This document shows, one piece after another, positions 1 through 64,000 of a stretch of 64,000 bases of DNA. Made by a program: the position numbers and the translations under genes. Origin of the DNA: Trypanosoma brucei. Lineage: Eukaryota. The stretch spans positions 1,152,001 to 1,216,000 of the forward strand of contig CP000070.1 in the NCBI GenBank assembly GCA_000002445.1. The letters are read 5' to 3'. The number at the start of each line of letters is the position of its first letter. The first letter of the stretch is position 1. The notes below the pieces were generated by a model that saw only the letters and a program-made list of their open reading frames with translations, searched no databases and was not told the DNA's origin.

Positions 1-865
1 TTTGTTTTAACAGCTTCATCGGTGATCTGTCAATGCTTCCATGCTTATCGATATGATACTTTGTGAACCACGGATCATCCTCGCGTACGACGCGTTGCAG
101 TGCCTCAAGCTTCGCTGTACCCAAGTGAAACTGCGGTAGAAGTTGGACCTTCTCCTCCTCAAATTTCTGTTGATCTCCGTCTCCTTCCTCGTCATCCTCG
201 TATGCGTCCTCCTTTCCGCTATCCTCTCCTTCTTCGTCCTCCTCAGACTCTTCCATTGACATTACATCCTCTGCGTCATCCTCTTCTAGTGAGCCATCCT
301 CCGTCCCAACCTCTTGTCCATCGCTCTCAATTGCGTAACTGTTTTCCTCCTCAAGTTCCTCAAGTTCTTCTTCCTCGTCTTCCTCTTCATCCTGTGGAAG
401 GAATGTCCTCCAGTCGTCATCCCCACCATCCGACGGTACTGTGCCGTTCACGGCGGTTGTATCCACGTTACTCAAATCATTGTCACGCTGATTTTCAACA
501 CCTTTACGCTTACTGTTGTTACCGTTATTATTGTCATTACCATTGTGACTATTATTACGACCGCGTTTCACTGCCCGGCCTCCATCGGCTATTCCCAGCA
601 CGCGACGCAGTGCCAAAAGGGACTTTTCCTCCTTACGTGCCTCCAGTTCCGAGTCAGTGGAAGCCGCCTCACTCTCACTGCTGCTGCTGCTGCTGATCGC
701 AGCGAGTTCCTCAGCTTCACGCTTGGCCGCGTAGTAATCGACTAGTTCATTATGCTTTAAACGTCGTTCTTCTTTGGAAGCACCCTTTGTACCTCGACGA
801 CGGTGAGTGGCAAGGCGCTTCTGCTTGTTCTTAAGCCTCTTAAAAAAGCCGCCCGGCTTTCCCAT
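1..865 (-). CDS. Partial CDS running off the window edge: the protein N-terminus is at 865 and the C-terminus lies beyond coordinate 1. The product is a hypothetical highly charged protein with a basic N-terminus (MGKPGGFFKRLKNKQKRLATHRRRGTKG...), a poly-Ser run and long Glu/Asp-rich stretches.
   Basis: Manual reverse-complement translation from the ATG at 865..863 gives about 288 codons with no stop, using plus-strand triplets in phase 2 mod 3 down to position 2. The six-frame track lists only complete ORFs and so omits it. The plus-strand ORFs 100..696 and 314..745 are its low-complexity, Pro-rich mirror images. Its orientation matches every other gene in the window. Confidence 0.45.
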   Translation of the reverse strand, partial: MGKPGGFFKRLKNKQKRLATHRRRGTKGASKEERRLKHNELVDYYAAKREAEELAAISSSSSSESEAASTDSELEARKEEKSLLALRRVLGIADGGRAVKRGRNNSHNGNDNNNGNNSKRKGVENQRDNDLSNVDTTAVNGTVPSDGGDDDWRTFLPQDEEEDEEEELEELEEENSYAIESDGQEVGTEDGSLEEDDAEDVMSMEESEEDEEGEDSGKEDAYEDDEEGDGDQQKFEEEKVQLLPQFHLGTAKLEALQRVVREDDPWFTKYHIDKHGSIDRSPMKLLKQ

Positions 866-1206
866 GCGTTATCACTTATTACGAGGAAACAGGTATCTCC
901 CGGAAGCGGTCCTTTTTCCTTGGGTCCCACTCTTTTCTCCTCTTTATTCCTCACACGCGTGAGCCGATGCGCTGCTCAGTCGCTGTGTCAACAACCGAGG
1001 AGGGAGAATAACGGATTAGTAAAACAAGAAAATAGGAAAAAAAAGGGACGGGTTAATCTTATATTTCAATCAAAGAAAAATCCCAACAACAATACTGCAA
1101 ATCGCCATTTGTCGCGAGAGTGAAGGCTTATCGCCTGAATCATGCCCCTCGTGGTCCCACACCCTTTTCAACCTAGCAAAAACGACTTACCTTCATTCCG
1201 CGTACC

Positions 1207-1686
1207 CTAAGTTACTGGAACTGTAGCGGCTGCCGTTATCGCTTCCTCCTGAGCCTGAATGACCTTTACACAGGCATTAACCACACCCCTAAAGTGCTGC
1301 TGGCACTCCCTCAGTGCCTCTGATGGGGCAACTGCAAACCATTTGGCAGGATCTTCTCCTGCGCTGTCTCCGCAGTTAACTAGCTTCCACACTGCACAGT
1401 CGACATTGTCGTCGCTAATTGCGGCAGCGCCCACACCGGCATCACCGCCGTTGCCACCGTCTTTCATCTCACGAACAATGCAATATTGAGGCTTTACGGC
1501 ACCAGCTGCTGTTGGAACAGCTTCCCACGCCAAAAGTAATCCGGTGCGGTCCATTTGTCTTTGGGCGTTGCTAAACGAGAAGTGCGCATGCTGGAGCATG
1601 CGGTGTAGGATGGTGCGAGAATCTTCCAACAACTGCAATTTGCTCATAGCCTTTTCGAATTTGCTGTCAGAGAGACTCGGGTTCAT
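1207..1686 (-). CDS. Hypothetical protein, 159 aa
   Basis: Complete minus-strand ORF, co-directional with its neighbours, with non-repetitive composition. I recognise no motif. Confidence 0.4.
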   Translation of the reverse strand: MNPSLSDSKFEKAMSKLQLLEDSRTILHRMLQHAHFSFSNAQRQMDRTGLLLAWEAVPTAAGAVKPQYCIVREMKDGGNGGDAGVGAAAISDDNVDCAVWKLVNCGDSAGEDPAKWFAVAPSEALRECQQHFRGVVNACVKVIQAQEEAITAAATVPVT

Positions 1687-2350
1687 TGTAGTCTTGTTAA
1701 CTCCTCATGCATTAACTGGAAGAAAATACTCCGTTATGCCCTCTAGTTGACAACGACGAAAGGAAATGAGAGAAAGGAGTATGGGAAAGCTGCGTCTTTT
1801 ACCTTCCTGCAATCAGGTGCATTACAATCTTTAAAACATTTAACACAATGACGTACCACATTTCCCCAATGGAATGCTCGCGGCAAATCCCCCCATTATG
1901 CATAAAATTCGTTTCACCCATCACCTTCCCAACTATCACAACCAGCGGTTGGCAGCCAGAAAAGTTGTTTTCTTCCCCTTATTCCCGTTCGCTCCCTTCA
2001 ACCCTGCACATCATCAAGGTTGTTTCCCTTACTTGCGACACATATTTGTCAACATGGACCAATTTCCCCTCACTGCCACGATTTTTAGACACCCATTGGA
2101 CCCTCTGTCACCTTATGTGCCGACAATAGTTGCGAGATGTGCGCCCCCTTTCGAATCCTTAGGCGGCACGCACAATTCATTGAAGGCTGCTTCCACTGTT
2201 GGATATCACGAAAATAAATACAGTGGTAACGGTTAAAGAAACTAGCGCTCGCGTTGAATAGAATGACAGTGACAACAACAATAACGAGAAATATAGTTTT
2301 AATTAATAGTAAACATAAAACTTGGGGACACGATAAAGAACGAACGATAA

Positions 2351-3343
2351 CTAGGTTGCCAGTCGGTGTTGCTCGTGGCGCTCGTCCATTACTACGTAGG
2401 TTTCCTTCTTATTGCCCACTCTTACCATTTCCAGTGGTTCCTCCAGACTGCTATCACCCTCCCCCGACCCCGCGTGTCGTTGCTGCGCCGCACAACTCAA
2501 AAAATTAAGTGCATCCAAGGGGTTACCAACATCCTGCAGTTGAAAAAAAACACGCAATGTGCCAGTTCGACCGATGGCTTTCAGTACCTCCTCTTTGGAA
2601 ATCACTATAGTCCGTGTCCCGCCTTCTGCGCTCATGGGCAGCTCAGCAATACATCCACCTTTCTCATCCAATAACTTCAAACTGTGCGGTGGTACGATGC
2701 CGTTACGACCTAGTGCAAACAAAACAAACTCCTTTACGTCGTCAACATTGTACACACCGACAACATCCGTGGTGCCTGTCTCTCGCTTGGCCTCCAGCCT
2801 AATAAAAATAAGGTTGCGACTCAGCACAAATCCTCCTGAAGTAAATGGGTTGAGGACTTGTTGGAAGAAACGCGGAATGCTCCACGTGACATTCAGCGTA
2901 CCGATACCAGCCGAGGGCAACTTCTGATGCTCCAGTGTAATCACATCATCATCAAAGTGGAGGTGCAAAATTATCGTGCCATCGCTGCAGACAAAATCTA
3001 ACATGTCATTTTGATGGCAGGTGTTCCAGTGCCCACATCGTTCGGCAGTAGGAGGAATGGTGTGGGCAGTGTGTTGTCTCATGTAGGCACCATCGCTGTT
3101 GACAAAATAGTATGAGTACTTTGGGATCGCTACACTTTTGTAATGCATGTATACACCAATATTACCCTTTTCTGTAATTGCTATGTGGAGGTGAAACTTC
3201 ACCTGAGTGAAACAAGTGACGTTTGCACTGTCCAATGTGGTCCCGGGTCCATATTTACAAAAGTCTTTGATAGTCCAAATAAAGTGCCGACCTGACTTGT
3301 CAGCGGCCCGCATAACACCATAACGCTTTTTAAAGAAACCCAT
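2351..3343 (-). CDS. Hypothetical protein, 330 aa; the N-terminal part may have a MATH/TRAF-like fold, but this is weakly supported
   Basis: Complete minus-strand ORF. Its N-terminal segment HFIWTIKDF...GVYMHY loosely resembles the MATH-domain pattern. No catalytic motif is seen. Confidence 0.45.
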   Translation of the reverse strand: MGFFKKRYGVMRAADKSGRHFIWTIKDFCKYGPGTTLDSANVTCFTQVKFHLHIAITEKGNIGVYMHYKSVAIPKYSYYFVNSDGAYMRQHTAHTIPPTAERCGHWNTCHQNDMLDFVCSDGTIILHLHFDDDVITLEHQKLPSAGIGTLNVTWSIPRFFQQVLNPFTSGGFVLSRNLIFIRLEAKRETGTTDVVGVYNVDDVKEFVLFALGRNGIVPPHSLKLLDEKGGCIAELPMSAEGGTRTIVISKEEVLKAIGRTGTLRVFFQLQDVGNPLDALNFLSCAAQQRHAGSGEGDSSLEEPLEMVRVGNKKETYVVMDERHEQHRLAT

Positions 3344-3994
3344 CTATTCAGTTCCGTCCGTAGCCTTGTTGCGGTTCCTCCAATTTCCCCCTTAAACCGA
3401 TTTTACCTCCGCTTCGTTGTTTCCTTCTTTGCTTGTAACTGGTAGCCACCTGTTTTCTTGTGCACTTACGTCAATATATATATATATATGTATGTTTATT
3501 ATGTCGAATATATGTAACGTAATGTCGCGAGTACAAGTTATCTGCAAACACCGCTTTTCGTCGCCACCTCCTTTTGCTTAACCTTTTGCTTCACACGCCT
3601 CTCACAAATACAACGAAATGAAGGGGAAGTCAAAAATAGAAACGTTTTTCGTGTGCTTAAATAGACGCATGGAGAACCACGGGATCTTACAGCCGTTGTA
3701 GGCACTCTACAAAATTGTAGTGTGCGTATAACACTTGGTATACGGTGTCAACATCTAACGTTTTTCACAATCTATCCTACTGTTTATTTTCATCTACCTG
3801 TCCTTCTAACAACCCTGTCCATATTACGAGGAAGCACCAGGACGAGATGCTCCGCCCACGGACAGAGACATGAATGCCAACAGTACCATGGTGAAGTTCT
3901 ACGGGTTCCATTAAGTAACACAACCCTCGCAACACCCACTATCACAAACGCATGCACACGTGGACTAAAAAGTCAGCAGGCCACCATGCACTTT

Positions 3995-6900
3995 CTAGTA
4001 ACCTGCCAAGTCCCAGATGCTCGCGGCACGTTCGACTTCACTACAAACACCATCAGCACACTTTCGTACGCGTGGCGCACCTCTCATTGGGCTTAGTGAG
4101 GGAAATAGGTAATTGTCGACGTACATTTTCTGGTAGCGCCACTCCGCCGACTCCAGGAATGAAACAGTCACTTTGCTGTAAAAAGGTTGAAGGTGCTGTG
4201 CACCCCTCAATGATTGGGCTCTCTGTTTCCGAAGATGAAGTTTGTAGATTTCTGCATAACCGATCGGTGCCGCGGTGTTACCCTGCTGACGTGCTTTTTG
4301 ACAAACCTGCAGACTCCCACAGGGATTGGAACGGCTCAACGTAACAAATCTCGCTTCCCCTGATGCGGAGGCAGCGCCGTGCGTCGCCGTTCCTGCACAC
4401 TCTGTACCTCGAACCTTTTTCCTGCGCTTGACATTGTAGCCCGTGAAATCGCTATCATTGGCAATAGAACCCTGAACAGCCGACTTGCGCATAAGCAGAG
4501 GGGCCCACGGCCGGTCACGAAGATGCGGGGGAGTGCTGCACCGTCCATCCGTAATGTTGATTGACCAAACAACAGCTTTCTCATGCTGTTTTGGGTGTTC
4601 AGCTTCATCAAAAGTCACCAGGGAGCCAGTGCTCTGTTCGTTCGCCTGATATTCCGCAGGTACCGGGTCTTCCAGTGGCTCAGTGACATCTTTCACCATT
4701 GATAAAGCGGGTTCATTCCGATGTGGCCGCTTGCACAACAGTGAAGCGTCAGTGTACGGTTCAGTAGCGCGTGCCTCATCCTTAAACAGAGCGGTGTTAT
4801 TCGCTTCAATTTCACAATGACCACCTCCGGACCCCGCAACATCACCCGCATATTCTTCAAAACACAAGGATAGACTGGGTGGCCATTGCACCAGTGATCG
4901 ATAACAGTTCAGCTCGTCCCACCGCATTTCATTCCTCGCGTAATACTCAGCTCGTTCATTGTGCCACCGATTTCGTGCTTCTCTTTGAACAAGTTTGAAT
5001 AAAGAAATGTAGCACTGTTCCTCAACACAAGAGACCATATCACTGTAAGAAGAAACAACTTGGTTCGATTGGTCTTCGGTCCACACATAACCCTTGGTTG
5101 GTTCAGCAGTCGGATACGTCGCCTCGACAGCGGGTAATTCATGCTGGTCAGCTACGTCTGCAACACGGAGTGGGGTGGTGACGCGGTGTTCGAGAGCAGC
5201 AGAGTAACGAATCGCTTCAGCGCCCGTGGTAGTGGAAATTGATATATCACAACCACTCCTGTCACTCACGCCAAACAGTGATTTGCCAGCACCTTCAAGC
5301 GGCTCCCTGGTAGTGCTCAGTTCATGGAGCACGGTCGTCAAAACCGTATTCGCACGTTGCTCAGAATCAAGAACAATCTTATCATCTGAGCTTGCACAAA
5401 TACCAGCCACATCAACGCTAAGCATGCTTCCACTCCTCAGCGTGTTCGAGCGCATGACGCGCCGTAACAAGTTTGTAACACCCTCATCTTCTTGGCTTTC
5501 GATGGTGCCTCTTATTGCACATTCCTCACGTTGCAATTCACTAAGCAACTGTTGACACTGGAGGTAGCGTCTTTGTTCCTGTAATCGATATGCACTACGC
5601 TCAGCAGCAGAAGCAGCGGATTCACCTGCCCATCGTAACAAGTTTGTAACACCCTCATCTTCTTGACTTTCGATGGTGCCTCTTATTGCGCATTCCTCAC
5701 GTTGCAATTCACTAAGCAACTGTTGACACTGGAGGTAGCGTCTTTGTTCCTGTAATCGATATGCACTACGCTCAGCAGCAGAAGCAGCGGATTCACCTGC
5801 CCATCGTAACAAGTTTGTAACACCCTCATCTTCTTGGCTTTCGATGGTGCCTCTTATTGCACATTCCTCACGTTGCAATTCACTAAGCAACTGTTGACAC
5901 TGGAGGTAGCGTCTTTGTTCCTGTAACCGATATGCACTACGCTCAGCAGCAGAATCAGCGGATTCACCTGCCCATCGTAACAAGTTTGTAACACCCTCAT
6001 CTTCTTGGCTTTCGATGGTGCCTCTTATTGCGCATTCCTCACGTTGCAATTCACTAAGCAACTGTTGACACTGGAGGTAGCGTCTTTGTTCCTGTAATCG
6101 ATATGCACTACGCTCAGCAGCAGAAGCAGCGGATTCACCTGCCCATCGTAACAAGTTTGTAACACCCTCATCTTCTTGGCTTTCGATGGTGCCTCTTATT
6201 GCACATTCCTCACGTTGCAATTCACTAAGCAACTGTTGACACTGGAGGTAGCGTCTTTGTTCCTGTAATCGATATGCACTACGCTCAGCAGCAGAATCAG
6301 CGGATTCACCTGCCCATCGTAACAAGTTTGTAACACCCTCATCTTCTTGGCTTTCGATGGTGCCTCTTATTGCACATTCCTCACGTTGCAATTCACTAAG
6401 CAACTGTTGACACTGGAGGTAGCGTCTTTGTTCCTGTAATCGATATGCACTACGCTCAGCAGCAGAATCAGCGGATTCACCTGCCCATCGTAACAAGTTT
6501 GTAACACCCTCATCTTCTTGGCTTTCGATGGTGCCTCTTATTGCACATTCCTCACGTTGCAATTCACTAAGCAACTGTTGACACTGGAGGTAGCGTCTTC
6601 GTTCCTGTAATCGATATGCACTACGCTCAGCAGCAGAATCAGCGGATTCACCTGCCCATCGTAACAAGTTTGTAACACCCTCATCTTCTTGGCTTTCGAT
6701 GGTGCCTCTTATTGCACATTCCTCACGTTGCAATTCACTAAGCAACTGTTGACACTGGAGGTAGCGTCTTCGTTCCTGTAATCGATATGCACTACGCTCA
6801 GCAGCAGAATCAGCGGATTCACCTGCCCATCGTAACAAGTTTGTAACACCCTCATCTTCTTGGCTTTCGATGGTGCCTCTTATTGCACATTCCTCACGTT

Positions 6901-8212
6901 GCAATTCACTAAGCAACTGTTGACACTGGAGGTAGCGTCTTCGTTCCTGTAATCGATATGCACTACGCTCAGCAGCAGAATCAGCGGATTCACCTGCCCA
7001 TCGTAACAAGTTTGTAACACCCTCATCTTCTTGACTTTCGATGGTACGCCCGACCACAGCATCCCTGTGTTGAGTTTCGGTCAGCAACTCGTAGCAACGG
7101 TTGCCCAGCGGTGGAGTGCGGGCGCCAACGTTTTGTTTGTTGGGGATGTGTTTCGAATAGTTTGGCAGTGAGGAGCGGTCTTCTTGCGGTTCTCGACGCA
7201 ATATGGAATGATGACTCCAACTACCACCTCGATCACTCCTTTCAGCATGAATTAAATCGTGCGTGGACGAGGCGGAGGCGCTGTTTAGTTTGTCGTTTCG
7301 TAATGCAGAAGGTCGTGCATATCCTGATGTGTTTTCTGTGGAAAAGTGAGGAAAACGGTGATCCAAGTTTGTGACACTAAGGAGATCAGCGGCTGTTACC
7401 GAACTGTGGCCTTCCTCCAGTTCTGCCATATACAGCAACCCGAAAGCCTTCTCGTAGTGCGACGCCAAGAGCCCGTAAGCTGCCCTGCGCCACTGCAACG
7501 TGCGTGTTGCAAACTCCCCGGCAGGATCGTACTCAAAGGAAGAGAAGGACGCGCTCGATGCCTTGCTCAGTAAAGAATCGAATGACGACTCTCCGGAGTG
7601 TAACAATGCGGATGTAGTGTTCATTAATGGTGGTGAGTCTCCTAGCACTGTGGTGGCACCGAGAAATAAAGCAGATGTAACGTTGGTTTCTGAGAAGCCA
7701 GTTGACTGCTTGCGCCTCTGTCTTGAAAGATACTCATCGCTCTTCCCCCGCAACCCCATATTAGGTTGCTTCGTGTCTTTTCCGACGATAGCTGATTCAG
7801 CCCTTTTGGGTAAATGCTTCGCGTGAGTCTGGGTGAGCCCCTCGATGTTTTTGCAAAGAGGAGTCCACTTGGTCTCACTTTTGATATCGTCCGTTCTACT
7901 TTTAAATTCGGGCTTCAATCCCATCTCTATATTTTTTACAGTATGATGATGTTTCTTCGGACTTACACAACTTTTTGGCTGCGATTGCGCCGTTGTGCCA
8001 CTCCGCAACGAACTGTGGTACCCCTTAAGAGCAGAGCCATGGCTGGGGAGGCGAACCAAACCTGTGTGGGCCACCGAGTTCTGACGCATACGTTTAAGGT
8101 AATATTCAATACGAGCAATGTGGCGATCCACCGACGCTATGGATGAAGCAACACCCTCCATCTGACAGGTGGTCGCTTCCTCCTCCTGTAATAATGAGCT
8201 AATACAGAGCAA
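3995..8212 (-). CDS. Large repeat-containing hypothetical protein, 1405 aa, with about 9.3 tandem 57-aa units (GTIESQEDEGVTNLLRWAGESADSAAERSAYRLQE[RQ]RRYLQCQQLLSELQREECAIR) in its central region
   Basis: A single long minus-strand ORF spans the 171-bp nucleotide repeat array in frame. Unique N- and C-terminal domains flank the repeats. Confidence 0.6.
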   Translation of the reverse strand: MLCISSLLQEEEATTCQMEGVASSIASVDRHIARIEYYLKRMRQNSVAHTGLVRLPSHGSALKGYHSSLRSGTTAQSQPKSCVSPKKHHHTVKNIEMGLKPEFKSRTDDIKSETKWTPLCKNIEGLTQTHAKHLPKRAESAIVGKDTKQPNMGLRGKSDEYLSRQRRKQSTGFSETNVTSALFLGATTVLGDSPPLMNTTSALLHSGESSFDSLLSKASSASFSSFEYDPAGEFATRTLQWRRAAYGLLASHYEKAFGLLYMAELEEGHSSVTAADLLSVTNLDHRFPHFSTENTSGYARPSALRNDKLNSASASSTHDLIHAERSDRGGSWSHHSILRREPQEDRSSLPNYSKHIPNKQNVGARTPPLGNRCYELLTETQHRDAVVGRTIESQEDEGVTNLLRWAGESADSAAERSAYRLQERRRYLQCQQLLSELQREECAIRGTIESQEDEGVTNLLRWAGESADSAAERSAYRLQERRRYLQCQQLLSELQREECAIRGTIESQEDEGVTNLLRWAGESADSAAERSAYRLQERRRYLQCQQLLSELQREECAIRGTIESQEDEGVTNLLRWAGESADSAAERSAYRLQEQRRYLQCQQLLSELQREECAIRGTIESQEDEGVTNLLRWAGESADSAAERSAYRLQEQRRYLQCQQLLSELQREECAIRGTIESQEDEGVTNLLRWAGESAASAAERSAYRLQEQRRYLQCQQLLSELQREECAIRGTIESQEDEGVTNLLRWAGESADSAAERSAYRLQEQRRYLQCQQLLSELQREECAIRGTIESQEDEGVTNLLRWAGESAASAAERSAYRLQEQRRYLQCQQLLSELQREECAIRGTIESQEDEGVTNLLRWAGESAASAAERSAYRLQEQRRYLQCQQLLSELQREECAIRGTIESQEDEGVTNLLRRVMRSNTLRSGSMLSVDVAGICASSDDKIVLDSEQRANTVLTTVLHELSTTREPLEGAGKSLFGVSDRSGCDISISTTTGAEAIRYSAALEHRVTTPLRVADVADQHELPAVEATYPTAEPTKGYVWTEDQSNQVVSSYSDMVSCVEEQCYISLFKLVQREARNRWHNERAEYYARNEMRWDELNCYRSLVQWPPSLSLCFEEYAGDVAGSGGGHCEIEANNTALFKDEARATEPYTDASLLCKRPHRNEPALSMVKDVTEPLEDPVPAEYQANEQSTGSLVTFDEAEHPKQHEKAVVWSINITDGRCSTPPHLRDRPWAPLLMRKSAVQGSIANDSDFTGYNVKRRKKVRGTECAGTATHGAASASGEARFVTLSRSNPCGSLQVCQKARQQGNTAAPIGYAEIYKLHLRKQRAQSLRGAQHLQPFYSKVTVSFLESAEWRYQKMYVDNYLFPSLSPMRGAPRVRKCADGVCSEVERAASIWDLAGY
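5455..7045. repeat. In-frame tandem array of a 171-bp unit, about 9.3 copies, more than 97% identical, lying inside the CDS at 3995..8212
   Basis: The string cgtaacaagtttgtaacaccctcatcttctt recurs at 5463, 5634, 5805, 5976, 6147, 6318, 6489, 6660, 6831 and 7002, an exact 171-bp period. Only a few SNP positions vary: tctttg/tcttcg, cagaagcagcgg/cagaatcagcgg, cttattgcac/cttattgcgc, cttggc/cttgac and a single taaccg. Confidence 0.9.
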
Positions 8213-9757
8213 CGTGAATTGGTATCAAGTGTCTTTGGATATATATTTTGCGGAGTCGCAGTGCGGTGCGAAGTTGTTAGTTCTTTAACCGACCGAGTCT
8301 CCGCAGTTGAAAAATTGTATGTATGCGTGTATGTGTGTCTATGTCTATGCGCTGGTAAGAAAAGGAACAGTGCCTGAGGAAGCAAAGATAACAATGTAGT
8401 CTTCGTTCCCTTTTGTACACAATTTCACAAGGCGGAACATCGGACCAAACGGCAATGATGATAGAAGTAATTTTGGAAAGCAATCGGTTTTAACAAAAAC
8501 AACAGAGTAACTTTCCATCAAACACATTATGTGACTAGTTATATGCTGATCTTTGTGTAGCCCGTCGGTGCACAGATAGGTTTTCTCCTGTAAGAATGAA
8601 GAAAATGTACGAAAGAAAGCACATAAACACCAAAGAGATATTTTTAGTCATTTTTGTCGGCAATTGTGTTGCCCGGAACAGCAACCCCCACGTTTGGGCA
8701 ATCGATCCTCCTTGAAAAGCGGGGTTTTCTAATAATATACAACTTCACATAGCTTTCCTTGTCCCCTGCCGACGACTGCACCACACCACACCCCCCCCCC
8801 TCCCACTGATAAGGAGGAGAAAAAGAAGAGAGGGAATATATTAAATTGAGGACCGCGACTACAAAACTTATTCAGGAAATTTTGGAGGTGATATGAATAA
8901 TGGAGTTCATGACATTTCACCCTGGTCTGCAGCCTACATAGCCTCCCCACATTTTGCACGCGTACAAACACTATTGCATGCTAGCTTGGGCCCATCACTG
9001 GCATCAATGCCGTAAGTAATGCGCATTAGCTCACATTTGCGGCATCTACACACAAAAAGAAAAACAGCAGGGAGATGAAGAGGAAGGAGACATACGCAAA
9101 CACACCATTCAGCGTGGTGACAAGATACATTCAGGTCAGTGCTACACGGGCGAAGTGATGGCACAGGGCGTGTGTGTGTGTGTGTGTGTGAGTGGGGGAA
9201 GGCACAACATGTATACGAGTAAGAACACCGACAGAACAACAAATGGGGTATGAGGCGAAACCATCCTCATATCCCCCTCCCACTGGCACTCAACTAAAAA
9301 GAAAAAAAACTCTTTTTAGTAGACAACTTCCCCTTATTCACGCACCACACGAAGGGAAATTGTCCCACCGCGTCAAAGCACTGAAAGCCATGTGACAGGT
9401 CTGCCGAATATCCCTTGTTACTGAACACGCATCCTTACTACACAAACCACAAATATCTCGAAAAGTTGGAGAAAGCAAACATACCAACGATATCGACAAA
9501 CTCACAATGGAAAACAGATCGCATGTCTCAGAACAGTAAACTACAAGACAGTAGCCCGACTACCTCCAGTAAAGTGCAAAATGGATGGCCGCAATCGTAC
9601 AGCTTGGCCCCTCAAGTACACACAAAAGACAGTGTATACTTGAAAGCCAAACAGAGATACTGTGAGGCACAACACCTCAACTCTCGCCCGTGCTTAAACA
9701 ACCCAACACCCTCGCACACTTTCCTCCGCCATATTACCGACACAAACCCACTCCGTC

Positions 9758-11650
9758 TCAGTTAAGTTCATTTTCAACCCGTTTAAGGGTTAAAATAACT
9801 TCCTCAATAGTGTCTTGCTGCAAAGGCATCTTATCCAGCTTGTTCATCATCGCCTCCAGTTCTCCAAGCCTCTCCACTGATATTGAGGGAGGCGCTCGCC
9901 TCGTAAAAGTATCGGAGTCATCACTGCTGCTCGTTGAAGATGAGGAATAATAAGATGACGATGTCGACGAACTGGTCGGCAATGGACTCAACATCTCCGT
10001 AGAGGAGTACTCTTCTAATCTCCTCTTACTTCGTTTGGAATCTTTGCCATTATCCCTGCCGCCCAGCCGACCAGACTTCACTTTCGATATACGACTACCC
10101 CGATCCGCTTTCTCGCGCTTCACCTTTGGTGGCTTCTGCCTTCGTTCATGATCACTCTTTTCCTTTTTTCTCCTGAGATCAGCTTGCCCCACCCGTCTTC
10201 GGCTCTCCTTTTCTTTCTTAAGTGACTTGCGCCCGTGTTTTGCGCGCAGAACCTGGGACGATTTGGACGAGATCGATATTGCTGCCCCTTCCTTTTGACG
10301 GCTACTCACGCGATCAGGTTTCTCCCATACGTCATCTTCATCCAGTATCCCGCCCCCTTCGCCTTCACTACCACCGGACGGACGTGTTTCAGTTTTTGTG
10401 GAGGTGGAGGACACCAGCGAAAGCCGTAGCCGGGGGCGCGGTGGTTTGCCACTGGGGTCCGCATGTGCGGGCACGGGGGCGTCTTTCCCATTCTCCGTTG
10501 ATTGTACCGGTGGTTTCCTGCGCAGTACTAACCTACGTCCGCCGTTATTTACCTGATGGCTAACAGTGTCGTCCGTGCGACTGCCGTTCGCGTCACATAC
10601 AAGCTTCTCATCTGCGCTTTGCACGGCCCCGTCACATGCTGCTTGGTATCGAGAAGGAAATAATGCAGCCAACTCATCAGCAGGAAGCGGCTCCATCGAT
10701 ATACCGTCGCCATTTGCGTCCATCATGCGGCGAAGCACCCCTGTCCCCGTCCCCGTGCGTGGCCCACATCCCACAGTGTCCTGTCCACACAATGTCGAGA
10801 AGAGTTCCTGATCCGCTTCTAACTGCTGTTTTTCATACGTCTCTGCATCTCTTACAGCACGATAGCCGATCTTCACAAGCTTGCGACACTGTGCAGCGAG
10901 GATGCTATCAGACCCATTGTAGTGTTCACAGTTACAGCTCATCAGGGTTAGGAGTGCCTTAAGATCGGCGTAGTCCGCCACAGTAGCATCCCAAACGCTA
11001 CAATAGAGTGTCGAAAGGGACACGGGACGCCTTACCCGCTGGTAATAGTTTGGGGCCTCCAGCTCCGTCACCGGCAGCAAAAAATCTGAACCTCCCGTAC
11101 AACTAAACCGCCACAGTTCATCCACGGCACGGGTCAGACAACACCGCCGGCGCCATGCCCGGCGTTGAGCTTTCATGCCTTCAACTTCACCTAATTTAAT
11201 CAACTCAGCCTCGCGCTCCGCTTCTACCTCAGAGGAGAGAAGCAAAACCTCCTCCATCAGCCGCTGCACACGTATGGATTCATAGTACGCTGTGACGGCA
11301 CCGTCCCGGCGCGTGTCCCCAATTGGCACTCCGTTGGAGAAATTTTCCGAAAGGAAACCATTATTTTCGACTCCACCATTAGCTATGGAACGGCGGTCTT
11401 TCCTCCGTCGTGTGGGTATAACAAAGTGTCTACCTCCGGTTGAAGTGGATGGCACAGTAATCTCCGCCCACTTCCTATCCCGCCACTTACACATCAGGGT
11501 CGACAGAGTCTCAGAAAACTCTTGGGGGTTCTGCACTGTTGAAAGGTGCTGGGCAAACGCCGTGCAAAAGGTATTACTGATGTCAACAGATACAAGGTGC
11601 TGCCACGGTGAACAGGAGGGCGCGCGACGTGCGGAGGTGCCCCCCGACAT
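9758..11650 (-). CDS. Bromodomain-containing protein (bromodomain factor), 630 aa
   Basis: The central segment FLLPVTELEAPNYYQRVRRPVSLSTLYCSVWDATVADYADLKALLTLMSCNCEHYNGSDSILAAQCRKL fits the bromodomain consensus: F..PV, P.YY..I..P..L.T, and the conserved YN acetyl-lysine-anchoring Asn. It is followed by a long Lys/Arg/Ser-rich tail. Confidence 0.7.
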   Translation of the reverse strand: MSGGTSARRAPSCSPWQHLVSVDISNTFCTAFAQHLSTVQNPQEFSETLSTLMCKWRDRKWAEITVPSTSTGGRHFVIPTRRRKDRRSIANGGVENNGFLSENFSNGVPIGDTRRDGAVTAYYESIRVQRLMEEVLLLSSEVEAEREAELIKLGEVEGMKAQRRAWRRRCCLTRAVDELWRFSCTGGSDFLLPVTELEAPNYYQRVRRPVSLSTLYCSVWDATVADYADLKALLTLMSCNCEHYNGSDSILAAQCRKLVKIGYRAVRDAETYEKQQLEADQELFSTLCGQDTVGCGPRTGTGTGVLRRMMDANGDGISMEPLPADELAALFPSRYQAACDGAVQSADEKLVCDANGSRTDDTVSHQVNNGGRRLVLRRKPPVQSTENGKDAPVPAHADPSGKPPRPRLRLSLVSSTSTKTETRPSGGSEGEGGGILDEDDVWEKPDRVSSRQKEGAAISISSKSSQVLRAKHGRKSLKKEKESRRRVGQADLRRKKEKSDHERRQKPPKVKREKADRGSRISKVKSGRLGGRDNGKDSKRSKRRLEEYSSTEMLSPLPTSSSTSSSYYSSSSTSSSDDSDTFTRRAPPSISVERLGELEAMMNKLDKMPLQQDTIEEVILTLKRVENELN

Positions 11651-11730
11651 TGTGGAGGGACAACGAAGAGACCTTTATAGAGCAAAATAAACGGTTAAAC
11701 AAACACAAAGAGCGGGAAAGAAGGCACATA

Positions 11731-12210
11731 ACCTAGTAAAGGCAAGGAAGAAAAACCATTTCAAAAACGTTTTGGTTAATTGACTAACCTCTGAAAAAAT
11801 GTTCACGTACGGTCCATTAATAAGAAAGTTACCTTACCTAACCAACTCTCCCCCATGGCAACGAAGCACACACACGACTCCATGGGGGCACTAGGTTTCA
11901 ATAAATCACGATAAGAAACTAACAACCTCTCGAACAAAATAAAAAATAAAATACGAAACCGCTCACACAACCCAGTAAAGTAAGTAAGGAAAGATCATCC
12001 CACAAACGTTTTGTTAAAATGATGCCGCCGTTTTCGTCTTGGTTAATTGACTAACCGCTGAAAAAAATGTTCGTGTCCAGCTCGCTAATAAGGGAGTCAC
12101 GTCATCTAACCAACTCCCCCATGAAGTTGTATGTGCTTCACCTCCATGGGGGAAGTTGGTGTCAACAAATCACAATACGATAAGAAACTAACAACTTCTC
12201 AAACGCAGAA
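11731..12210. repeat. Degenerate tandem duplication of a roughly 240-bp intergenic element (copy A about 11731-11940, copy B about 11969-12210); each copy contains a conserved inverted repeat
   Basis: Blocks shared by the two copies include cc[tc]agtaaag, ccat(tt)caaaaacgttttg, cttggttaattgactaacc[tg]ctgaaaaaatgttc, aaccaactc(t)cccccatg...ccatggggg and caataaatcac(a)atacgataagaaactaacaac[ct]tctc. Inverted-repeat arms are at 11850-11858/11880-11888 and 12110-12123/12145-12159. Confidence 0.6.
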
Positions 12211-12230
12211 TTTCAAACTCTGATATTGTA

Positions 12231-14258
12231 TCAGCAAGAGCCCTCACTGGTGCAAACGACAAAACCAGTTACCTCCTTCCTCAGAAGAGACACATCCCGT
12301 GTTGCTACACGCGGTTTGAGAGAGCCGGATCGTGCTTCCACAGTAGCGAGTACCGCGCGCAGGCTCGGATGCACTGCTTCACCAGGGCATAGTGCGAGCA
12401 CCTTCTCATAGAGATACTTGCAACTCTCTGCTGGGTCAGTTACAGACTCAACACCTTCAGCTCCAACCGCGTCCTCACCGAGAATAGCATGAAGCACCGC
12501 CGCAGGAAACTTTGCCCAGTGCGCAGTGCTGGCGATCACGAGGGGTCGTCGGGTCTCTGGATGCTCCCGTCGGTACTCCGTAGCCGCATGGAGGGCGACA
12601 GCGGTGTGCGGGTCCAACAGTTTACCGGTCGCGTCAAATATTTTCTTTATAGCCGCAGCGCAATTGGACTCATTACATTTGCTTGACCAAAACGTTTCCT
12701 GCATTCTCTGCAGAACCTTGCCGCAAACCTCAAACCTCTTTTCAAACTCAAGTCGTCCCATCTGCTCGGAAACATACTTCGAATCACCGTCAGAGAGTAT
12801 AAAGAGAAACCGCTCCACATTTGACGCCTTCAATATATCAATTGAAGGAGAAGCGGTAGGTACCAAATGACGGTGGCTGATATCGTAGCAGCCAGTACTT
12901 ACAAACTCGTAGAGAACGTCGTTGGTGTTGCTGGCGACGATGAGTTTGCCGACGGGGAGTCCCATGAGCTTCGCCACGTACGCGGCGAGAATGTTGCCGA
13001 AGTTTCCACTCGGCACGACAAAGTCCACCTTGTCGCCAAATGCAAGGGCCCCTGTAACCTTGTCCCCATTCTGCTGTATACACTTTCGGTATGCCCAGAA
13101 ATAATATACAACCTGAGGAATCAGTCGGCCCCAGTTGATGCTGTTGGCGGAGGAGAGGCGCACGCCAGCGTCATTAACCAATTCCCTCTCCAGCTTTTCG
13201 TCGGCAAACAACTTCTTTACGCTTTGCTGACAAAAATCAAAGTCTGATTCAACACCAATGACGCGAACAGTGGTACCGTTGTCATACGAAATCATATGCA
13301 TCTTCTGCACTGGAGACACGCCTCGGAGGGGGTAAAACACCATAACACGACAAGGACTCTTCGCGTTAACAAATCCGCTGATAGCTGCGACCCCAGTGTC
13401 CCCCGAAGTGGCTGTTAGAATCATGTATTGCAGAGGTTTGCCGGCGGCTGTGCTGGAACTCACAACCTCTCCACCTCCACACCCATTGTTGTCACCGCCC
13501 TTCTGGTTCGCGACAGCCGCCACCGCCGTGTCAAAGTAGCGCGGAAACAACTGCAGTGCGAAGTCTTTGAATGCCCCTGTCGGCCCGTGATACAACTCAA
13601 GCAGATACATGTTATGCCAATCCGAGTGGTTCTCCGGCACATCCGCCACCGACGTGGCACGCGGATGTATGGGTGTAAGAGGGCACACATCCTTCAACCC
13701 GTTCCACCGTGAGGGATCGTATGCCTCCAAGATGTGCTTGGAAAGGATGTGCGGTTTCAAGCTCATGTCTGTCAGCCGCTCCAACAGGGACCGTGCCGCC
13801 TCCACGTAACTGAGGTTGGGGGCAGTGCAGAGGTACTTGAGCTGTGAAGCCGTTACCTGTGGAATCTTGCGCAGAGTGAAGAGCCCCCCGTCGGACGCCA
13901 GACCGTCACGAATGACACTGAGAAACGATACAGAAGGCTCGACAGCCCCCCGAGTCGACGAGAACTGCCGGTGGCTGACCAACGACGTCACCTCCGTGAT
14001 GACCTCTTCCACCGTGCTATCCTCACCCCACACAAATCGGCAGTCGTATATTTCCTCTTCTTCTCCAGGAGACTGTCGCTTCATGTACAACCCGGCAGCC
14101 GTTTGGTCGATACAGAGACGAAATACGTCGGAGGGTTCCCCCTTTTCACCATCACGAGGGTATGTGAACAACTGTGGACCCGTTACACTTAGCAGACCAT
14201 CAACCACGCGCTCCTTCACCTCCACTGAGGCTGTGCCACATACGCGTAAGGTGAGCAT
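12231..14258 (-). CDS. Threonine synthase (PLP-dependent, long eukaryotic/fungal-type form), 675 aa
   Basis: Carries the PLP-lysine motif GPTGAFKDFALQ and a glycine-rich loop with downstream tryptophan-synthase-beta-like fold signatures (SGNFGNILAAY). The overall length matches the long threonine synthase family. Confidence 0.8.
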   Translation of the reverse strand: MLTLRVCGTASVEVKERVVDGLLSVTGPQLFTYPRDGEKGEPSDVFRLCIDQTAAGLYMKRQSPGEEEEIYDCRFVWGEDSTVEEVITEVTSLVSHRQFSSTRGAVEPSVSFLSVIRDGLASDGGLFTLRKIPQVTASQLKYLCTAPNLSYVEAARSLLERLTDMSLKPHILSKHILEAYDPSRWNGLKDVCPLTPIHPRATSVADVPENHSDWHNMYLLELYHGPTGAFKDFALQLFPRYFDTAVAAVANQKGGDNNGCGGGEVVSSSTAAGKPLQYMILTATSGDTGVAAISGFVNAKSPCRVMVFYPLRGVSPVQKMHMISYDNGTTVRVIGVESDFDFCQQSVKKLFADEKLERELVNDAGVRLSSANSINWGRLIPQVVYYFWAYRKCIQQNGDKVTGALAFGDKVDFVVPSGNFGNILAAYVAKLMGLPVGKLIVASNTNDVLYEFVSTGCYDISHRHLVPTASPSIDILKASNVERFLFILSDGDSKYVSEQMGRLEFEKRFEVCGKVLQRMQETFWSSKCNESNCAAAIKKIFDATGKLLDPHTAVALHAATEYRREHPETRRPLVIASTAHWAKFPAAVLHAILGEDAVGAEGVESVTDPAESCKYLYEKVLALCPGEAVHPSLRAVLATVEARSGSLKPRVATRDVSLLRKEVTGFVVCTSEGSC

Positions 14259-16212
14259 TGTCTTTTTTATGTATTGTCTTGGAGCTTTGGTAACTACAAT
14301 GTAATGGGTGAGAAAGGAGAGTCAGCAAAGGTGGCGGCCAAGTCGGGAATGCCCCCGACATCTTGAGAACTCGGCTACGTGCCGTGTAATGGAAGTCCAT
14401 GAAAAGAAAATATATGCTACCGTTAATACTGTAAAAACATCGTGTGTGGAAAGCCGTTGCTGGATGCCCCGTTGCAGCCGCGCCATAGAAGCGAAGGCAT
14501 TAATTGGAGAGGGGAGGAGGGGGAAAGACATCACATTGCGCTGTCTCCGTTGCGAGTAACCAGGGAGGGAGAGCGCATCAAGCCAATGAAGGTCAAACCT
14601 TTCAATCTAGCGACAACAGAAGACCTGAAGATTGAGCCGTCCTGTTGTGCCTCGCAGGAAAAACACAGCCGTACATAAACACAAGCATTTATCTACTCGC
14701 CTTTCCCTCCTCCCCACTTCCATCTGCACAACAGCTCGGAAGACTCTCACGTCACACCACCTTCCACACACACGCACAAAAACACACCACCCCCTAAAGC
14801 ATCCCGCAATCACGGGGACGGAACAATAAACCCCACCAACCCGCCGCGGTTTAGTGAACTAACGGCTACCAACGTTCAGAAACAGATACAAGGTAATGAA
14901 GAAGCCGGTAGTCACCATGTTTATGTGCATCTTTCACACTTGTTGATGAGTACTGCACAAAGCACCACTGGGAGTTTTCCTCTAATCGCATGAATCAACG
15001 AATAAGTAGACGCGGGGCGTTTGTATGTGAGAAACCAATGAAAACACAGACGTAAGTAATATATAAATATATAGAAGGGTACACACACAGGACAACAGGT
15101 GAGGGAACTGGGGCATCGAGGTAAACAAGAGTGCGACGAAACGTGAAGTGAAACGGAAAAAGTAACGCGGTACCTTCCTTTTCACACTATTCGCTGATCC
15201 TCCTGTAACTGACATTTGCTAACGCCTCGATAAGCCTCCACTGGCCTCGTCTCCTAAAGTCAAAAAAAAAAGGAGGAAGGGAATCGCAGCAACTGCTGGA
15301 GCCAGTACACCACGTGATCACCCGATCAATTTCTCTAGCAATCGAAACGGATGAAAAGGAATCCCCTGAAACGTAAATTAGACGAAACACAAACGAACCC
15401 GCTGAAGCGATGGGGGGATTAAAGACTCAACACAGCGGCTACCAAAGTGTTGGAATCAAAAGTAATTTTTTTTAAAAAAAAGGACAACGAATGAAAAACT
15501 AAAAGAAGGGAAGCACACGAAAAAAAGAAGAGGCATCACCAAAACGCCCCCACTCCGAAAAAGTCACAAGGTGCACGCAAACAATCACACTTCCTGAATA
15601 AGCATCCTTTTAAGGGGAGGAGAAAAGGAAAAAACAAAAAAAACAACACTGGTAATAAAGAGGGGAAAAGTCGCATGAAAGCAAATCCCCTTGTCGGAAG
15701 AGGGCGAAACGACGAAAAAGGTCTGCGATGTGCATATAGTTGACTTTACACACAGAAACACATACGTAGTATACCGCAAAGGACATCAGGATAGCGGCGA
15801 TAATTTTTTTTAAACGCGTATACATTTTTGTCCCCGTGAATAGATTCCAATTAAACCGTCGGTGATAGGAGAAACTCCTATAACAAGGGGGTTAGCCCTG
15901 GCGTATGACGATGCGCGCGTCCGTCCGTGCGAAGGGCCTTGGCCCGAAAAATTTAGAATGAAGATTTGAAAATGGTAAAAGTAGAGGGAGGAAAGCAAAC
16001 GAGAGATATAATGTTCAGACGCTGCGGCGGCTTATCTATCCTTCCTGATGATGTAGTCCCTCTACAAAAGGGAAGAAATTGGTAGCTGCAGCACAACTTC
16101 CTCAAATCACTAACATAACCCGCTCCCGCACAAAACTCTGCTGCTTATGCTCCATTCATGCGTCCTGAAACGAACGTCCGCGATCATTTGGGAAGACACA
16201 CTGTTGAAGGTA

Positions 16213-18483
16213 TTATGTGAGCATGTCAAGTACAGTTTTCAGGGCCTCAATATATCCCACGTCCTTATCCTGTTCCGCGTCTGCATCGCCACCTCGTAGC
16301 AGCTCCTCACGTTCGTATGTGAAGGCGAAATCAACCATAACAACACGTGCCGACGTCAACGGGTCGTCGGCATCGTACACAAATAACAAGGAAGAGGTAA
16401 AGAAACGGTACACATGATCCTGAAAGAATGCACGGCGAAGTCTCATGATCTGCCGTTTGAAAACTTGTTGAATGCGACTACTGCGTTGCATGAAACGGTA
16501 AATCGTGTCCCGAAGCCCATCCAATGACAAGAGACGCCCAGCAAGCTTAGAGCGCGTTTCATATCGCTGCTTGTCGGGACACCACCGCCGCATCCCTGCA
16601 AGCCGAACTCCGTAAAGTTTGGTTGTTGTCTGCGCCGCTTTGTGCTCCTTACTTCGTAACTTAGCTTCTGGCGGGTTAAGACCGTACTGCCGCTTGCCCA
16701 TCTTTAAATCAAGAACGCACGGATGTTGAAAACCGCTACATATGTCTTCGAGCACAATCATCTGTCTGAGCCCAACACCGGCAATCTTTTCGCCCTCTCC
16801 CGAGCGGTTTTCGGTAGTTTCACGGGGCGCGCTACTGGTTAATGCGCATTCCTGGGCGCTCTCTACCGCTTCAGCGCGTACGGAATCAACATCACCGGTA
16901 GGATTGACCCTCACATGATATAGGCCGTGGTACCGTGGTACAAATGGCGCTAACCTCACCAGGAACTCCCAATTCTTCACATCACGGGAGAAGAGGTGAC
17001 CCTCTGTACTCGAAGACATATCGTGAGAAATGGGAAATCCGCCTTCGCCACCAACAGCCTCCTCGCCATTGCCCTCCCCGATGTCCTCTGCACAATCGCC
17101 GGCAACTCCATACGTTCCTGACGCACCGTGCCCACCAGCTTTCCAGTCACGAGGGGGTCCCACTAACGTATTGCTCGAATCGGGGTCGCCGTCATCGCCG
17201 GAAGCATCGCACTCCGCTACAAACTCATCCTCACAGACACCAGGGGTGAGTGGTGCCTTTGTGTCCTCCTCTGTCGTAGCATTCCCCTCCACAACAACCT
17301 TGTCATCTACATCCCCCATTTTGTCCCTACAATATGCCGCTTCCTCTGAGGCGTACAGGGCAGCAAAGAAAACTGCATATCGCTCAACGTACTCCTGCAC
17401 TGGCTTCAACATTTCGTAAAAACTCTCCTCACGACGGGAGCAACTTTCCTTCATGAACACACCGTTGTGCTGAAACGCCAGATGATGACCGCCGATAGAT
17501 GAGTGACCGCCACTTAAAGTAGCTGTGAATCCCTCAGCTGGTGAGACGGAGGTTTGGCTACCACCGCCCGTGCCGAACAGACCCGTTGCCCTCGCCGTAG
17601 AGAAACCATTTGCCACCCGGCGTCGGCGCTGTAATAAGTTGATACAGCGGCCTCCTTCCCCTGGCACCCGACCCAACACTCTACTGGCTACTGTGGAGTT
17701 TCCACTAATTCTACAACTGCAATGTTCCGTCTCCGCTTCATCGGAGGGTGTAAACCCTGAGTGGGCATCGTTGTAAGAAGACCGGCTCATGCTGCCATCA
17801 CGTGGAAGAGGGTGGTTATCGGCAGATTGCTCTGCATGTGCCGGTCTTCTTGCGGTCACAGGAGATTGCGTCACGCTGCAAGATTCTCTTTCTCCATCTA
17901 AGCTCGGCCAGTGAACGTCGTCCATCCAACGCCACACGGGAGTTTCCGTCGGTGCATTATTTTCGTCATTGTCACTGCAAGCCGAACACTGGGTACTACC
18001 GGAGACTCTGCGCTTACCGATTGTATCATTCGTGCGTGAAAGCTCCCTCTGAACATTACTACTACTCGTACTCTCGACTATGCTTCTTATTTTGTCGATA
18101 TGGCGACCACTACCAGGACCCCCTCCACCCTCCGCTGTAGGGAAGCCAACTAGCGCGTTACTGTTGTCGCATGCATCGGTATGTAAATCACTACTTCCAT
18201 TTCCAACACCACTAGTTCTGCGTTCCCACATTGGAACGGTGGTAAAACTGTGGTTCCCATCACTGTGCTTCTGAGCGGGAGTAAGCTCTGCAGAGCTCCT
18301 GTAACCGTCAGCGTCATCGGTGCTTCCCTTCGCCTTCTCTAAATGTGAGGCCCGTGCATTTTCCGTCGCTTTTCTAGACACCGACCTGCATTCATTTGAC
18401 TCGGGGAGATCTAATATTGCCACTACCGATGGCCGTACGGAGCTCCTTAATGAGTTTCTACGTAAATTCTCCTCTTCCCCCAT
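16213..18483 (-). CDS. Inositol polyphosphate kinase family protein (IP6K/IPMK-like), 756 aa, with a long low-complexity N-terminal extension
   Basis: The C-terminal region has the family-defining inositol-phosphate-binding motif PCVLDLKMGKRQYG (PxxxDxKxG), the SSLLFVYD (SSLL) motif and an acidic ATP-site residue in VMVDFAF. Confidence 0.7.
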   Translation of the reverse strand: MGEEENLRRNSLRSSVRPSVVAILDLPESNECRSVSRKATENARASHLEKAKGSTDDADGYRSSAELTPAQKHSDGNHSFTTVPMWERRTSGVGNGSSDLHTDACDNSNALVGFPTAEGGGGPGSGRHIDKIRSIVESTSSSNVQRELSRTNDTIGKRRVSGSTQCSACSDNDENNAPTETPVWRWMDDVHWPSLDGERESCSVTQSPVTARRPAHAEQSADNHPLPRDGSMSRSSYNDAHSGFTPSDEAETEHCSCRISGNSTVASRVLGRVPGEGGRCINLLQRRRRVANGFSTARATGLFGTGGGSQTSVSPAEGFTATLSGGHSSIGGHHLAFQHNGVFMKESCSRREESFYEMLKPVQEYVERYAVFFAALYASEEAAYCRDKMGDVDDKVVVEGNATTEEDTKAPLTPGVCEDEFVAECDASGDDGDPDSSNTLVGPPRDWKAGGHGASGTYGVAGDCAEDIGEGNGEEAVGGEGGFPISHDMSSSTEGHLFSRDVKNWEFLVRLAPFVPRYHGLYHVRVNPTGDVDSVRAEAVESAQECALTSSAPRETTENRSGEGEKIAGVGLRQMIVLEDICSGFQHPCVLDLKMGKRQYGLNPPEAKLRSKEHKAAQTTTKLYGVRLAGMRRWCPDKQRYETRSKLAGRLLSLDGLRDTIYRFMQRSSRIQQVFKRQIMRLRRAFFQDHVYRFFTSSLLFVYDADDPLTSARVVMVDFAFTYEREELLRGGDADAEQDKDVGYIEALKTVLDMLT

Positions 18484-18535
18484 GAATTCGGTACCACTTA
18501 GTTATACAGGGGTTGCACTAAAGTCACCCCTCCCC

Positions 18536-18536
<1 letters not shown>

Positions 18537-18576
<40 letters not shown>
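18537..18576. repeat. (AC)20 dinucleotide microsatellite in an intergenic region
   Basis: Direct reading: 40 bp of perfect 'ac' repeats. Confidence 0.95.
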
Positions 18577-18578
<2 letters not shown>

Positions 18579-20803
18579 ACAAGGGTACACGCGTACCAAA
18601 TACCAAACAGAGTTTTGTTCTCCCCTCCTGTTTTTGCTGTTACAAGGAGGAGATAACCTTTAAAAAAAAAAACTTCATCAACAATTGGAGAAACAGAACG
18701 GCATATGTGAAAAAGTGAATAAACGAGCAAGCAATGGTTGAATTTCAGGTTGTTAGGATAGCATCATCTCATTATAAATTTTACCGATAACAGTAAATGA
18801 GAAGGGTTAACACAGTCGCAAAACTGCGTTCATTAAACACGTCGCAAAAAGGGAGAGAAACACAAACAAAGAATGATTACAGAACAAAACAAAAAAACTA
18901 CACCCATCCCCCTCCCTCTCCCAACCGTCTTTCCACCCATCCACCCCCCCCCCCCAAACACAAACACACGCACCTCTTAAGTTCATGTCCGGCCATATTT
19001 CCTTTACATGAGAATCAACAAGTACATTGCTTTTTAATAAGTAGAGTGAATAATCAGAAGTTCCACTTGTCCACCACCGATTGGTTGCGTATAAATATCA
19101 TGAGGGACTGAGTAATGATAGCATAATTGTGTCTTTTTTTTTTCTTTCCTTTTTTTTTGCTTTTAATGAGGCCCCACATGCAAGACAAAACCTCAGTGAT
19201 ACACTTTCTGTTGATTCGCCGCTCGCTCCGCAAAATCAAACAAAAAAGTTACTCGTGTCTCCTTGAGCAGCGCTGAAGCAAAACGTTTCTTTCTGTACAT
19301 TTTCAAACACCGTACTTTTAAATTATGTATCAAGGAGGTTGAAATTTAGGAGAGGGACGGAGGGAGAATTAAACAAAAAAAAGTATGGATGAAAACCGCT
19401 AGGGGTCGGGGCGACAGAAACCGATTGCTGGTTTCAAAAGCAGTTCAGAAAGACATATTGAGAATGGAGAGGAAAACAAAAGTAGAGGGAAATAGGAGAG
19501 AGAGAGAGAGAAAGAAAAAAACGTGTATCAAATATTGGGTGGGGTAGGCACATACAATACACTTCTTTTTTTATCTTTCTCTTTTACAGTGAGAGCAAAT
19601 ACCACTCACTGTATTGATTTTGTGCGCTTGGATGTTACATGAGAGTCTCCTAAACAAAAAGGGAAGCGCAATACCAAAAAGTAAGTAACAAATGGATAAC
19701 ACAACTTCAAATATAGGACAATAATGATAAAATAGAAAAAGAAGAAAAGAAAAGATACATGTCATGTTCGTAAGAAAATGGTACATTTACTGTCTCCTCA
19801 CAGCGCCTCACCAACAAATATATAAATATATAAATATATTTTGTATTTTCAAGAGAAAAAAATTGTTTCACTCTTTCCCTATTCGGCCACTCGGAGACCT
19901 ACTGTTGGTACTACCTCACGGCAGAAGTGTTGAACAAACCACAACTGAAGTGAGGGACAAAGAGAAAGTATAACAATACAAAGGAGATTCAACAAATCGA
20001 GGATATTTGTGGTTCGACTGCTTAATTGGGCGCCACCCCTCCACTTATGGTGGAAATGAAGCATACTCTTGTGTGCAAGCTCGTGTTCGTAATATAGTCA
20101 TCCGTTTTTATTTCTTTTCTTTACCCTCGTTTCTCCCTTAACACCATTTTATTTAATTTGGTGTTGTTGCCTTTGCTTTGACCCTCTTACTTGAGAAGTG
20201 CACTTGACTCCTCTTTCACACCATCACCTCCACAACTTGCTCACAGTTTTCTTTCTTTCCACTCTTAAAATAAATGCACACACACACACATATGCTTATA
20301 CACCAGAAAATAAAAAGGGGAAGAGAGACACCCCCATTTGCTCAATGTGTGACGAGACGTCTTTACATTTAAGTTTCTCTTTTCATATTTGTCAAAAACA
20401 AAAGCGAAAACAAAAACTTTCTTTTCTCTTTTCCGCAAGTGCACAATCATGGTGGGGCCCCCAACTCAATAGCAACCGGTGGATGAAAAATGCCAGTTGT
20501 AAAAAAAAAAAATGATGTGACAAGCAGTGGCGAATGTTGTGGCCAGAAGGGAACAAAAACAAAACAACAAAAAAAAGGGAAAGCAACTCACACACACACA
20601 AGAAAGAGGAAAAGAGAGTGCCACTCAGCACGTTCAAACGCAGAACCAACGCAACTGCTAACTACACACACCTACACACATTTAAAACAAACAAAACATA
20701 CAAACAGGGAGTAAGGTGACCACAGGTAATTTTTGTATTTTCTTCCTTTTTCTTTCCCCTTATACACAGGAATTGAAAAAAAAAATGTGGCAACGGTGGA
20801 TGC

Positions 20804-22096
20804 CTACATGTTCTCTCTTAAAAAATTCCCTGAACCCTTATCAGGGTTGTTAAGGCTGCCCAAACCAACTGATGACAGGCGTCGCCATGCAGACCCACGC
20901 CTACCGGTGCGCGAGCCCGACCTGCTTGTTCTGCCGCGATGTGTTTCCACTGCATTAAAGCTACTCTTCCTTTGAAGCTGCCTGGGGCGGACCTCAACTT
21001 TTGCCAAACGCATATTGACCAACGGATGCATCTCATGGTAACGTGATTGTAGGGGAAGTTCCCGAAATATACTTACATGACGATAAATCGCCTCTCGTTC
21101 ACTTGGAGTGTACTCGTGCATTTCTACCAAGTCATCCACCATCTTCTGGTAAGCGGAGGTTAAGAGCGTTACTCGAAGCCGCTGAGCCTGGTCAGTAAAG
21201 GAAGCTCCTGGAAGCAACCCCGAGTGTGCCCCCCGGATCCCCGGTGACTGTCGACTGCCGTCGTCACATGAGGTAAACTCTACAGTACTGGAACCAATCC
21301 GCACGGGTGTGCGCGTCAGCAACTCCAGCGTTTTCCTCGGATCCTCGTCGCAACTCGGTCCGTTTGTGGCTTTCTCCTCTACGCTGTGAGTAACTGAGAA
21401 GTTCGGCCATATGGTGCGGGTGGAGGATGATGTGGTTTCCGGGTGATGAGTCTCCGTCGCTGTTGTTGTAGAGGAAACCGGACTCACGCTGCTTCGACTT
21501 GGCGGTCGGCTAACGACTGGTCCCCTTGTCGCTGGTTCGGGTTTCACCACTTGCTGAATTAGTGGCAGTTCCACATCGTTGTCATCCTCCAGTGCCCTCT
21601 CCAATAAACCACGGGGCGTATTCCACACGCTAGGCTGGGGTGAATGATTAGTGTGCGTACCCGCATCACTTCGATGGAACTCATCCCAAGTGACAGCAGT
21701 TGATGGTCTTCTCGAAAATGCGCCCGTATTCATCTGAGGTTTTTGTTGAGATTGCTGCTCAGCCTTGCGGGGTGTGGGGGACTGGTGTGGCGCAGCCGTC
21801 GTATTATACCTGTTTCTTAGCGCAGGAGGCGGCGAGTAGTTGGAGTCAAACACTTCCTGTTTTATGAATCGCCACCTGTGCGCTAGTCCTGTTGGTTGTG
21901 GAAACGCCGCAGCCGCCCTTGATCGCGTGGAAGGAGGTCGCTGTACTGTAGCCGCTACTTTATTTTCCTTTACAGTATAATATGTTCCACTAAAGGGACC
22001 CTTCACAGGCAATTCATGCACCTGTTCTGCTAACAGGGGTGACAAAAGCCCCTTTCGCTGCGGGCTGGCGAACTCTATCATCCCCACTGTGCGCAC
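20804..22096 (-). CDS. Hypothetical Ser/Thr/Pro-rich protein, 430 aa
   Basis: Complete minus-strand ORF co-directional with its neighbours. No recognisable domain. Confidence 0.4.
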   Translation of the reverse strand: MRTVGMIEFASPQRKGLLSPLLAEQVHELPVKGPFSGTYYTVKENKVAATVQRPPSTRSRAAAAFPQPTGLAHRWRFIKQEVFDSNYSPPPALRNRYNTTAAPHQSPTPRKAEQQSQQKPQMNTGAFSRRPSTAVTWDEFHRSDAGTHTNHSPQPSVWNTPRGLLERALEDDNDVELPLIQQVVKPEPATRGPVVSRPPSRSSVSPVSSTTTATETHHPETTSSSTRTIWPNFSVTHSVEEKATNGPSCDEDPRKTLELLTRTPVRIGSSTVEFTSCDDGSRQSPGIRGAHSGLLPGASFTDQAQRLRVTLLTSAYQKMVDDLVEMHEYTPSEREAIYRHVSIFRELPLQSRYHEMHPLVNMRLAKVEVRPRQLQRKSSFNAVETHRGRTSRSGSRTGRRGSAWRRLSSVGLGSLNNPDKGSGNFLRENM

Positions 22097-23351
22097 CGAA
22101 CGAGTCTCCCTCTGCTACTCAGCCTTTGCTGATCCCTACCAGTGCGAACAATTGACGTACTGGGAAGCTTGAAACAAAGAAAAGGGGTATATGAGCACAA
22201 ATATATGAACAGTTATAGGAACATAGAGTGTTTCAGCGCACGGAACGTGAAGAGCAAGAACGAAATCGTAAGAGGGGAAGGGAAGGATATTGAGAAATAA
22301 AATTATAAATAGACGGCAATCACGCCGTCACTGCCAGGGAGCAGTAAATAATAAGAACATGTACGAAATGCAAGAAAAAAAAGACGGTTTCTACCGAGGT
22401 CATGTTCACGGTCTGGCCCCACGAACATTAACCGTATCGGTTGTGCGGACAACCCAGCCCTATTCCGTGTCGCTCTCAATGCAACATAATACTCAGTTGT
22501 TGTTGTTGTTTGCAGAGATTCCCAGCCCGGTGCTCTCACTGCTGTTCATTCCCTTGTACAACCTGGAAAATGCGATGATTGCTTGGAACATTCATCCCTC
22601 GTAATTTAGTGGTCGATGGCATCGCAGAGCATTTTTTTTTGAATGTTTTCAGTGCAGATAATGCTGCATGAGTTGTTTCACCTTCACCGCAAATGCTCCA
22701 TTGAGTCGCACAGTGGATTTCGCGTCCGGGTGTGTGCGAGTTGGGGTTTAGAGTTGTGTCAAAGTTCCTCGACTTACTGATGATGGAATGGTAGCTAAAA
22801 CATGAAATACCCTTCAAGAAACCGCGTGAACAAACAGAAGTGAAGAGGTAGGCAACGGTTGCATAAACTTTCGTGAGTATGGAAAATGCGATATATCAGA
22901 AAAAAAAGCAGATAGAACCCCCAAATGACCATTTGGAATTTCGGCATTTACCGCACATGTCACAAATATCCAACCGGGTATAGGGTTGAGTTGCGCAGGC
23001 GCCCCCTCACTTCGGCATGAGTGGACGGAAACTGATGAAAACAAAGTAACACATGCATACGAAAGAGTGGAAAGAATGAAAGGGTAAAGTATGTGACAAA
23101 TAAAAAAGTAGGCGAAATAAGTGATTTTTTCCCTCCCACTCGGTTAGCTCCGCTACCTTACCACCTGCCTTCCTGCATTCACCCTACCCACTATCGGCAT
23201 AATGGCACTTTGCTATGCATAACGCTTTTTTATCGTCCTCTTTCCAGAAGCGCAAGCGCCTTTCAACTCCTACTAGCACACTATTAGGTCATAAAAAAAC
23301 CTCCTTTCCCCCCCTATTATTCATCCCATTCGTCATCACGTTGCACGCCAA

Positions 23352-24212
23352 TTACGGCGAGGCCAAGCGCTTCTCGTTCTTTTTCTCCTTTTCCGCTTCT
23401 TCCGCCTCCTCAGCCTCACGTTGTCTGTTTGCTTCATCAACATGTGGTTTCAGCTCTTCATCAGTCAAGATTTTAAAGCTCGGAACCATCTTTGGGTTCA
23501 CACCGTACGGGTCCAGTAATTTTTGGGTCAGTGGTGCCTGAACGCGTTGGAGCACCGCCACCTCCAAGCGCTCTGGCGTAAGCTTCACAGCGTCCATCGT
23601 CTTACCGAGGACCCGTAGGCAAAGCACAATGCCCTCCTCCAGTGTAAGTTCCGGTTTCCAGTCACGCTTGAGAAGTGACTGTGCAACCTGGTCATTTTGT
23701 CCAACGGCATACGCCCGCCATGCGCTATAGTTACCGCTTGCATCTGTGTGGTAAAGTTGGTAGCCATAGTGGCGATCCCACCCTGCAAAGAGAAATGACA
23801 CACCGAAGGGACGCACACCACCATACTGGGTGTACAGCTGTTTCTCGTCACACACCATGCGGCAGAGGTCTTCCGCGGCTATCGGCTCCTGAAAGCTGTA
23901 AAAGTGGCGGGCTGCACTCAGTCGAGCGTAGTTGATTAGTGCGTAGGCATCAGAAGTTACGCCAGCGACGCTGCAGCCGAGATGATTTGAAATCTTATAC
24001 ACTTTTTCTCCACTTATATTTCTATCCTCCATGTTCTCTGTATCGAACAACCCATGTTGCTGCCCCCGCTCAGCGCCAAGCACGACACCACCAGTAGTGA
24101 GAATTCCGATGATAGTGCCCGCCTGCGATATTGCCTCTTCCGCATATTCCACTTGATAAAGACGTCCCTCAGGCGAGAAGGTGGTGGTGCGGGAGTCGTA
24201 ACGCGAGGACAT
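23352..24212 (-). CDS. 20S proteasome alpha subunit (alpha-type; resembles alpha7/PSMA3-like), 286 aa
   Basis: The N-terminus YDSRTTTFSPEGRLYQVEYAEEA is the canonical proteasome alpha-subunit signature. It also has RPFGVSFLFAG and an acidic K/E-rich C-terminal tail. Confidence 0.85.
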   Translation of the reverse strand: MSSRYDSRTTTFSPEGRLYQVEYAEEAISQAGTIIGILTTGGVVLGAERGQQHGLFDTENMEDRNISGEKVYKISNHLGCSVAGVTSDAYALINYARLSAARHFYSFQEPIAAEDLCRMVCDEKQLYTQYGGVRPFGVSFLFAGWDRHYGYQLYHTDASGNYSAWRAYAVGQNDQVAQSLLKRDWKPELTLEEGIVLCLRVLGKTMDAVKLTPERLEVAVLQRVQAPLTQKLLDPYGVNPKMVPSFKILTDEELKPHVDEANRQREAEEAEEAEKEKKNEKRLASP

Positions 24213-24911
24213 TTCTCTTGTTTACCGCACCCGTCTCTTTCTCTCGTATACTAGAATGCGTATGAAGGAACCTCTTTTGCTTTATTTCTCTTTTTTTCTT
24301 TTTTCACTCTCCTGTTAATTACCACCACTGCTTTACGATTCGAAAAAAAGAGGGAAAGAAAATAAAAGGAAAAGAGAAAAACAAAGTCAGCGTACACTCA
24401 CTCGCTTTGTTTTGTGGGGATCACCGACAAGGCACCTCCCCGAGGGATGTGTGGGCGCCCTGAGGCACAAACGAAGGCGAGCAAATGGAAGAGGAGATGT
24501 GAACAATAACGGTAATAACACCATCAATGATAATCTTCCAGTAAACAATACAACCTTGAGGACGTTAGTGTGGTAATCTCAACAAACTAGAAGCTCAAAA
24601 TAGCCACAACCAGAGGGTAACCGAGTGGATGGAGATGATAAACCATAGCAAAGGCCGATGAAGAAACATCAGCCGCTACAGAACGTAACTTATTCGCGAA
24701 AAACTGATTCGGTGCGCTCATCATTTGGCTAAGGGCCTTAACCCCCATTTGCAGCAGTTAGCACTTTCCTTCCATTGCAGGAATTGGATATACTCAAAGG
24801 TTCTATGAAAACTCGATGCACAGAAACACTATGTGATACCCGATGCAGAGGATGGCCAACAGAAGACTGGGAGACACCTTTACGGCCCCACACGCATGCA
24901 CAGCTATAAAT

Positions 24912-25601
24912 TCAATCATTCCATGGACTTTCTAATGCTCGCTGCTTATCTCGTGCCACAATACCCTCCTTCTCGACAAGTCGCCATATTGCCATGGTTG
25001 TCCCCTCATCCAACCCAAGTCGCGCTGCTACAGTGAAGAGCTTGACTCGCTGTTCCTCAGGAACCTTCTTGTAGCGGTGAAAGCACGCTGCCCTCATTGC
25101 GTCGTATACAAAACAACGAACTTCAGGCATTTGACTAAGACGCATGTTAATGTCAGTGTCATTTTCGGTATCCGATTTACTACCATCCTCGCCACTGGTT
25201 ACATTTCCAGCGTCATTTGCTGAGCCAGTCTGCGGTCCCTGTGCCTTCTCTAGTGTCTCCACCAGGTGCCTTCGATATCGCTCTACATCCTCCTCGCTGC
25301 TGTTATGGCGCATGGCAATTTTAAGCAACTCATACGATGGGAATAAGGCGGCTGAACACCCAGCGACCCAGTCGCGGGCGCGGCGTCCACCACCACTTGC
25401 ATGCACGAGGGCCTTGCAGTAAAGCACCGGTGTATCATTTTCCTTCAATGCATCCCCTACCCCAAAACTTTTCCACGAGCCATAACGCGGTGCCAGCCCA
25501 GTGCCGTACATAACGTTCAGCACCCATTGTTGCGAGGAGTCGTGACGCATTGCTACTCCCGCAGCTGGAAAGATGACGCAGGAACGAATAACGGAACGCA
25601 T
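24912..25601 (-). CDS. Hypothetical protein, 229 aa
   Basis: Complete minus-strand ORF. No motif recognised. Confidence 0.4.
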   Translation of the reverse strand: MRSVIRSCVIFPAAGVAMRHDSSQQWVLNVMYGTGLAPRYGSWKSFGVGDALKENDTPVLYCKALVHASGGGRRARDWVAGCSAALFPSYELLKIAMRHNSSEEDVERYRRHLVETLEKAQGPQTGSANDAGNVTSGEDGSKSDTENDTDINMRLSQMPEVRCFVYDAMRAACFHRYKKVPEEQRVKLFTVAARLGLDEGTTMAIWRLVEKEGIVARDKQRALESPWND

Positions 25602-26077
25602 TATATATCCACACTGACCCCTTCGCTAAACTGCCTCAATAGTGTCGCAGAGTATTTTTTTCTGCTGGGTCGTTCAGGCCAACCCTACCACACACCATTC
25701 ACAACTTTCCCCACCTGTGGATGTGAGGTCCTGTAAACGGTTTTCTTATTACTTTTACAGGTACAGTCCGTCCGTGGCGGCTCCAGAAAAAAAAAAATGA
25801 GGTTCCAAAAACGCTATCGAAGGCAACCCTGTGCACCGTTCCTTCCTAAAATTCCTGAAAACCATGCTGGCAGACAAAGATAATAGATAGGAGGAAATGG
25901 ACAGCGGAACCCCGATGGCGGGAAGCGTCACCCACTGCAGAGATTATAAAAGTTTCTCAGTTGAAACCATTTGTAATGTGTAGTCATTCGCACCCGATGT
26001 GATGGTGAGCAATGATGGTACATATCCACAACGCTCGTCAGCAGCAAAACCCACATTGAGCATATTAGCCCTCATTG

Positions 26078-26956
26078 TCATTTATTACTTTGATTGTTAT
26101 CACCACACTCCTCTTTGTTTGTTTTATCTCCACCCAGCACATGATGACCATCCTGAGGCAACCCACAGACCTGCTGCATACCGTAATAGTCAAGTACGGT
26201 GCTCGGTCCGGGTGCTTCGGCTAAGCGCACCGCCGCTTCTGCAACAACATCGACACTAATCGGTGGTACCAAAAGGCCGTGGAGGTGCAGCGGCCGCAGC
26301 ACTGCTTCAAGAGGCTTGCCGATAGGCCACAGCGGAACCGGCACACAACCCTCCCCGAGTGGCACGTGCCGCGTGCCATAAATGAAACCAGGTCTCAGCA
26401 CAGCTCCGTCGTCACCAAGGTTCTCCAACACGGCCCGCTCAGCGACACGCTTTCCCATGAAGTAGCCCTTCAGCGCCCAGCGACTGTTCAAGAAAAAACC
26501 GGCACGCGTGCCCACTGGTTCCGCGGAGATGAGAACCATGCGGCGTGCAACAGCTCTTCGTTCGTACAGAGCTGCTGCAATGTTTACGTTGGCATCACCA
26601 CAAACACGGCGCGCCATTTCGTGATCTCTAGTGAGGAGACCAATGCAACTAATAATGGCACTTGCATCCGGGTGGTCATCCATGAACTGAAACACCTGCA
26701 GGCGACTTGTGGCATCAAGGGAAACAAACTCTAGCGGTTGGGGGACATGACACGTGTCGTGTGCAACTCCCTGTGAGAGCGTGTCTCCGTGCTTCTGTTG
26801 TAATGAAGTGAAATCATTATACAAAGGTGAACCGTGTATTGGTACGCCACCGCGAGTTGCACATATTACTCTCCAGCCGCGCTGTAGAGCCTTCCGAACC
26901 ACTACTGAGCCCACGAACCCCGTACCGCCAAATATCAATAGCTTACCCGACTTCAT
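26078..26956 (-). CDS. NAD(P)-binding Rossmann-fold protein (NAD-dependent epimerase/dehydratase or NmrA-like atypical SDR), 292 aa
   Basis: The N-terminus LLIFGGTGFVGSVVVRKALQRGWRV is a classic GxxGxxG dinucleotide-binding motif of extended/atypical SDRs. Confidence 0.65.
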   Translation of the reverse strand: MKSGKLLIFGGTGFVGSVVVRKALQRGWRVICATRGGVPIHGSPLYNDFTSLQQKHGDTLSQGVAHDTCHVPQPLEFVSLDATSRLQVFQFMDDHPDASAIISCIGLLTRDHEMARRVCGDANVNIAAALYERRAVARRMVLISAEPVGTRAGFFLNSRWALKGYFMGKRVAERAVLENLGDDGAVLRPGFIYGTRHVPLGEGCVPVPLWPIGKPLEAVLRPLHLHGLLVPPISVDVVAEAAVRLAEAPGPSTVLDYYGMQQVCGLPQDGHHVLGGDKTNKEECGDNNQSNK

Positions 26957-27807
26957 AATGCCACAAATCCCTCAACCAAAAAATGGCTCGCAAATGATTA
27001 AATTTGAGTGTATTTCCCCCCTTTTCCCTCTCTCACTGTAGCGGTGCTTCCCTTATTTCCAAATTTGACGTAACTCGACGTCTTCCAAAGTAGAATTTAA
27101 GATATATATATATATATATAAGCCTTTACAATGTTGCTATTTTCCTACGTTGTTTTTGACTGTTCAATGCCGACCCGCGCAGGAACCGGCTACTGTCCTT
27201 TCCCCAACCAACCAGCTCACCGCGTCCTAAAAGCAGAGAGGCTGCGTTGTATTTTAGTGGGTTTTGAGTTCTAGAGTTCAGCAAAGTTAGAGTAATAATA
27301 ATAATAATAAACAATAACCCACAAAGGAATACGAGTACATATCAGAAAAAAGAAGTGTAAATGTTGTCAAATACACTACAACCATCGGTGCTGTTTCCTT
27401 CATGCACGCATGAGTAAGTCATTGTTGCACATACACGGCGGGAAACACCCCCTTTTTGTCTTTTTTTCTTGTGCTTCTGATTTTATTTTCTTCCCTGCTT
27501 GCTTCACGGAGGAGGAACGTGTAGGTAATTATATGCTTATGTTTGTCCATGTATGCTGAGATGGGTTACACAAGTTTAAGGCACAGTGTAAATGTTGCGC
27601 ACAGTCCACTAACGCGTGATGAATCGTGTCGTTTTTGTTTTGTTTTGTTTTTTTTACAAATTATTTCTTTGTTTATCACAACAGTAGCAGCTTCCTTCGC
27701 GTTCATTGAACCTCCTCCACAGTGCTTTAATATATTTTCCTTTCATCCCTTCTTTCCCCATTTTTTAAATGTTTTCTCCTTTGCCTTTTGTTTCATTTGT
27801 GTTGTGC

Positions 27808-27812
<5 letters not shown>

Positions 27813-27842
<30 letters not shown>

Positions 27843-27892
27843 AAAATACAAAAAACAAACAAACAAACCGCCACCCGAATTCATCTTTTCAG

Positions 27893-27925
<33 letters not shown>
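27813..27925. repeat. Compound microsatellite: (GT)14 at 27813-27841 and (TA)15 at 27896-27925, separated by an A/C-rich spacer
   Basis: Direct reading. Similar (TA)n tracts occur at 27103-27120, 28554-28578, 37148-37170, 45807-45830 and 61079-61107, and a (GT)10 tract occurs at 9170-9190. Confidence 0.9.
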
Positions 27926-27927
<2 letters not shown>

Positions 27928-29278
27928 CTCATCCACTGTATGCATAAACACATCGCCACTGAAGGAAAAGAAGTGCAGCAAAAGTAATTTTTTTTTTACC
28001 AAAACAAAACTGAACAAAAAAGGAGGGAACCTCAAAAACAAACAAAGACATGAAATAAAAAAAAGGTGAAAAAACAAAACGAGCAAAAACAAAAAGGAGG
28101 AAGAGGAAGAGGAAACAAAACAAAAAAGGGAGAAGATACGTTCCCTGCTCACCATTTGTTATACGGGTAACACATGTGCGCCAATTAGTACCATTTATGG
28201 GTGTTTTCTTTTTCTTTTTTTTTCCTTTTGAAAATATGTAATTAATTATTTTTCTCCCTTTCTCTCATAACAGCGGGGTACTATCACTTCTTGCTCAGCT
28301 GAACTCAGTCGGGTTTGGTTACTTGTTTTCGCCCCAACTACCAAAAATAAAAAAAAGAAAAGGTACGCCATCCTGGAGAGTATTGTTTCCTTCCTATTCT
28401 TTTACCCATATCGCCCACTTTTCTTTTATTTATTTTCCTTCATTTTGATTTGGTTCCAGCTTAATAATGAGGACACTGTTACACCCAAATGCTACTGATC
28501 CTACATATACACTGCCCCCAACCGCTTCGAAAAAAACAAAAAGAAAAAAAGAGTATATATATATATATATATATATATGCCGCGTGTGTGGTCCCATATG
28601 AACGAAGAAACCATTTTACGTGATTTACCTCCCTTTTCCCTTTTCTCTTCCCTTTTTATTGACCAAACAGTCAAAACACAAAAATACAATCACAACCAAA
28701 CACGTCAGTTCTCAATACTCTCTTTCCAAACCCTTCGCTGTACATCCATTTGTTATTCGCTACCGGGACATACGGTGGGGGCCCATACCTTTCTTTTTTT
28801 TCCTTTTTTTTCCTTTTTCTTTCTTTTATTTATTTATTTATTTATTTTTCTGCCTCACTCATCCACTATTTGCATATTTAAATAAGAAGGGGGGAAATTG
28901 TCTATATTAATAGCTGATCTGTTATACGTTGTTACGAAGCGCTATTTACCCTGCTGGAAACTGGTAATAGACATTAAAGGAACTGCGAGGAGAAATTAGT
29001 GGTAAGAAACTTAGTGAGTTGAACACTACTCAGAATGGAAACAGGAGAGGGGGGAAAAAAAAAGCAGAGGCAAAAAGAGAAAAGAGGTAACACTTATTGG
29101 CCTCTTGCTATGTTCTTCCTTTTTTTTTCTTTTACTCACCTAAAAAAAAAAAAAAATGCACAACTGTCGTTGCAAAACCAACTCCGTATGCTCCCAAACC
29201 TTGTCCACCTCCACGTTCCGATCTATGTTAATTCAGTCACTTACTTCATCTGCTCACACCCATGTTGGCTTCCTCGTG

Positions 29279-32200
29279 TTAAAAAAGTGATTCACCGCCG
29301 CCAAAGTCATTTCCATCAGCCTCACGACTCCTTTTTTTACTTGGCTCCATTAAAGCACTTGTAGTGAAGGTTTCTATTTCTTGTACCGGTGGTGGTAACA
29401 ATGACCTGCGCATTCCTCCTTCTACATCGCTTCCAATAGGCATAAGCTCGCCTATATTTGGAGTCTCCAAGAGACCGCCACGATTGTAACCCGAAAAGTT
29501 GTCCACCTGGTTGCTGCTGCCGTTGCTATTGATATTTGCCTCAACAAAACTACTGTTCATCTCCAGTACCCCAATTTCATCTGAAGGCACCTGCTCACCC
29601 CCGGCATCGGCATCAGAACAAAGCACTAACTGGGATAAGGGCGTATCAAGTGGATTGGGGGCGTGGTTAATGCCCAGGTTCCATTTGTTATGTTGATGTC
29701 GACTCTCGTGGGCTAAAACCGCAGCATGTTTCGAGTTCTCTCCATATCGTCGATCCACAAAAGTGTTAGAAAGGTTGTGATACTCCTCGAACATCCTACG
29801 CCCAACACCTCCTGGGCTATAATCATCCTTGAATTGGTTCGCCAACCTAACGACCGCCTCTTGGCCTTTGGTAAAATCAGTTGGGAAGTGTCTGTTGTAC
29901 CACTCTTCCTTGCGCAAGTATTCCCATAAGGTCAAGCCATTATAGCGCACCTCGCGGAGAAAGCCACGCTCCTCGTCCTTCGCCTTCTCACAGTCCTCAG
30001 AGGCATGGTAGTAGGAATCACAGAAGAGACATACATCTGGAAAGTTATCAACTTGCAACTGTGCAAGGTGTTGAAGAAGATCGTTTGATTTAACATACAG
30101 TAGGAATGCCCGAACGGTAGCTGTACTGTAACGGGCGGCAGCAAGAGGAATACGTGCGTCTGTGAGTTCTTTAATCGCCGTCAGGAAACTCTCCGGGTAT
30201 GCTTTATCTTTTCCCAGGACCTCCCACGCATCCGACAGCCGAGAGGAATCTCGTACGTTACGGTCAGCCCGCAAACGTTGAATTCGGTCTTGCACCAAAC
30301 CCGGATTAAGTCGTATATCGATCACCTTCAAATGATGCTGCTCCAACACCCGACGTGCCTCCACTTCACACCAACGGGTACCGTGCCCCATAGCATCACA
30401 AGTTTTGCAGTATGGAATCCGGTTGTCGTTAATCAGCTTTACAGCAAGAAAAAGCTCATCCTTGCGGAAACGTTTTGCCTTTCGGTCACTCATATCAATG
30501 GCTTTAAGAGCCTCCTCAAGAAGATGGCTTTCCTCTGGGTATTTCATCGCCAAAAGGTTATGTTCCTTTAGCAGGTTCCGTGCAACATGCAAATCCCAAG
30601 GTTCCTTTCTTCTCGTGCAGTGGGTAGCAGCATGAAAAGGCTCTAAGCAGTTGTAGCAGAGTATATCTTTTACGGGTCGTAGTAGTTGCACTTCCGTTGG
30701 TACACATGCATACAAGTCCGGGGGGTATTCCTCCGGAAGGGAGCCGTCAATAAGGCAGTGAAAGAATGAATTTGTTTCTTGCACTTCCTTTATGCTTTGG
30801 TACATTTGAGCCGGTAATTTCGCTTGACGAAAGTGGATGTCCAGCACCTCTACGCTCTGCAGCAGCTGATCCCACTCTCGGAAGCGACGACTTTTTTTTA
30901 GGAATCCATGCACACGCTCCATCGCAGGGCTTAGAGCCTCGTCATTCGGTTTACCAAATACTGTAGAGGAGGGCAGGATACCATAGCTTGCGTGAATCCA
31001 CATCGCATGTCGCTCGCGCGGGCCAGTGGTGGCACCCCGCACGGTATCAAACGCATCGAGCAATTGGTCGTACGGCTCGGCATTTTTAATTAGATTCACA
31101 ATACAGTCCAGCGCCTCCTCGTATACGAGGGGAAGCCGAATTCTATGCTTAAATAATATTTCCGCCGCATTCCTGCGAGACACACCTCCACGGTCTTTTT
31201 GAAGCAAGCTATAATAGTGAGAGCGGCGATAGTTATTCTGCTGACCGTTTGCCGTGATCATGGGGAACCGCACAAACGGTCGTTCACAGGGACATTGTGC
31301 CTCCGTATGCGTCCACACATCACACCGAGGGCAGCCACCTTTTTTTTCTACCAGTTCGTGTAACCACATCCGTGCGTGTGGGTGCATGACAGTATCTAAC
31401 GCATCAACCTCCACTGTGGACGCGGGTACAGGAAGGCAGGTCTTGATGTAGCTGCTGTTGCTCATTGGGGCGATGTCTCCCATCACCGCACCAGCAGCGG
31501 CAACATCACCAGATTCCTGGACTGGAGCTTCTGCCGCCGCTGGAGCAGGGGGTGTCCATCCGTAGCACCTAAGCAAATGATGCGATAAAGACGGCCGTGA
31601 TTTTCGACGTCGAAGACGATGGAGGCTGTCTCTAAAATCGGGAGGAACGCGAAGCCGCTCCGATCCATCTTTTGTTGCCTTCGATCCCCTCTGTTCCGCC
31701 GTACGGGTGGCTTGCTTGAGCCGCTGATAAACATCACCCCTCCACACCTTCTTCCACGTTTCAAGGAGCTCAAGGCCCTTGCTGCGTAACTCTTTGGACC
31801 GCGACGGTGACGCATTCTTATCAGCAAATAAAGCGGCCACCACTCCGGGACCATACGCATCGAGCACATCTTCCCCGTTGGTAGAACCCCCGTTGGCACC
31901 TAGAGTGTCTAACCGCGACGTGTTGCGCCCAAAACACCAGTGGTGGGCAATGAGGTCTGGGAGGAATGAGTTTATCTCTTCGATGATTGAAGCGCAGAGG
32001 TGCAAACGTTTCTCTTCGGTGCAATACATCAACACGGCATTAAGCAGAAGCCATGCCCCCACACGATCGTCCAGTTCAGTCTTTTCCGTGTCTACAACAC
32101 GCCACACTAGTGCCCGAGTAATCTCCTTGGGATGTGCCTGAGCATGTTCATTCACGAAACGAAGTGTATGCTGTATTTCCGACGCCAGTACTGTCTCATT

Positions 32201-32305
32201 GCTAAGATCAGACGATATTTGCACACAGCAGCGGTGGAGAAAGTTGTCTCTGGCATCTTGGCTGAGCATATTCAGCTGCCCAATAAGGTCTATGTGTGCG
32301 GCCAA
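29279..32305 (-). CDS. Large protein with four CCHC zinc knuckles, 1008 aa, hypothetical
   Basis: Four widely spaced C-x2-C-x4-H-x4-C knuckles: CPRCDVWTHTEAQC, CYNCLEPFHAATHC, CKTCDAMGHGTRWC and CLFCDSYYHASEDC. The remainder of the protein is unique sequence. Confidence 0.6.
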   Translation of the reverse strand: MAAHIDLIGQLNMLSQDARDNFLHRCCVQISSDLSNETVLASEIQHTLRFVNEHAQAHPKEITRALVWRVVDTEKTELDDRVGAWLLLNAVLMYCTEEKRLHLCASIIEEINSFLPDLIAHHWCFGRNTSRLDTLGANGGSTNGEDVLDAYGPGVVAALFADKNASPSRSKELRSKGLELLETWKKVWRGDVYQRLKQATRTAEQRGSKATKDGSERLRVPPDFRDSLHRLRRRKSRPSLSHHLLRCYGWTPPAPAAAEAPVQESGDVAAAGAVMGDIAPMSNSSYIKTCLPVPASTVEVDALDTVMHPHARMWLHELVEKKGGCPRCDVWTHTEAQCPCERPFVRFPMITANGQQNNYRRSHYYSLLQKDRGGVSRRNAAEILFKHRIRLPLVYEEALDCIVNLIKNAEPYDQLLDAFDTVRGATTGPRERHAMWIHASYGILPSSTVFGKPNDEALSPAMERVHGFLKKSRRFREWDQLLQSVEVLDIHFRQAKLPAQMYQSIKEVQETNSFFHCLIDGSLPEEYPPDLYACVPTEVQLLRPVKDILCYNCLEPFHAATHCTRRKEPWDLHVARNLLKEHNLLAMKYPEESHLLEEALKAIDMSDRKAKRFRKDELFLAVKLINDNRIPYCKTCDAMGHGTRWCEVEARRVLEQHHLKVIDIRLNPGLVQDRIQRLRADRNVRDSSRLSDAWEVLGKDKAYPESFLTAIKELTDARIPLAAARYSTATVRAFLLYVKSNDLLQHLAQLQVDNFPDVCLFCDSYYHASEDCEKAKDEERGFLREVRYNGLTLWEYLRKEEWYNRHFPTDFTKGQEAVVRLANQFKDDYSPGGVGRRMFEEYHNLSNTFVDRRYGENSKHAAVLAHESRHQHNKWNLGINHAPNPLDTPLSQLVLCSDADAGGEQVPSDEIGVLEMNSSFVEANINSNGSSNQVDNFSGYNRGGLLETPNIGELMPIGSDVEGGMRRSLLPPPVQEIETFTTSALMEPSKKRSREADGNDFGGGESLF

Positions 32306-33461
32306 ATAAGAAGAAAGGAATGTGGAGTTGTGATAGTGAGGAAAGCTGCAACAACAATAGAGTGTAGTCCTCCTTTGTTATTTCCTCTTTGTCCCATTTA
32401 CCCCCTTTTCTGCCCACCCTGATGACACCACAGAACCCTCCTCCCCGCTGGACAACATACACGCAAAAACTTATGACGATACTTCAAACAAAGTCAAACC
32501 TTTAGCGATGGATGTGGATAACTTTAATACCACTCCATACATCTTTCCTTAACTCCTCTTCACTGACACTAGGAGCTTATGAAATAAAAAATAAAAACGT
32601 ATTCCACCCTCCGTGCTGAGAGATCATGGTGACAATTTCGTATGTTGTATCGGGTGTGGAAAGAGCAGCCAGAAGGGCGGGAAAATGAAAGTACTTAGTA
32701 GAGAAGGTATAACAATTCCTAAATGACCTTCCTATGGAAATTTCGATGACAAAAGCACAACACATGTACTACAGTTGTCTCCATGGTAGAATGTGCTAGC
32801 CCACTGTCTCCTCTTGGCTGCTGTGGCAAGACACTTTGTATCGTCAGCGAATTTAACTTAGGATGGATTGCGACATCCGCTAAACACTTAATGAATCCGT
32901 CTGCGATTACAATTGTGGCAAAAGAACAGTTAAACTTGGACGAGGTATCCTCCGTTTTTTCCCTATGTACAGATTAAAAAGGTGGGCAGATGGATGAATA
33001 TGTACACACAAAAATATATACACATATGATGTCCGAAGGGGTGGAAGAAAACAGTTATCGCAGAATCAACAACCGCACTCCAGTGTCTTAACTGAACCAC
33101 GCAGCGAGTACGTGCCACAGAACTCTTCTTTTATACACCATTTGTACATAATGTTCAGAAGCTGTAGTAGCTCCAAAAGGAGGGCGGGGAGAAATGAATA
33201 AAGGAGGTCGACAAGTAAAACCGTAAGAGTAACAAAAACAAAATACGGAAACCCCAATGCGAGCATCTACGCATTTCCTCAACAAATTCTTCACTCTTCT
33301 TCAGTCCGCCAGCCCCCCTCCTCTTCGTACCACAGCGATTGACCCTTTGCTTTTCAACTCCTGCCATTGCTCCTTTGCCCCACCAAGCAGACCTATATTT
33401 CATAACTGGGGACGGGATGTTCACCTCTCACTCCCTCTCTAAAACCACAAACCGACATGCG

Positions 33462-36002
33462 CTACACGCCGGCAAAGACCTCCCTTGCACGATTTATGAA
33501 CCCACCTTTTGGATCATTATTCTCAATAAAAGACATTGCTTTCCGGTAAGCGAGTGTTACGATGCCACTTGGTTGCTTCTCAATAGAAACGACCACCAGG
33601 GACGTCGCCCATAGTCGCTCCTTGTCTTTGCATACGTCCTGTGCTTCACAGTGCTCCTCACCCGCGTTGTCCTCTACAATTAATGAGTCTAACTTCATTC
33701 TATCACACGGAAGACCCACACAAACGGCTAACCTGGAGTCAAGGGAAAACGAACCATCCGGTGCCTGTAAGGCCGCAATGCGCCGCACGCAAAGACTTGT
33801 GGCAAGAACCGAATCGACTATATCCATCAAAATGTGGCGGATGAATTCCTTGGTGGTTCGTGGTTTTCCGAGAGTAGAAGCACTGGAGTGCTGTTGAACA
33901 ATTGGTGCGTCGCCGTTGGTGGTGGCGCCTTCCAGTTGCCTGATCTTCTGCCTCAGTTGCTGCGGACGGCAGTCGATGAGGCCCTCCGCGAGACGACGAC
34001 ATGAGAGTCTCTGCAAGAACTGAGCATAAAGCCAATGGCGCGGCACATACCGCGCGGCTGCAACAATAGGCGTATCTGCTGCTCCCGGAATTGTTTGCGA
34101 GCGTGCGCCTCCACCCACGGAGGGTCGTATCTGCTTCATTTCCGTGAACGGCGATGGTAGCATGTACGTCTCGGAGTACCGCCCAACCTCTTGCACCTCG
34201 CTTTTATTCAAGGTAAAAGAACTGCGCCCTTCAACGAGATAACGTATCCTAGAGGCCGCAGCCGAAAGGTGGAGCATCCCGACTGAGAAAGCATTCTGTG
34301 GTTCAGAACATGCAGTTAAAAACACCTCAGTCAAACTTCCCTGGCCCGTATACTCCACAGACGCGGAACCAATACGACCAATTACAACAACGTGGAAGTT
34401 TTCGAGTGAAGCAGGTACAAAACACTGCACAAATTGCTGCAAACCCTGCGGTATAGCCCGTAGTTGTTTGCTTTCTACGCGAACTTCAGGTTCTCTGAAA
34501 CGGAGTTCGACGTCCGTCACCGTCGGGACAGCCACGAGCGACACCACTTGCGCGAGAACCGCTTGCAACTCTTCAGCGTCCGTTGCGTCGTAATACACCC
34601 CACCACCTTCCTGTGCGAGTAATTGTAATGCGGCTGCATTGGCTCCGCCAGCGGTAATTAAGCCAACAGCGCTGAAACGCATGTTGTGTTGATGGTGTGC
34701 AGCCAACGAAATAGCCTCCACAGCATGGGATTTTGTACCCTCATCTGACAGAACAATAATGTGCCGAACAAACCCTCGTGGTACGGGGCCACATGGGCCG
34801 GTGGACTCCGAGTTTACCAGCGAGCGCATCACTCTGTTTAAATGTGAGACACCCACACTTGGTCGTTGTGGCCGTGTTTGAGCAACAAACGCGGCTAACC
34901 CATCAATATCAAGTTGATTTACTTGAGTCGAGCCGCCTGGACACAAGCATATATCATTCTCCTCCGTAATTAGAATAATATTCACAGGTGCTTTGTCCGG
35001 AGCGCCATAAAGGGCAACCCGGAGAGCCTGGGACATGCACGCCGATGCATAGTTGCTGTGAGAATCAACAACAAAGATCAACTCGGCATTGACGGTAGCG
35101 CTAAGCTGCTCAGCTACTACTGGTGTGAGCACGAGTGTTAAGGCGTATCTGTCGTCGTCACAGACCTCCCTTCCGTTGTCAACCTCCACAAAGAAGCGTA
35201 GTGGCTCGATGGTTCGGAAAAGAGGGCAAAAAAGTTCAAAACCACCCCGTACACGCGCAGCAAGCGGTCCTTCATAATGCAATCTGAAACCACTATCACC
35301 GACGATTTCCACTTGCGCCGGAACCGGATCACAAACATTACCCCCTGTTGGGCGCAACTCCACAGTTCCCGCGAGCGGGGTGAATGTTTTACATTTGACA
35401 TCGATGGTTAGCCCTTTGGGAAGTTTGGATGGCCACTTCATAGCGAACAAAGACTCATACTCCATCGTTGATGGTGGTGGTGGTGGTGCGTCAGGAAATA
35501 ATTCCATTGGAAGAACCATACGGAACTCACCAGCCTTGCACAGCGCATTCAGAGGCACTGCATACGTAGCCCCAATGAGCACGCTGCTACCCAAGCCAAT
35601 CATCCATGGCAACCGCTGCGCTGCAACAATGGCCACAACACCGTCTGGTTTCGGTCCCGGAAGTATGGGAAATGAAGTTGCTGCCGCATCCGAAACCTCT
35701 ACATTTAGTGGTATGGTGACGCAGTGGACACCAACGACGGAGTCCTTTGCATAGTCAGCTCTGCAACTCATAAGATCCCACCACATGGGAAGCGGATATG
35801 CGGCAATAACTCGTTGGTCCTTCCCCGTGTAGTTGTTGTATTCGTAGCGTACATTAAGGCGGGCGCTGTTGCCGTGCACCTCTACCTCTACGGAGCAGGC
35901 GACGAGTGTAAGTGGTGTAAATGTGTTGGCGGTGAGAACACCGCATCCATTACTAGCACATGTAGTGTACGCAACGTGTTCGCAGTTCATGGAGAGTGCC
36001 AA
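33462..36002 (-). CDS. Hypothetical protein, 846 aa, with a von Willebrand factor A-like domain (possibly a VIT-VWA architecture) and a degenerate MIDAS
   Basis: The segment IFVVDSHSNYAS...IIVLSDEGTKSH...GGGVYYDATDAEELQAVL shows the beta-alpha-beta pattern and a TDG-like motif of VWA domains. The DxSxS metal site is not intact. Confidence 0.45.
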   Translation of the reverse strand: MALSMNCEHVAYTTCASNGCGVLTANTFTPLTLVACSVEVEVHGNSARLNVRYEYNNYTGKDQRVIAAYPLPMWWDLMSCRADYAKDSVVGVHCVTIPLNVEVSDAAATSFPILPGPKPDGVVAIVAAQRLPWMIGLGSSVLIGATYAVPLNALCKAGEFRMVLPMELFPDAPPPPPSTMEYESLFAMKWPSKLPKGLTIDVKCKTFTPLAGTVELRPTGGNVCDPVPAQVEIVGDSGFRLHYEGPLAARVRGGFELFCPLFRTIEPLRFFVEVDNGREVCDDDRYALTLVLTPVVAEQLSATVNAELIFVVDSHSNYASACMSQALRVALYGAPDKAPVNIILITEENDICLCPGGSTQVNQLDIDGLAAFVAQTRPQRPSVGVSHLNRVMRSLVNSESTGPCGPVPRGFVRHIIVLSDEGTKSHAVEAISLAAHHQHNMRFSAVGLITAGGANAAALQLLAQEGGGVYYDATDAEELQAVLAQVVSLVAVPTVTDVELRFREPEVRVESKQLRAIPQGLQQFVQCFVPASLENFHVVVIGRIGSASVEYTGQGSLTEVFLTACSEPQNAFSVGMLHLSAAASRIRYLVEGRSSFTLNKSEVQEVGRYSETYMLPSPFTEMKQIRPSVGGGARSQTIPGAADTPIVAAARYVPRHWLYAQFLQRLSCRRLAEGLIDCRPQQLRQKIRQLEGATTNGDAPIVQQHSSASTLGKPRTTKEFIRHILMDIVDSVLATSLCVRRIAALQAPDGSFSLDSRLAVCVGLPCDRMKLDSLIVEDNAGEEHCEAQDVCKDKERLWATSLVVVSIEKQPSGIVTLAYRKAMSFIENNDPKGGFINRAREVFAGV

Positions 36003-38118
36003 AAGTCCCAGCTACAAGGGATAAGGAAAAAAAAAAGACCGTAAGTTCTAAGTCCAAAATAATTCTTTTCCGTACTTCCTTCTTCTAAGTTTCGGGAAAT
36101 CTTCTTGTTATATCCACGCAATTTGTTTCCTTCTCCCTAAAAGCCTGCTGCTCGGTAGGGGAGATGGCAGCGCAATCGTTGGTAAGCACACCCACGCAAA
36201 CGTTGAGACAAAACACCTCCTTCCTTTTCTACTGATGTGTGTGTCCGAACCTTTGACAATTATACCTTTGGCAACACACACACACACACACAAAGGGATC
36301 CAAATGGTGGTTCAAAGTTTTCCTCTTTTAGTCTGATGTTGAAGCGCGATGGCGGGAGTGCATCAACGCAAACAGCGAAATATATTTTTAATAAAAAAAA
36401 ATGGAACGCGAGAAAAGGAGAGGAAGAAAAAAGATTATGAATAAGGTAGGAAAAAAAAACATCTCCACAAACTGAAATTATAGCAGTTGAGTCAAAAAAT
36501 ACACGAACGAGTTCGCACATGCATCGCTTTGCGACACCGGTAGGTCATATGTACCAAATGCATAATCAAATGGTACAACACATTTCTTCAGGTGCATGGA
36601 TGAGAGGTCAGTTAGGGATTTAAGAAAGAGAGGTACAAGAATAATAATAATAATAATAACGGAAAAAAAAAGAGCACAAAAGTGGGGAAACAAACAAAAG
36701 AGGATTAGGATTATAGCAAGGGGTGGGATCACGGCATCGAACAATAAATAAAAGAAGAACAAAACAAGTCTAAATAAAACTTCCAACAATGACCGGCAGA
36801 CTCCAACGCGTGCACCGGTCCGAATTCTCGCAAAACCACGAAAATTATGTTGCTGAAGAAGTTGATTTACTTCAATTCACCAAATCACCGCCTTCCCCCC
36901 TTCCGTGCCTCCCTTTAATTTTTATTTTCCACCTCTCCCTCTCTCTTTCTCTTCTTCACATGATTGCATTCATACGCTTCTTTTTATTTGTTTCACGCCA
37001 TCGCAGTTGTCACACGTCACCTCCAGTTAAACAATAAACTTCTCCTCGTGTGTGTCACTCGCCACATCCAATCATCTGTTTTCTCCCTTTTCTTCTAAAA
37101 ATTTTATTTTTTCGTGGAAGTAACATATGAAAGGTGGGAAGGGGGAAATATATATATATATATATATATACGCATAAAAACAGAAGATGCGATACGAAGG
37201 GAAGAAAAATTGGGAGGCAAGCTCGCGCATGTGGGCACATTGGAAAGAAACCAGAAAAGAAGGGAATGTCAACACAATTGACGTTTCGCCCCCCTTTTTA
37301 AAAAAAAGAGAAAAAAGACAAACACTTTTTATTGCAACTGTACCACTCACATCTTTGCCGTTTCAACACTACGCACTGTTACAACCCACCTCGCACATCT
37401 CCAAAAATATTCCGTGACCTTCTCATTCCGCTTTCTGGTTTTGTTTCTTATTTGTTTACCCGTTTAACATCAACTAACTCTCCCTTATTTCATCCTCCTT
37501 AGCGGCCACAACTTCCTTCTTTGTCAATTTCGATTCCAATTTCTTTTTCTTTTCTTCTGCCTCCTGTTCTTTCGACGGGTCACATCAGTGAGGCGGAAAG
37601 AGATGAAAGAGATAAAAGAGATAAAAGAGAAAGAAGAGGAGGAGTTTATCAAATATTATTCAGTACCTTTTTTTGGTCCCTCCTTTCCCTGTATCTGCAA
37701 AGTTTTTTTAAATTTTACCCCATATTAAATACGGGAACATATATATATATATATATGCAACCTTCCCTCTTTGTCACGTTACCCCCCCCCCCGTCCCCGC
37801 CCTCTTCTTTTCTTATACTTTTTGTTCTGTCCTCCTTTTCTTATCCTTTGTCCTTCACCTTCCTTCATTCCTTCACTCATCCGTTCCTCCATTCCTTTTT
37901 TTTTAAATACCTTCCGTCTTAGACCTTCGGTTAGCAAATATATATATATATATTAAAAGGGAGGGTACCCCCACGGCACTCTGATATGACCACACATCTC
38001 AGCTCTTCTCATCCCTCATTCCTTCTTTTCTTTTCTCTTTTTTCTTTTTTTCCTCTCTCTCTTCCTTCCCCCCACCATCCAACTATTCAACTTTTCATTT
38101 ATCTTTTTTCTTTCCGTC

Positions 38119-38700
38119 TTATTTGTGCCTCGCCATGCGGCGCTGACGGCTCTCTTCATTCTTTTGTGCCACCAACCATAAAAGCGCAGCTGTTAAAGTG
38201 GGTGATAACATGAAGCTCACACGGGGATCCGAGTGACGCAATATGTAAACATGTAGCAACGTGCATAATAGGGAAAAGACGCTGTTGACAAAAAATAACG
38301 TGTACCCAACAGCAACTTGCAGGCGGTATTTGTGTAAAAGTTTTTCATCTCCTTTAGATACTTCACTGTAATGCCGTTGCTGACGCCAGAATTCACTCTC
38401 AACCATAACGGTATATGCCTGTGAAAGCATGTATGCAGTGAAGGTTGCAATTACAAGGTATAAAAAGGCGTTGATGGGGTTAATCCAGTCAAGTCCATTT
38501 ACTGCATGTGAAAGATATACGGGTTGAAAAGATGCAATGGCGGCAACGATGATGAGCGCTTGTTTTGGATACACAAGTGTGTTTGCATTAATGCGGTCAT
38601 CAAGCATCCTTTCATCTTCTTTGCTCAATTTCACGCCTGTGTGCATTCGAGTCGTGTCCTGCTCAACATCCCTCAGTGTATCGTTTTGTCCTCGTGTCAT
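38119..38700 (-). CDS. Small hypothetical membrane protein, 193 aa, with about 3-4 predicted transmembrane helices
   Basis: Complete minus-strand ORF with several hydrophobic segments of about 20 aa: LIIVAAIASFQPVYL, AFLYLVIATFTAYML and LFFVNSVFSLLCTLLHVYIL. Confidence 0.4.
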   Translation of the reverse strand: MTRGQNDTLRDVEQDTTRMHTGVKLSKEDERMLDDRINANTLVYPKQALIIVAAIASFQPVYLSHAVNGLDWINPINAFLYLVIATFTAYMLSQAYTVMVESEFWRQQRHYSEVSKGDEKLLHKYRLQVAVGYTLFFVNSVFSLLCTLLHVYILRHSDPRVSFMLSPTLTAALLWLVAQKNEESRQRRMARHK

Positions 38701-39557
38701 GTGTTACCGTAAACGTTCTCTCTTCTTATATCTCCTCCACTTACACACTTATCCTCTCTTCTATACAAATGAAAAACAAACAAACGAAAACAAACAAAAA
38801 AATCTTCTTAAGAAATAAGAAGAAGATTTTTTTTCTTAAAAAAAAAAAGAAGAAACAAAACCGATTAAAATAAGTGGAATTATTATAGTTAATGACCTTT
38901 TACCTTCTTTAATGCAGGTACAGTTAATTTGAGATACTGCTATTCGTATTTACTTGACACCTAGAACCATTAAAAGATTATGAAAAAAAAATGGGGGTAG
39001 TGGAAAAATGAAAAGTAAAGTAAAGAATAGAAAAGAAAAGATGACAAACATTCAGCCACGCATCGCGAGGCAGGCGCGCAAAAGAGGAGGAGGAGGAGGA
39101 GGAGGGAAAACAAAAAAAAACAAAAAAACAAAAAGAAAACACACCCACAAATACAAACACAAACACATATAATCCCCTTCCCTGTGATAACACCCAACTA
39201 CTTCAACCCTCCACTCCCTATATAAATTCCTAAAGCCCTTCCTCTTCCCAGCCCTTCTTACAAATGACTTGAAGCGTTTTGTTTGTTGTTAATTTTTTTT
39301 TTTCTCGTTTGCATGTTTGTTTGTAACTGCCGCAAAAGGTGAGGAAAGAAGCGGCACAAGAAAAATCATAGTAATAATAATAAAAACAACTATAACGAGT
39401 AAAAATAATAATAATAGTAATAGAAATAATAGGAGAAGAGAAGTAAAATTAACGGCGACCACCACTTTCTTGGTGTTGAGCAAATCAAACAAACAAACAA
39501 ACATGCAAAGGAGTGGTTTTTTTTCTTGTTTAAAAAAGGGGAGGGGATCACATGACG

Positions 39558-39983
39558 TCACAACTTCTCGAGAGCCTCACGATATTTTGCCGCATCCTCA
39601 GCAAAGGCGGTATGGTCAGTAGGTAATGTCTTCCAATTCATACTTAAGCCCTCTTGAGTAGAGCGGCGCGGTATGATATGAAAGTGTACATGTGGCACCT
39701 CCTGATGCGCCAAGCTGCCATTGTTTTGTAACACATTGTATTGTGTTTTTACTTCACCGTCTCCAGCAACTGCACGGGCAACTTTTGCCATCGTACTGCC
39801 GAGTTCAGCCGCCGTATCCGGCTCCACTTCGTGCAGAAACTCCGCATGAGCCTTCGGTATAACAAGCAGATGTCCACGCGAGAGGGGGTTGATATCCATG
39901 AAGGCAAGAACTTTGGCCGTTTCCACAACTTTATGGCATGGAATCGCTCCCTCCACAATCTTACAGAAAATGCAGTTGGACAT
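39558..39983 (-). CDS. HIT-family protein (HINT-like nucleotide phosphoramidase/hydrolase), 141 aa from the internal Met; the ORF is open upstream to 40085
   Basis: Carries the histidine triad HVHFHIIPR plus the N-terminal CIFCKIV motif. A Lys/Glu-rich 34-codon extension upstream of MSNCIFCK is probably 5' UTR. Confidence 0.7.
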   Translation of the reverse strand: MSNCIFCKIVEGAIPCHKVVETAKVLAFMDINPLSRGHLLVIPKAHAEFLHEVEPDTAAELGSTMAKVARAVAGDGEVKTQYNVLQNNGSLAHQEVPHVHFHIIPRRSTQEGLSMNWKTLPTDHTAFAEDAAKYREALEKL

Positions 39984-40648
39984 ATCGATGTTGATTAAAG
40001 TAAGGATATCTCTGTTGTTGCTGGTTCTCTTTTCTTTTTCCTCCTTCGTTCCTTCCTTCCTTTCTTCTTTGGTTTCTGCGATCACTTATAATAACGATAA
40101 CAGAAATAATAAAGGTTAGGATACTATGGAAGGTGTTCGCTAGTCCTTGTAACAGTGCTTATTCTTCTCGTTTTGTGATGTATCGAATCCTTCTAAGGAA
40201 GACAAGGACGGAAGGATGGAGGGAATGAATTCATTTCTTTTCCAGAAATATAGAACGTGATGTAAACGACACAGGCCATAAAAAAGATTGCAGAAATAAA
40301 GAAAAAAAAACAGCGCAGAAATTTTGGTGGGAATGACGGCAACAGACTCAAGCATATACGCACACAAACAGGGGTAGACACAAACATAAAAGTCGCTTGT
40401 GTACAACGATACTGGGAAGCCAACACTGGTATGAACAGCAACATTAATGATTTTTTTTAAAAAAGGAACTAAAAAGGAAACAATAATCTACTTTTTGGGA
40501 GGGTTAGGGAAGGATAGCAAAATATCACCACGTACTCACCCCCTCCTCATTTTTTTTTGGAATAAGCGGCACCTAAGGGACATCAGCGTAAAAGCAAACA
40601 AAAATAAACCAACAGGGCAAAACCAAAGCCACGAGCTGAAACAATCAC

Positions 40649-43600
40649 TCAATGTAGTATTGATCTCTTGAAAGCACGGGTAGATGTTTTACCACCACCA
40701 AATGGGGTAGTGGCAGCAGCTGATGGCAAAAAAGTGTCCCCGTCCGCTATCGAAGAACTTAAAACATGTCGCCGCTTTTGACTGTTGCGGGCCTTCACAG
40801 AGCTTAGTGAACGCTCATGTCCTCTATCAAGTGAATCATCCTGCCTTGATTGGGAGTCTGTTTGCTTGGATTGCGTAGCTGTTGCCTCAGTTTCTGCAGC
40901 CCGGCGCTCCTCCTGCACTACTGCGTACCGTAAAACACTCAACCGCTTCGTTATTGGTTGGTCTCTGATAGTTCCCTCTAACGGATCGTCCGCTGCAGAC
41001 GTCTTACTATCGTCTAATATCCTGCTCGTCTTCCTACGCGACGACACCTTCACTGCTGATGCCGCCACCGCCTCGTGAGGCGCTTCCTCCACTGAGCGTT
41101 CTTTTTCTCCAACGAACCTTACATCCTTCTCTTTTTGCTTCTGAGGGCCTTTGGTCCGGTGGTAGCCCTCCTTTCGCTTCGCCAAGCGCTCCGCTACGAT
41201 TTCAGCAACGCTACTCCCAAGTGGTGCAAATGCCATCGCATGATATCGACCACCTTGGCTACTTTCTTTAACGTGAGTTAGCATCGCCTCCACAATAAAT
41301 CTCGAATTCTGAAGGGCACTTTCCACCATCGCTTCGCACCGCTCCGCGCGCTGGGAAGACATCAACATACTCCCCTGCATTGTGTTGAGAAGTGGTCCCT
41401 GGCTACTCCGCAGAGCCTCCGCTTCCTCTAACGACTTATATGCCGCAAACCCTCGCTCTGCCAAGGCGGCTACAGTGCTCTGTAACACTTCATAGGCTGA
41501 GGTGAGCTCGGGTAGTACGCTCCCGGCACATGGATTCTCGGTAACACTTTGTATGATGGCTTTCGTTACATTGAGGATTGTGCGCCCCTCAGCCTCGATT
41601 AGAAGAAGCCCATAGGTAAGGAAGCTAGTGCTGCAGTCCAGTGATATCTCGAACACATTTCCATTGGGTGTTGTTGCCGCCACGAACACCATCGCAAGAT
41701 GTGCAACGAGTCGTTGCGTTATGGCGGCTGCGAGCATCGGCTGCCGAAGCCAGTGTATTTGTTCGTGTGCACGAGCAATGAGAGCGAAGCTCCTACCAAC
41801 GTACGGACGAACTGCACCTGCTGTCAGGGGGGAAACTCGCTGCCAATCCATCATTGGATGAATGAACCCAGCATCCTGGACGACACGTGTGATGCGCTGC
41901 TGTGGCGCCGAGGCAAGCATGCCGAGCAGAGCATCAACAAGAAGTTGGCAATGCTCTTCCACAAGCGCAAGGTGAACCTTCCGGAAGTCCGCAGTCTTCT
42001 GCTTGATCATGAGCACGGAACCACGAGAGGTTTTTGGGTCAGAGTTTAACCGCACAACAACATCCAACAAACACGGAACAATGAGTTCGTTAGTAATGAT
42101 GGGCGTCACCGCCATAGACAGGCACAAAGCGTCTGCAAGACTCTCCATGATTGCGCATTCGCATGTCTCAGGAGCGGCCTCAACGTCTAGTGAAACACGT
42201 TGGCATTTGTGGTGAAGCGCGTCAACAAACACGAGCAAAATGTCCGCAATTAAGGCCAGAAGCATGTCCTCATGCTCCGCCACGTGTTTAAGCACTAACT
42301 TGCTGTTGCTTTCTGCCATAAAAGTGCTGGTCGCGTCAAGCTGCTGATCTGTATCATCCAGCCGCTGCTTGTTCGCTCCGGAAACCTTAGACTTATCGCC
42401 TGGGTTGTTGTACTCTCCCTGTGCTTTCCTTCTTCGTCGGCGGTAGTTCCCTTCCCCTTCAAGCCGTTCAGCTTTCTCAACAAAGAGATCGATCCCACCA
42501 TGTACTTCATCAAACCTCTGTAAAAATGGTGCTGTGCGATCCACAACAAAAGAAATGAGGTTCAGAAACTTATTCGTTAACACTGACGAAACAAACTCCC
42601 TACTTACTCGTGCGCAAACGGAACTATGTGCGCCCGCGTTCTTACCGCCGTTGGCACTATGAATATCATTATACTCATTAATGCTTGCCTCATTTACCTC
42701 CGCTGGCTTCGATGCCTTCGCGATTGACGGTTGTAACGATGGCAGCAGCGTCACGTATGCTTTGACAAGCATACCCACTCCGTGTGTATAGCATCGAAAC
42801 AGGTTAGAGCGCAGCTCCTCAAGTTCCTGCATCAGTTCACCTACCTGATGCGCTTGCGTGCCTCCCTGCACCAAGGATGACGTACAACTTTCACCAATTA
42901 CCACCTTCATTCGGCGGACAGCGCCGCTCACGTGCAACATCGCCTTTTCCCACTGGGCAACAATTACTTCTACTAGCAGGGCTGCATGAAGCTCAGCGTG
43001 CTCATCCTCAACGGAGTCGTAAGCATCCCTGTCAACTTCGCAGTTGGAATCATCACCGACCAAATCTCGGGGACGATAAGAGGACATTGTACGTACAAAG
43101 CACTGTAGTACGGTACGATTCACATTGGTGAGCAACAGGGCTTGCAAAATGTCGCTTGTCAGGCGCACAACCTGTCTCACAGCGCTTACTGATAACTCCC
43201 GCAGTGACGGGCCCTTGTCATGCACCACGGGAACATACCGAAGAGATGGTAGCTCCTCCTCGCAAGAATTCCCACCGCCTCCTCCCCCTCGTACTCTTGT
43301 CATGGGCACATTCACTTTTTCATGCAGCGCCGGTCCATTGAGCATTCGGTACAACATACTACTTGGGTCCGGAGAGAAGTCAAACATACCCGCATGAACT
43401 TCCTCCGCTATACCACCCCAATACGATACTAAAATAACCTCTAGCTGATCAACGCAGGCAGTGAAGAGGCGATCAGCAAACGTGCTTGCGGCACCCGCTG
43501 CAGTGTGTGCTTGTACGTTTGCCTCCATCCCAGCACGGTCCTCCAGCTGAGTTAGTAAAGCCGCACTATACATGCGCAACTGCGTTGCTGAGCACTCCAG

Positions 43601-45580
43601 CACGTTGCTCATATCTACCCTGCCAATACTAAAAGTTGTAAAACGCTCGAAATCCCTTTCAGGAGTACGGAATGCTTCGAGAATTGCCTCAGCACGCTGG
43701 ACCGCATCGGACTCACCCATGTCCACATCAAAACCACCCACTTTAATACGGTCAGACACCGTGCCCTCGCTAAGGGCCGCCAACATGTTGCGACTGTTGA
43801 ACATCGTGGCTGTATCCTTTAGGTTGCATATGCTCCCATCCATATCCAACGGCGAGTCTAGCCAGTCACAGCTGGCCACTCGCTTCAATGTGCTAGAGAA
43901 ATCCATGTCCGGATTAGCACACATTCGAGCGCACGACGCGGCAAAGTCCGCATCCCCGCAATTGCCTGCGGCACCGTTCTCGCTGCTATCAGTCGGCATA
44001 AACTTTTGCATCCACTCATCGGCTTCTTGGCAGAGGCGACGTGCGGTGCTTTCCATTGTTCGTACGTGTTGATTTCGTATGACCCTCAAGTAATACTCCA
44101 GTGGGTGCTCCACTTTGGTCTCACCTCTGCTATTGTTATTGGAAATGGCTGGCAAGGTATTTCCGCTACCGTCAACACGTAGAAGTACTGCTTCTTCCCC
44201 ATCGCATTTTGTCCCCCAAATTTCTTCACCTTGATTGACGTTAACGTTCCTCAAGGCTGGCTCCGCCGGTATATCATCATCCGAGTTGCCGTCTTCTTTC
44301 CCCTCATCATCGGAGCAACGGCTTTCGTTCTCAATCACTTGGAGTTCTTGCCGAAGCCCCAAAATAGCTTCATTGTGCTTGGCACTGGAGGGTAATTTCC
44401 CCCTAGCAACCCAGCAGAAGTGGCGCAGTTTCACAGCTGCGATCGACACATCCATCATTCCGGATAGCATGTCTTCAATGAGGACAGTATCGGTCGCACT
44501 TACGTGCTGCAATTCTAGTGCCATCCGATCGTTAAGGTAAAGAGCAGCACGAAGAAGTGCCAATGCATACCGATAAGTAATGGTGATGCTCCCCCGTTGC
44601 TGCTGCTCAGAAAGACCAGTGCTACCACTGGTGTTGTTTTCATCCCCCTCTTCTAAACCTAGCATAACCGCATCTTCCAAGTTACAGTTCTCCTCTAGGT
44701 AAACCATCGCACGCCGCAAATTCAGCACAGCGGCCTCGAAATTACTACGGCCATCGCTTGTGTCACCATCGCGGCGACGGGCCAACGGTGTGCCGTACCA
44801 ATTCTCAAGCTCCTCGTTGTCAAGTAGAACGTATTCACTACTTTCACCACCATCAAACGCAATGTCTTCCAGTGCTCCCCTCGAAATACGCTGCCTCGCT
44901 TGCTTCTCGTCGTCATCAATACACCTAACGGACGAATTGTCATCCCTCGTGCTTGCTGTTGCTGCTGGTGGAAATGCGGAACCAGTGGCGGAGTACACCT
45001 CATCCCTCGTGTCATCCTCCGTCTCACAAAAGCTTTGTCCCTTTGAAAATCGTGTCGCCCTCGAAGACGCCATTTGATCCTCTTGAAGGTCCTGCAGCCG
45101 CTGGTGGTCGTGTTGCAATTCGGACCGTCGCCTTGGCACACGAGCCCCGCAGTGTTCATATATGACACCGGGTACCTTCCACACGGTTATAAACTTCGCA
45201 AGTCGTTCCCTAGTTACTTTGCATGCACAGAGGGATTGAAACAACTCCATCGTCGGGGCAACAATAGCTTCCCCATCTTCAACCGCTTTACGAAAGGAAT
45301 TAGCTAGCGAACCAACCGCATCACCAGTGAAAAGATCCGCGTCGTTATTGTACATGGTGTCGAGGGTCTCCTTCGAGACAACAAATGTGCTCACGCTATC
45401 ACGCAAGAGTTGCTGCAGCGCAGTGGCGGCGGCCTCCGCCTCAGAATCGACGGAGACAAGTAACTCCTGCTGAAGGTCATCGTGTGATGCATTGGCATAC
45501 ATGCGGCTAATGTATGTTTTGGGGTCAAAGGCGCAGCTCGTTAGGTCGACGTAAACATCGTGCCCCTTCTCGTCTCCCAT
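40649..45580 (-). CDS. Very large hypothetical protein, 1643 aa
   Basis: A single uninterrupted minus-strand ORF of 4.9 kb with non-repetitive composition. No catalytic motif recognised. The N-terminus FDPKTYISRM is weakly reminiscent of vesicle-tethering (CATCHR-type) subunits, but this is unverified. Confidence 0.6.
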   Translation of the reverse strand: MGDEKGHDVYVDLTSCAFDPKTYISRMYANASHDDLQQELLVSVDSEAEAAATALQQLLRDSVSTFVVSKETLDTMYNNDADLFTGDAVGSLANSFRKAVEDGEAIVAPTMELFQSLCACKVTRERLAKFITVWKVPGVIYEHCGARVPRRRSELQHDHQRLQDLQEDQMASSRATRFSKGQSFCETEDDTRDEVYSATGSAFPPAATASTRDDNSSVRCIDDDEKQARQRISRGALEDIAFDGGESSEYVLLDNEELENWYGTPLARRRDGDTSDGRSNFEAAVLNLRRAMVYLEENCNLEDAVMLGLEEGDENNTSGSTGLSEQQQRGSITITYRYALALLRAALYLNDRMALELQHVSATDTVLIEDMLSGMMDVSIAAVKLRHFCWVARGKLPSSAKHNEAILGLRQELQVIENESRCSDDEGKEDGNSDDDIPAEPALRNVNVNQGEEIWGTKCDGEEAVLLRVDGSGNTLPAISNNNSRGETKVEHPLEYYLRVIRNQHVRTMESTARRLCQEADEWMQKFMPTDSSENGAAGNCGDADFAASCARMCANPDMDFSSTLKRVASCDWLDSPLDMDGSICNLKDTATMFNSRNMLAALSEGTVSDRIKVGGFDVDMGESDAVQRAEAILEAFRTPERDFERFTTFSIGRVDMSNVLECSATQLRMYSAALLTQLEDRAGMEANVQAHTAAGAASTFADRLFTACVDQLEVILVSYWGGIAEEVHAGMFDFSPDPSSMLYRMLNGPALHEKVNVPMTRVRGGGGGGNSCEEELPSLRYVPVVHDKGPSLRELSVSAVRQVVRLTSDILQALLLTNVNRTVLQCFVRTMSSYRPRDLVGDDSNCEVDRDAYDSVEDEHAELHAALLVEVIVAQWEKAMLHVSGAVRRMKVVIGESCTSSLVQGGTQAHQVGELMQELEELRSNLFRCYTHGVGMLVKAYVTLLPSLQPSIAKASKPAEVNEASINEYNDIHSANGGKNAGAHSSVCARVSREFVSSVLTNKFLNLISFVVDRTAPFLQRFDEVHGGIDLFVEKAERLEGEGNYRRRRRKAQGEYNNPGDKSKVSGANKQRLDDTDQQLDATSTFMAESNSKLVLKHVAEHEDMLLALIADILLVFVDALHHKCQRVSLDVEAAPETCECAIMESLADALCLSMAVTPIITNELIVPCLLDVVVRLNSDPKTSRGSVLMIKQKTADFRKVHLALVEEHCQLLVDALLGMLASAPQQRITRVVQDAGFIHPMMDWQRVSPLTAGAVRPYVGRSFALIARAHEQIHWLRQPMLAAAITQRLVAHLAMVFVAATTPNGNVFEISLDCSTSFLTYGLLLIEAEGRTILNVTKAIIQSVTENPCAGSVLPELTSAYEVLQSTVAALAERGFAAYKSLEEAEALRSSQGPLLNTMQGSMLMSSQRAERCEAMVESALQNSRFIVEAMLTHVKESSQGGRYHAMAFAPLGSSVAEIVAERLAKRKEGYHRTKGPQKQKEKDVRFVGEKERSVEEAPHEAVAASAVKVSSRRKTSRILDDSKTSAADDPLEGTIRDQPITKRLSVLRYAVVQEERRAAETEATATQSKQTDSQSRQDDSLDRGHERSLSSVKARNSQKRRHVLSSSIADGDTFLPSAAATTPFGGGKTSTRAFKRSILH

Positions 45581-45800
45581 CGAATTACTCCCTTCCTTGC
45601 AAGAAAAAAAACAAACAAACTAAAAGCACACAGAAGAACACGCACCTCAAGCGCTGCCCGCTACTATGCCTTGGCGGGCTGTGATAGTATCAACCACAAC
45701 GAATCCCTAGCACCCTAAAACAACAACTATTCGTAACAAAAAAAACAATTAAAAAGAGACAGTGCGACCCCGCTAAACGCGCAAGTGGAGCAGGGCTGAT

Positions 45801-45837
<37 letters not shown>

Positions 45838-47212
45838 TTTCACAGGTTGACCAAACCACATTAAAGGCACCCCTAAAATGAATTGGGGAACAGTGGACAG
45901 AACAGGTGCAGTTGTGGCAGTGGTTAGCAATGATGAAAGGACAACAGCAACACGCACGGAATCTCATAATTTTCCGTGCACATTTCCCTTTCCCCCCCCC
46001 TTCCATCGGGTACATCTCTTCCACCTTAAATGCAGCAACAACAAAAATGATGTCAAATATCACAAAAAAATTTAAAAAGCAGTAGCAGTATGACAACGTA
46101 TACAAAGCAACAGTAACCTGCAGACGTCACAGTAGAAAAAAAAACCCATTTTAAGATGACCAACCTTCACTTTATTATCTTCTTGTTCGACACACTATTT
46201 TTTTTCTTTGGAAAGTGGCGGCAGGACTAAAAGAGCATCCAACGACTTTGGAAATTGCATTGGAAGGGCGGTGATGGCGGTGATCATAGCAAACAACAAG
46301 GGATGAGAGGAAGGGAAGGTAACAGAAGGTTAGGGGCGCCGAGAGCATATTCCCCTCCTCCGTAGAATTTTACAATGTCTTCTTTTCTTTTCTTTATGAT
46401 AGCGAAGGGAAATTAGGGGATCACACACCCTCCCGTTTCCGCGTTTTCACTCAACTTCCCTTCCCTTCCCTAATTCTCCCCCCTCCACACACCCTTTTCA
46501 TAAAACACAAACAGTTTTCTGCAGTATTCTCCGCCTACGGGATTTTAAATCTCATCCAACTTTTTTTTTTCCCCATCCCCTTACTTGTTTATTCACTTCC
46601 CCTTTTCTCTTTTTCTTTCCTTCTCCTCGTTTTTCCTTATGTTTCCCTTCTTTCGCTACCTCCTCACAGACCCGATGAAGAACCATGGTAGTTTGTTGCA
46701 CGTGTAGGGGCACACACACACACGCACACATATCTCCTTTTTTCCCCCTTTCTCCTCTAAATCCAAACTTCCGCACCCTTTCCTAATCTTCCACACGCTC
46801 TTATTTTATTTTTTCTCACCCTAGTTTTTCACTTCTTCCAGCAATCTCCCGTCACCACGCTTCGGCGTCATGTATGCGCTTTCTCCTCCCATTCACGTGT
46901 TTGATACACTGCATGCAAACACAAAGCGAGAGGAAATGAAGAACGGACTAAAGGGGGAAAAAACGAAAGGATCATGCGAGTAGAGTTTGGGTGAATCGAA
47001 TGTATACCTGTTGACATGCACAAAACATGGAGTTCTCATGTACTGACTCATATATTTGATTTTCCTTTCACTATTTCTGTTTTCTCGCCCACTATCACAC
47101 ACGTTCTACCGCCCTCACCGTATACGTACCACCTTCCTAAATACAAGTAACGCAGGTAAAAAGTAAAATAAAGGGAGGGAAATACCCGAGAAAGCACAGT
47201 ACTTTAACCAGC

Positions 47213-48799
47213 TCACTCATCAGCGGTGTATGCCAAGTACTTCGGGTCTTGGGTGGTCCTCAAGAAAGCACTTTGGACCATGCAACTTTCCATTTCTTGG
47301 GCGTATTGCTGACCGTAGCTGGCCATGCGCCCCATGACGTTCACCATGCGCAGCCTGAAATTAGTTAGAAACCTTTCCTCATAGTAAGCATGAAGTCTAT
47401 CACTCACATCCTTCGCGTACGCCGTGAAGGCATTGTCAGATCCCCCACCAACTTCGTTGCTGTGTATCCATAGGCATTGGACGTAGTCCACCGCCTCAAT
47501 AGCCGCGTCGAGATAAGTCACTTCAAATAGAATCCTCTCGTAAACCTCGCGCTTGTTACGCGACTGTTGCTTTTCAATTGCAAGTGCCGTGTTGGAACAC
47601 AACTCTGATGATTGATCTGCCGCACATGAAAGTTCACCACCCGCGGGAGAGGCGTGGAGAACGTCCGAGTACGCTTTAAGTGCATCGGCAACATCCTTTA
47701 GCGCCGTGATGTTATCCATTGAATTCTTCATGTAGGTAAAATACGGAGGCGCAGCCGCCGACAGGGCATCACGGTAGGTAGTAAGGTAGTGACTCACATC
47801 ACCCCAATACGCCAAATATCCCACAACGTTCGCGGTATCTCCAGAAGACTTGGGGTATTCACTGGGCGAACCATTAGCGAATGGCACTGCTTTCGGGAGT
47901 TCAGCTGTTTTCTTGGGAGCTGGTTCCGGCGGCGGTGCTTCTGCTTGTGAGCCCTTTCCACCCTTTACCCACGATCCGAACATCTTCACGATACTACGCA
48001 CGGCCTTCGTGGATGATCCTGTTATTGTCGACACACGCTCGGACCCCAGTATGCCTCCCTTACGCTTGCTGTGGGCAACGATAGGAGCATTGCGTACACG
48101 GAAATCCTCGAGGAGTACACGCATTTTCTCGACCCAGTCCTCAAAGGCCTCGCGTGGAAGCTGGAAGAAGTTGGGGGTGTACGTTGAGAAGTACACGACC
48201 TCGGGTAAAATGGCAATCTCACGCAGGAAACGTGCAATAGTGTGTTGCTGGGCCAGAAGAATATTCTCCTTTGTGATGAACGTTCCAAAGTCATCAAACT
48301 TGGACTTGGGAGGAAGCGGCGGGATGATCATTGTGGGGAACTGATAGGCCAACAAGGTGCGAAACTCCACCAATTCGCTGTAACGTCGATCGAGCTGTGC
48401 GGTAGACGAGGGCTCCCACGTGTTCCGTCCGATGCCGATGTCGGTACCACCCATGTGAGGCGCGACCGGCACGTCCGGCACGGAGTACGCCGACGAGTCC
48501 CCAGGTCTAACTGTAGTGACAATAGGAAAGAAGGTAATGGGTCGAATCATACCAGCACCAAGAACGGCGGACTCAACAGTAAACTTTGCCAGTGTGGGAA
48601 TGTTGAGCTTCGGCGCCGGGGGCGGGGTACTATCAACCACTGCAACAGGTTGCGGCTGCTCTTTTGCCTGTTGTGGTGCCTCCGGTTGTGACAACGGATG
48701 CTGAGGTTGGTGTACCAACTGTTCATGCATCTGCTGCGACTCCTGGAAGGGGTCGTCGATTTCCGTCCCAGGAAAGCTGCCGTCACCTGAAGGCATCAT
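47213..48799 (-). CDS. PX-domain protein (sorting-nexin-like), 528 aa
   Basis: Carries the PX signature RRYSELVEFRTLLAYQFPTMIIPPLPPK (RRYSDF...L and the PxxP-K phosphoinositide-binding loop), followed by R..FLREI. It has a Gln/Pro-rich N-terminus and a helical C-terminal half. Confidence 0.6.
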   Translation of the reverse strand: MMPSGDGSFPGTEIDDPFQESQQMHEQLVHQPQHPLSQPEAPQQAKEQPQPVAVVDSTPPPAPKLNIPTLAKFTVESAVLGAGMIRPITFFPIVTTVRPGDSSAYSVPDVPVAPHMGGTDIGIGRNTWEPSSTAQLDRRYSELVEFRTLLAYQFPTMIIPPLPPKSKFDDFGTFITKENILLAQQHTIARFLREIAILPEVVYFSTYTPNFFQLPREAFEDWVEKMRVLLEDFRVRNAPIVAHSKRKGGILGSERVSTITGSSTKAVRSIVKMFGSWVKGGKGSQAEAPPPEPAPKKTAELPKAVPFANGSPSEYPKSSGDTANVVGYLAYWGDVSHYLTTYRDALSAAAPPYFTYMKNSMDNITALKDVADALKAYSDVLHASPAGGELSCAADQSSELCSNTALAIEKQQSRNKREVYERILFEVTYLDAAIEAVDYVQCLWIHSNEVGGGSDNAFTAYAKDVSDRLHAYYEERFLTNFRLRMVNVMGRMASYGQQYAQEMESCMVQSAFLRTTQDPKYLAYTADE

Positions 48800-49437
48800 T
48801 CTTTTCCCTCTTTTCTTTGTATTTTATTACCTTCCTCCTTTCGTGATGTTTCGCGTCACCACTAAAATTTCAGCGTGTCACACACAAGCTAAACGGATTG
48901 GTGATCTACAGCTTGTGGAGATCTGTTAAACTAGTTGTCCTGCTTTCCTTCGTTTCTTAAGTACGTTTGATGAAGGGTGTTTTCAAGTTCAGTAAGAAAA
49001 GCAGGACATGTCGGTGCAACAAACCATGAAAGTAAATCCAAACACAAACCCGCCACGCACAAAGGTGACACTTCCCCCATATGTCATAGGATTGCACCCA
49101 GAGAAAAGGAGATTACATGGTGCGCAAGGCGATGATAAGTTAAAACACGAACAGAAAATGAGGGTAGGGAAAGTTAGCATATAAATATAAAATAAAAAAA
49201 AAGCGGACAAGCACAGGGCGACCTACCGAAGCTTGTCAGTAAACATAGCTCACCTCTACACCTTGCTAAATTTGCGGACATCATCATTCTGATACCAGTT
49301 TTTCACACGCTCCATACTCCTCTACATCCCCTTTTCTCCGCCCATCCCCAACAGGACGTGACAGTTTTGTGTAATGTCACCGCAGCAACGCGTGACCGTC
49401 CACTGTATCCCAAGTCAAAAAAAAAAAACAGTGGGCC

Positions 49438-50661
49438 TTAACTTGCCAGAGACTCTTTTGCTTTTCTGGTCACATGCGTTTCCGGTTCCATTCCCAGCAC
49501 AAGTGCTTTTTGAAGATCAACCAGTGTTCCTTGCTTCATATCCATGTCACTCAGCAATGTCCGATGCCGTGCAGCGCTACCCAGTACATCGTCGCGCATC
49601 GTATTGCAGGCCGCCTTACGTCTCTCGTAATCAAGCAACAACTTCTTTGATCCTACCATAGGCATTTTTTCGCGTATTCTAAGATTACTGGCAGTGAAGT
49701 GGTCACGCTGACGCTTCGTTTGTGCTAACTTATCACGCAGGCCGTTCAGCTCTTCCTCCGTCGACGCTACCTGCCGCCGAAGTTGGCCGTTTTCAATCTT
49801 CATAAACTCTAGTTTTTCCTTTACATGTGTTAGAACATGAATTGTGGTGGTTACTTTACGTCGCAACCTCACAATGTCTTCGTTCCGCTCCTCAATCTTC
49901 TCATTCAGATTTGTGTTCTCAATTTTCAGTTGCTCAAAATCAATGAGGCTCATTCCATCCTGCTGCTGATCACGTTGAGCCATAGCTCTTTGCAACTCCT
50001 CCATTTCGTACCGCAACAAATTATACCGTATGCGCGCCCGCTGAATTAAGCGACGCTGAAGGGCATCCCTGTTGAGGAATTCGTCAATTTCCTCTTTGGT
50101 CAGTCGCTTGTTCGTGCGCACAAACTGCACACGCTCTGCAAGTTCTCTAATGTACTGACGAAACATCTCCTCGTGTTTTTGAGAAGAGTCAATAGTGCCC
50201 TGGTGTCGTGACTGCATTTCTGTAAAGGCCGCCTCTGCCGCCTCACAACGGGAACGTTGCTGTTGCCATTCTTCCCTCATCTGCCATATGGATATCCAGT
50301 ATTGTTGTTCTGCCTCGACTGTCATAGCCTGGTGTTGGTTCAGGTCTTCACCCTTCCGCTGCCGCTGGGCTGTGAAGTGTTGCGTCAGCAGTCGCTGAAG
50401 TGCTACACTGCGCTCGACAACACTGTTGTAGCGGTTGACAAGTTCCCTGTACTCCTCCTTGAAGGTGACGCGTGGCTCCGCTTCCACACCCTCAGCAGCC
50501 GCAGCAGAAGCTGCGGCTGCAACTGCAACGGTGGTGGTGAAGTTAGCCCGTTTCTCTGCCTCCCGTTGAGCACAGAACTCCTTCCAGCGCTGCTGGATGA
50601 CGGTGGCCGCCTTCATTTGCTGCTCCTCCTCCCTCACCTGCTGGTCATCATACTCGTACAT
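49438..50661 (-). CDS. Coiled-coil protein with an N-terminal IQ motif, 407 aa
   Basis: Contains an IQ-like motif, ATVIQQRWKEFCAQREAEKR, followed by a long heptad-rich charged sequence. Confidence 0.5.
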   Translation of the reverse strand: MYEYDDQQVREEEQQMKAATVIQQRWKEFCAQREAEKRANFTTTVAVAAAASAAAAEGVEAEPRVTFKEEYRELVNRYNSVVERSVALQRLLTQHFTAQRQRKGEDLNQHQAMTVEAEQQYWISIWQMREEWQQQRSRCEAAEAAFTEMQSRHQGTIDSSQKHEEMFRQYIRELAERVQFVRTNKRLTKEEIDEFLNRDALQRRLIQRARIRYNLLRYEMEELQRAMAQRDQQQDGMSLIDFEQLKIENTNLNEKIEERNEDIVRLRRKVTTTIHVLTHVKEKLEFMKIENGQLRRQVASTEEELNGLRDKLAQTKRQRDHFTASNLRIREKMPMVGSKKLLLDYERRKAACNTMRDDVLGSAARHRTLLSDMDMKQGTLVDLQKALVLGMEPETHVTRKAKESLAS

Positions 50662-52117
50662 GGTTACTATACAAATTGAAGGGAGGTGAATGTGTACAAA
50701 ATAACTAACTGTGCTGGACGCACACTGTCGTGTCTAAAATGTTGCCTCCTCCTTTGCTCTGGCTAATTATGATGGTTGTGTTTCTGGATCGTAAAGACTC
50801 AATGAGGAGAATATGTATACAAAGTTATATACTGTCAGAGACACGTGGGTGATCAAGTGATGTGCAACAAATAATAATAATAATAATTGTGTGAAATCAC
50901 ACTGGAAAGAAAATTTGGAACCCTTCAATCACAGAGGATGTGCCTACAGTAGTTGTGATATGAGTACGGATTCTACCTTCTTTTTTGTTTCCTCCCAACA
51001 GTTCGCCCACTATGAACGAGGGGTCTATGGTTGAACGGGTTTTGGCAAAGGAGGCCGTAAGTTCGTGGGGGATGTGTTCCACTGAGGCGTTGCTTTTTGC
51101 TGCTGTCGCTCCTGCCGTTTCGCCTTCGTCTCGTCCGCCATACGCTTTTCTAAATGTTCTAGACGCTCCAGCGCGAAAGATTTTATTGGAAGCAACTTTG
51201 GGGGACAAAGAAGTCCCTTTGGCTCTTCCGATTCGTGGAAAACGAAGCCGGTCGTCGGAAGAACTTCCGCGGGGAGCGTCTCATCGCTCCCTGCACGTTG
51301 CTGCGGCTGTTCCATGACTCCACCTTCCCTATTTGCCCACACTACCTTGGCGTACAAGAAACGGGAAGTGAAATACAGGTCGCACGTAAAGATAACTTCA
51401 CAAACGCTTCACAAAACAAAAAAAAAAGAAGAACGGGCAGGCACACGGATGTATTTTTTTCAAGTTGAGTTATCCACTTAAGACCATCGGAGGGAGATTG
51501 TCGAAGTTGAGATACGCCACTTCCACAGGATCATAAATTTTTCTTTTTTTTTTTCGTCTTTCATTAGTCTCAAAGATATCCACGATCCTCTGGCGCACCC
51601 GTACCCCTTCACATCACTTGATTTTTCTTTGCCTTACCCTCCATTTTGTGGACCTGTGAACGCAGAATGAGAAATAACAAAGACGTCTGGAAGGCGGGAA
51701 TTAGATCAAATAATAATGAAAAGGTTAGTTGGCGGCAATACGCAGCACCTCGCACTCATATCTCCACTTGTCCCTCTTGTTGCTGTATTCCACCTCCTTC
51801 ACTAACGACACGAGAAAGATCAACCGTGTACTTCTCATGAGATCATCGTTACAATCCCACACCCCTTCCCTCTTATACCCCTTCCCTCATAATTTGCCTT
51901 CACATTTTCATTTCCCCTGACATGCCACAGCTTTTTCTCTTCGACCACTTCCACAAATAGATGAAAATATAATGTAATATAAATATATGTATCCTTGCGA
52001 GGGGTCTTACGAGCTTCATATATCTTGTTTTGTCCCATGCGCATGTATTTAACTGCCCTCCACCTCTCCTCCAGTCGTGTTTAGTCGCCTTGAATTTTCG
52101 TCTGTCCCCGCAACCAC

Positions 52118-52723
52118 TTAAAATAGCGACATTTCAGCGTCCACCTCGGCCTCTTCTTCCTCCACTTGCACGACGGGGCGGGGGCCGTTGCTTTCAAGCG
52201 CCTCCCCTGCAAGCACGTGCTGGAGTTGGGCCTCGAAGTTGGACTGAGTAATGGTGAAGCTCTGCAAGAACTGCTGGCGCCACACAATTTTCCCATCAGC
52301 CGCAACAATGAATGCCATAGGGCACGACATCACGCTGAGGTTGGCCACATCGGCGTATGTCTTCCCCGTTGCTTTCTTGTCATCAAAGAGAATGTGCGGA
52401 GGCGCAAGCCGGAGGGGCTTCTTCGTGTTCTCGTCCACGATTTCCTTGCCGAGATATTTTTCGGTCTTCGCTTTGTCTGCGTCATTGCTGATCGCCACGA
52501 AGACGACACCCTTCGGGCCGTACTTCTCGGACAAAACAGTGAATTCCTCGTTGACAACATCAGCACCACGGTAAAAGGTATTAAAGAAGTAGAGGACATA
52601 CACCTTTCCATTCTCCAATTCCACCTTATCACCACGTATGGGCTCAAGGGCGGAGAGTGCAGGGGCAACTTGACCGAAGGACTTATCGTCGCAGTATGTC
52701 GTCACGTCAATTGTATCGGTCAT
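52118..52723 (-). CDS. Thioredoxin-fold, tryparedoxin-like protein lacking the CXXC active site, 201 aa
   Basis: The segment VYVLYFFNTFYRGADVV...KGVVFVAISND...AFIVAADGKIV parallels the tryparedoxin/TlpA pattern V.LYFSASWCPPCRGF...EVVF...D, but WCPPC is replaced by NTFYR. It ends in an acidic C-terminal tail. Confidence 0.55.
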   Translation of the reverse strand: MTDTIDVTTYCDDKSFGQVAPALSALEPIRGDKVELENGKVYVLYFFNTFYRGADVVNEEFTVLSEKYGPKGVVFVAISNDADKAKTEKYLGKEIVDENTKKPLRLAPPHILFDDKKATGKTYADVANLSVMSCPMAFIVAADGKIVWRQQFLQSFTITQSNFEAQLQHVLAGEALESNGPRPVVQVEEEEAEVDAEMSLF

Positions 52724-53574
52724 GATTACTTACTGCCGATGATATTTCAGTTATGTATAACAATTAAACCTCCTCTGTTTTCCTTCCTCTTGTATTTCCT
52801 GCCTATTAAAGGGTCTATCCAATAAGTTGTTACAGGTCGTGTAATATCCACCCAGGTTGTACGCGAGAAAACTGCAAAAAAAAGCGAGAAGAAGTAGCTT
52901 CGCTGGCAAGACAAATAAGATCACAGATATAAACCGACAGCATAGTTAGCAATACAATAAGAAGAATTTTGGGAGGACGCACATATAAGGTGTACTGAGG
53001 CACCGAAGAGTTTCCATACCGATCGAGCTTACCACATAAAGCACAAAAAAAGATAGCATTTCTTCCCGTATCAAAAAAAAATAATAATAAAACCCATGAT
53101 AATCCAAAAGTCAGTCTGCGTGTGTGTATAAGGGAAAGGTTTAATGAATATATATATATATATATATGTGCAGTGGCGTAAAGGTGATGTCGGCCGTGCT
53201 TAGTATTAATAATAATAGCCGTAACTACTGAAGCGTTCCTTGCTTCCTAAGGTGAAATAGTCTAACATTTTTCGAAATACAATTCTGGACACTGGCTTGC
53301 ATTTATCATTCTGTTACTTCTTTCTCTGTGTTTGATCGCGCCGTGTAAAGTAAAGCGCTTCACCAGGACCTCTATAGACCCACAAGGTGAATACAGGTGC
53401 AAATTTAATACAAATGAAATTTAACACTCCAAACCAGCGGCCTGAGTTACTTCTCCCGGGCGCGTGGGAAGACAAAAAAATAAACGAACGAAAAAAACTT
53501 TTTTTTAAAAAAAGATCATTTCCCTCCTTCTCTCTGTCGCCCTCTACTATCTGTAGATGTGTTGATTCCGTTTT

Positions 53575-55707
53575 TCATCCATTCTTCTCGTTCGTTTTAC
53601 CACCCAATGTGCGAACCCGCCTGAGGAGTGCCCCTGTGCGGGCGAACTGCTGGTCAAAAGCTGCGCTATTGGCCACGTCTCGGACAACACCACAGCACAA
53701 CTCCACTGTGTTGGAACATCTCTCACTGCACGCTAAGATGGCTGTCGGACTCTCAAGGGACGACAGAAGTTCAGACAACACCCGCGCACCACCCTGATGC
53801 AACCCGCTACCTTCATCTACCATGGACTCCAAACACGCGAGTAGAGAGGCAGGAACATCCCTCTCCTCACACTTGCTATTACAAAGCCACAAAAACAGCT
53901 CACCTGCGATAAGAGTGATGCCGTTCTGCACTTTATTATTCTCTGGAGTAAAAAGAGAGAGCTCCATGGCCGCTAGAGCAGCTGTATAAACACCTAAAGA
54001 GATCTGCCTCGAACAGGCATCGCTGTCCTTATCACACACATTCGAATTAGTGGAAGCGATATTCTCTTCTTTGAGGAGTCGCAGCAACCGTCTGCATAAC
54101 CTCAGCGCCTCCACAAACAATGGGCGGCTCACGGTCTTGTCCATTAGTACCGTTGCAAAGCACCGGTGGCGCAGGAGGCGTAATTTGAGGATATACTTCG
54201 AGAACTGTAAGCCCACCGAAGTATCCTGGGGCAACTTGTCCACCTCCTTTCCCAAGACCACCGCAATATCGACACATTTCCGAAGTGATGCGAGCTCGTC
54301 ACTCTTCTTGCACCTCGACAGTCGACATTGCACAGCCACATTCAAGTGTGCTCCGCAGAGCAGCTCCCTCAAACTTGCGGACACGAGCGTGGTGACCATC
54401 TTCACACTCTTTCCGACGCTCTCTTTGCCGGTTTCTCTTAGCCATCCTTTGGCAAGGGATAAAATACCATCTTCATTGTTTACGTAACCGACCTCAACTC
54501 TTAGTTCGCCAAGGCGTTGCCTCCACTCGCGGAGCACAAGAACCTTCGGTCCCGCAACACGAGCCGTATCGGTTGGTTGCTCTGACCTCATTAAAACTTC
54601 AGCGTATGTCGGTTTCCGCTTTCCTGACCTCTGTGGTGCCACCAAACCCGCACTCATAGTGCCATCGGTGCCCTTTCCTCCACGCAGCTCCCCTACCGCC
54701 CCCTTCGCATCCATTTCTTGTGCAAGAGCAAACTCAACTGTGAGGTTCCTCGGAGAAGAGGGATCGGACTCCCCTTCCCGCTGGCGTTTCAACTTCGGTT
54801 GCAACGTTGGTGGCTCTGCGTCGGCAGAAATAACGTGAGCCGCAGGGGTAAACCGTGGAATGTCCGCATCAGCAGCTTTTGCCGCGGGCTCTCGTTTGTT
54901 ACTTCCAGACTCCGCTCTCGGCGATGCTGCGGCCGTCTTTCTACATTCTTCCTTTCTCCGTGCACCTGCTATGGCAACTTGAAGTGTACCTCCGCCACGC
55001 GATACAGCGTCCTCCACGAGACCCTTTAGGGGTAGTTCTTCAACTACGCGCCAAGCAAGCGTGGAACCAGCCCTCAAATCGCTTACACCTTCGACTTCGG
55101 CAGCTTCAACCACGCCCCACTGCAATCGCCACACCCGCGCGGCATTAAAAGATGTGCGACCTTTGATTTGCTCTCCGCGGAGCAGTGATACCACATCCAC
55201 CCATGTTGCCTCCGCCGCTGCAGCGAAGGCGATGCCGGTGCCAGAAGGGGTACGGGCTCCAGGACAAATACACTGAAAGCTTATGACATCCACTTCGTCC
55301 GCGGAACGCACATTTGTAGTTAAAAGGAAACTGCACAAAAACCTACTACTGGTAGATATCAGTTGAAGTCGTTGTGGGCTGACGAAACGAGGAACGAGCT
55401 GAGCACAAGGCTGTGGTCCTCGGGGGTTTGTTAGGCCGCAATCATAGGATTCCACAACGAACGGACAGATGCCTGATGCACCAGTCAACCCGGTGTGCTT
55501 CACCAAAATCTCATGCCCTCCATTTCTCCCCTTCTTTGCGATTACTCGTGGTGACTGCTCGGCATTTGAGGGGAGCGTGCACTGCCACATGCCTGATGAA
55601 GGCGCTTTAATAAAACCGTCGCCGCTAGAGCACCCGCAGTTCTCGAATATGTGGATCCGGGGCATTGTCAAATAAGGGGCGTTCCAAATATGCCTGCAAA
55701 GTGTCAA
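53575..55707 (-). CDS. Hypothetical protein, 710 aa
   Basis: Complete minus-strand ORF. No motif recognised. The true start may be a downstream Met. Confidence 0.5.
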   Translation of the reverse strand: MTLCRHIWNAPYLTMPRIHIFENCGCSSGDGFIKAPSSGMWQCTLPSNAEQSPRVIAKKGRNGGHEILVKHTGLTGASGICPFVVESYDCGLTNPRGPQPCAQLVPRFVSPQRLQLISTSSRFLCSFLLTTNVRSADEVDVISFQCICPGARTPSGTGIAFAAAAEATWVDVVSLLRGEQIKGRTSFNAARVWRLQWGVVEAAEVEGVSDLRAGSTLAWRVVEELPLKGLVEDAVSRGGGTLQVAIAGARRKEECRKTAAASPRAESGSNKREPAAKAADADIPRFTPAAHVISADAEPPTLQPKLKRQREGESDPSSPRNLTVEFALAQEMDAKGAVGELRGGKGTDGTMSAGLVAPQRSGKRKPTYAEVLMRSEQPTDTARVAGPKVLVLREWRQRLGELRVEVGYVNNEDGILSLAKGWLRETGKESVGKSVKMVTTLVSASLRELLCGAHLNVAVQCRLSRCKKSDELASLRKCVDIAVVLGKEVDKLPQDTSVGLQFSKYILKLRLLRHRCFATVLMDKTVSRPLFVEALRLCRRLLRLLKEENIASTNSNVCDKDSDACSRQISLGVYTAALAAMELSLFTPENNKVQNGITLIAGELFLWLCNSKCEERDVPASLLACLESMVDEGSGLHQGGARVLSELLSSLESPTAILACSERCSNTVELCCGVVRDVANSAAFDQQFARTGALLRRVRTLGGKTNEKNG

Positions 55708-55967
55708 TGTTCCTTTAAATCACCTCTTCTGCGTGGAGGTAGATCTGAGTCTTAAGGTATTATTGGAGTTGAATAAGTAACAAAGGGAGAAGAAAGTGTG
55801 TAAATTCGGAAAGACACAAATGGGCAAAAAGAAAATAATAAATGGGGTCCGCGGAACCATCACATTCGCCGCTGGTCACACCTCTCCCCTAACAACCTGT
55901 GTCTCCCACACACACTTTTTGGCTGCATCGCCACGTTCGGCGGCACACAATACTGCAACAACCCACG

Positions 55968-56984
55968 CTAGGATGACTCCATAACGACGGAGTGTTGGAG
56001 CAAGAAATCCAGAAGTAACTGCGGGTAGTGGTACCGGAAAACAGAAAGCGGCATACTGTACAGACCTCGTCCACAGGCTCCACCCCTGGTGTCGTTGCTT
56101 GATTTCCCGCTTTCTGCCTCTGACCCATCGGGAATAAAATACTGCACAACCAAATGCTCGGCAAAGTTTTGAGTGCCTTCATGTTCAGAAGCAACCCCAC
56201 GGTTCTTCTTTCTCTCCTGCTCTGTGGGTGGCTCACAAGCCGTAACACTCCTGGTTTTCTCTGCTGCAACCACCGAGGCTGCAGGGGTAATGCTGTGAAT
56301 CTCGACACTCGAGGCATCGCGGCATAAGTCTTTGGCACAGCCCAGCTCAAAGTTTTGTGCGGCTGGAGTAGGATGTGCCCCTTTCATACACGAATGTTTA
56401 AGACTGACCGCGTGGCGTTCGCTCCACTGACGTTCCAGAAGTAAAGCGGACTCATACGAGTCCTTACACCTAAGTTGGCGATGACATTTCTTTTTCTTAG
56501 CAGAGTTAAGGTACTGAGAGGAAGATTCCTGAAGTGACCACTCTCCCAAGCCTACAAGAAACGCCTCATCATCCCCATCGTCTGCATCGGAGCGCTTTCC
56601 ATTGGCAGCACCGCTGCTCACAAGTACACCGAGCTGCGACCTCAATATGTCCCCCTGACGTTCATAGTTTCTACATCTCTTTCTCGTCCATTCTGCAAGT
56701 TCGCGCTGTGTGGTCTCGCTCTCAGATAAATCTGTATCCAATACGGCCGCAAATGCGTGAGGAAACAGTTTACTGCGGAACTCCCATGTGCTTGTGGTCC
56801 TGTTCACCGGACTCTGCGCTTCTACGCAATACTCGAGTGCACTATCATCAGGGTTGGACAACGGTTCATTTACGCTACAGACTTTTGTTTGGTGGATGGA
56901 CATGAGTTCCGGTTGCAACTGATTGTTGTTGATGCGATTGAATTTGTAACTCTCCAGCTGGTCCTGCTCGCGACTTCTTCGCAA
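55968..56984 (-). CDS. Hypothetical protein, 338 aa
   Basis: Complete minus-strand ORF co-directional with the unit. The overlapping alternate-frame ORF at 55889..56350 is rejected. Confidence 0.45.
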   Translation of the reverse strand: MRRSREQDQLESYKFNRINNNQLQPELMSIHQTKVCSVNEPLSNPDDSALEYCVEAQSPVNRTTSTWEFRSKLFPHAFAAVLDTDLSESETTQRELAEWTRKRCRNYERQGDILRSQLGVLVSSGAANGKRSDADDGDDEAFLVGLGEWSLQESSSQYLNSAKKKKCHRQLRCKDSYESALLLERQWSERHAVSLKHSCMKGAHPTPAAQNFELGCAKDLCRDASSVEIHSITPAASVVAAEKTRSVTACEPPTEQERKKNRGVASEHEGTQNFAEHLVVQYFIPDGSEAESGKSSNDTRGGACGRGLYSMPLSVFRYHYPQLLLDFLLQHSVVMESS

Positions 56985-57560
56985 CCTCTGCTCAGACCAC
57001 TTTTTTTTTTTTCCAGATCAATCCCAACTAATCAAGAAGGTGCAGGGGAAAAGATCCTCCTACTTTCTTATTAGCGGCCTCACTAACGCTGTACGGGATA
57101 TAAATACACTCCACTTGCGGAACCCCTTTTTATGTGTGCTACAACAACCTAAGAAGAGCAAGGTTAGCCACTGTGTATATAATCAACATTTCAAAAGAAG
57201 AGAGCACGATGTAGTTGTCGTAACGAAAAAGAAGTCTCACAGTACGAGGACTTCCTCACAGTTAAGGTTACCTCGAAAAATGACCTGGAGGTTATCCACC
57301 CACCCCCTTTTCATACCCTTCTGCGCCATACATCGCATTAAATGTGACTACAAGCACCGTGGTGCATAAACAAAACCTCTGAAGTCCACAGCCCCATGCC
57401 CCGTTTGGTAATACTCCCCCCCTCTGACATTTTGCCGAGCCACTCATCAGCGAAATGTCAAAAACGTATCAAAAAATAAGATTTGGACCTCCTCCAACGG
57501 TACGAAAAACATAAACGTTGACATGCAAAACTAGTAAACTGATGGAACGAAGAAATCACC

Positions 57561-58112
57561 CTACAACAGCTGGACGGTGGCGCCAAGTTTTTCAAACAGC
57601 CCCTTCAGTTTCTCGGCATCCTCTTTGCGCATATTCGTCTGTACTAATCCCGGACACTTCTCGATTGCGTTCTTTGCATCAGCAATGGAAAGGTTTGTTA
57701 CCGACCGAAGTTCCTTTATCAACTTTACCTTAATATCGGGAGCATACTTCTCAAGTTTGACGTCAAAAGAGGTTTTTTCGACTTTCTTCTTTTCAGTCTT
57801 TGGTGGTTCAGCCTCAGTAGCAGACGCCCCACTGGGGGCCGCTCCCGCTGCTGCAGCAACCGGGAATGCCACTGCAGCGCCACCACCGCCTCCACCCCCA
57901 AGTCCACGAAGTAATGCCTTTTCATAGAAGTCGTCGCTATGGCCAAGTTTCTTGAAAACAAGTCGCTGCAGGTCCGACAATTCCTTGAGGGTGAGTTGTG
58001 AGTATGTTGCAGCCAACTCTTCCAGTTTCGGCTTATCAGCCTTGCCACCACTACAGAATCGAGATGAAAGCGCGCCACAGCGCACAGAAACACCACACAG
58101 TACCCGCCGCAT
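57561..58112 (-). CDS. Mitochondrial ribosomal protein L7/L12 (bL12m), 183 aa
   Basis: The C-terminal domain FDVKLEKYAPDIKVKLIKELRSVTNLSIADAKNAIEKCPGLVQTNMRKEDAEKLKGLFEKLGATVQLL matches the bL12 C-terminal domain. It also has a Gly/Ala-rich flexible hinge and an N-terminal Arg-rich presequence (MRRVLCGVSVRCGALSSRF). Confidence 0.7.
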   Translation of the reverse strand: MRRVLCGVSVRCGALSSRFCSGGKADKPKLEELAATYSQLTLKELSDLQRLVFKKLGHSDDFYEKALLRGLGGGGGGGAAVAFPVAAAAGAAPSGASATEAEPPKTEKKKVEKTSFDVKLEKYAPDIKVKLIKELRSVTNLSIADAKNAIEKCPGLVQTNMRKEDAEKLKGLFEKLGATVQLL

Positions 58113-58747
58113 CTTACCAACGTTGTCGTTATATCACAGCTATTTCTAAACTCCTTCTCCTTTGTTATTCAAGTTTTCCCCTGGTTCGCCACTAACCACT
58201 CGCTACATGAATAAAAAATGATGCGAAAAATAGTAGTAACAGATGAGTTCACGCAGCTCGCCGCCCAAAAGTAAGTAATGATGCAATGTTGCACAGTATC
58301 CAGTTTTCTTTCAATCATGCATCTCTCCACCCTCCGGCCTCCCTTATTTCCAAACCACGTCACCCTTTCATCCACCACAATAACCACACACTCCAACATA
58401 TTTCCGGCAATTGGTGGTGGTTGAAAAATCGCAATCAAACAAAGACTATATCCATTCACAACTACATCCAACACTCTTCCCCCCCCGTCCTCTCCACTAC
58501 TCAGACAAATGTGTACATACACACATCGCAGAGAAGTGACACTACGCAGTCACGAGCAGAGGAAAGGAACTTCTTACCTGCCAAATGAACCCTTTCCTTC
58601 ACTACCTCTCCACATATACAGCAACCAACGAAACACACTCACACGCACACGCACACACTCACCCACTTTATGATAATAAAAGACAGAACGCAACCACCAA
58701 AACGGGCCCACAGACTTACCCTTCCCATCCATATGAAATAAATTCGG

Positions 58748-60232
58748 TTATACTTTCTCAGCTCTACGCAAGTCATAAACTGGAGGAGCCACATCCTGCT
58801 CCACTACCTCATTGTACATGTGTGGACTCCAGCTAAGCAAGTGTGGATAAAAGATATAATTTTGTCCACTGCGCTCGCGCTGCACGCGTTTCGAAAGACA
58901 TCTTTCGATACTCTCTTCCGAAACTACAATTTGAGTACCATCGATTAACTTCAAGTATTGTAGCGTTCGCATGACATCCGCTTCCGACATGAACGTTGCT
59001 TGCACAAGATAGTCCAGTGTGACGCAGTGACTTTCCTCAATCGCGCGAGCAAGGGTTGAAACGATCGTGTCGCCCCAGTATCCCAGGTAAAGCTTCTCCC
59101 CCAGGTCGCTCAGCGGCTTCTCAGGTGAGCCTATTTTCCCCTCGCGACGAGACAGTTCATAGCTAAGTTCAATGAGAAACCGCCCTATCCCACGACTCTG
59201 GAACTGTGGCAGTACGAGTATGCAAGAGAGATTGTACATCTCCGGTGTCGTCTTCTCTTTGCTGAAGTAGCCAAGCACTTCCAAACCATGTGGTTGTATA
59301 CTGCAGAGCACGTAAAACAGAAAGGGCGTCATGTCATGATCAAGAGCTTTATGGTCAAGGAACAGTTTGGATAGAAGGGCCAAGTGCTCGCAAAATGTGG
59401 GCTCAGCTACTCCATCAATCTCTACCACGGTGAGATTCCGTATGGGATCGCGATATATTTCATTTCCCGGTGGAAAGCGGGAGCAAACTAGACGGACGTG
59501 GCGCAACACATCTTCATGTTCCGAAAAGGGCTGTAAGCAAAAGGGACATATATGAAGCACAAAAGATGTAAAAGCAACGGAAGAACGCAGAGCATTATCG
59601 CGACTATCTTGGCGCAGTTGTAGCTCCATGTCACCTGTGAAGTATTCTGCGTTCTGCTTGAAGCCTTGCTGCACCTGCGGTCGCGCAAGATGGTACGGCG
59701 AGAAGTACCACGTCTCCACTTCATATGGGCCCATGCAAATACGTTGAACATTCTTCGGTCGATAAAAAAACGAACTCTCCTTCCGCGTTCTGGTAGTTGT
59801 TACCTTATCACAATTTGGTGTCGCACCTCGCTTTGCTGCGGAACCTGCCGTAGCGCCGTTGGATCCACTCTCCTCCTGCTCTGCCACCAAACGGCTTTGC
59901 CCACGCGTGGTGATGCCGCAGCCTGTTGGCTTACTCACCTGCTGTTTGTCCGCCTGCCGGCCTTGTCTCCGCTCCCTCAATGCGCTACCGGGGAGCCAAC
60001 GGTCCATGCGACTGTCCTGTTCCACGTAGTGAACGTAGTACAGAAGCTGCCCCGTGTGCGCATCATGTGCAACCTCTTGTATAATAGCGGCATGAAATGT
60101 TTCGTGGAGTGTCGCATAAACCTTCTGCCGCACCTCAAACATTACCATGTCCAAAGGTGTGACACCTGGTTCTTTCTTCCTGTAGGTTCCCCTCTTCACT
60201 CTGTGGTCCGATAACTTTGGTTTCCTCGCCAC
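58748..60232 (-). CDS. MYST-family histone acetyltransferase, 494 aa
   Basis: The acetyl-CoA-binding core LSCILVLPQFQSRGIGRFLIELSYELSRREGKIGSPEKPLSDLG is near-identical to the MYST consensus. It has an upstream C2HC-like zinc finger (CPFCLQPFSEHEDVLRHV) and an N-terminal chromo/tudor-knot-like segment (YYVHYVEQDSRMDRWL). Confidence 0.8.
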   Translation of the reverse strand: MARKPKLSDHRVKRGTYRKKEPGVTPLDMVMFEVRQKVYATLHETFHAAIIQEVAHDAHTGQLLYYVHYVEQDSRMDRWLPGSALRERRQGRQADKQQVSKPTGCGITTRGQSRLVAEQEESGSNGATAGSAAKRGATPNCDKVTTTRTRKESSFFYRPKNVQRICMGPYEVETWYFSPYHLARPQVQQGFKQNAEYFTGDMELQLRQDSRDNALRSSVAFTSFVLHICPFCLQPFSEHEDVLRHVRLVCSRFPPGNEIYRDPIRNLTVVEIDGVAEPTFCEHLALLSKLFLDHKALDHDMTPFLFYVLCSIQPHGLEVLGYFSKEKTTPEMYNLSCILVLPQFQSRGIGRFLIELSYELSRREGKIGSPEKPLSDLGEKLYLGYWGDTIVSTLARAIEESHCVTLDYLVQATFMSEADVMRTLQYLKLIDGTQIVVSEESIERCLSKRVQRERSGQNYIFYPHLLSWSPHMYNEVVEQDVAPPVYDLRRAEKV

Positions 60233-61076
60233 CTATTTGTCACCCATAAAAAAACAACAGACGATGTTAGCGCGCACGACCACGTGGAGTTGTAAATTTT
60301 AACCAGATAGGGTGGAGAAGAAAGAACGTTTTTTTTTTTTAAGTCCTAACGTCGCAGGAACAAGGCGAGGTAACAGTGACGGTTGATAGGACTGCATCAC
60401 AACACCAGAGGTAGTACATCATCTATGTATGCACGATGCACCGCCCCAAGGTAGTGATGGGGTCCAAAATTTAATATTTCTCCTATTTGTTTATTGATTA
60501 TTTATACCAATGCCGACCTTTAATAGCCTGAGCTCCCCAACCTTCACACATCCAATCGGGTAACGTTGTGTTTAACTCATATTCTGTTTAATTCCCCTCC
60601 ACATACAGACATACACACACACACACATATATATATATATATTACACCATTTCCACCCACCTCACATCGCGCTTTTAATAGTTCATACGATTATTTTCCT
60701 TCAAATTTCTCTATAAAGAAATCCCTCTCCCATTTACCCACGCGATCTTTCGCGAGGAATAAAGGGAGATACAATATGTGTATTTCTGTACCCGAGTGTG
60801 CGCATATGTTTGAGTTCAACTTTTAACTTCTCTTTAATTTATTTGTATTCGACATACATATTGTTTTTGTGCACATCACTTCGCAGAAGCAAGGAGAATG
60901 TACTTTCCGAGGCATTGTTTTTCTATTTAGAAGTCATACACGTGGCAGAGAAGCCAAATAAAGTAAAAAAAAGAAGTAAACAAAGGACCCAATTGTAATA
61001 TTAACTCACGCCCACACTATTAATGATAATGAAATGACAAATAAGATAAGATAAAGAGCGTGAAAATAAGAAGGTT

Positions 61077-61109
<33 letters not shown>

Positions 61110-62650
61110 TTACAAGGATTTTTCCCCATCCTTTTCCTTCGCCAATATTAAATCATTACAAAAGACAAGTAAACGTTTCTGCTTTATGTCCTTACCAGTA
61201 TTTAAATTCTCGGACTCGTTCAATTTCTCGTTGCATTCCCTTCGCTTCTGTCAGTTCACCTTCTGCTTTCTTTTCCTTTCCTCCCCCTTTCTCTCCCTCT
61301 TACTCATCCTTTTCACAAAACATAACATAACAAAACCATAAAACCGTTGTGTGAACCGAAATGAATAAACACCCGCGGATACCTTACAGTACCAAACGGC
61401 ATTCCGTACAAAAACAGCAAATACTGCGAAATGTCACCATCAAACGAACACACGACAAAAGGAAAAAAAGAAAAAAGGAGAGTCAAGGAAGGAAGAAAAG
61501 GAATGGGACAGATTCTACAGAAAGGAAACAGCACAATATAAAATGAAAAAAAGAAAAAACAAGCCCCACACCCGGTTAGTCCGAGATAATCTTTGTTCGA
61601 AGAGTAAAACCGCGATTGTGACATGCGCAAGGGAAAGGAACGGGGTTGAATGGTCTACATACATTGTAACATTAAATGGGGAGAGTAGTCGGCGAAAAAT
61701 GAAAAAAAAACAAATGAAGCAACAGCAAAAACAGTAGCCGTAGCGACGGAAGTGCTCTTGAGAAAAATATAGTTCAGTTGATCATGGGGGAAGGGATGTA
61801 TGCAAACTTGAAGGCACGCGTGGATATACGCACACGAAACTTACAAACAAATACAAAAATCATGCATACACATACATCGCGACAAAGGTGAAGTAACCTC
61901 CCGCACCCTTTTTCTTTCTTTTTTTCTTCTTTGTTGAATTCATTACCGGTTCTACTTCATTCTCCCACGCGAACAGAACCTCACCTTCCGCCTCCTCGCT
62001 TCGCCTTAAAAACCTAAAACTTTCCTACGAATTACCCATTTATGTGTGCACTGCAGCGCTTTGACCCTCATTCTTATATTCATATGTATACATATATTTT
62101 TAAATTCTGCTCCTTCCGTTTTTCAAGACAAAAGCAGAGCCTCAGAACTTATGTACCTCTCATCCGTGCCTACAACCATTTCATCTTTTTTAAAACTTAG
62201 TTTTATTTTCCCTTTTCCACGCTCGACCACCAGCCTGCACTACCAGGAGCCGCTGCGCTCTCTCAACCAAAAAAAAAATAATAATAATAATAAATAAAAT
62301 TATATATATATATATATCTTTTTTTCATTTTAAGAAGGAAACTCGATATCGACCTTCCAAAACAAAAACAAAAACAAAAGAAACACACAAATAAACGTTT
62401 GCGACTTCCTCCTCCCTCAACCACACACATACCCGCACCTTTCCCTTACCTCGTCACCAATACTTAGCTACATAAGCTGTTCACACGTTACCTGCGGTAA
62501 CCTCGGCCCCACGCACAGAACCACGCAGGTCCAAATGACAGATATATTTTGATGTGTTTCTTTTTTAAAAAAGAAGGATTCTCGTCGAATACCGGAGACA
62601 TGCGATTTGTCGCTGGAAAGAGGGCGGTGAAACGCCCTTTCTCGTCCTCC

Positions 62651-63724
62651 TTACGCGACATATTCTACGATATCCCGTAGCGCCTTGAGGAACATTTCAT
62701 TGTCCACTTTAGTGATAACATTGCAGTTGCGCCAGCGACCCTTTTTCGCCATGGACTGTTCCGTGCCATACCAATCGATGCATGTCGCCCCCCTTGTTTC
62801 CCTTCCATGCAATTCGACAGTTACGTATGTGAGGAAGCTGTCGAGTACACTTTCGGGGCGGATGGCAACCAGCACAGCTACAGCGTCCGGAACAACGCAC
62901 GTAACATCTTGCGTTGCCTCAGCGTCACCGGTGTCTGCTCTTGTGCCATCATCGTGAATACGAGTGAATGCCTCCAAACGCTGAAACAGTTTTTCAATAA
63001 ACTCCTGCCATTTGTTTTGATTTACCGCCACGCGGCCATTGGGAGTCAATTCTCTGTTCACCAACTTATCATAAAACCCCCACGTCATGGGGGAGTTAAC
63101 AGTTACCTCCCAATTAACCAACTGTACCGGACACTTCCACCCCTTGTGCTGCAGCACCACGACCCCCGCTTCCGGATCGCAGTGGCTGTTAAACTCAGCC
63201 GCCATGTTGGAGTTGCCCTTGCTTTCACTGGTGCCGTTCATGATGACAATGCCAGGTATCGTATCTGTCCCAAGTTTGGAAAACAAATCGGGGTTCAAAC
63301 GAAGGGCCAATGCCACATTTGTAAGGGGGCCCAACGCAACCAACTGGTACACCACATCATCTGACGGCTCTGCCTCCTCAAGTATTTTCAGTATCTCCAG
63401 TGCGGCATGTCTTTTAGGTTGAAGAGCCACACGCTTAGATGGTGGAAATCCCGCATCACCAAAGCCGTCCGAGCCGAAGCCGCCCCACTGCACAGTCTCC
63501 CGCTCCCCCACGAGGGGTCCCTCTGCCCCACGAAAAAACGGTATATCTGCGTCATACAAATCCAGAAGTTTGCCGATATTTTCCATACCTTGGTTAACCT
63601 CCACATTTCCCCACACAACAGTGATGGCAATGACTTCCACATCAGGCTGTGTCATAGCCAACATGATGGCTATGGCATCGTCACCGCCACAATCGGTGTC
63701 GATGATAAGTTTTCGATGAACCAT
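62651..63724 (-). CDS. Inosine-uridine-preferring-type nucleoside hydrolase, 357 aa
   Basis: The N-terminal aspartate cluster IIDTDCGGDDAIAI is the nucleoside-hydrolase fingerprint DxDxxxDD. The length is typical of the family. Confidence 0.85.
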   Translation of the reverse strand: MVHRKLIIDTDCGGDDAIAIMLAMTQPDVEVIAITVVWGNVEVNQGMENIGKLLDLYDADIPFFRGAEGPLVGERETVQWGGFGSDGFGDAGFPPSKRVALQPKRHAALEILKILEEAEPSDDVVYQLVALGPLTNVALALRLNPDLFSKLGTDTIPGIVIMNGTSESKGNSNMAAEFNSHCDPEAGVVVLQHKGWKCPVQLVNWEVTVNSPMTWGFYDKLVNRELTPNGRVAVNQNKWQEFIEKLFQRLEAFTRIHDDGTRADTGDAEATQDVTCVVPDAVAVLVAIRPESVLDSFLTYVTVELHGRETRGATCIDWYGTEQSMAKKGRWRNCNVITKVDNEMFLKALRDIVEYVA

Positions 63725-64000
63725 TATTTAATGTATCGTCCAAACAAAAATGTCAACTCTAACGATGAATATCAAGCAGTACAAAACAAAAAAGAGAAGA
63801 GAAGAGGAAAGAAATCATATGGAAGCTCCTTGTCTTTCCTCTTCTGTCCCTCTTGACCCGTCTACTTCCCAGTTTCTCCGCTTACGTTAGGCAGAAGTAT
63901 CGTTCACCGAAGGGTCTTAATCAAGCTGAAGTTCCTTTACGCTGATTAGCCAATCTTTACAAATACGGTAACATCCACCTGGAAAACAAAAATAATGTAT

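What the first reader, a model, noticed from the sequence alone, without database searches (positions are those of the whole stretch)
11731..12210. Duplicated intergenic element with a conserved inverted-repeat hairpin
The spacer between the threonine synthase stop (12231) and the bromodomain gene start (11650) contains two diverged tandem copies, about 75-80% identical, of a roughly 240-bp element. Within each copy the same G5/C5-containing inverted repeat is preserved: copy A has cccccatgg / ccatggggg (11850-11858 / 11880-11888), and copy B has ccaactcccccatg / catgggggaagttgg (12110-12123 / 12145-12159). The loop sequences of about 21 nt differ, and copy B's longer stem is complementary through flanking changes. 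Conservation of pairing potential while the loop sequence diverges is what is expected of a selected RNA or DNA secondary structure. Alternatives are a 3'-UTR regulatory hairpin of the threonine synthase mRNA, a small RNA, or a remnant of a degenerate dispersed repeat.
Basis: seen in the sequence. Interest (0 to 1): 0.5.

Follow-up and report, generated by a model that had tools for sequence, protein, structure and literature searches.

The report
Duplicated 3'UTR segment, flipped hairpin loop
The spacer after the Trypanosoma brucei threonine synthase gene holds an old tandem duplication whose two copies each keep a hairpin, but the loops differ because one was flipped end-to-end, an ordinary DNA copying accident, not evidence of a selected RNA structure.

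Summary
The window is T. brucei TREU927 chromosome 7 (window = chr7 coordinate minus 1,152,000). The ThrS (Tb927.7.4390)-BDF4 (Tb927.7.4380) spacer holds two head-to-tail copies of a ~260-nt unit, about 74-82% identical. Each has a perfect 9-bp G5/C5 stem and a 21-nt loop. The loops did not diverge: loop A is the reverse complement of loop B (11/12 core, P about 0.0005-0.002), and with one loop flipped the copies align straight through the hairpin. Inversion between inverted-repeat arms keeps the stem automatically. The arms differ at the background rate (5 of 34 positions plus an indel), with no compensatory change. Published mapping puts the ThrS poly(A) site at 11804 and the BDF4 splice acceptor at 11672, so both hairpins lie in the mature 427-nt ThrS 3'UTR. 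Rfam finds nothing, the window holds no other copy, and T. cruzi, T. conorhini and T. rangeli have no counterpart. Best reading: a lineage-specific tandem duplication followed by template-switch loop inversion, probably neutral. As a side effect, the two hairpins can pair with each other in a predicted 44-48-bp long-range helix. All seven wobble positions are G·U on the transcribed strand, a weak hint of function.

The parts
11936..12204 (-). Copy B of the duplicated unit. It is the upstream copy in the direction of transcription and lies wholly inside the ThrS 3'UTR.
   Evidence: Repeat blocks D1-D5; alignments; BLASTN E = 6.6e-23.
11680..11935 (-). Copy A of the duplicated unit (downstream copy). 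It spans the end of the ThrS 3'UTR, the poly(A) site and most of the polypyrimidine spacer.
   Evidence: Its tail aligns weakly with the B/A junction (P = 0.03).
12109..12160 (-). Hairpin B. Perfect 9-bp stem 12115-12123/12145-12153, 21-nt loop 12124-12144, and a 6-bp outer extension 12109-12114/12155-12160 with a 1-nt bulge.
   Evidence: I3, I9; -31.4 kcal/mol, z = -4.8.
11841..11897 (-). Hairpin A. Perfect 9-bp stem 11850-11858/11880-11888, 21-nt loop 11859-11879, and a weak 4-bp outer helix 11841-11844/11894-11897 across an internal loop.
   Evidence: I13; -24.4 kcal/mol, z = -2.5.
11859..11879 (.). Loop A. It is the reverse complement of loop B (12124-12144), with core GAAGCACAcACA against GAAGCACAtACA.
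   Evidence: I1, I2; inverted local score 10 against direct score 3; P = 0.0005 by shuffling, 0.002 against random window 21-mers.
12124..12144 (.). Loop B, inverted relative to loop A. It is A/C-rich on the transcribed strand, so it is probably the flipped copy (inference).
11804..12230 (-). Mature 3'UTR of ThrS (Tb927.7.4390), 427 nt. The predominant poly(A) site is at 11804, with dispersion 4.94 nt.
   Evidence: Kolev et al. 2010 Table S13. The coordinate offset of 1,152,000 was checked against the CDS ends and the AG at the splice site.
11673..11803 (-). Spacer between the ThrS poly(A) site and the BDF4 trans-splice acceptor. It is T/C-rich and ends in AG at 11674-11673.
11651..11672 (-). 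22-nt 5'UTR of BDF4 (Tb927.7.4380), with the splice acceptor at 11672.
   Evidence: Kolev et al. 2010 Table S3 row: transcript 1163672..1161178.
12013..12040 (-). 28-nt insertion present only in copy B. It looks like an imperfect local duplication of the adjacent CGTCTTGGTTAATTGA.
   Evidence: Alignment gap; 11/15 match.
11941..11948 (-). UAUUUUUU (RBP10-type motif) at the B/A junction, inside the ThrS 3'UTR.
   Evidence: the motif is defined in PMC5568443.

Best explanation
This is a lineage-specific tandem duplication of about 260 nt of the ThrS-BDF4 inter-gene region of Trypanosoma brucei.

Origin. The ancestral unit ran from just after the ThrS stop codon to about the BDF4 splice acceptor. 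It already carried a quasi-palindrome (AACCAACT-CCCCCATGG ... CCATGGGGG-AGTTGGTT). Both copies inherited the hairpin. Later, or at the same time, the 21-nt spacer of one copy (probably B) was inverted between its own inverted-repeat arms. The likely route is intra-palindrome template switching during replication, or recombination between the arms. Either leaves the stem and the loop length unchanged.

Present state. Only the downstream processing signals are used, so the whole upstream copy and the hairpin of the downstream copy are now part of the 427-nt ThrS 3'UTR.

What is shown and what is inferred. Shown: the duplication, the loop inversion, and the location in the mature 3'UTR. Inferred: the order of events, the mutational mechanism, and that the hairpins are not themselves under selection.

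Side effect. The inversion makes the two hairpin regions complementary to each other along their whole length. The mRNA can therefore, in principle, form a 44-48-bp long-range helix or a 13-bp loop-loop contact.
For: Organism and genes
- The window's ThrS protein is identical to TREU927 XP_846062.
- Gene identifiers are confirmed from papers.

Duplication
- establish it.
- It is the only non-coding repeat of 60 nt or more in the 64 kb.

Loop inversion
- Inverted local score 10 against direct score 3, P = 0.0005-0.002.
- Both loops are 21 nt and both stems are 9 bp.
- The flanks stay collinear, and the flipped alignment is contiguous at 81.8% identity.
- Flipped-loop identity is about 16/21, the same as the background.

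No excess conservation of pairing
- The arms show 5 substitutions in 34 positions plus an indel. The extension is lost in copy A.
- Polymorphism at 12157 breaks a pair in T. b. equiperdum IVM-t1.

Processing sites
- Poly(A) site at 11804 with dispersion 4.94; splice acceptor at 11672.

Nothing else fits
- No Rfam family.
- No novel transcript listed in the spacer.
- No counterpart in the syntenic spacers of T. cruzi, T. conorhini or T. rangeli.

Known mutation class
- Loop inversion by template switching, and spacer inversion between inverted repeats, are documented (PMC8794818; PMC8604942 abstract).
Against: - All seven transition-type departures from Watson-Crick pairing between the two hairpin regions are G·U on the transcribed strand, with no A·C. 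The simple null gives P = 0.012. Three of the seven are adjacent, so the independent events may number about 5 (P about 0.04). This pattern is what RNA-level constraint would produce.
- The only core-stem polymorphism (12123, C to U on the transcribed strand) keeps a G·U pair.
- ThrS mRNA is strongly stage-regulated: about 8-10-fold higher in procyclic forms, and it falls after RBP10 induction. Its 3'UTR therefore does carry regulatory information.
- There is no outgroup from the Salivaria (T. congolense, T. vivax). The polarity and age of the events, and conservation outside the T. brucei group, are untested.
Confidence: 0.6

Rival explanations
1. The hairpins are a selected cis-regulatory RNA structure in the ThrS 3'UTR. 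They act as two local stem-loops, as a kissing-loop pair, or as a 44-48-bp long-range helix that compacts about 225 nt of the UTR. The structure modulates mRNA stability or translation between life-cycle stages, or feeds the RNAi machinery.
For: - Both hairpins lie in the mature 3'UTR.
- The folds are stable.
- The long-range helix dominates the predicted ensemble: pair probability 0.95, MFE -130.9 against -108.5 kcal/mol when only local pairs are allowed.
- The loops can pair over 13 bp (-19.6 kcal/mol).
- There are 7 G·U and no A·C on the transcribed strand. The minus-strand duplex is 10 kcal/mol more stable than the plus-strand one.
- ThrS mRNA is stage-regulated.
Against: - No compensatory change, and the arms diverged at the background rate.
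- The stem extension has decayed in copy A.
- A pair-breaking polymorphism occurs in one subspecies.
- No counterpart in the three stercorarian species examined.
- The locus is not among the published siRNA-producing loci whose coordinates I could read.
- Hairpins of this size occur at chance frequency.
- Equilibrium folding ignores co-transcriptional folding, ribosomes and proteins.
Confidence: 0.25
2. The unit is a degenerate member of a dispersed repeat or retroposon-derived family (SIDER-like) that happens to sit twice in this spacer.
For: UTR-resident degenerate retroposons are known in trypanosomatids (from general knowledge).
Against: - No other copy in the 64-kb window at word size 7, E up to 10, or word size 11.
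- CCCCCATGG occurs only in these hairpins.
- The two copies are exactly head-to-tail, as a local duplication would leave them.
- A 28-mer conserved in both copies has no hit in JGI metagenome contigs, which is a weak test.
Confidence: 0.06
3. The duplicated processing signals are functional. Copy B provides an alternative poly(A) site for ThrS (about 12072) and an alternative splice acceptor for BDF4 (AG at 11934/11933), giving transcript isoforms.
For: Copy B keeps T-rich tracts followed by AG. Its end aligns weakly with the real acceptor region.
Against: - ThrS poly(A) dispersion is only 4.94 nt around 11804. The averaged 3'UTR is 424 nt against 427 nt for the predominant site.
- BDF4 is listed with alternative 3'UTR processing only, not 5'.
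- These data are from procyclic forms only.
Confidence: 0.05
4. Each copy encodes a small non-coding RNA: a snoRNA, or a miRNA- or siRNA-like precursor.
For: Trypanosome snoRNAs occur in tandem repeats within polycistrons and in 3'UTRs (Kolev et al. Figure S7 legend). An AGA triplet follows each stem.
Against: - No Rfam hit at gathering thresholds in the whole window. Only chance-level hits appear in the region (E = 1.8 or worse).
- No C/D boxes are conserved between the copies, and there is no pseudouridylation pocket (reading).
- The loop, which would carry guide sequence, is inverted between the copies.
- No novel transcript is listed here.
Confidence: 0.04

Closest known systems
Template-switch mutations and spacer inversion between short inverted repeats (Löytynoja and Goldman 2017, PMC5453318; Mönttinen and Löytynoja 2022, PMC8794818; yeast inverted-repeat spacer inversion, PMC8604942). 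From my own knowledge, also the 'minute inversions' at hairpins in chloroplast non-coding DNA.
   Same: A short spacer flanked by perfect inverted-repeat arms is replaced by its reverse complement. Loop length and stem are unchanged, the flanks stay collinear, and the result looks like a cluster of substitutions in the loop.
   Different: Here the comparison is between two paralogous copies in one genome, not between orthologues on a phylogeny, so the event cannot be polarised. The 21-nt loop is long compared with the mostly 4-nt rRNA loops reported in PMC8794818. The mechanism is inferred from the pattern and was not observed.
Stem-loop elements in trypanosome 3'UTRs, such as the procyclin 16-mer stem-loop and 26-mer (the 26-mer is mentioned in PMC5568443; the rest is from my own knowledge).
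   Same: It lies in the mature 3'UTR of a procyclic-enriched mRNA and forms a stable local hairpin.
   Different: There is no sequence similarity, no experimental evidence of function, and no covariation. The stem is GC-rich and much longer.
Long inverted repeats that produce siRNAs in T. brucei (Tschudi et al. 2012, PMC3447711).
   Same: Two mutually reverse-complementary segments lie in one Pol II transcript of an RNAi-competent organism.
   Different: Those repeats are 422-10,011 bp and 99-100% identical. This one is about 48 nt with 7 G·U pairs and three small internal loops or bulges, and it is not listed among the siRNA loci.

Membership tests
Inverted-repeat spacer (hairpin-loop) inversion / template-switch mutation | The segment is flanked by inverted-repeat arms. 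| tested here: met
   Perfect 9-bp arms in both copies.
Inverted-repeat spacer (hairpin-loop) inversion / template-switch mutation | The spacer of one homologue is the reverse complement of the other, beyond chance. | tested here: met
   11/12 core match. Inverted local score 10 against direct score 3. P = 0.0005 (shuffles) and 0.002 (random window 21-mers).
Inverted-repeat spacer (hairpin-loop) inversion / template-switch mutation | Loop length is maintained and the flanks remain collinear. | tested here: met
   Both loops are 21 nt. The 5' and 3' flanks align in direct orientation.
Inverted-repeat spacer (hairpin-loop) inversion / template-switch mutation | The event can be placed on a phylogenetic branch (ancestral against derived orientation). 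| not testable with these tools
   No salivarian outgroup sequence could be fetched: T. congolense is not on record. All T. brucei-group assemblies share the same orientations.
Selected cis-regulatory RNA hairpin | Lies within the mature transcript. | tested here: met
   Poly(A) site at 11804, 3'UTR of 427 nt.
Selected cis-regulatory RNA hairpin | Pairing is maintained by compensatory (two-sided) changes, or is conserved above background. | tested here: not met
   There are no two-sided changes. The arms are 85% identical against an 82% background. Core stem 17/18, P about 0.13. A pair-breaking polymorphism occurs at 12157.
Selected cis-regulatory RNA hairpin | Strand-specific signature (G·U on the transcribed strand rather than A·C). 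| tested here: inconclusive
   Seven G·U and no A·C in the A:B duplex, P = 0.012 under a simple null. The events are not all independent.
Selected cis-regulatory RNA hairpin | Has a measurable effect on expression. | not testable with these tools
   Needs reporter assays.
Trypanosomatid snoRNA (C/D or H/ACA-like) | Matches a curated covariance model, or has conserved C/D boxes, or a single hairpin with a pocket and a 3' AGA. | tested here: not met
   No Rfam hit at gathering score; only chance-level hits. No box is conserved between the copies and the stem has no internal pocket.
Dispersed repeat / SIDER-like retroposon remnant | Multiple copies at unrelated loci. | tested here: inconclusive
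   None in 64 kb. The whole T. brucei genome was not searchable with these tools.
siRNA-producing inverted repeat of T. brucei | Long near-perfect inverted repeat with mapped 22-25-nt small RNAs. | tested here: not met
   The duplex is only about 48 bp with 7 G·U. The locus is absent from Table 3 and from those supplementary lists of PMC3447711 that give coordinates. Raw small-RNA reads were not available.

The most novel reading that the evidence does not exclude
The loop inversion was retained because it turned two tandem hairpins into a mutually complementary pair. In the ThrS 3'UTR these would switch between two local stem-loops (with kissing loops) and a 44-48-bp long-range helix. This conformational element would contribute to the 8-10-fold procyclic enrichment of ThrS mRNA, or make it a natural Dicer substrate. 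If so, a template-switch mutation would have created a functional long-range RNA structure in a trypanosome UTR.
Probability: 0.1. Interest if true: 0.6.

Novelty: new member of a known kind. Interest (0 to 1): 0.25.

Why it matters
It is mainly a caution. 'Stem kept, loop changed' between paralogues looks like selection for structure, but an inversion between the stem arms produces it for free. Structure-conservation arguments should always compare loops in both orientations.

For trypanosome biology, the case shows how a local duplication lengthened a 3'UTR from roughly 160 to 427 nt by burying an unused set of processing signals. It also shows how one further mutation created the potential for a long intramolecular duplex in a stage-regulated mRNA. 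If that duplex forms in vivo, it would be a simple system for studying long-range UTR structure or endogenous dsRNA in an RNAi-competent parasite.

Tried and rejected
- **Rfam.** The whole window at gathering thresholds and the region at E up to 10 gave nothing meaningful: mir-8499, Prion_pknot and HOTAIR_2 at E = 1.8-7.1.
- **snoRNA reading.** C-box-like GAUGA after hairpin B, and AUGAUGC...CUGA on the plus strand inside the copy-B-only insertion, are not conserved in copy A. Rejected.
- **Small ORFs through the hairpins.** 13 and 26 codons, unrelated because the loop is inverted. Rejected (reading).
- **Tandem Repeats Finder.** It missed the duplication because it is too diverged and has indels.
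- **Fetching the same locus elsewhere.** The window's own ThrS and BDF4 proteins, TREU927 P0122 and T. congolense P0002 are not on record. T. b. gambiense, two T. equiperdum assemblies and one Logan contig were obtained, but they are 98-99% identical and carry no covariation information.
- **Stercorarian spacers.** T. cruzi, T. conorhini and T. rangeli show no homology, no duplication and no equivalent hairpin.
- **Metagenome scan.** A 28-mer conserved in both copies gave 0 hits.
- **Supplementary tables.** None are held for Siegel 2010. The Nilsson 2010 supplements lack these gene identifiers.
- **Bacterial promoter/terminator scan.** Nothing found, and it does not apply to this organism.
- **First global-alignment test of loop inversion.** It gave P = 0.02. 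I replaced it with a local-alignment test.
- **First pair-probability printout.** The long-range partner indices were mis-registered by one position. I redid it from the MFE pair table.

Full report
**Identity of the window**

The 675-aa ORF at 14258..12231 (minus strand) is threonine synthase (ThrS). It is identical to the T. brucei brucei TREU927 protein XP_846062 and 99% identical to the T. b. gambiense protein. The downstream ORF at 11650..9758 carries a bromodomain. Published papers give the gene identifiers as ThrS = Tb927.7.4390 and BDF4 = Tb927.7.4380. The CDS coordinates in Kolev et al. 2010 (1163650..1161758 for BDF4) fix the conversion: window coordinate = chromosome 7 coordinate minus 1,152,000. 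Both genes lie on the minus strand within one polycistron. The IPK-ThrS-BDF4 gene order is also found in T. cruzi and T. conorhini.

**Check of the observation**

The spacer 11651-12230 contains two head-to-tail copies.
- Direct-repeat blocks have a period of 239-269 nt.
- BLASTN finds 174 nt at 73.6% identity, E = 6.6e-23.
- Global alignments give 79% and 81.8%.

The units are best drawn as B = 12204..11936 and A = 11935..~11680 on the transcribed strand. Copy B carries an extra 28 nt (12013-12040) that looks like a further small local duplication. The tail of copy A, which includes the real BDF4 splice acceptor, aligns weakly with the B/A junction (P = 0.03). The unit therefore probably ran up to the acceptor.

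Both hairpins have a perfect 9-bp stem and a 21-nt loop. Both fold stably: -31.4 kcal/mol with z = -4.8 for B, and -24.4 kcal/mol with z = -2.5 for A, on the transcribed strand. The duplication and both hairpins are present in T. b. gambiense DAL972, T. equiperdum OVI and T. b. equiperdum IVM-t1. A Logan read assembly covers copy B and hairpin A before its contig ends near 11838.

**The loops are inverted, not diverged**

The repeat finder reported that 11849-11874 is 81% complementary to 12128-12153 (I1/I2). Loop A (CAACGAAGCACACACACGACT) and the reverse complement of loop B (GAGGTGAAGCACATACAACTT) share GAAGCACA[C/T]ACA. The local alignment score is 10 in inverted orientation and 3 in direct orientation. 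The P value is 0.0005 against shuffles and 0.002 against random 21-mers from the window.

If loop B is flipped, the two copies align without a break through the hairpin. The loop is then about 16/21 identical, the same as the rest of the unit. The sequences outside the 9-bp arms are collinear, so the inversion end-points lie inside the arms.

This pattern is that of spacer inversion between inverted repeats, a known result of template switching during replication (PMC8794818; PMC8604942). Such an event cannot disturb the stem. 'Stem kept, loop changed' is therefore not evidence of selection here. Loop A is G/U-rich on the transcribed strand, like the surrounding spacer, and loop B is A/C-rich. 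This suggests, as an inference, that B is the flipped copy.

**No conservation of pairing beyond background**

- On the 5' side, both copies have AACCAACT. Copy A has an extra CT, and the last arm base differs (G in A, A in B).
- On the 3' side, CCATGGGGG is identical, and the next nine bases differ at four positions.
- Overall there are 5 substitutions in 34 arm positions (85% identity) plus one indel, against an 82% background.
- The 18 core positions are 17/18 identical, P about 0.13.
- No change is two-sided. Copy A has simply lost the outer helix that copy B has.
- Two unpaired blocks are at least as well conserved (32 nt at 94%, 28 nt at 93%).

Among the T. brucei-group assemblies there are about 9 polymorphic sites in 580 nt, and two fall in hairpin B.
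- Position 12123 is C to U on the transcribed strand, which keeps a G·U pair.
- Position 12157 breaks a pair in IVM-t1.

Hairpins with perfect stems of 9 bp or more are about as frequent in the window as in Markov simulations.

**Where the element sits in the transcripts**

Kolev et al. 2010 Table S13 gives for Tb927.7.4390 a predominant poly(A) site at 1163804, a 3'UTR of 427 nt, an averaged 3'UTR of 424 nt and a dispersion of 4.94. That site is window position 11804. Table S3 gives the BDF4 transcript start at 1163672, which is window position 11672, directly after an AG.

All of copy B and the first half of copy A, including both hairpins, are therefore in the mature ThrS 3'UTR. The poly(A) site lies inside copy A, 46 nt after hairpin A and 132 nt before the BDF4 acceptor. 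The homologous signals in copy B are not detectably used in procyclic forms. No novel transcript is listed in this spacer. The duplication thus lengthened the ThrS 3'UTR from roughly 160 nt to 427 nt (inference).

**Other readings tested**

- Rfam gives nothing at gathering thresholds and only chance-level hits in the region.
- snoRNA-like boxes are not conserved between the copies.
- There is no other copy in 64 kb, and CCCCCATGG occurs only in these hairpins.
- The syntenic spacers of T. cruzi, T. conorhini and T. rangeli have no homology, duplication or similar hairpin.
- The locus is not among the published siRNA-producing loci whose coordinates I could read.
- The whole T. brucei genome, T. 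congolense and T. vivax could not be searched with these tools.

**A consequence of the inversion**

Because the stems are palindromic and the loops are now mutually complementary, hairpin region B (12160-12116) is complementary to hairpin region A (11841-11888).
- Folding the mature 3'UTR gives an MFE of -130.9 kcal/mol, with a 44-bp long-range helix at pair probability 0.95.
- With local pairs only, the MFE is -108.5 kcal/mol.
- The loops alone can pair over 13 bp (-19.6 kcal/mol).

In the isolated A:B duplex of 48 pairs, all seven non-Watson-Crick transition positions are G·U on the transcribed strand and none is A·C. The minus-strand duplex is 10 kcal/mol more stable than the plus-strand one. 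A simple composition-based null gives P = 0.012. Three of the seven are adjacent and may be one event, which brings P to about 0.04. This is a weak hint of RNA-level constraint, not a demonstration.

ThrS mRNA is 8-10-fold more abundant in procyclic than in bloodstream forms and falls after RBP10 induction (Mugo and Clayton 2017, S4 Table). A UAUUUUUU motif of the RBP10 type lies at the B/A junction. The UTR is therefore regulatory, but nothing ties that regulation to the hairpins.

**Verdict**

The structural-selection interpretation is not supported. The most likely account (0.6) is a lineage-specific tandem duplication of the inter-gene region, followed by template-switch inversion of one hairpin loop, now carried passively in the ThrS 3'UTR. 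A functional RNA structure remains possible (0.25). The other readings are unlikely. The finding is an ordinary but instructive example of a known mutation class.

Noticed in passing
window 5463-7045 (within ORF 3995..8212, minus strand): There are about nine near-identical (98-99%) 171-bp tandem repeats. They encode 57-aa units (…IESQEDEGVTNLLRWAGESADSAAERSAYRLQE…) in a 1405-aa protein.
   Followed up: partly
window 11941-11948 (minus strand): A UAUUUUUU motif (the RBP10 recognition motif of PMC5568443) lies at the junction of the two copies, inside the ThrS 3'UTR. ThrS mRNA reads per million are 54/40 in bloodstream forms, 378/440 in procyclic forms, and 139/146 then 118/62 after one and two days of RBP10 induction. 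In another table of the same paper, the ThrS row shows four ratio-like values of 0.62-0.76; I did not decode its columns.
   Followed up: partly
whole window: TATTTTTT occurs 14 times against 4.45 +/- 2.13 expected from shuffles, and no shuffle reached 14.
   Followed up: no
window 38796-38833; 63800-63845; 50495-50520: These are other perfect inverted repeats longer than the ones studied. They have a 14-bp stem (AAAAAAATCTTCTT, loop 10), a 13-bp purine-rich stem (AGAAGAGGAAAGA, loop 20), and an 11-bp stem (GCAGCCGCAGC, loop 4).
   Followed up: no
window 12013-12040: A 28-nt insertion occurs only in copy B and resembles the adjacent CGTCTTGGTTAATTGA (11/15). It is a second, smaller duplication event in the same spacer.
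   Followed up: partly
window 9178-9757 (BDF4 3' region; chr7 1161178-1161757): Kolev et al. [quoted passage not shown]
   Followed up: no
window 27896-27924, 28554-28578, 37148-37170, 45806-45830, 61079-61107; 36236-36292: There are several (TA)n microsatellites, and one inverted repeat based on a TG run.
   Followed up: no
L006 3849-4451 and L007 5960-6586: The syntenic ThrS-BDF4 spacers of T. cruzi and T. conorhini share one 50-nt block at 76% identity just upstream of BDF4 (L006 4329-4378 against L007 6475-6524). T. brucei lacks it.
   Followed up: no

What the first reader, a model, noticed from the sequence alone, without database searches (positions are those of the whole stretch)
52118..52723. 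Tryparedoxin-fold paralogue with the WCPPC redox motif replaced by NTFYR
The protein aligns in pattern to tryparedoxin/TlpA-like thioredoxin-fold proteins. It has hydrophobic beta1 'VLYFF', the Arg-Gly immediately after the active-site position, 'VVFVAISND', and a cis-Pro region. However, both active-site cysteines are absent (FNTFYRG instead of SWCPPCRG). This predicts a redox-inactive pseudo-oxidoreductase, possibly a substrate-binding or scaffold paralogue. The acidic C-terminal tail (VVQVEEEEAEVDAEMSLF) is also atypical.
Basis: partly seen in the sequence, partly recalled or inferred. Interest (0 to 1): 0.55.

Follow-up and report, generated by a model that had tools for sequence, protein, structure and literature searches.

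The report
Cysteine-less thioredoxin-fold protein with acidic tail
This Trypanosoma brucei gene (Tb927.7.4520) encodes an abundant thioredoxin-shaped protein that has permanently lost both redox cysteines and carries a conserved acidic tail ending in phenylalanine; it belongs to an undescribed family found in many protists, so it very probably binds partners and does not do redox chemistry.

The parts
52118..52723 (-). Complete CDS of Tb927.7.4520 (201 aa, 22.3 kDa, pI 4.6), stop codon included
   Evidence: identical to P0055/Q57X68; gene ID from PMC9585242
52196..52702 (-). TlpA/Prx-type thioredoxin-fold domain (about residues 8-176)
52559..52588 (-). Ex-active-site segment F46-FNTFYRGA-D55 (end of beta1, loop, start of helix 1)
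   Evidence: F[NST]TFY[RK]G[AG] in 56/56 kinetoplastid-type sequences that cover it; family-wide consensus W-A-K-[FY]-x-K-G-[DG]-[YF]
52562..52573 (-). Y51-R52-G53-A54, the four residues occupying the C-x-x-C positions (codons TAC CGT GGT GCT)
   Evidence: register; codons
52319..52327 (-). S133-C134-P135: cis-Pro loop of the fold, with the only conserved cysteine at the cis-Pro minus 1 position
   Evidence: SCP in 54/57 kinetoplastid-type sequences; Pro kept in only 42/106 wider-family domains
52262..52282 (-). W148-R149-Q150-Q151-F152-L153-Q154 at the end of beta4; W148 is the most conserved residue of the whole family
   Evidence: W in 99/100 wider-family domains; R/H/K at 149; E/Q at 150
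52175..52189 (-). N179-G180-P181-R182-P183 motif closing the folded domain
   Evidence: invariant P181 and P183 and near-invariant G180 in A1; NG..P in 48/85 wider-family members
52121..52174 (-). Disordered acidic tail, residues 184-201 (net charge -7)
   Evidence: pLDDT below 50 for residues 185-201; family tails have mean charge -7.3 over the last 20 aa
52121..52132 (-). C-terminal tip M198-S199-L200-F201-COOH
   Evidence: xSLF in 53/57 kinetoplastid-type sequences; 70/85 wider-family members end in F/Y/W against 0/35 CXXC relatives

Best explanation
Tb927.7.4520 is a redox-dead, non-catalytic member of the TlpA/peroxiredoxin-type branch of the thioredoxin fold. It belongs to an old eukaryotic family with three parts: a Cys-less domain, an NGPxP cap, and a disordered polyanionic tail ending in an aromatic residue. 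Shown: the fold; the permanent loss of both CXXC cysteines (Y51 and A54); strong purifying conservation of the remodelled ex-active-site loop (aromatic at 50, basic at 52, G53), of W148-R149-(Q/E)150 and of the tail tip; the modular reuse of 'domain plus tail' behind unrelated N-terminal modules; and high abundance as a free, small, soluble species. Inferred: the folded domain acts as a ligand- or peptide-binding module, using the three loops that form the substrate groove in thioredoxin-fold enzymes but without thiol chemistry. Also inferred: the tail acts as a flexible tether whose free-carboxylate, hydrophobic-aromatic tip (phi-S-L-F-COOH) docks transiently into a pocket on a basic partner, in the manner of other acidic-tail/aromatic-tip motifs. 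The partner is unknown. Weak hints point to the translation apparatus or basic ribosomal proteins.
For: Fold. Loss of CXXC and its register. Conservation at 47-86% identity across Kinetoplastea with the motif invariant. Wider family: 141 representatives at E<=1e-10, and of the 226 domains that cover the motif 156 have no Cys at either CXXC position, 6 have one and 64 have both; members in choanoflagellates and a labyrinthulomycete. Tail as a family trait: 70/85 end in F/Y/W and mean charge is -7.3, against 0/35 and +0.4 in CXXC relatives. Tail disordered in the model. Modular fusions that keep the tail: sigma-class GST in 3 proteins, RanBD, and TM plus coiled coil. The uL4 fusion has lost the aromatic tip. 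Native SEC300: peak at fraction 36 of 47, between the enolase dimer (34-35) and calmodulin (36-37), 61% coverage, intensity 3.8e10, and no mention in the list of 234 predicted complexes. The cis-Pro is lost in 60% of the family, which argues against any conserved thiol-disulfide function. No close prokaryotic relative was found.
Against: No partner or ligand has been identified. The SEC data show no stable complex. The eIF4E/4G co-purifications (ratios 7-16 with three baits) sit among typical abundant acidic background proteins. I could not inspect model coordinates, so the clustering of conserved residues into one groove is inferred from fold topology and was not measured. Y51 and C134 are invariant within kinetoplastids and could reflect unconventional catalysis. 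An acidic tail could also be mainly a solubility or entropic feature, although that does not explain the conserved aromatic end.
Confidence: 0.6

Rival explanations
1. It is still an enzyme that uses unconventional residues. Either Tyr51, which sits at the N-cap of helix 1 where Tyr/Ser/Cys-type GSTs carry their catalytic residue, activates glutathione or trypanothione, or Cys134 at the cis-Pro minus 1 position acts as a relocated monothiol.
For: Y51 is invariant in 56/56 and C134 in 54/57 kinetoplastid-type sequences. Relatives are fused to sigma-class GSTs that carry the catalytic-Tyr signature. The catalytic-residue position in GSTs is established knowledge, not tested here.
Against: Neither residue is conserved in the wider family: position 51 is A/H/N/D/Y/S, position 134 is variable, and the cis-Pro is lost in 64/106. 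No GSH-binding signature was detected.
Confidence: 0.12
2. It is an acidic escort or chaperone for basic ribosomal or RNA-binding proteins (for example uL4). The acidic domain and tail shield basic segments before assembly.
For: One lineage has uL4 fused through an Ala/Pro/Glu hinge to the module, seen in two sequencing runs, and that tail has lost its aromatic tip. The whole protein is acidic: domain -5, tail -7, pI 4.6. The Leishmania orthologue is more abundant in early-log cells. It is recovered with eIF4E/4G complexes and ribosomal proteins.
Against: The fusion evidence comes from one lineage and could be an assembly chimera. The protein is far more abundant than a dedicated chaperone usually is and runs free on SEC. 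It is absent from the stored supplements of the polysome study.
Confidence: 0.1
3. The tail mimics the C-terminal peptide of the ribosomal P-stalk and engages or competes for translational GTPases.
For: T. cruzi P0 ends in EDDDDDFGMGALF and P2beta in EEEDDDMGFGLFD. Some family tails are very similar, for example P0072 ...DDDDMGALF with z=3.2.
Against: As a group the tails are no more stalk-like than composition-matched shuffles: median z 0.19 (kinetoplastid) and 0.27 (wider family), with 8-9% at p<0.05. Many subfamilies end in -GDY, -FDW or -DSDLGF. There is no ribosome-size SEC peak beyond about 0.2% traces, which enolase and calmodulin also show.
Confidence: 0.07
4. One reading: a kinetoplastid tryparedoxin paralogue that lost WCPPC.
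For: Thioredoxin_8, the Pfam family that holds tryparedoxins, is the top Pfam hit.
Confidence: 0.03
5. A sequencing error or a decaying pseudogene.
For: None beyond the missing cysteines.
Against: Intact ORFs with the same motif in more than 50 species. Three nucleotide changes are needed to restore CXXC. There are 11 peptides, 61% coverage and high intensity in proteomics.
Confidence: 0.01

Closest known systems
TlpA / ResA / DsbE(CcmG)-type membrane-anchored thiol-disulfide oxidoreductases (TlpA-like family)
   Different: No CXXC (Y-R-G-A instead). Cytosolic and soluble, with no signal or anchor. Eukaryotic. Extra C-terminal helix, NGPxP cap and acidic aromatic-tipped tail. The cis-Pro is dispensable in most of the family.
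PRX-like1 group (Geobacillus 2ywi, Sinorhizobium 3u5r; uncharacterised)
   Same: Best sequence-level PDB hit (E=7.6e-6 with the profile) and the only solved relatives that cover nearly the full length (Foldseek TM about 0.6).
   Different: 2ywi has two cysteines in a C-x-x-C arrangement (CNHC) in this region (alignment). It is bacterial and has no acidic tail. Its function is also unknown.
Tryparedoxin / nucleoredoxin (Pfam Thioredoxin_8), including the weakly active or inactive RdCVF/NXNL proteins
   Same: Same Pfam family by HMM score. RdCVF is, from my own knowledge, a precedent for a non-enzymatic signalling member of that group.
   Different: No specific similarity to tryparedoxin. No WCPPC. 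Different tail. Not restricted to kinetoplastids.
T. brucei Trx2 (PMC6783113)
   Same: A precedent in the same organism for a thioredoxin-type protein that lacks disulfide-reductase activity and works as a chaperone (abstract seen).
   Different: By its abstract Trx2 is mitochondrial and redox-regulated; from my own knowledge it keeps its cysteines. Tb927.7.4520 has none at the active site and shows no targeting signal that I could see.
Acidic C-terminal docking tails (ribosomal P-stalk CTD; from my own knowledge also the bacterial SSB tip and tubulin/EB1 EEY/F)
   Same: A disordered polyanionic tether that ends in hydrophobic or aromatic residues with a free carboxylate. A few members are near-identical to T. 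cruzi P0 over the last five residues.
   Different: Order-specific similarity to stalk tails is not significant for the family as a whole. The tips differ between subfamilies (LF, GF, DY, DW).

Membership tests
Thioredoxin-fold superfamily, TlpA/AhpC-TSA-like branch | Significant match to family profiles above the curated threshold | tested here: met
   Thioredoxin_8 34.1 bits (GA 27), AhpC-TSA 27.2 bits (GA 26); Redoxin 23.6 bits is below its GA of 26.6
Thioredoxin-fold superfamily, TlpA/AhpC-TSA-like branch | Thioredoxin fold with TlpA-type elaborations | tested here: met
Thiol-disulfide oxidoreductases (TlpA/ResA/CcmG, thioredoxin) | C-x-x-C active site at the N-terminus of helix 1 | tested here: not met
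   Y51-R52-G53-A54 occupies these positions; this holds in every kinetoplastid-type sequence that covers the motif
Thiol-disulfide oxidoreductases (TlpA/ResA/CcmG, thioredoxin) | Conserved cis-Pro loop facing the active site | tested here: inconclusive
   P135 is invariant in the A1 alignment, but Pro is kept in only 42/106 wider-family domains. The cis conformation cannot be verified without coordinates
Tryparedoxin | WCPPC motif | tested here: not met
   FYRGA occupies the equivalent positions
Tryparedoxin | Closer to tryparedoxins than to other thioredoxin-fold groups | tested here: not met
Tryparedoxin | Reduced by trypanothione and reduces peroxidases or ribonucleotide reductase | not testable with these tools
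   Needs a biochemical assay
Peroxiredoxin (AhpC/TSA) | Peroxidatic Cys in a P-x-x-x-[TS]-x-x-C motif | tested here: not met
   There is no Cys in residues 44-56. The only cysteines are C11 and C134
Ribosomal P-stalk-type C-terminal peptide | Acidic run followed by a hydrophobic or aromatic C-terminus | tested here: met
   Tail EEEEAEVDAEMSLF; family mean charge -7.3 and 82% aromatic ends
Ribosomal P-stalk-type C-terminal peptide | Order-specific similarity to stalk peptides beyond composition | tested here: not met
   Median z 0.19-0.27 against shuffles, and only 8-9% at p<0.05
Ribosomal P-stalk-type C-terminal peptide | Binds translational GTPases | not testable with these tools
   Needs binding assays or multimer structure prediction
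Cys-less 'domain + acidic aromatic-tipped tail' eukaryotic family (defined here) | W148, basic residue at 52, aromatic residues at 50 and 55, no CXXC, acidic tail ending in F/Y/W | tested here: met
   The T. brucei protein has F50, R52, W148 and the tail ...EMSLF. D55 replaces the aromatic residue in trypanosomatids, while bodonid-like sequences keep Y

The most novel reading that the evidence does not exclude
The Cys-less domain plus acidic aromatic-tipped tail is a previously unrecognised, ancient eukaryotic adaptor module. It uses its free C-terminal tip to dock on the translation or ribosome-assembly machinery, for example as an escort for uL4 or other basic proteins, or as a competitor at stalk-binding sites. 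It has been lost from the labelled model lineages and kept in protists, and in trypanosomatids it is one of the more abundant cytosolic proteins.
Probability: 0.1. Interest if true: 0.75.

Novelty: new variant of a known kind. Interest (0 to 1): 0.45.

Why it matters
Trypanosomatid redox metabolism is a drug-target field, and this abundant protein is annotated as 'thioredoxin-like / AhpC-TSA'. It has already been discussed in print as 'a different TXN' (PMC9362617), yet the sequence shows it cannot do CXXC chemistry. Recognising it as a pseudo-oxidoreductase prevents mis-assignment in redox network models. The work also defines a conserved protist-wide module (domain plus acidic aromatic-tipped tail) with testable predictions. 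One practical caution follows: C-terminal tagging would mask the free-carboxylate tip, so tagging should be N-terminal.

Tried and rejected
1. P-stalk mimicry of the tail. The resemblance was verified in the literature, but the shuffle test shows it is mostly compositional, so I downgraded it.
2. The tail docking back on its own domain. The tail has pLDDT below 50 and the domain is itself acidic in 93 of 102 members, so this is unlikely as a general electrostatic mechanism.
3. Genomic context. The neighbours are Sec5-like, PX, CCDC113/96, mitoribosomal L7/L12, MYST HAT and nucleoside hydrolase, all on one strand. This is a polycistron and carries no functional information.
4. NCBIfam gave no hit.
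5. The AFDB fold library was unavailable.
6. The second and third homology searches returned only unnamed metagenomic sequences or kinetoplastids again.
7. TrypTag and polysome-proteome supplements hold no entry for the gene, and the RIT-seq paper is not held.
8. Literature searches by accession and gene ID found only two table-level mentions.
9. The prokaryote scan found no close relative. The wide alignment was too divergent for that tool.
10. The singleton fusions (aconitase_C, C2, RanBD) are treated as hints at most.

Full report
**Observation.** The window holds an ATG-to-stop ORF at 52118..52723 on the minus strand. The translation is identical to the TREU927-type T. brucei protein Q57X68 and differs from the T. 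b. gambiense entry only at residue 2. The gene is Tb927.7.4520 on chromosome 7. The only cysteines are C11 and C134.

**Fold.**
- Pfam gives Thioredoxin_8 (E=3.4e-8, 34.1 bits, GA 27) and AhpC-TSA (27.2 bits, GA 26). Redoxin falls just below threshold. NCBIfam gives nothing.
- An AlphaFold2 model built on 24 orthologues is confident (pLDDT 84.3, pTM 0.82). It has a folded domain to about residue 176 and a disordered tail (residues 185-201, pLDDT below 50).
- The best sequence-level PDB relative is the uncharacterised 2ywi (E=7.6e-6 with the profile).

**Register of the lost motif.** Four lines of evidence agree that Y51 sits at the first cysteine and A54 at the second:
- the HMMER alignment to ResA;
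- the profile alignment, in which 64 genuine FWATWC[GP]PC domains fall in the same columns;
- the beta1 match GKVYVLYF/GKLVFFYF to tryparedoxin;
- the helix start at residue 52 in the model.

The phmmer alignment to 2ywi suggests a register three residues earlier, but it is outvoted by the other four. The codons are TAC (Y51) and GCT (A54), so three substitutions would be needed to recreate CXXC.

**Conservation.**
- The homology search found 54 proteins, all kinetoplastid or kinetoplastid-like, at 47-86% identity. They include Trypanosoma, Leishmania, Leptomonas, Phytomonas, Strigomonas, Angomonas, and MMETSP/EukProt transcriptomes that I take to be free-living kinetoplastids, though they carry no organism label.
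- F[NST]TFY[RK]G[AG] is present in all 56 sequences that cover the site. S-C-P135 is present in 54 of 57 and a C-terminal xSLF in 53 of 57.
- This excludes a sequencing error, a pseudogene or a lineage-specific loss.

**A wider family.**
- An exhaustive profile search of 1.84 billion representatives found 872 hits (141 at E<=1e-10). Re-aligned to the profile, 226 domains cover the motif: 156 have no Cys at either CXXC position, 6 have one and 64 have both (a further 11 are gapped there). The 64 are bacterial-style tandem FWATWCGPC proteins.
- The Cys-less relatives share the consensus TYxDDxxxGKxAPxL ... FWAKFxKGxY ... GKIVWRExFxQ ... NGxxP ... acidic ... aromatic.
- Across 106 such domains, W148 is present in 99 of 100, position 52 is K in 88, position 50 is F/Y in 83, and position 55 is Y/F/W in 93. 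The cis-Pro survives in only 42, and position 51 is variable.
- Labelled members come from the choanoflagellates Mylnosiga, Diaphanoeca (two paralogues) and Stephanoeca, and from the labyrinthulomycete Hondaea. The rest are unnamed metagenome or transcriptome sequences. Two contigs I inspected have sparse, fragmented gene calls, consistent with intron-bearing eukaryotic DNA.
- No close relative was found among 185,579 prokaryotic species genomes with the two most conserved peptides.
- I saw no labelled animal, fungal or plant member. Their absence was not tested.

**The tail.**
- Of 85 non-kinetoplastid Cys-less members with complete C-termini, 70 end in F (38), Y (24) or W (8). Mean net charge over the last 20 residues is -7.3. 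For the CXXC-bearing relatives the figures are 0 of 35 and +0.4. The 'atypical' tail is therefore a defining trait of the family.
- Subfamilies have different tips (...EMSLF...DMGALF...DYDSDLGF...GDY...FDW...DSDGLLF).
- Because T. cruzi P0 ends in EDDDDDFGMGALF and P2beta in EEEDDDMGFGLFD (PMC2704175), I tested for stalk mimicry. Compared with composition-preserving shuffles, the tails are not more stalk-like as a group (median z 0.19 and 0.27; 8-9% at p<0.05). A few members such as P0072 (...DDDDMGALF, z=3.2) stand out.
- The folded domain is itself acidic in 93 of 102 members (median -5; T. brucei domain -5, tail -7, whole-protein pI 4.6). Together with the low tail pLDDT, this argues against the tail docking back on its own domain.

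**Fusions.** The 'domain plus tail' unit follows unrelated N-terminal modules:
- a sigma-class (HPGDS-like) GST in three proteins, one from a Stephanoeca transcriptome and one seen on three contigs;
- a RanBP1 domain in Diaphanoeca;
- a TM helix plus a roughly 400-aa K/E-rich coiled coil in Diaphanoeca;
- eukaryotic ribosomal protein uL4, through an Ala/Pro/Glu hinge, in two sequencing runs. That member's tail ends ...EEYDEEEE with no aromatic tip.

Aconitase_C and C2 fusions are single or weak cases. The fusions show that the unit is a portable module. They do not agree on one pathway.

**Experimental data in the literature.**
- In native SEC300 correlation profiling of procyclic lysate (PMC5724185, supplementary Table 22), Tb927.7.4520 has 11 peptides and 61% coverage. 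It shows one sharp peak at fraction 36 of 47 (3.8e10) and about 0.2% traces in fractions 8-12. On the same sheet the enolase dimer peaks at fractions 34-35 (1.6e11) and calmodulin at 36-37 (1.1e11), and both show similar early traces. The gene does not appear in the file listing the 234 predicted complexes. The protein is therefore abundant, soluble and mostly free as a monomer or small oligomer.
- It co-purifies at ratios of 7-16 in three of the eIF4E/eIF4G pull-down tables (EIF4G4 and EIF4G3 baits are identifiable in the excerpts), next to RPLP2, calmodulin and RPIA (PMC9585242). I read this as weak evidence and possibly background.
- The Leishmania orthologue, very probably LINF_140006800, is higher in early-log promastigotes. 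That paper calls it 'a different TXN' (PMC9362617), an interpretation the sequence does not support.
- No paper in the searchable library studies the protein itself.

**Mechanism.** What is shown: a thioredoxin fold of the TlpA/Prx type, the ancient and strictly conserved loss of both redox cysteines, a conserved remodelled loop and Trp-Arg strand end, a conserved disordered acidic tail with an aromatic tip, modular reuse, and high abundance as a free species. What I infer (confidence 0.6): the protein is non-catalytic, the domain is a binding module built on the former substrate groove, and the tail is a flexible docking element whose free-carboxylate aromatic tip engages a basic partner transiently.

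Rivals:
- Unconventional catalysis through Tyr51 (GST-like position) or Cys134 (0.12). The weakness is that neither residue is conserved outside the kinetoplastid clade.
- An acidic escort for uL4 or other basic proteins (0.10).
- P-stalk mimicry (0.07).
- A tryparedoxin-derived paralogue (0.03).
- An artefact or pseudogene (0.01).

**Verdict.** Cys-less thioredoxin-fold proteins are a known kind. This particular family, with its tail and modular architecture, appears to be undescribed in the literature I could search. I rate it a new variant of a known kind, interest 0.45.

Noticed in passing
L003:26-1579 and L004:26-1579 (Logan ERR14949573 / ERR14949578): A transcript-like contig encodes eukaryotic ribosomal protein uL4 (5'-truncated) fused through an APAAEAEVEEEEESAAAPAAPKAAKK hinge to the Cys-less module. 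Its acidic tail ends ...GDEEYDEEEE and lacks the aromatic tip that 82% of the family has.
   Followed up: partly
P0075 and P0078 (Diaphanoeca grandis), P0105 (Stephanoeca diplocostata), P0114 (L005-L007): In choanoflagellates the same module, with tail ...DYDSDLGF (in P0075, P0078 and P0114) or ...DSDGLML (P0105), follows three different N-terminal parts: a TM helix plus a long K/E-rich coiled coil, a RanBP1 domain, and a sigma-class GST that carries the catalytic-Tyr signature LTYFDG.GRAEPIR.
   Followed up: partly
window 52319-52327 (-), residues S133-C134-P135: The only conserved cysteine sits immediately before the cis-Pro, next to where the nucleophilic Cys would be. It is kept in 54/57 kinetoplastid-type sequences but not in the deeper relatives (LH[AVTM]PQ, LGASA).
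   Followed up: partly
P0014 (UniRef A0A0A9WZ10_LYGHE): A 201-aa orthologue (70% identity, tail ...DGDISLF) is labelled 'Proline--tRNA ligase, Lygus hesperus'. This is almost certainly a trypanosomatid contaminant in an insect transcriptome carrying a wrong transferred name.
   Followed up: no
P0006 (T. cruzi Sylvio, 305 aa) and P0044 (L. tarentolae, 240 aa): These gene models carry N-terminal extensions of 106 and 41 residues that all other orthologues lack. They are probably mis-called start codons.
   Followed up: no
window 52166-52825 (+): A 219-aa TTG-initiated ORF runs antisense across almost the whole gene. I take it for a mechanical shadow ORF of the conserved minus-strand CDS and not a gene, but I did not search it.
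   Followed up: no
window 40649-63724 (-): All flanking ORFs are on the minus strand and are functionally unrelated: Sec5-like 40649-45580, PX-domain 47213-48799, CCDC113/CCDC96 49438-50661, two ORFs with no Pfam hit 53575-55707 and 55968-56984, mitoribosomal L7/L12 57561-58112, MYST acetyltransferase 58748-60232, and IU-nucleoside hydrolase 62651-63724. This is a typical trypanosome polycistronic unit.
   Followed up: yes
PMC9362617 (L. donovani proteomics), spot LdK.1201 / LINF_140006800: The Leishmania orthologue is treated in print as a redox 'TXN' that is up-regulated in early-log promastigotes. The sequence shows that it has no CXXC.
   Followed up: partly
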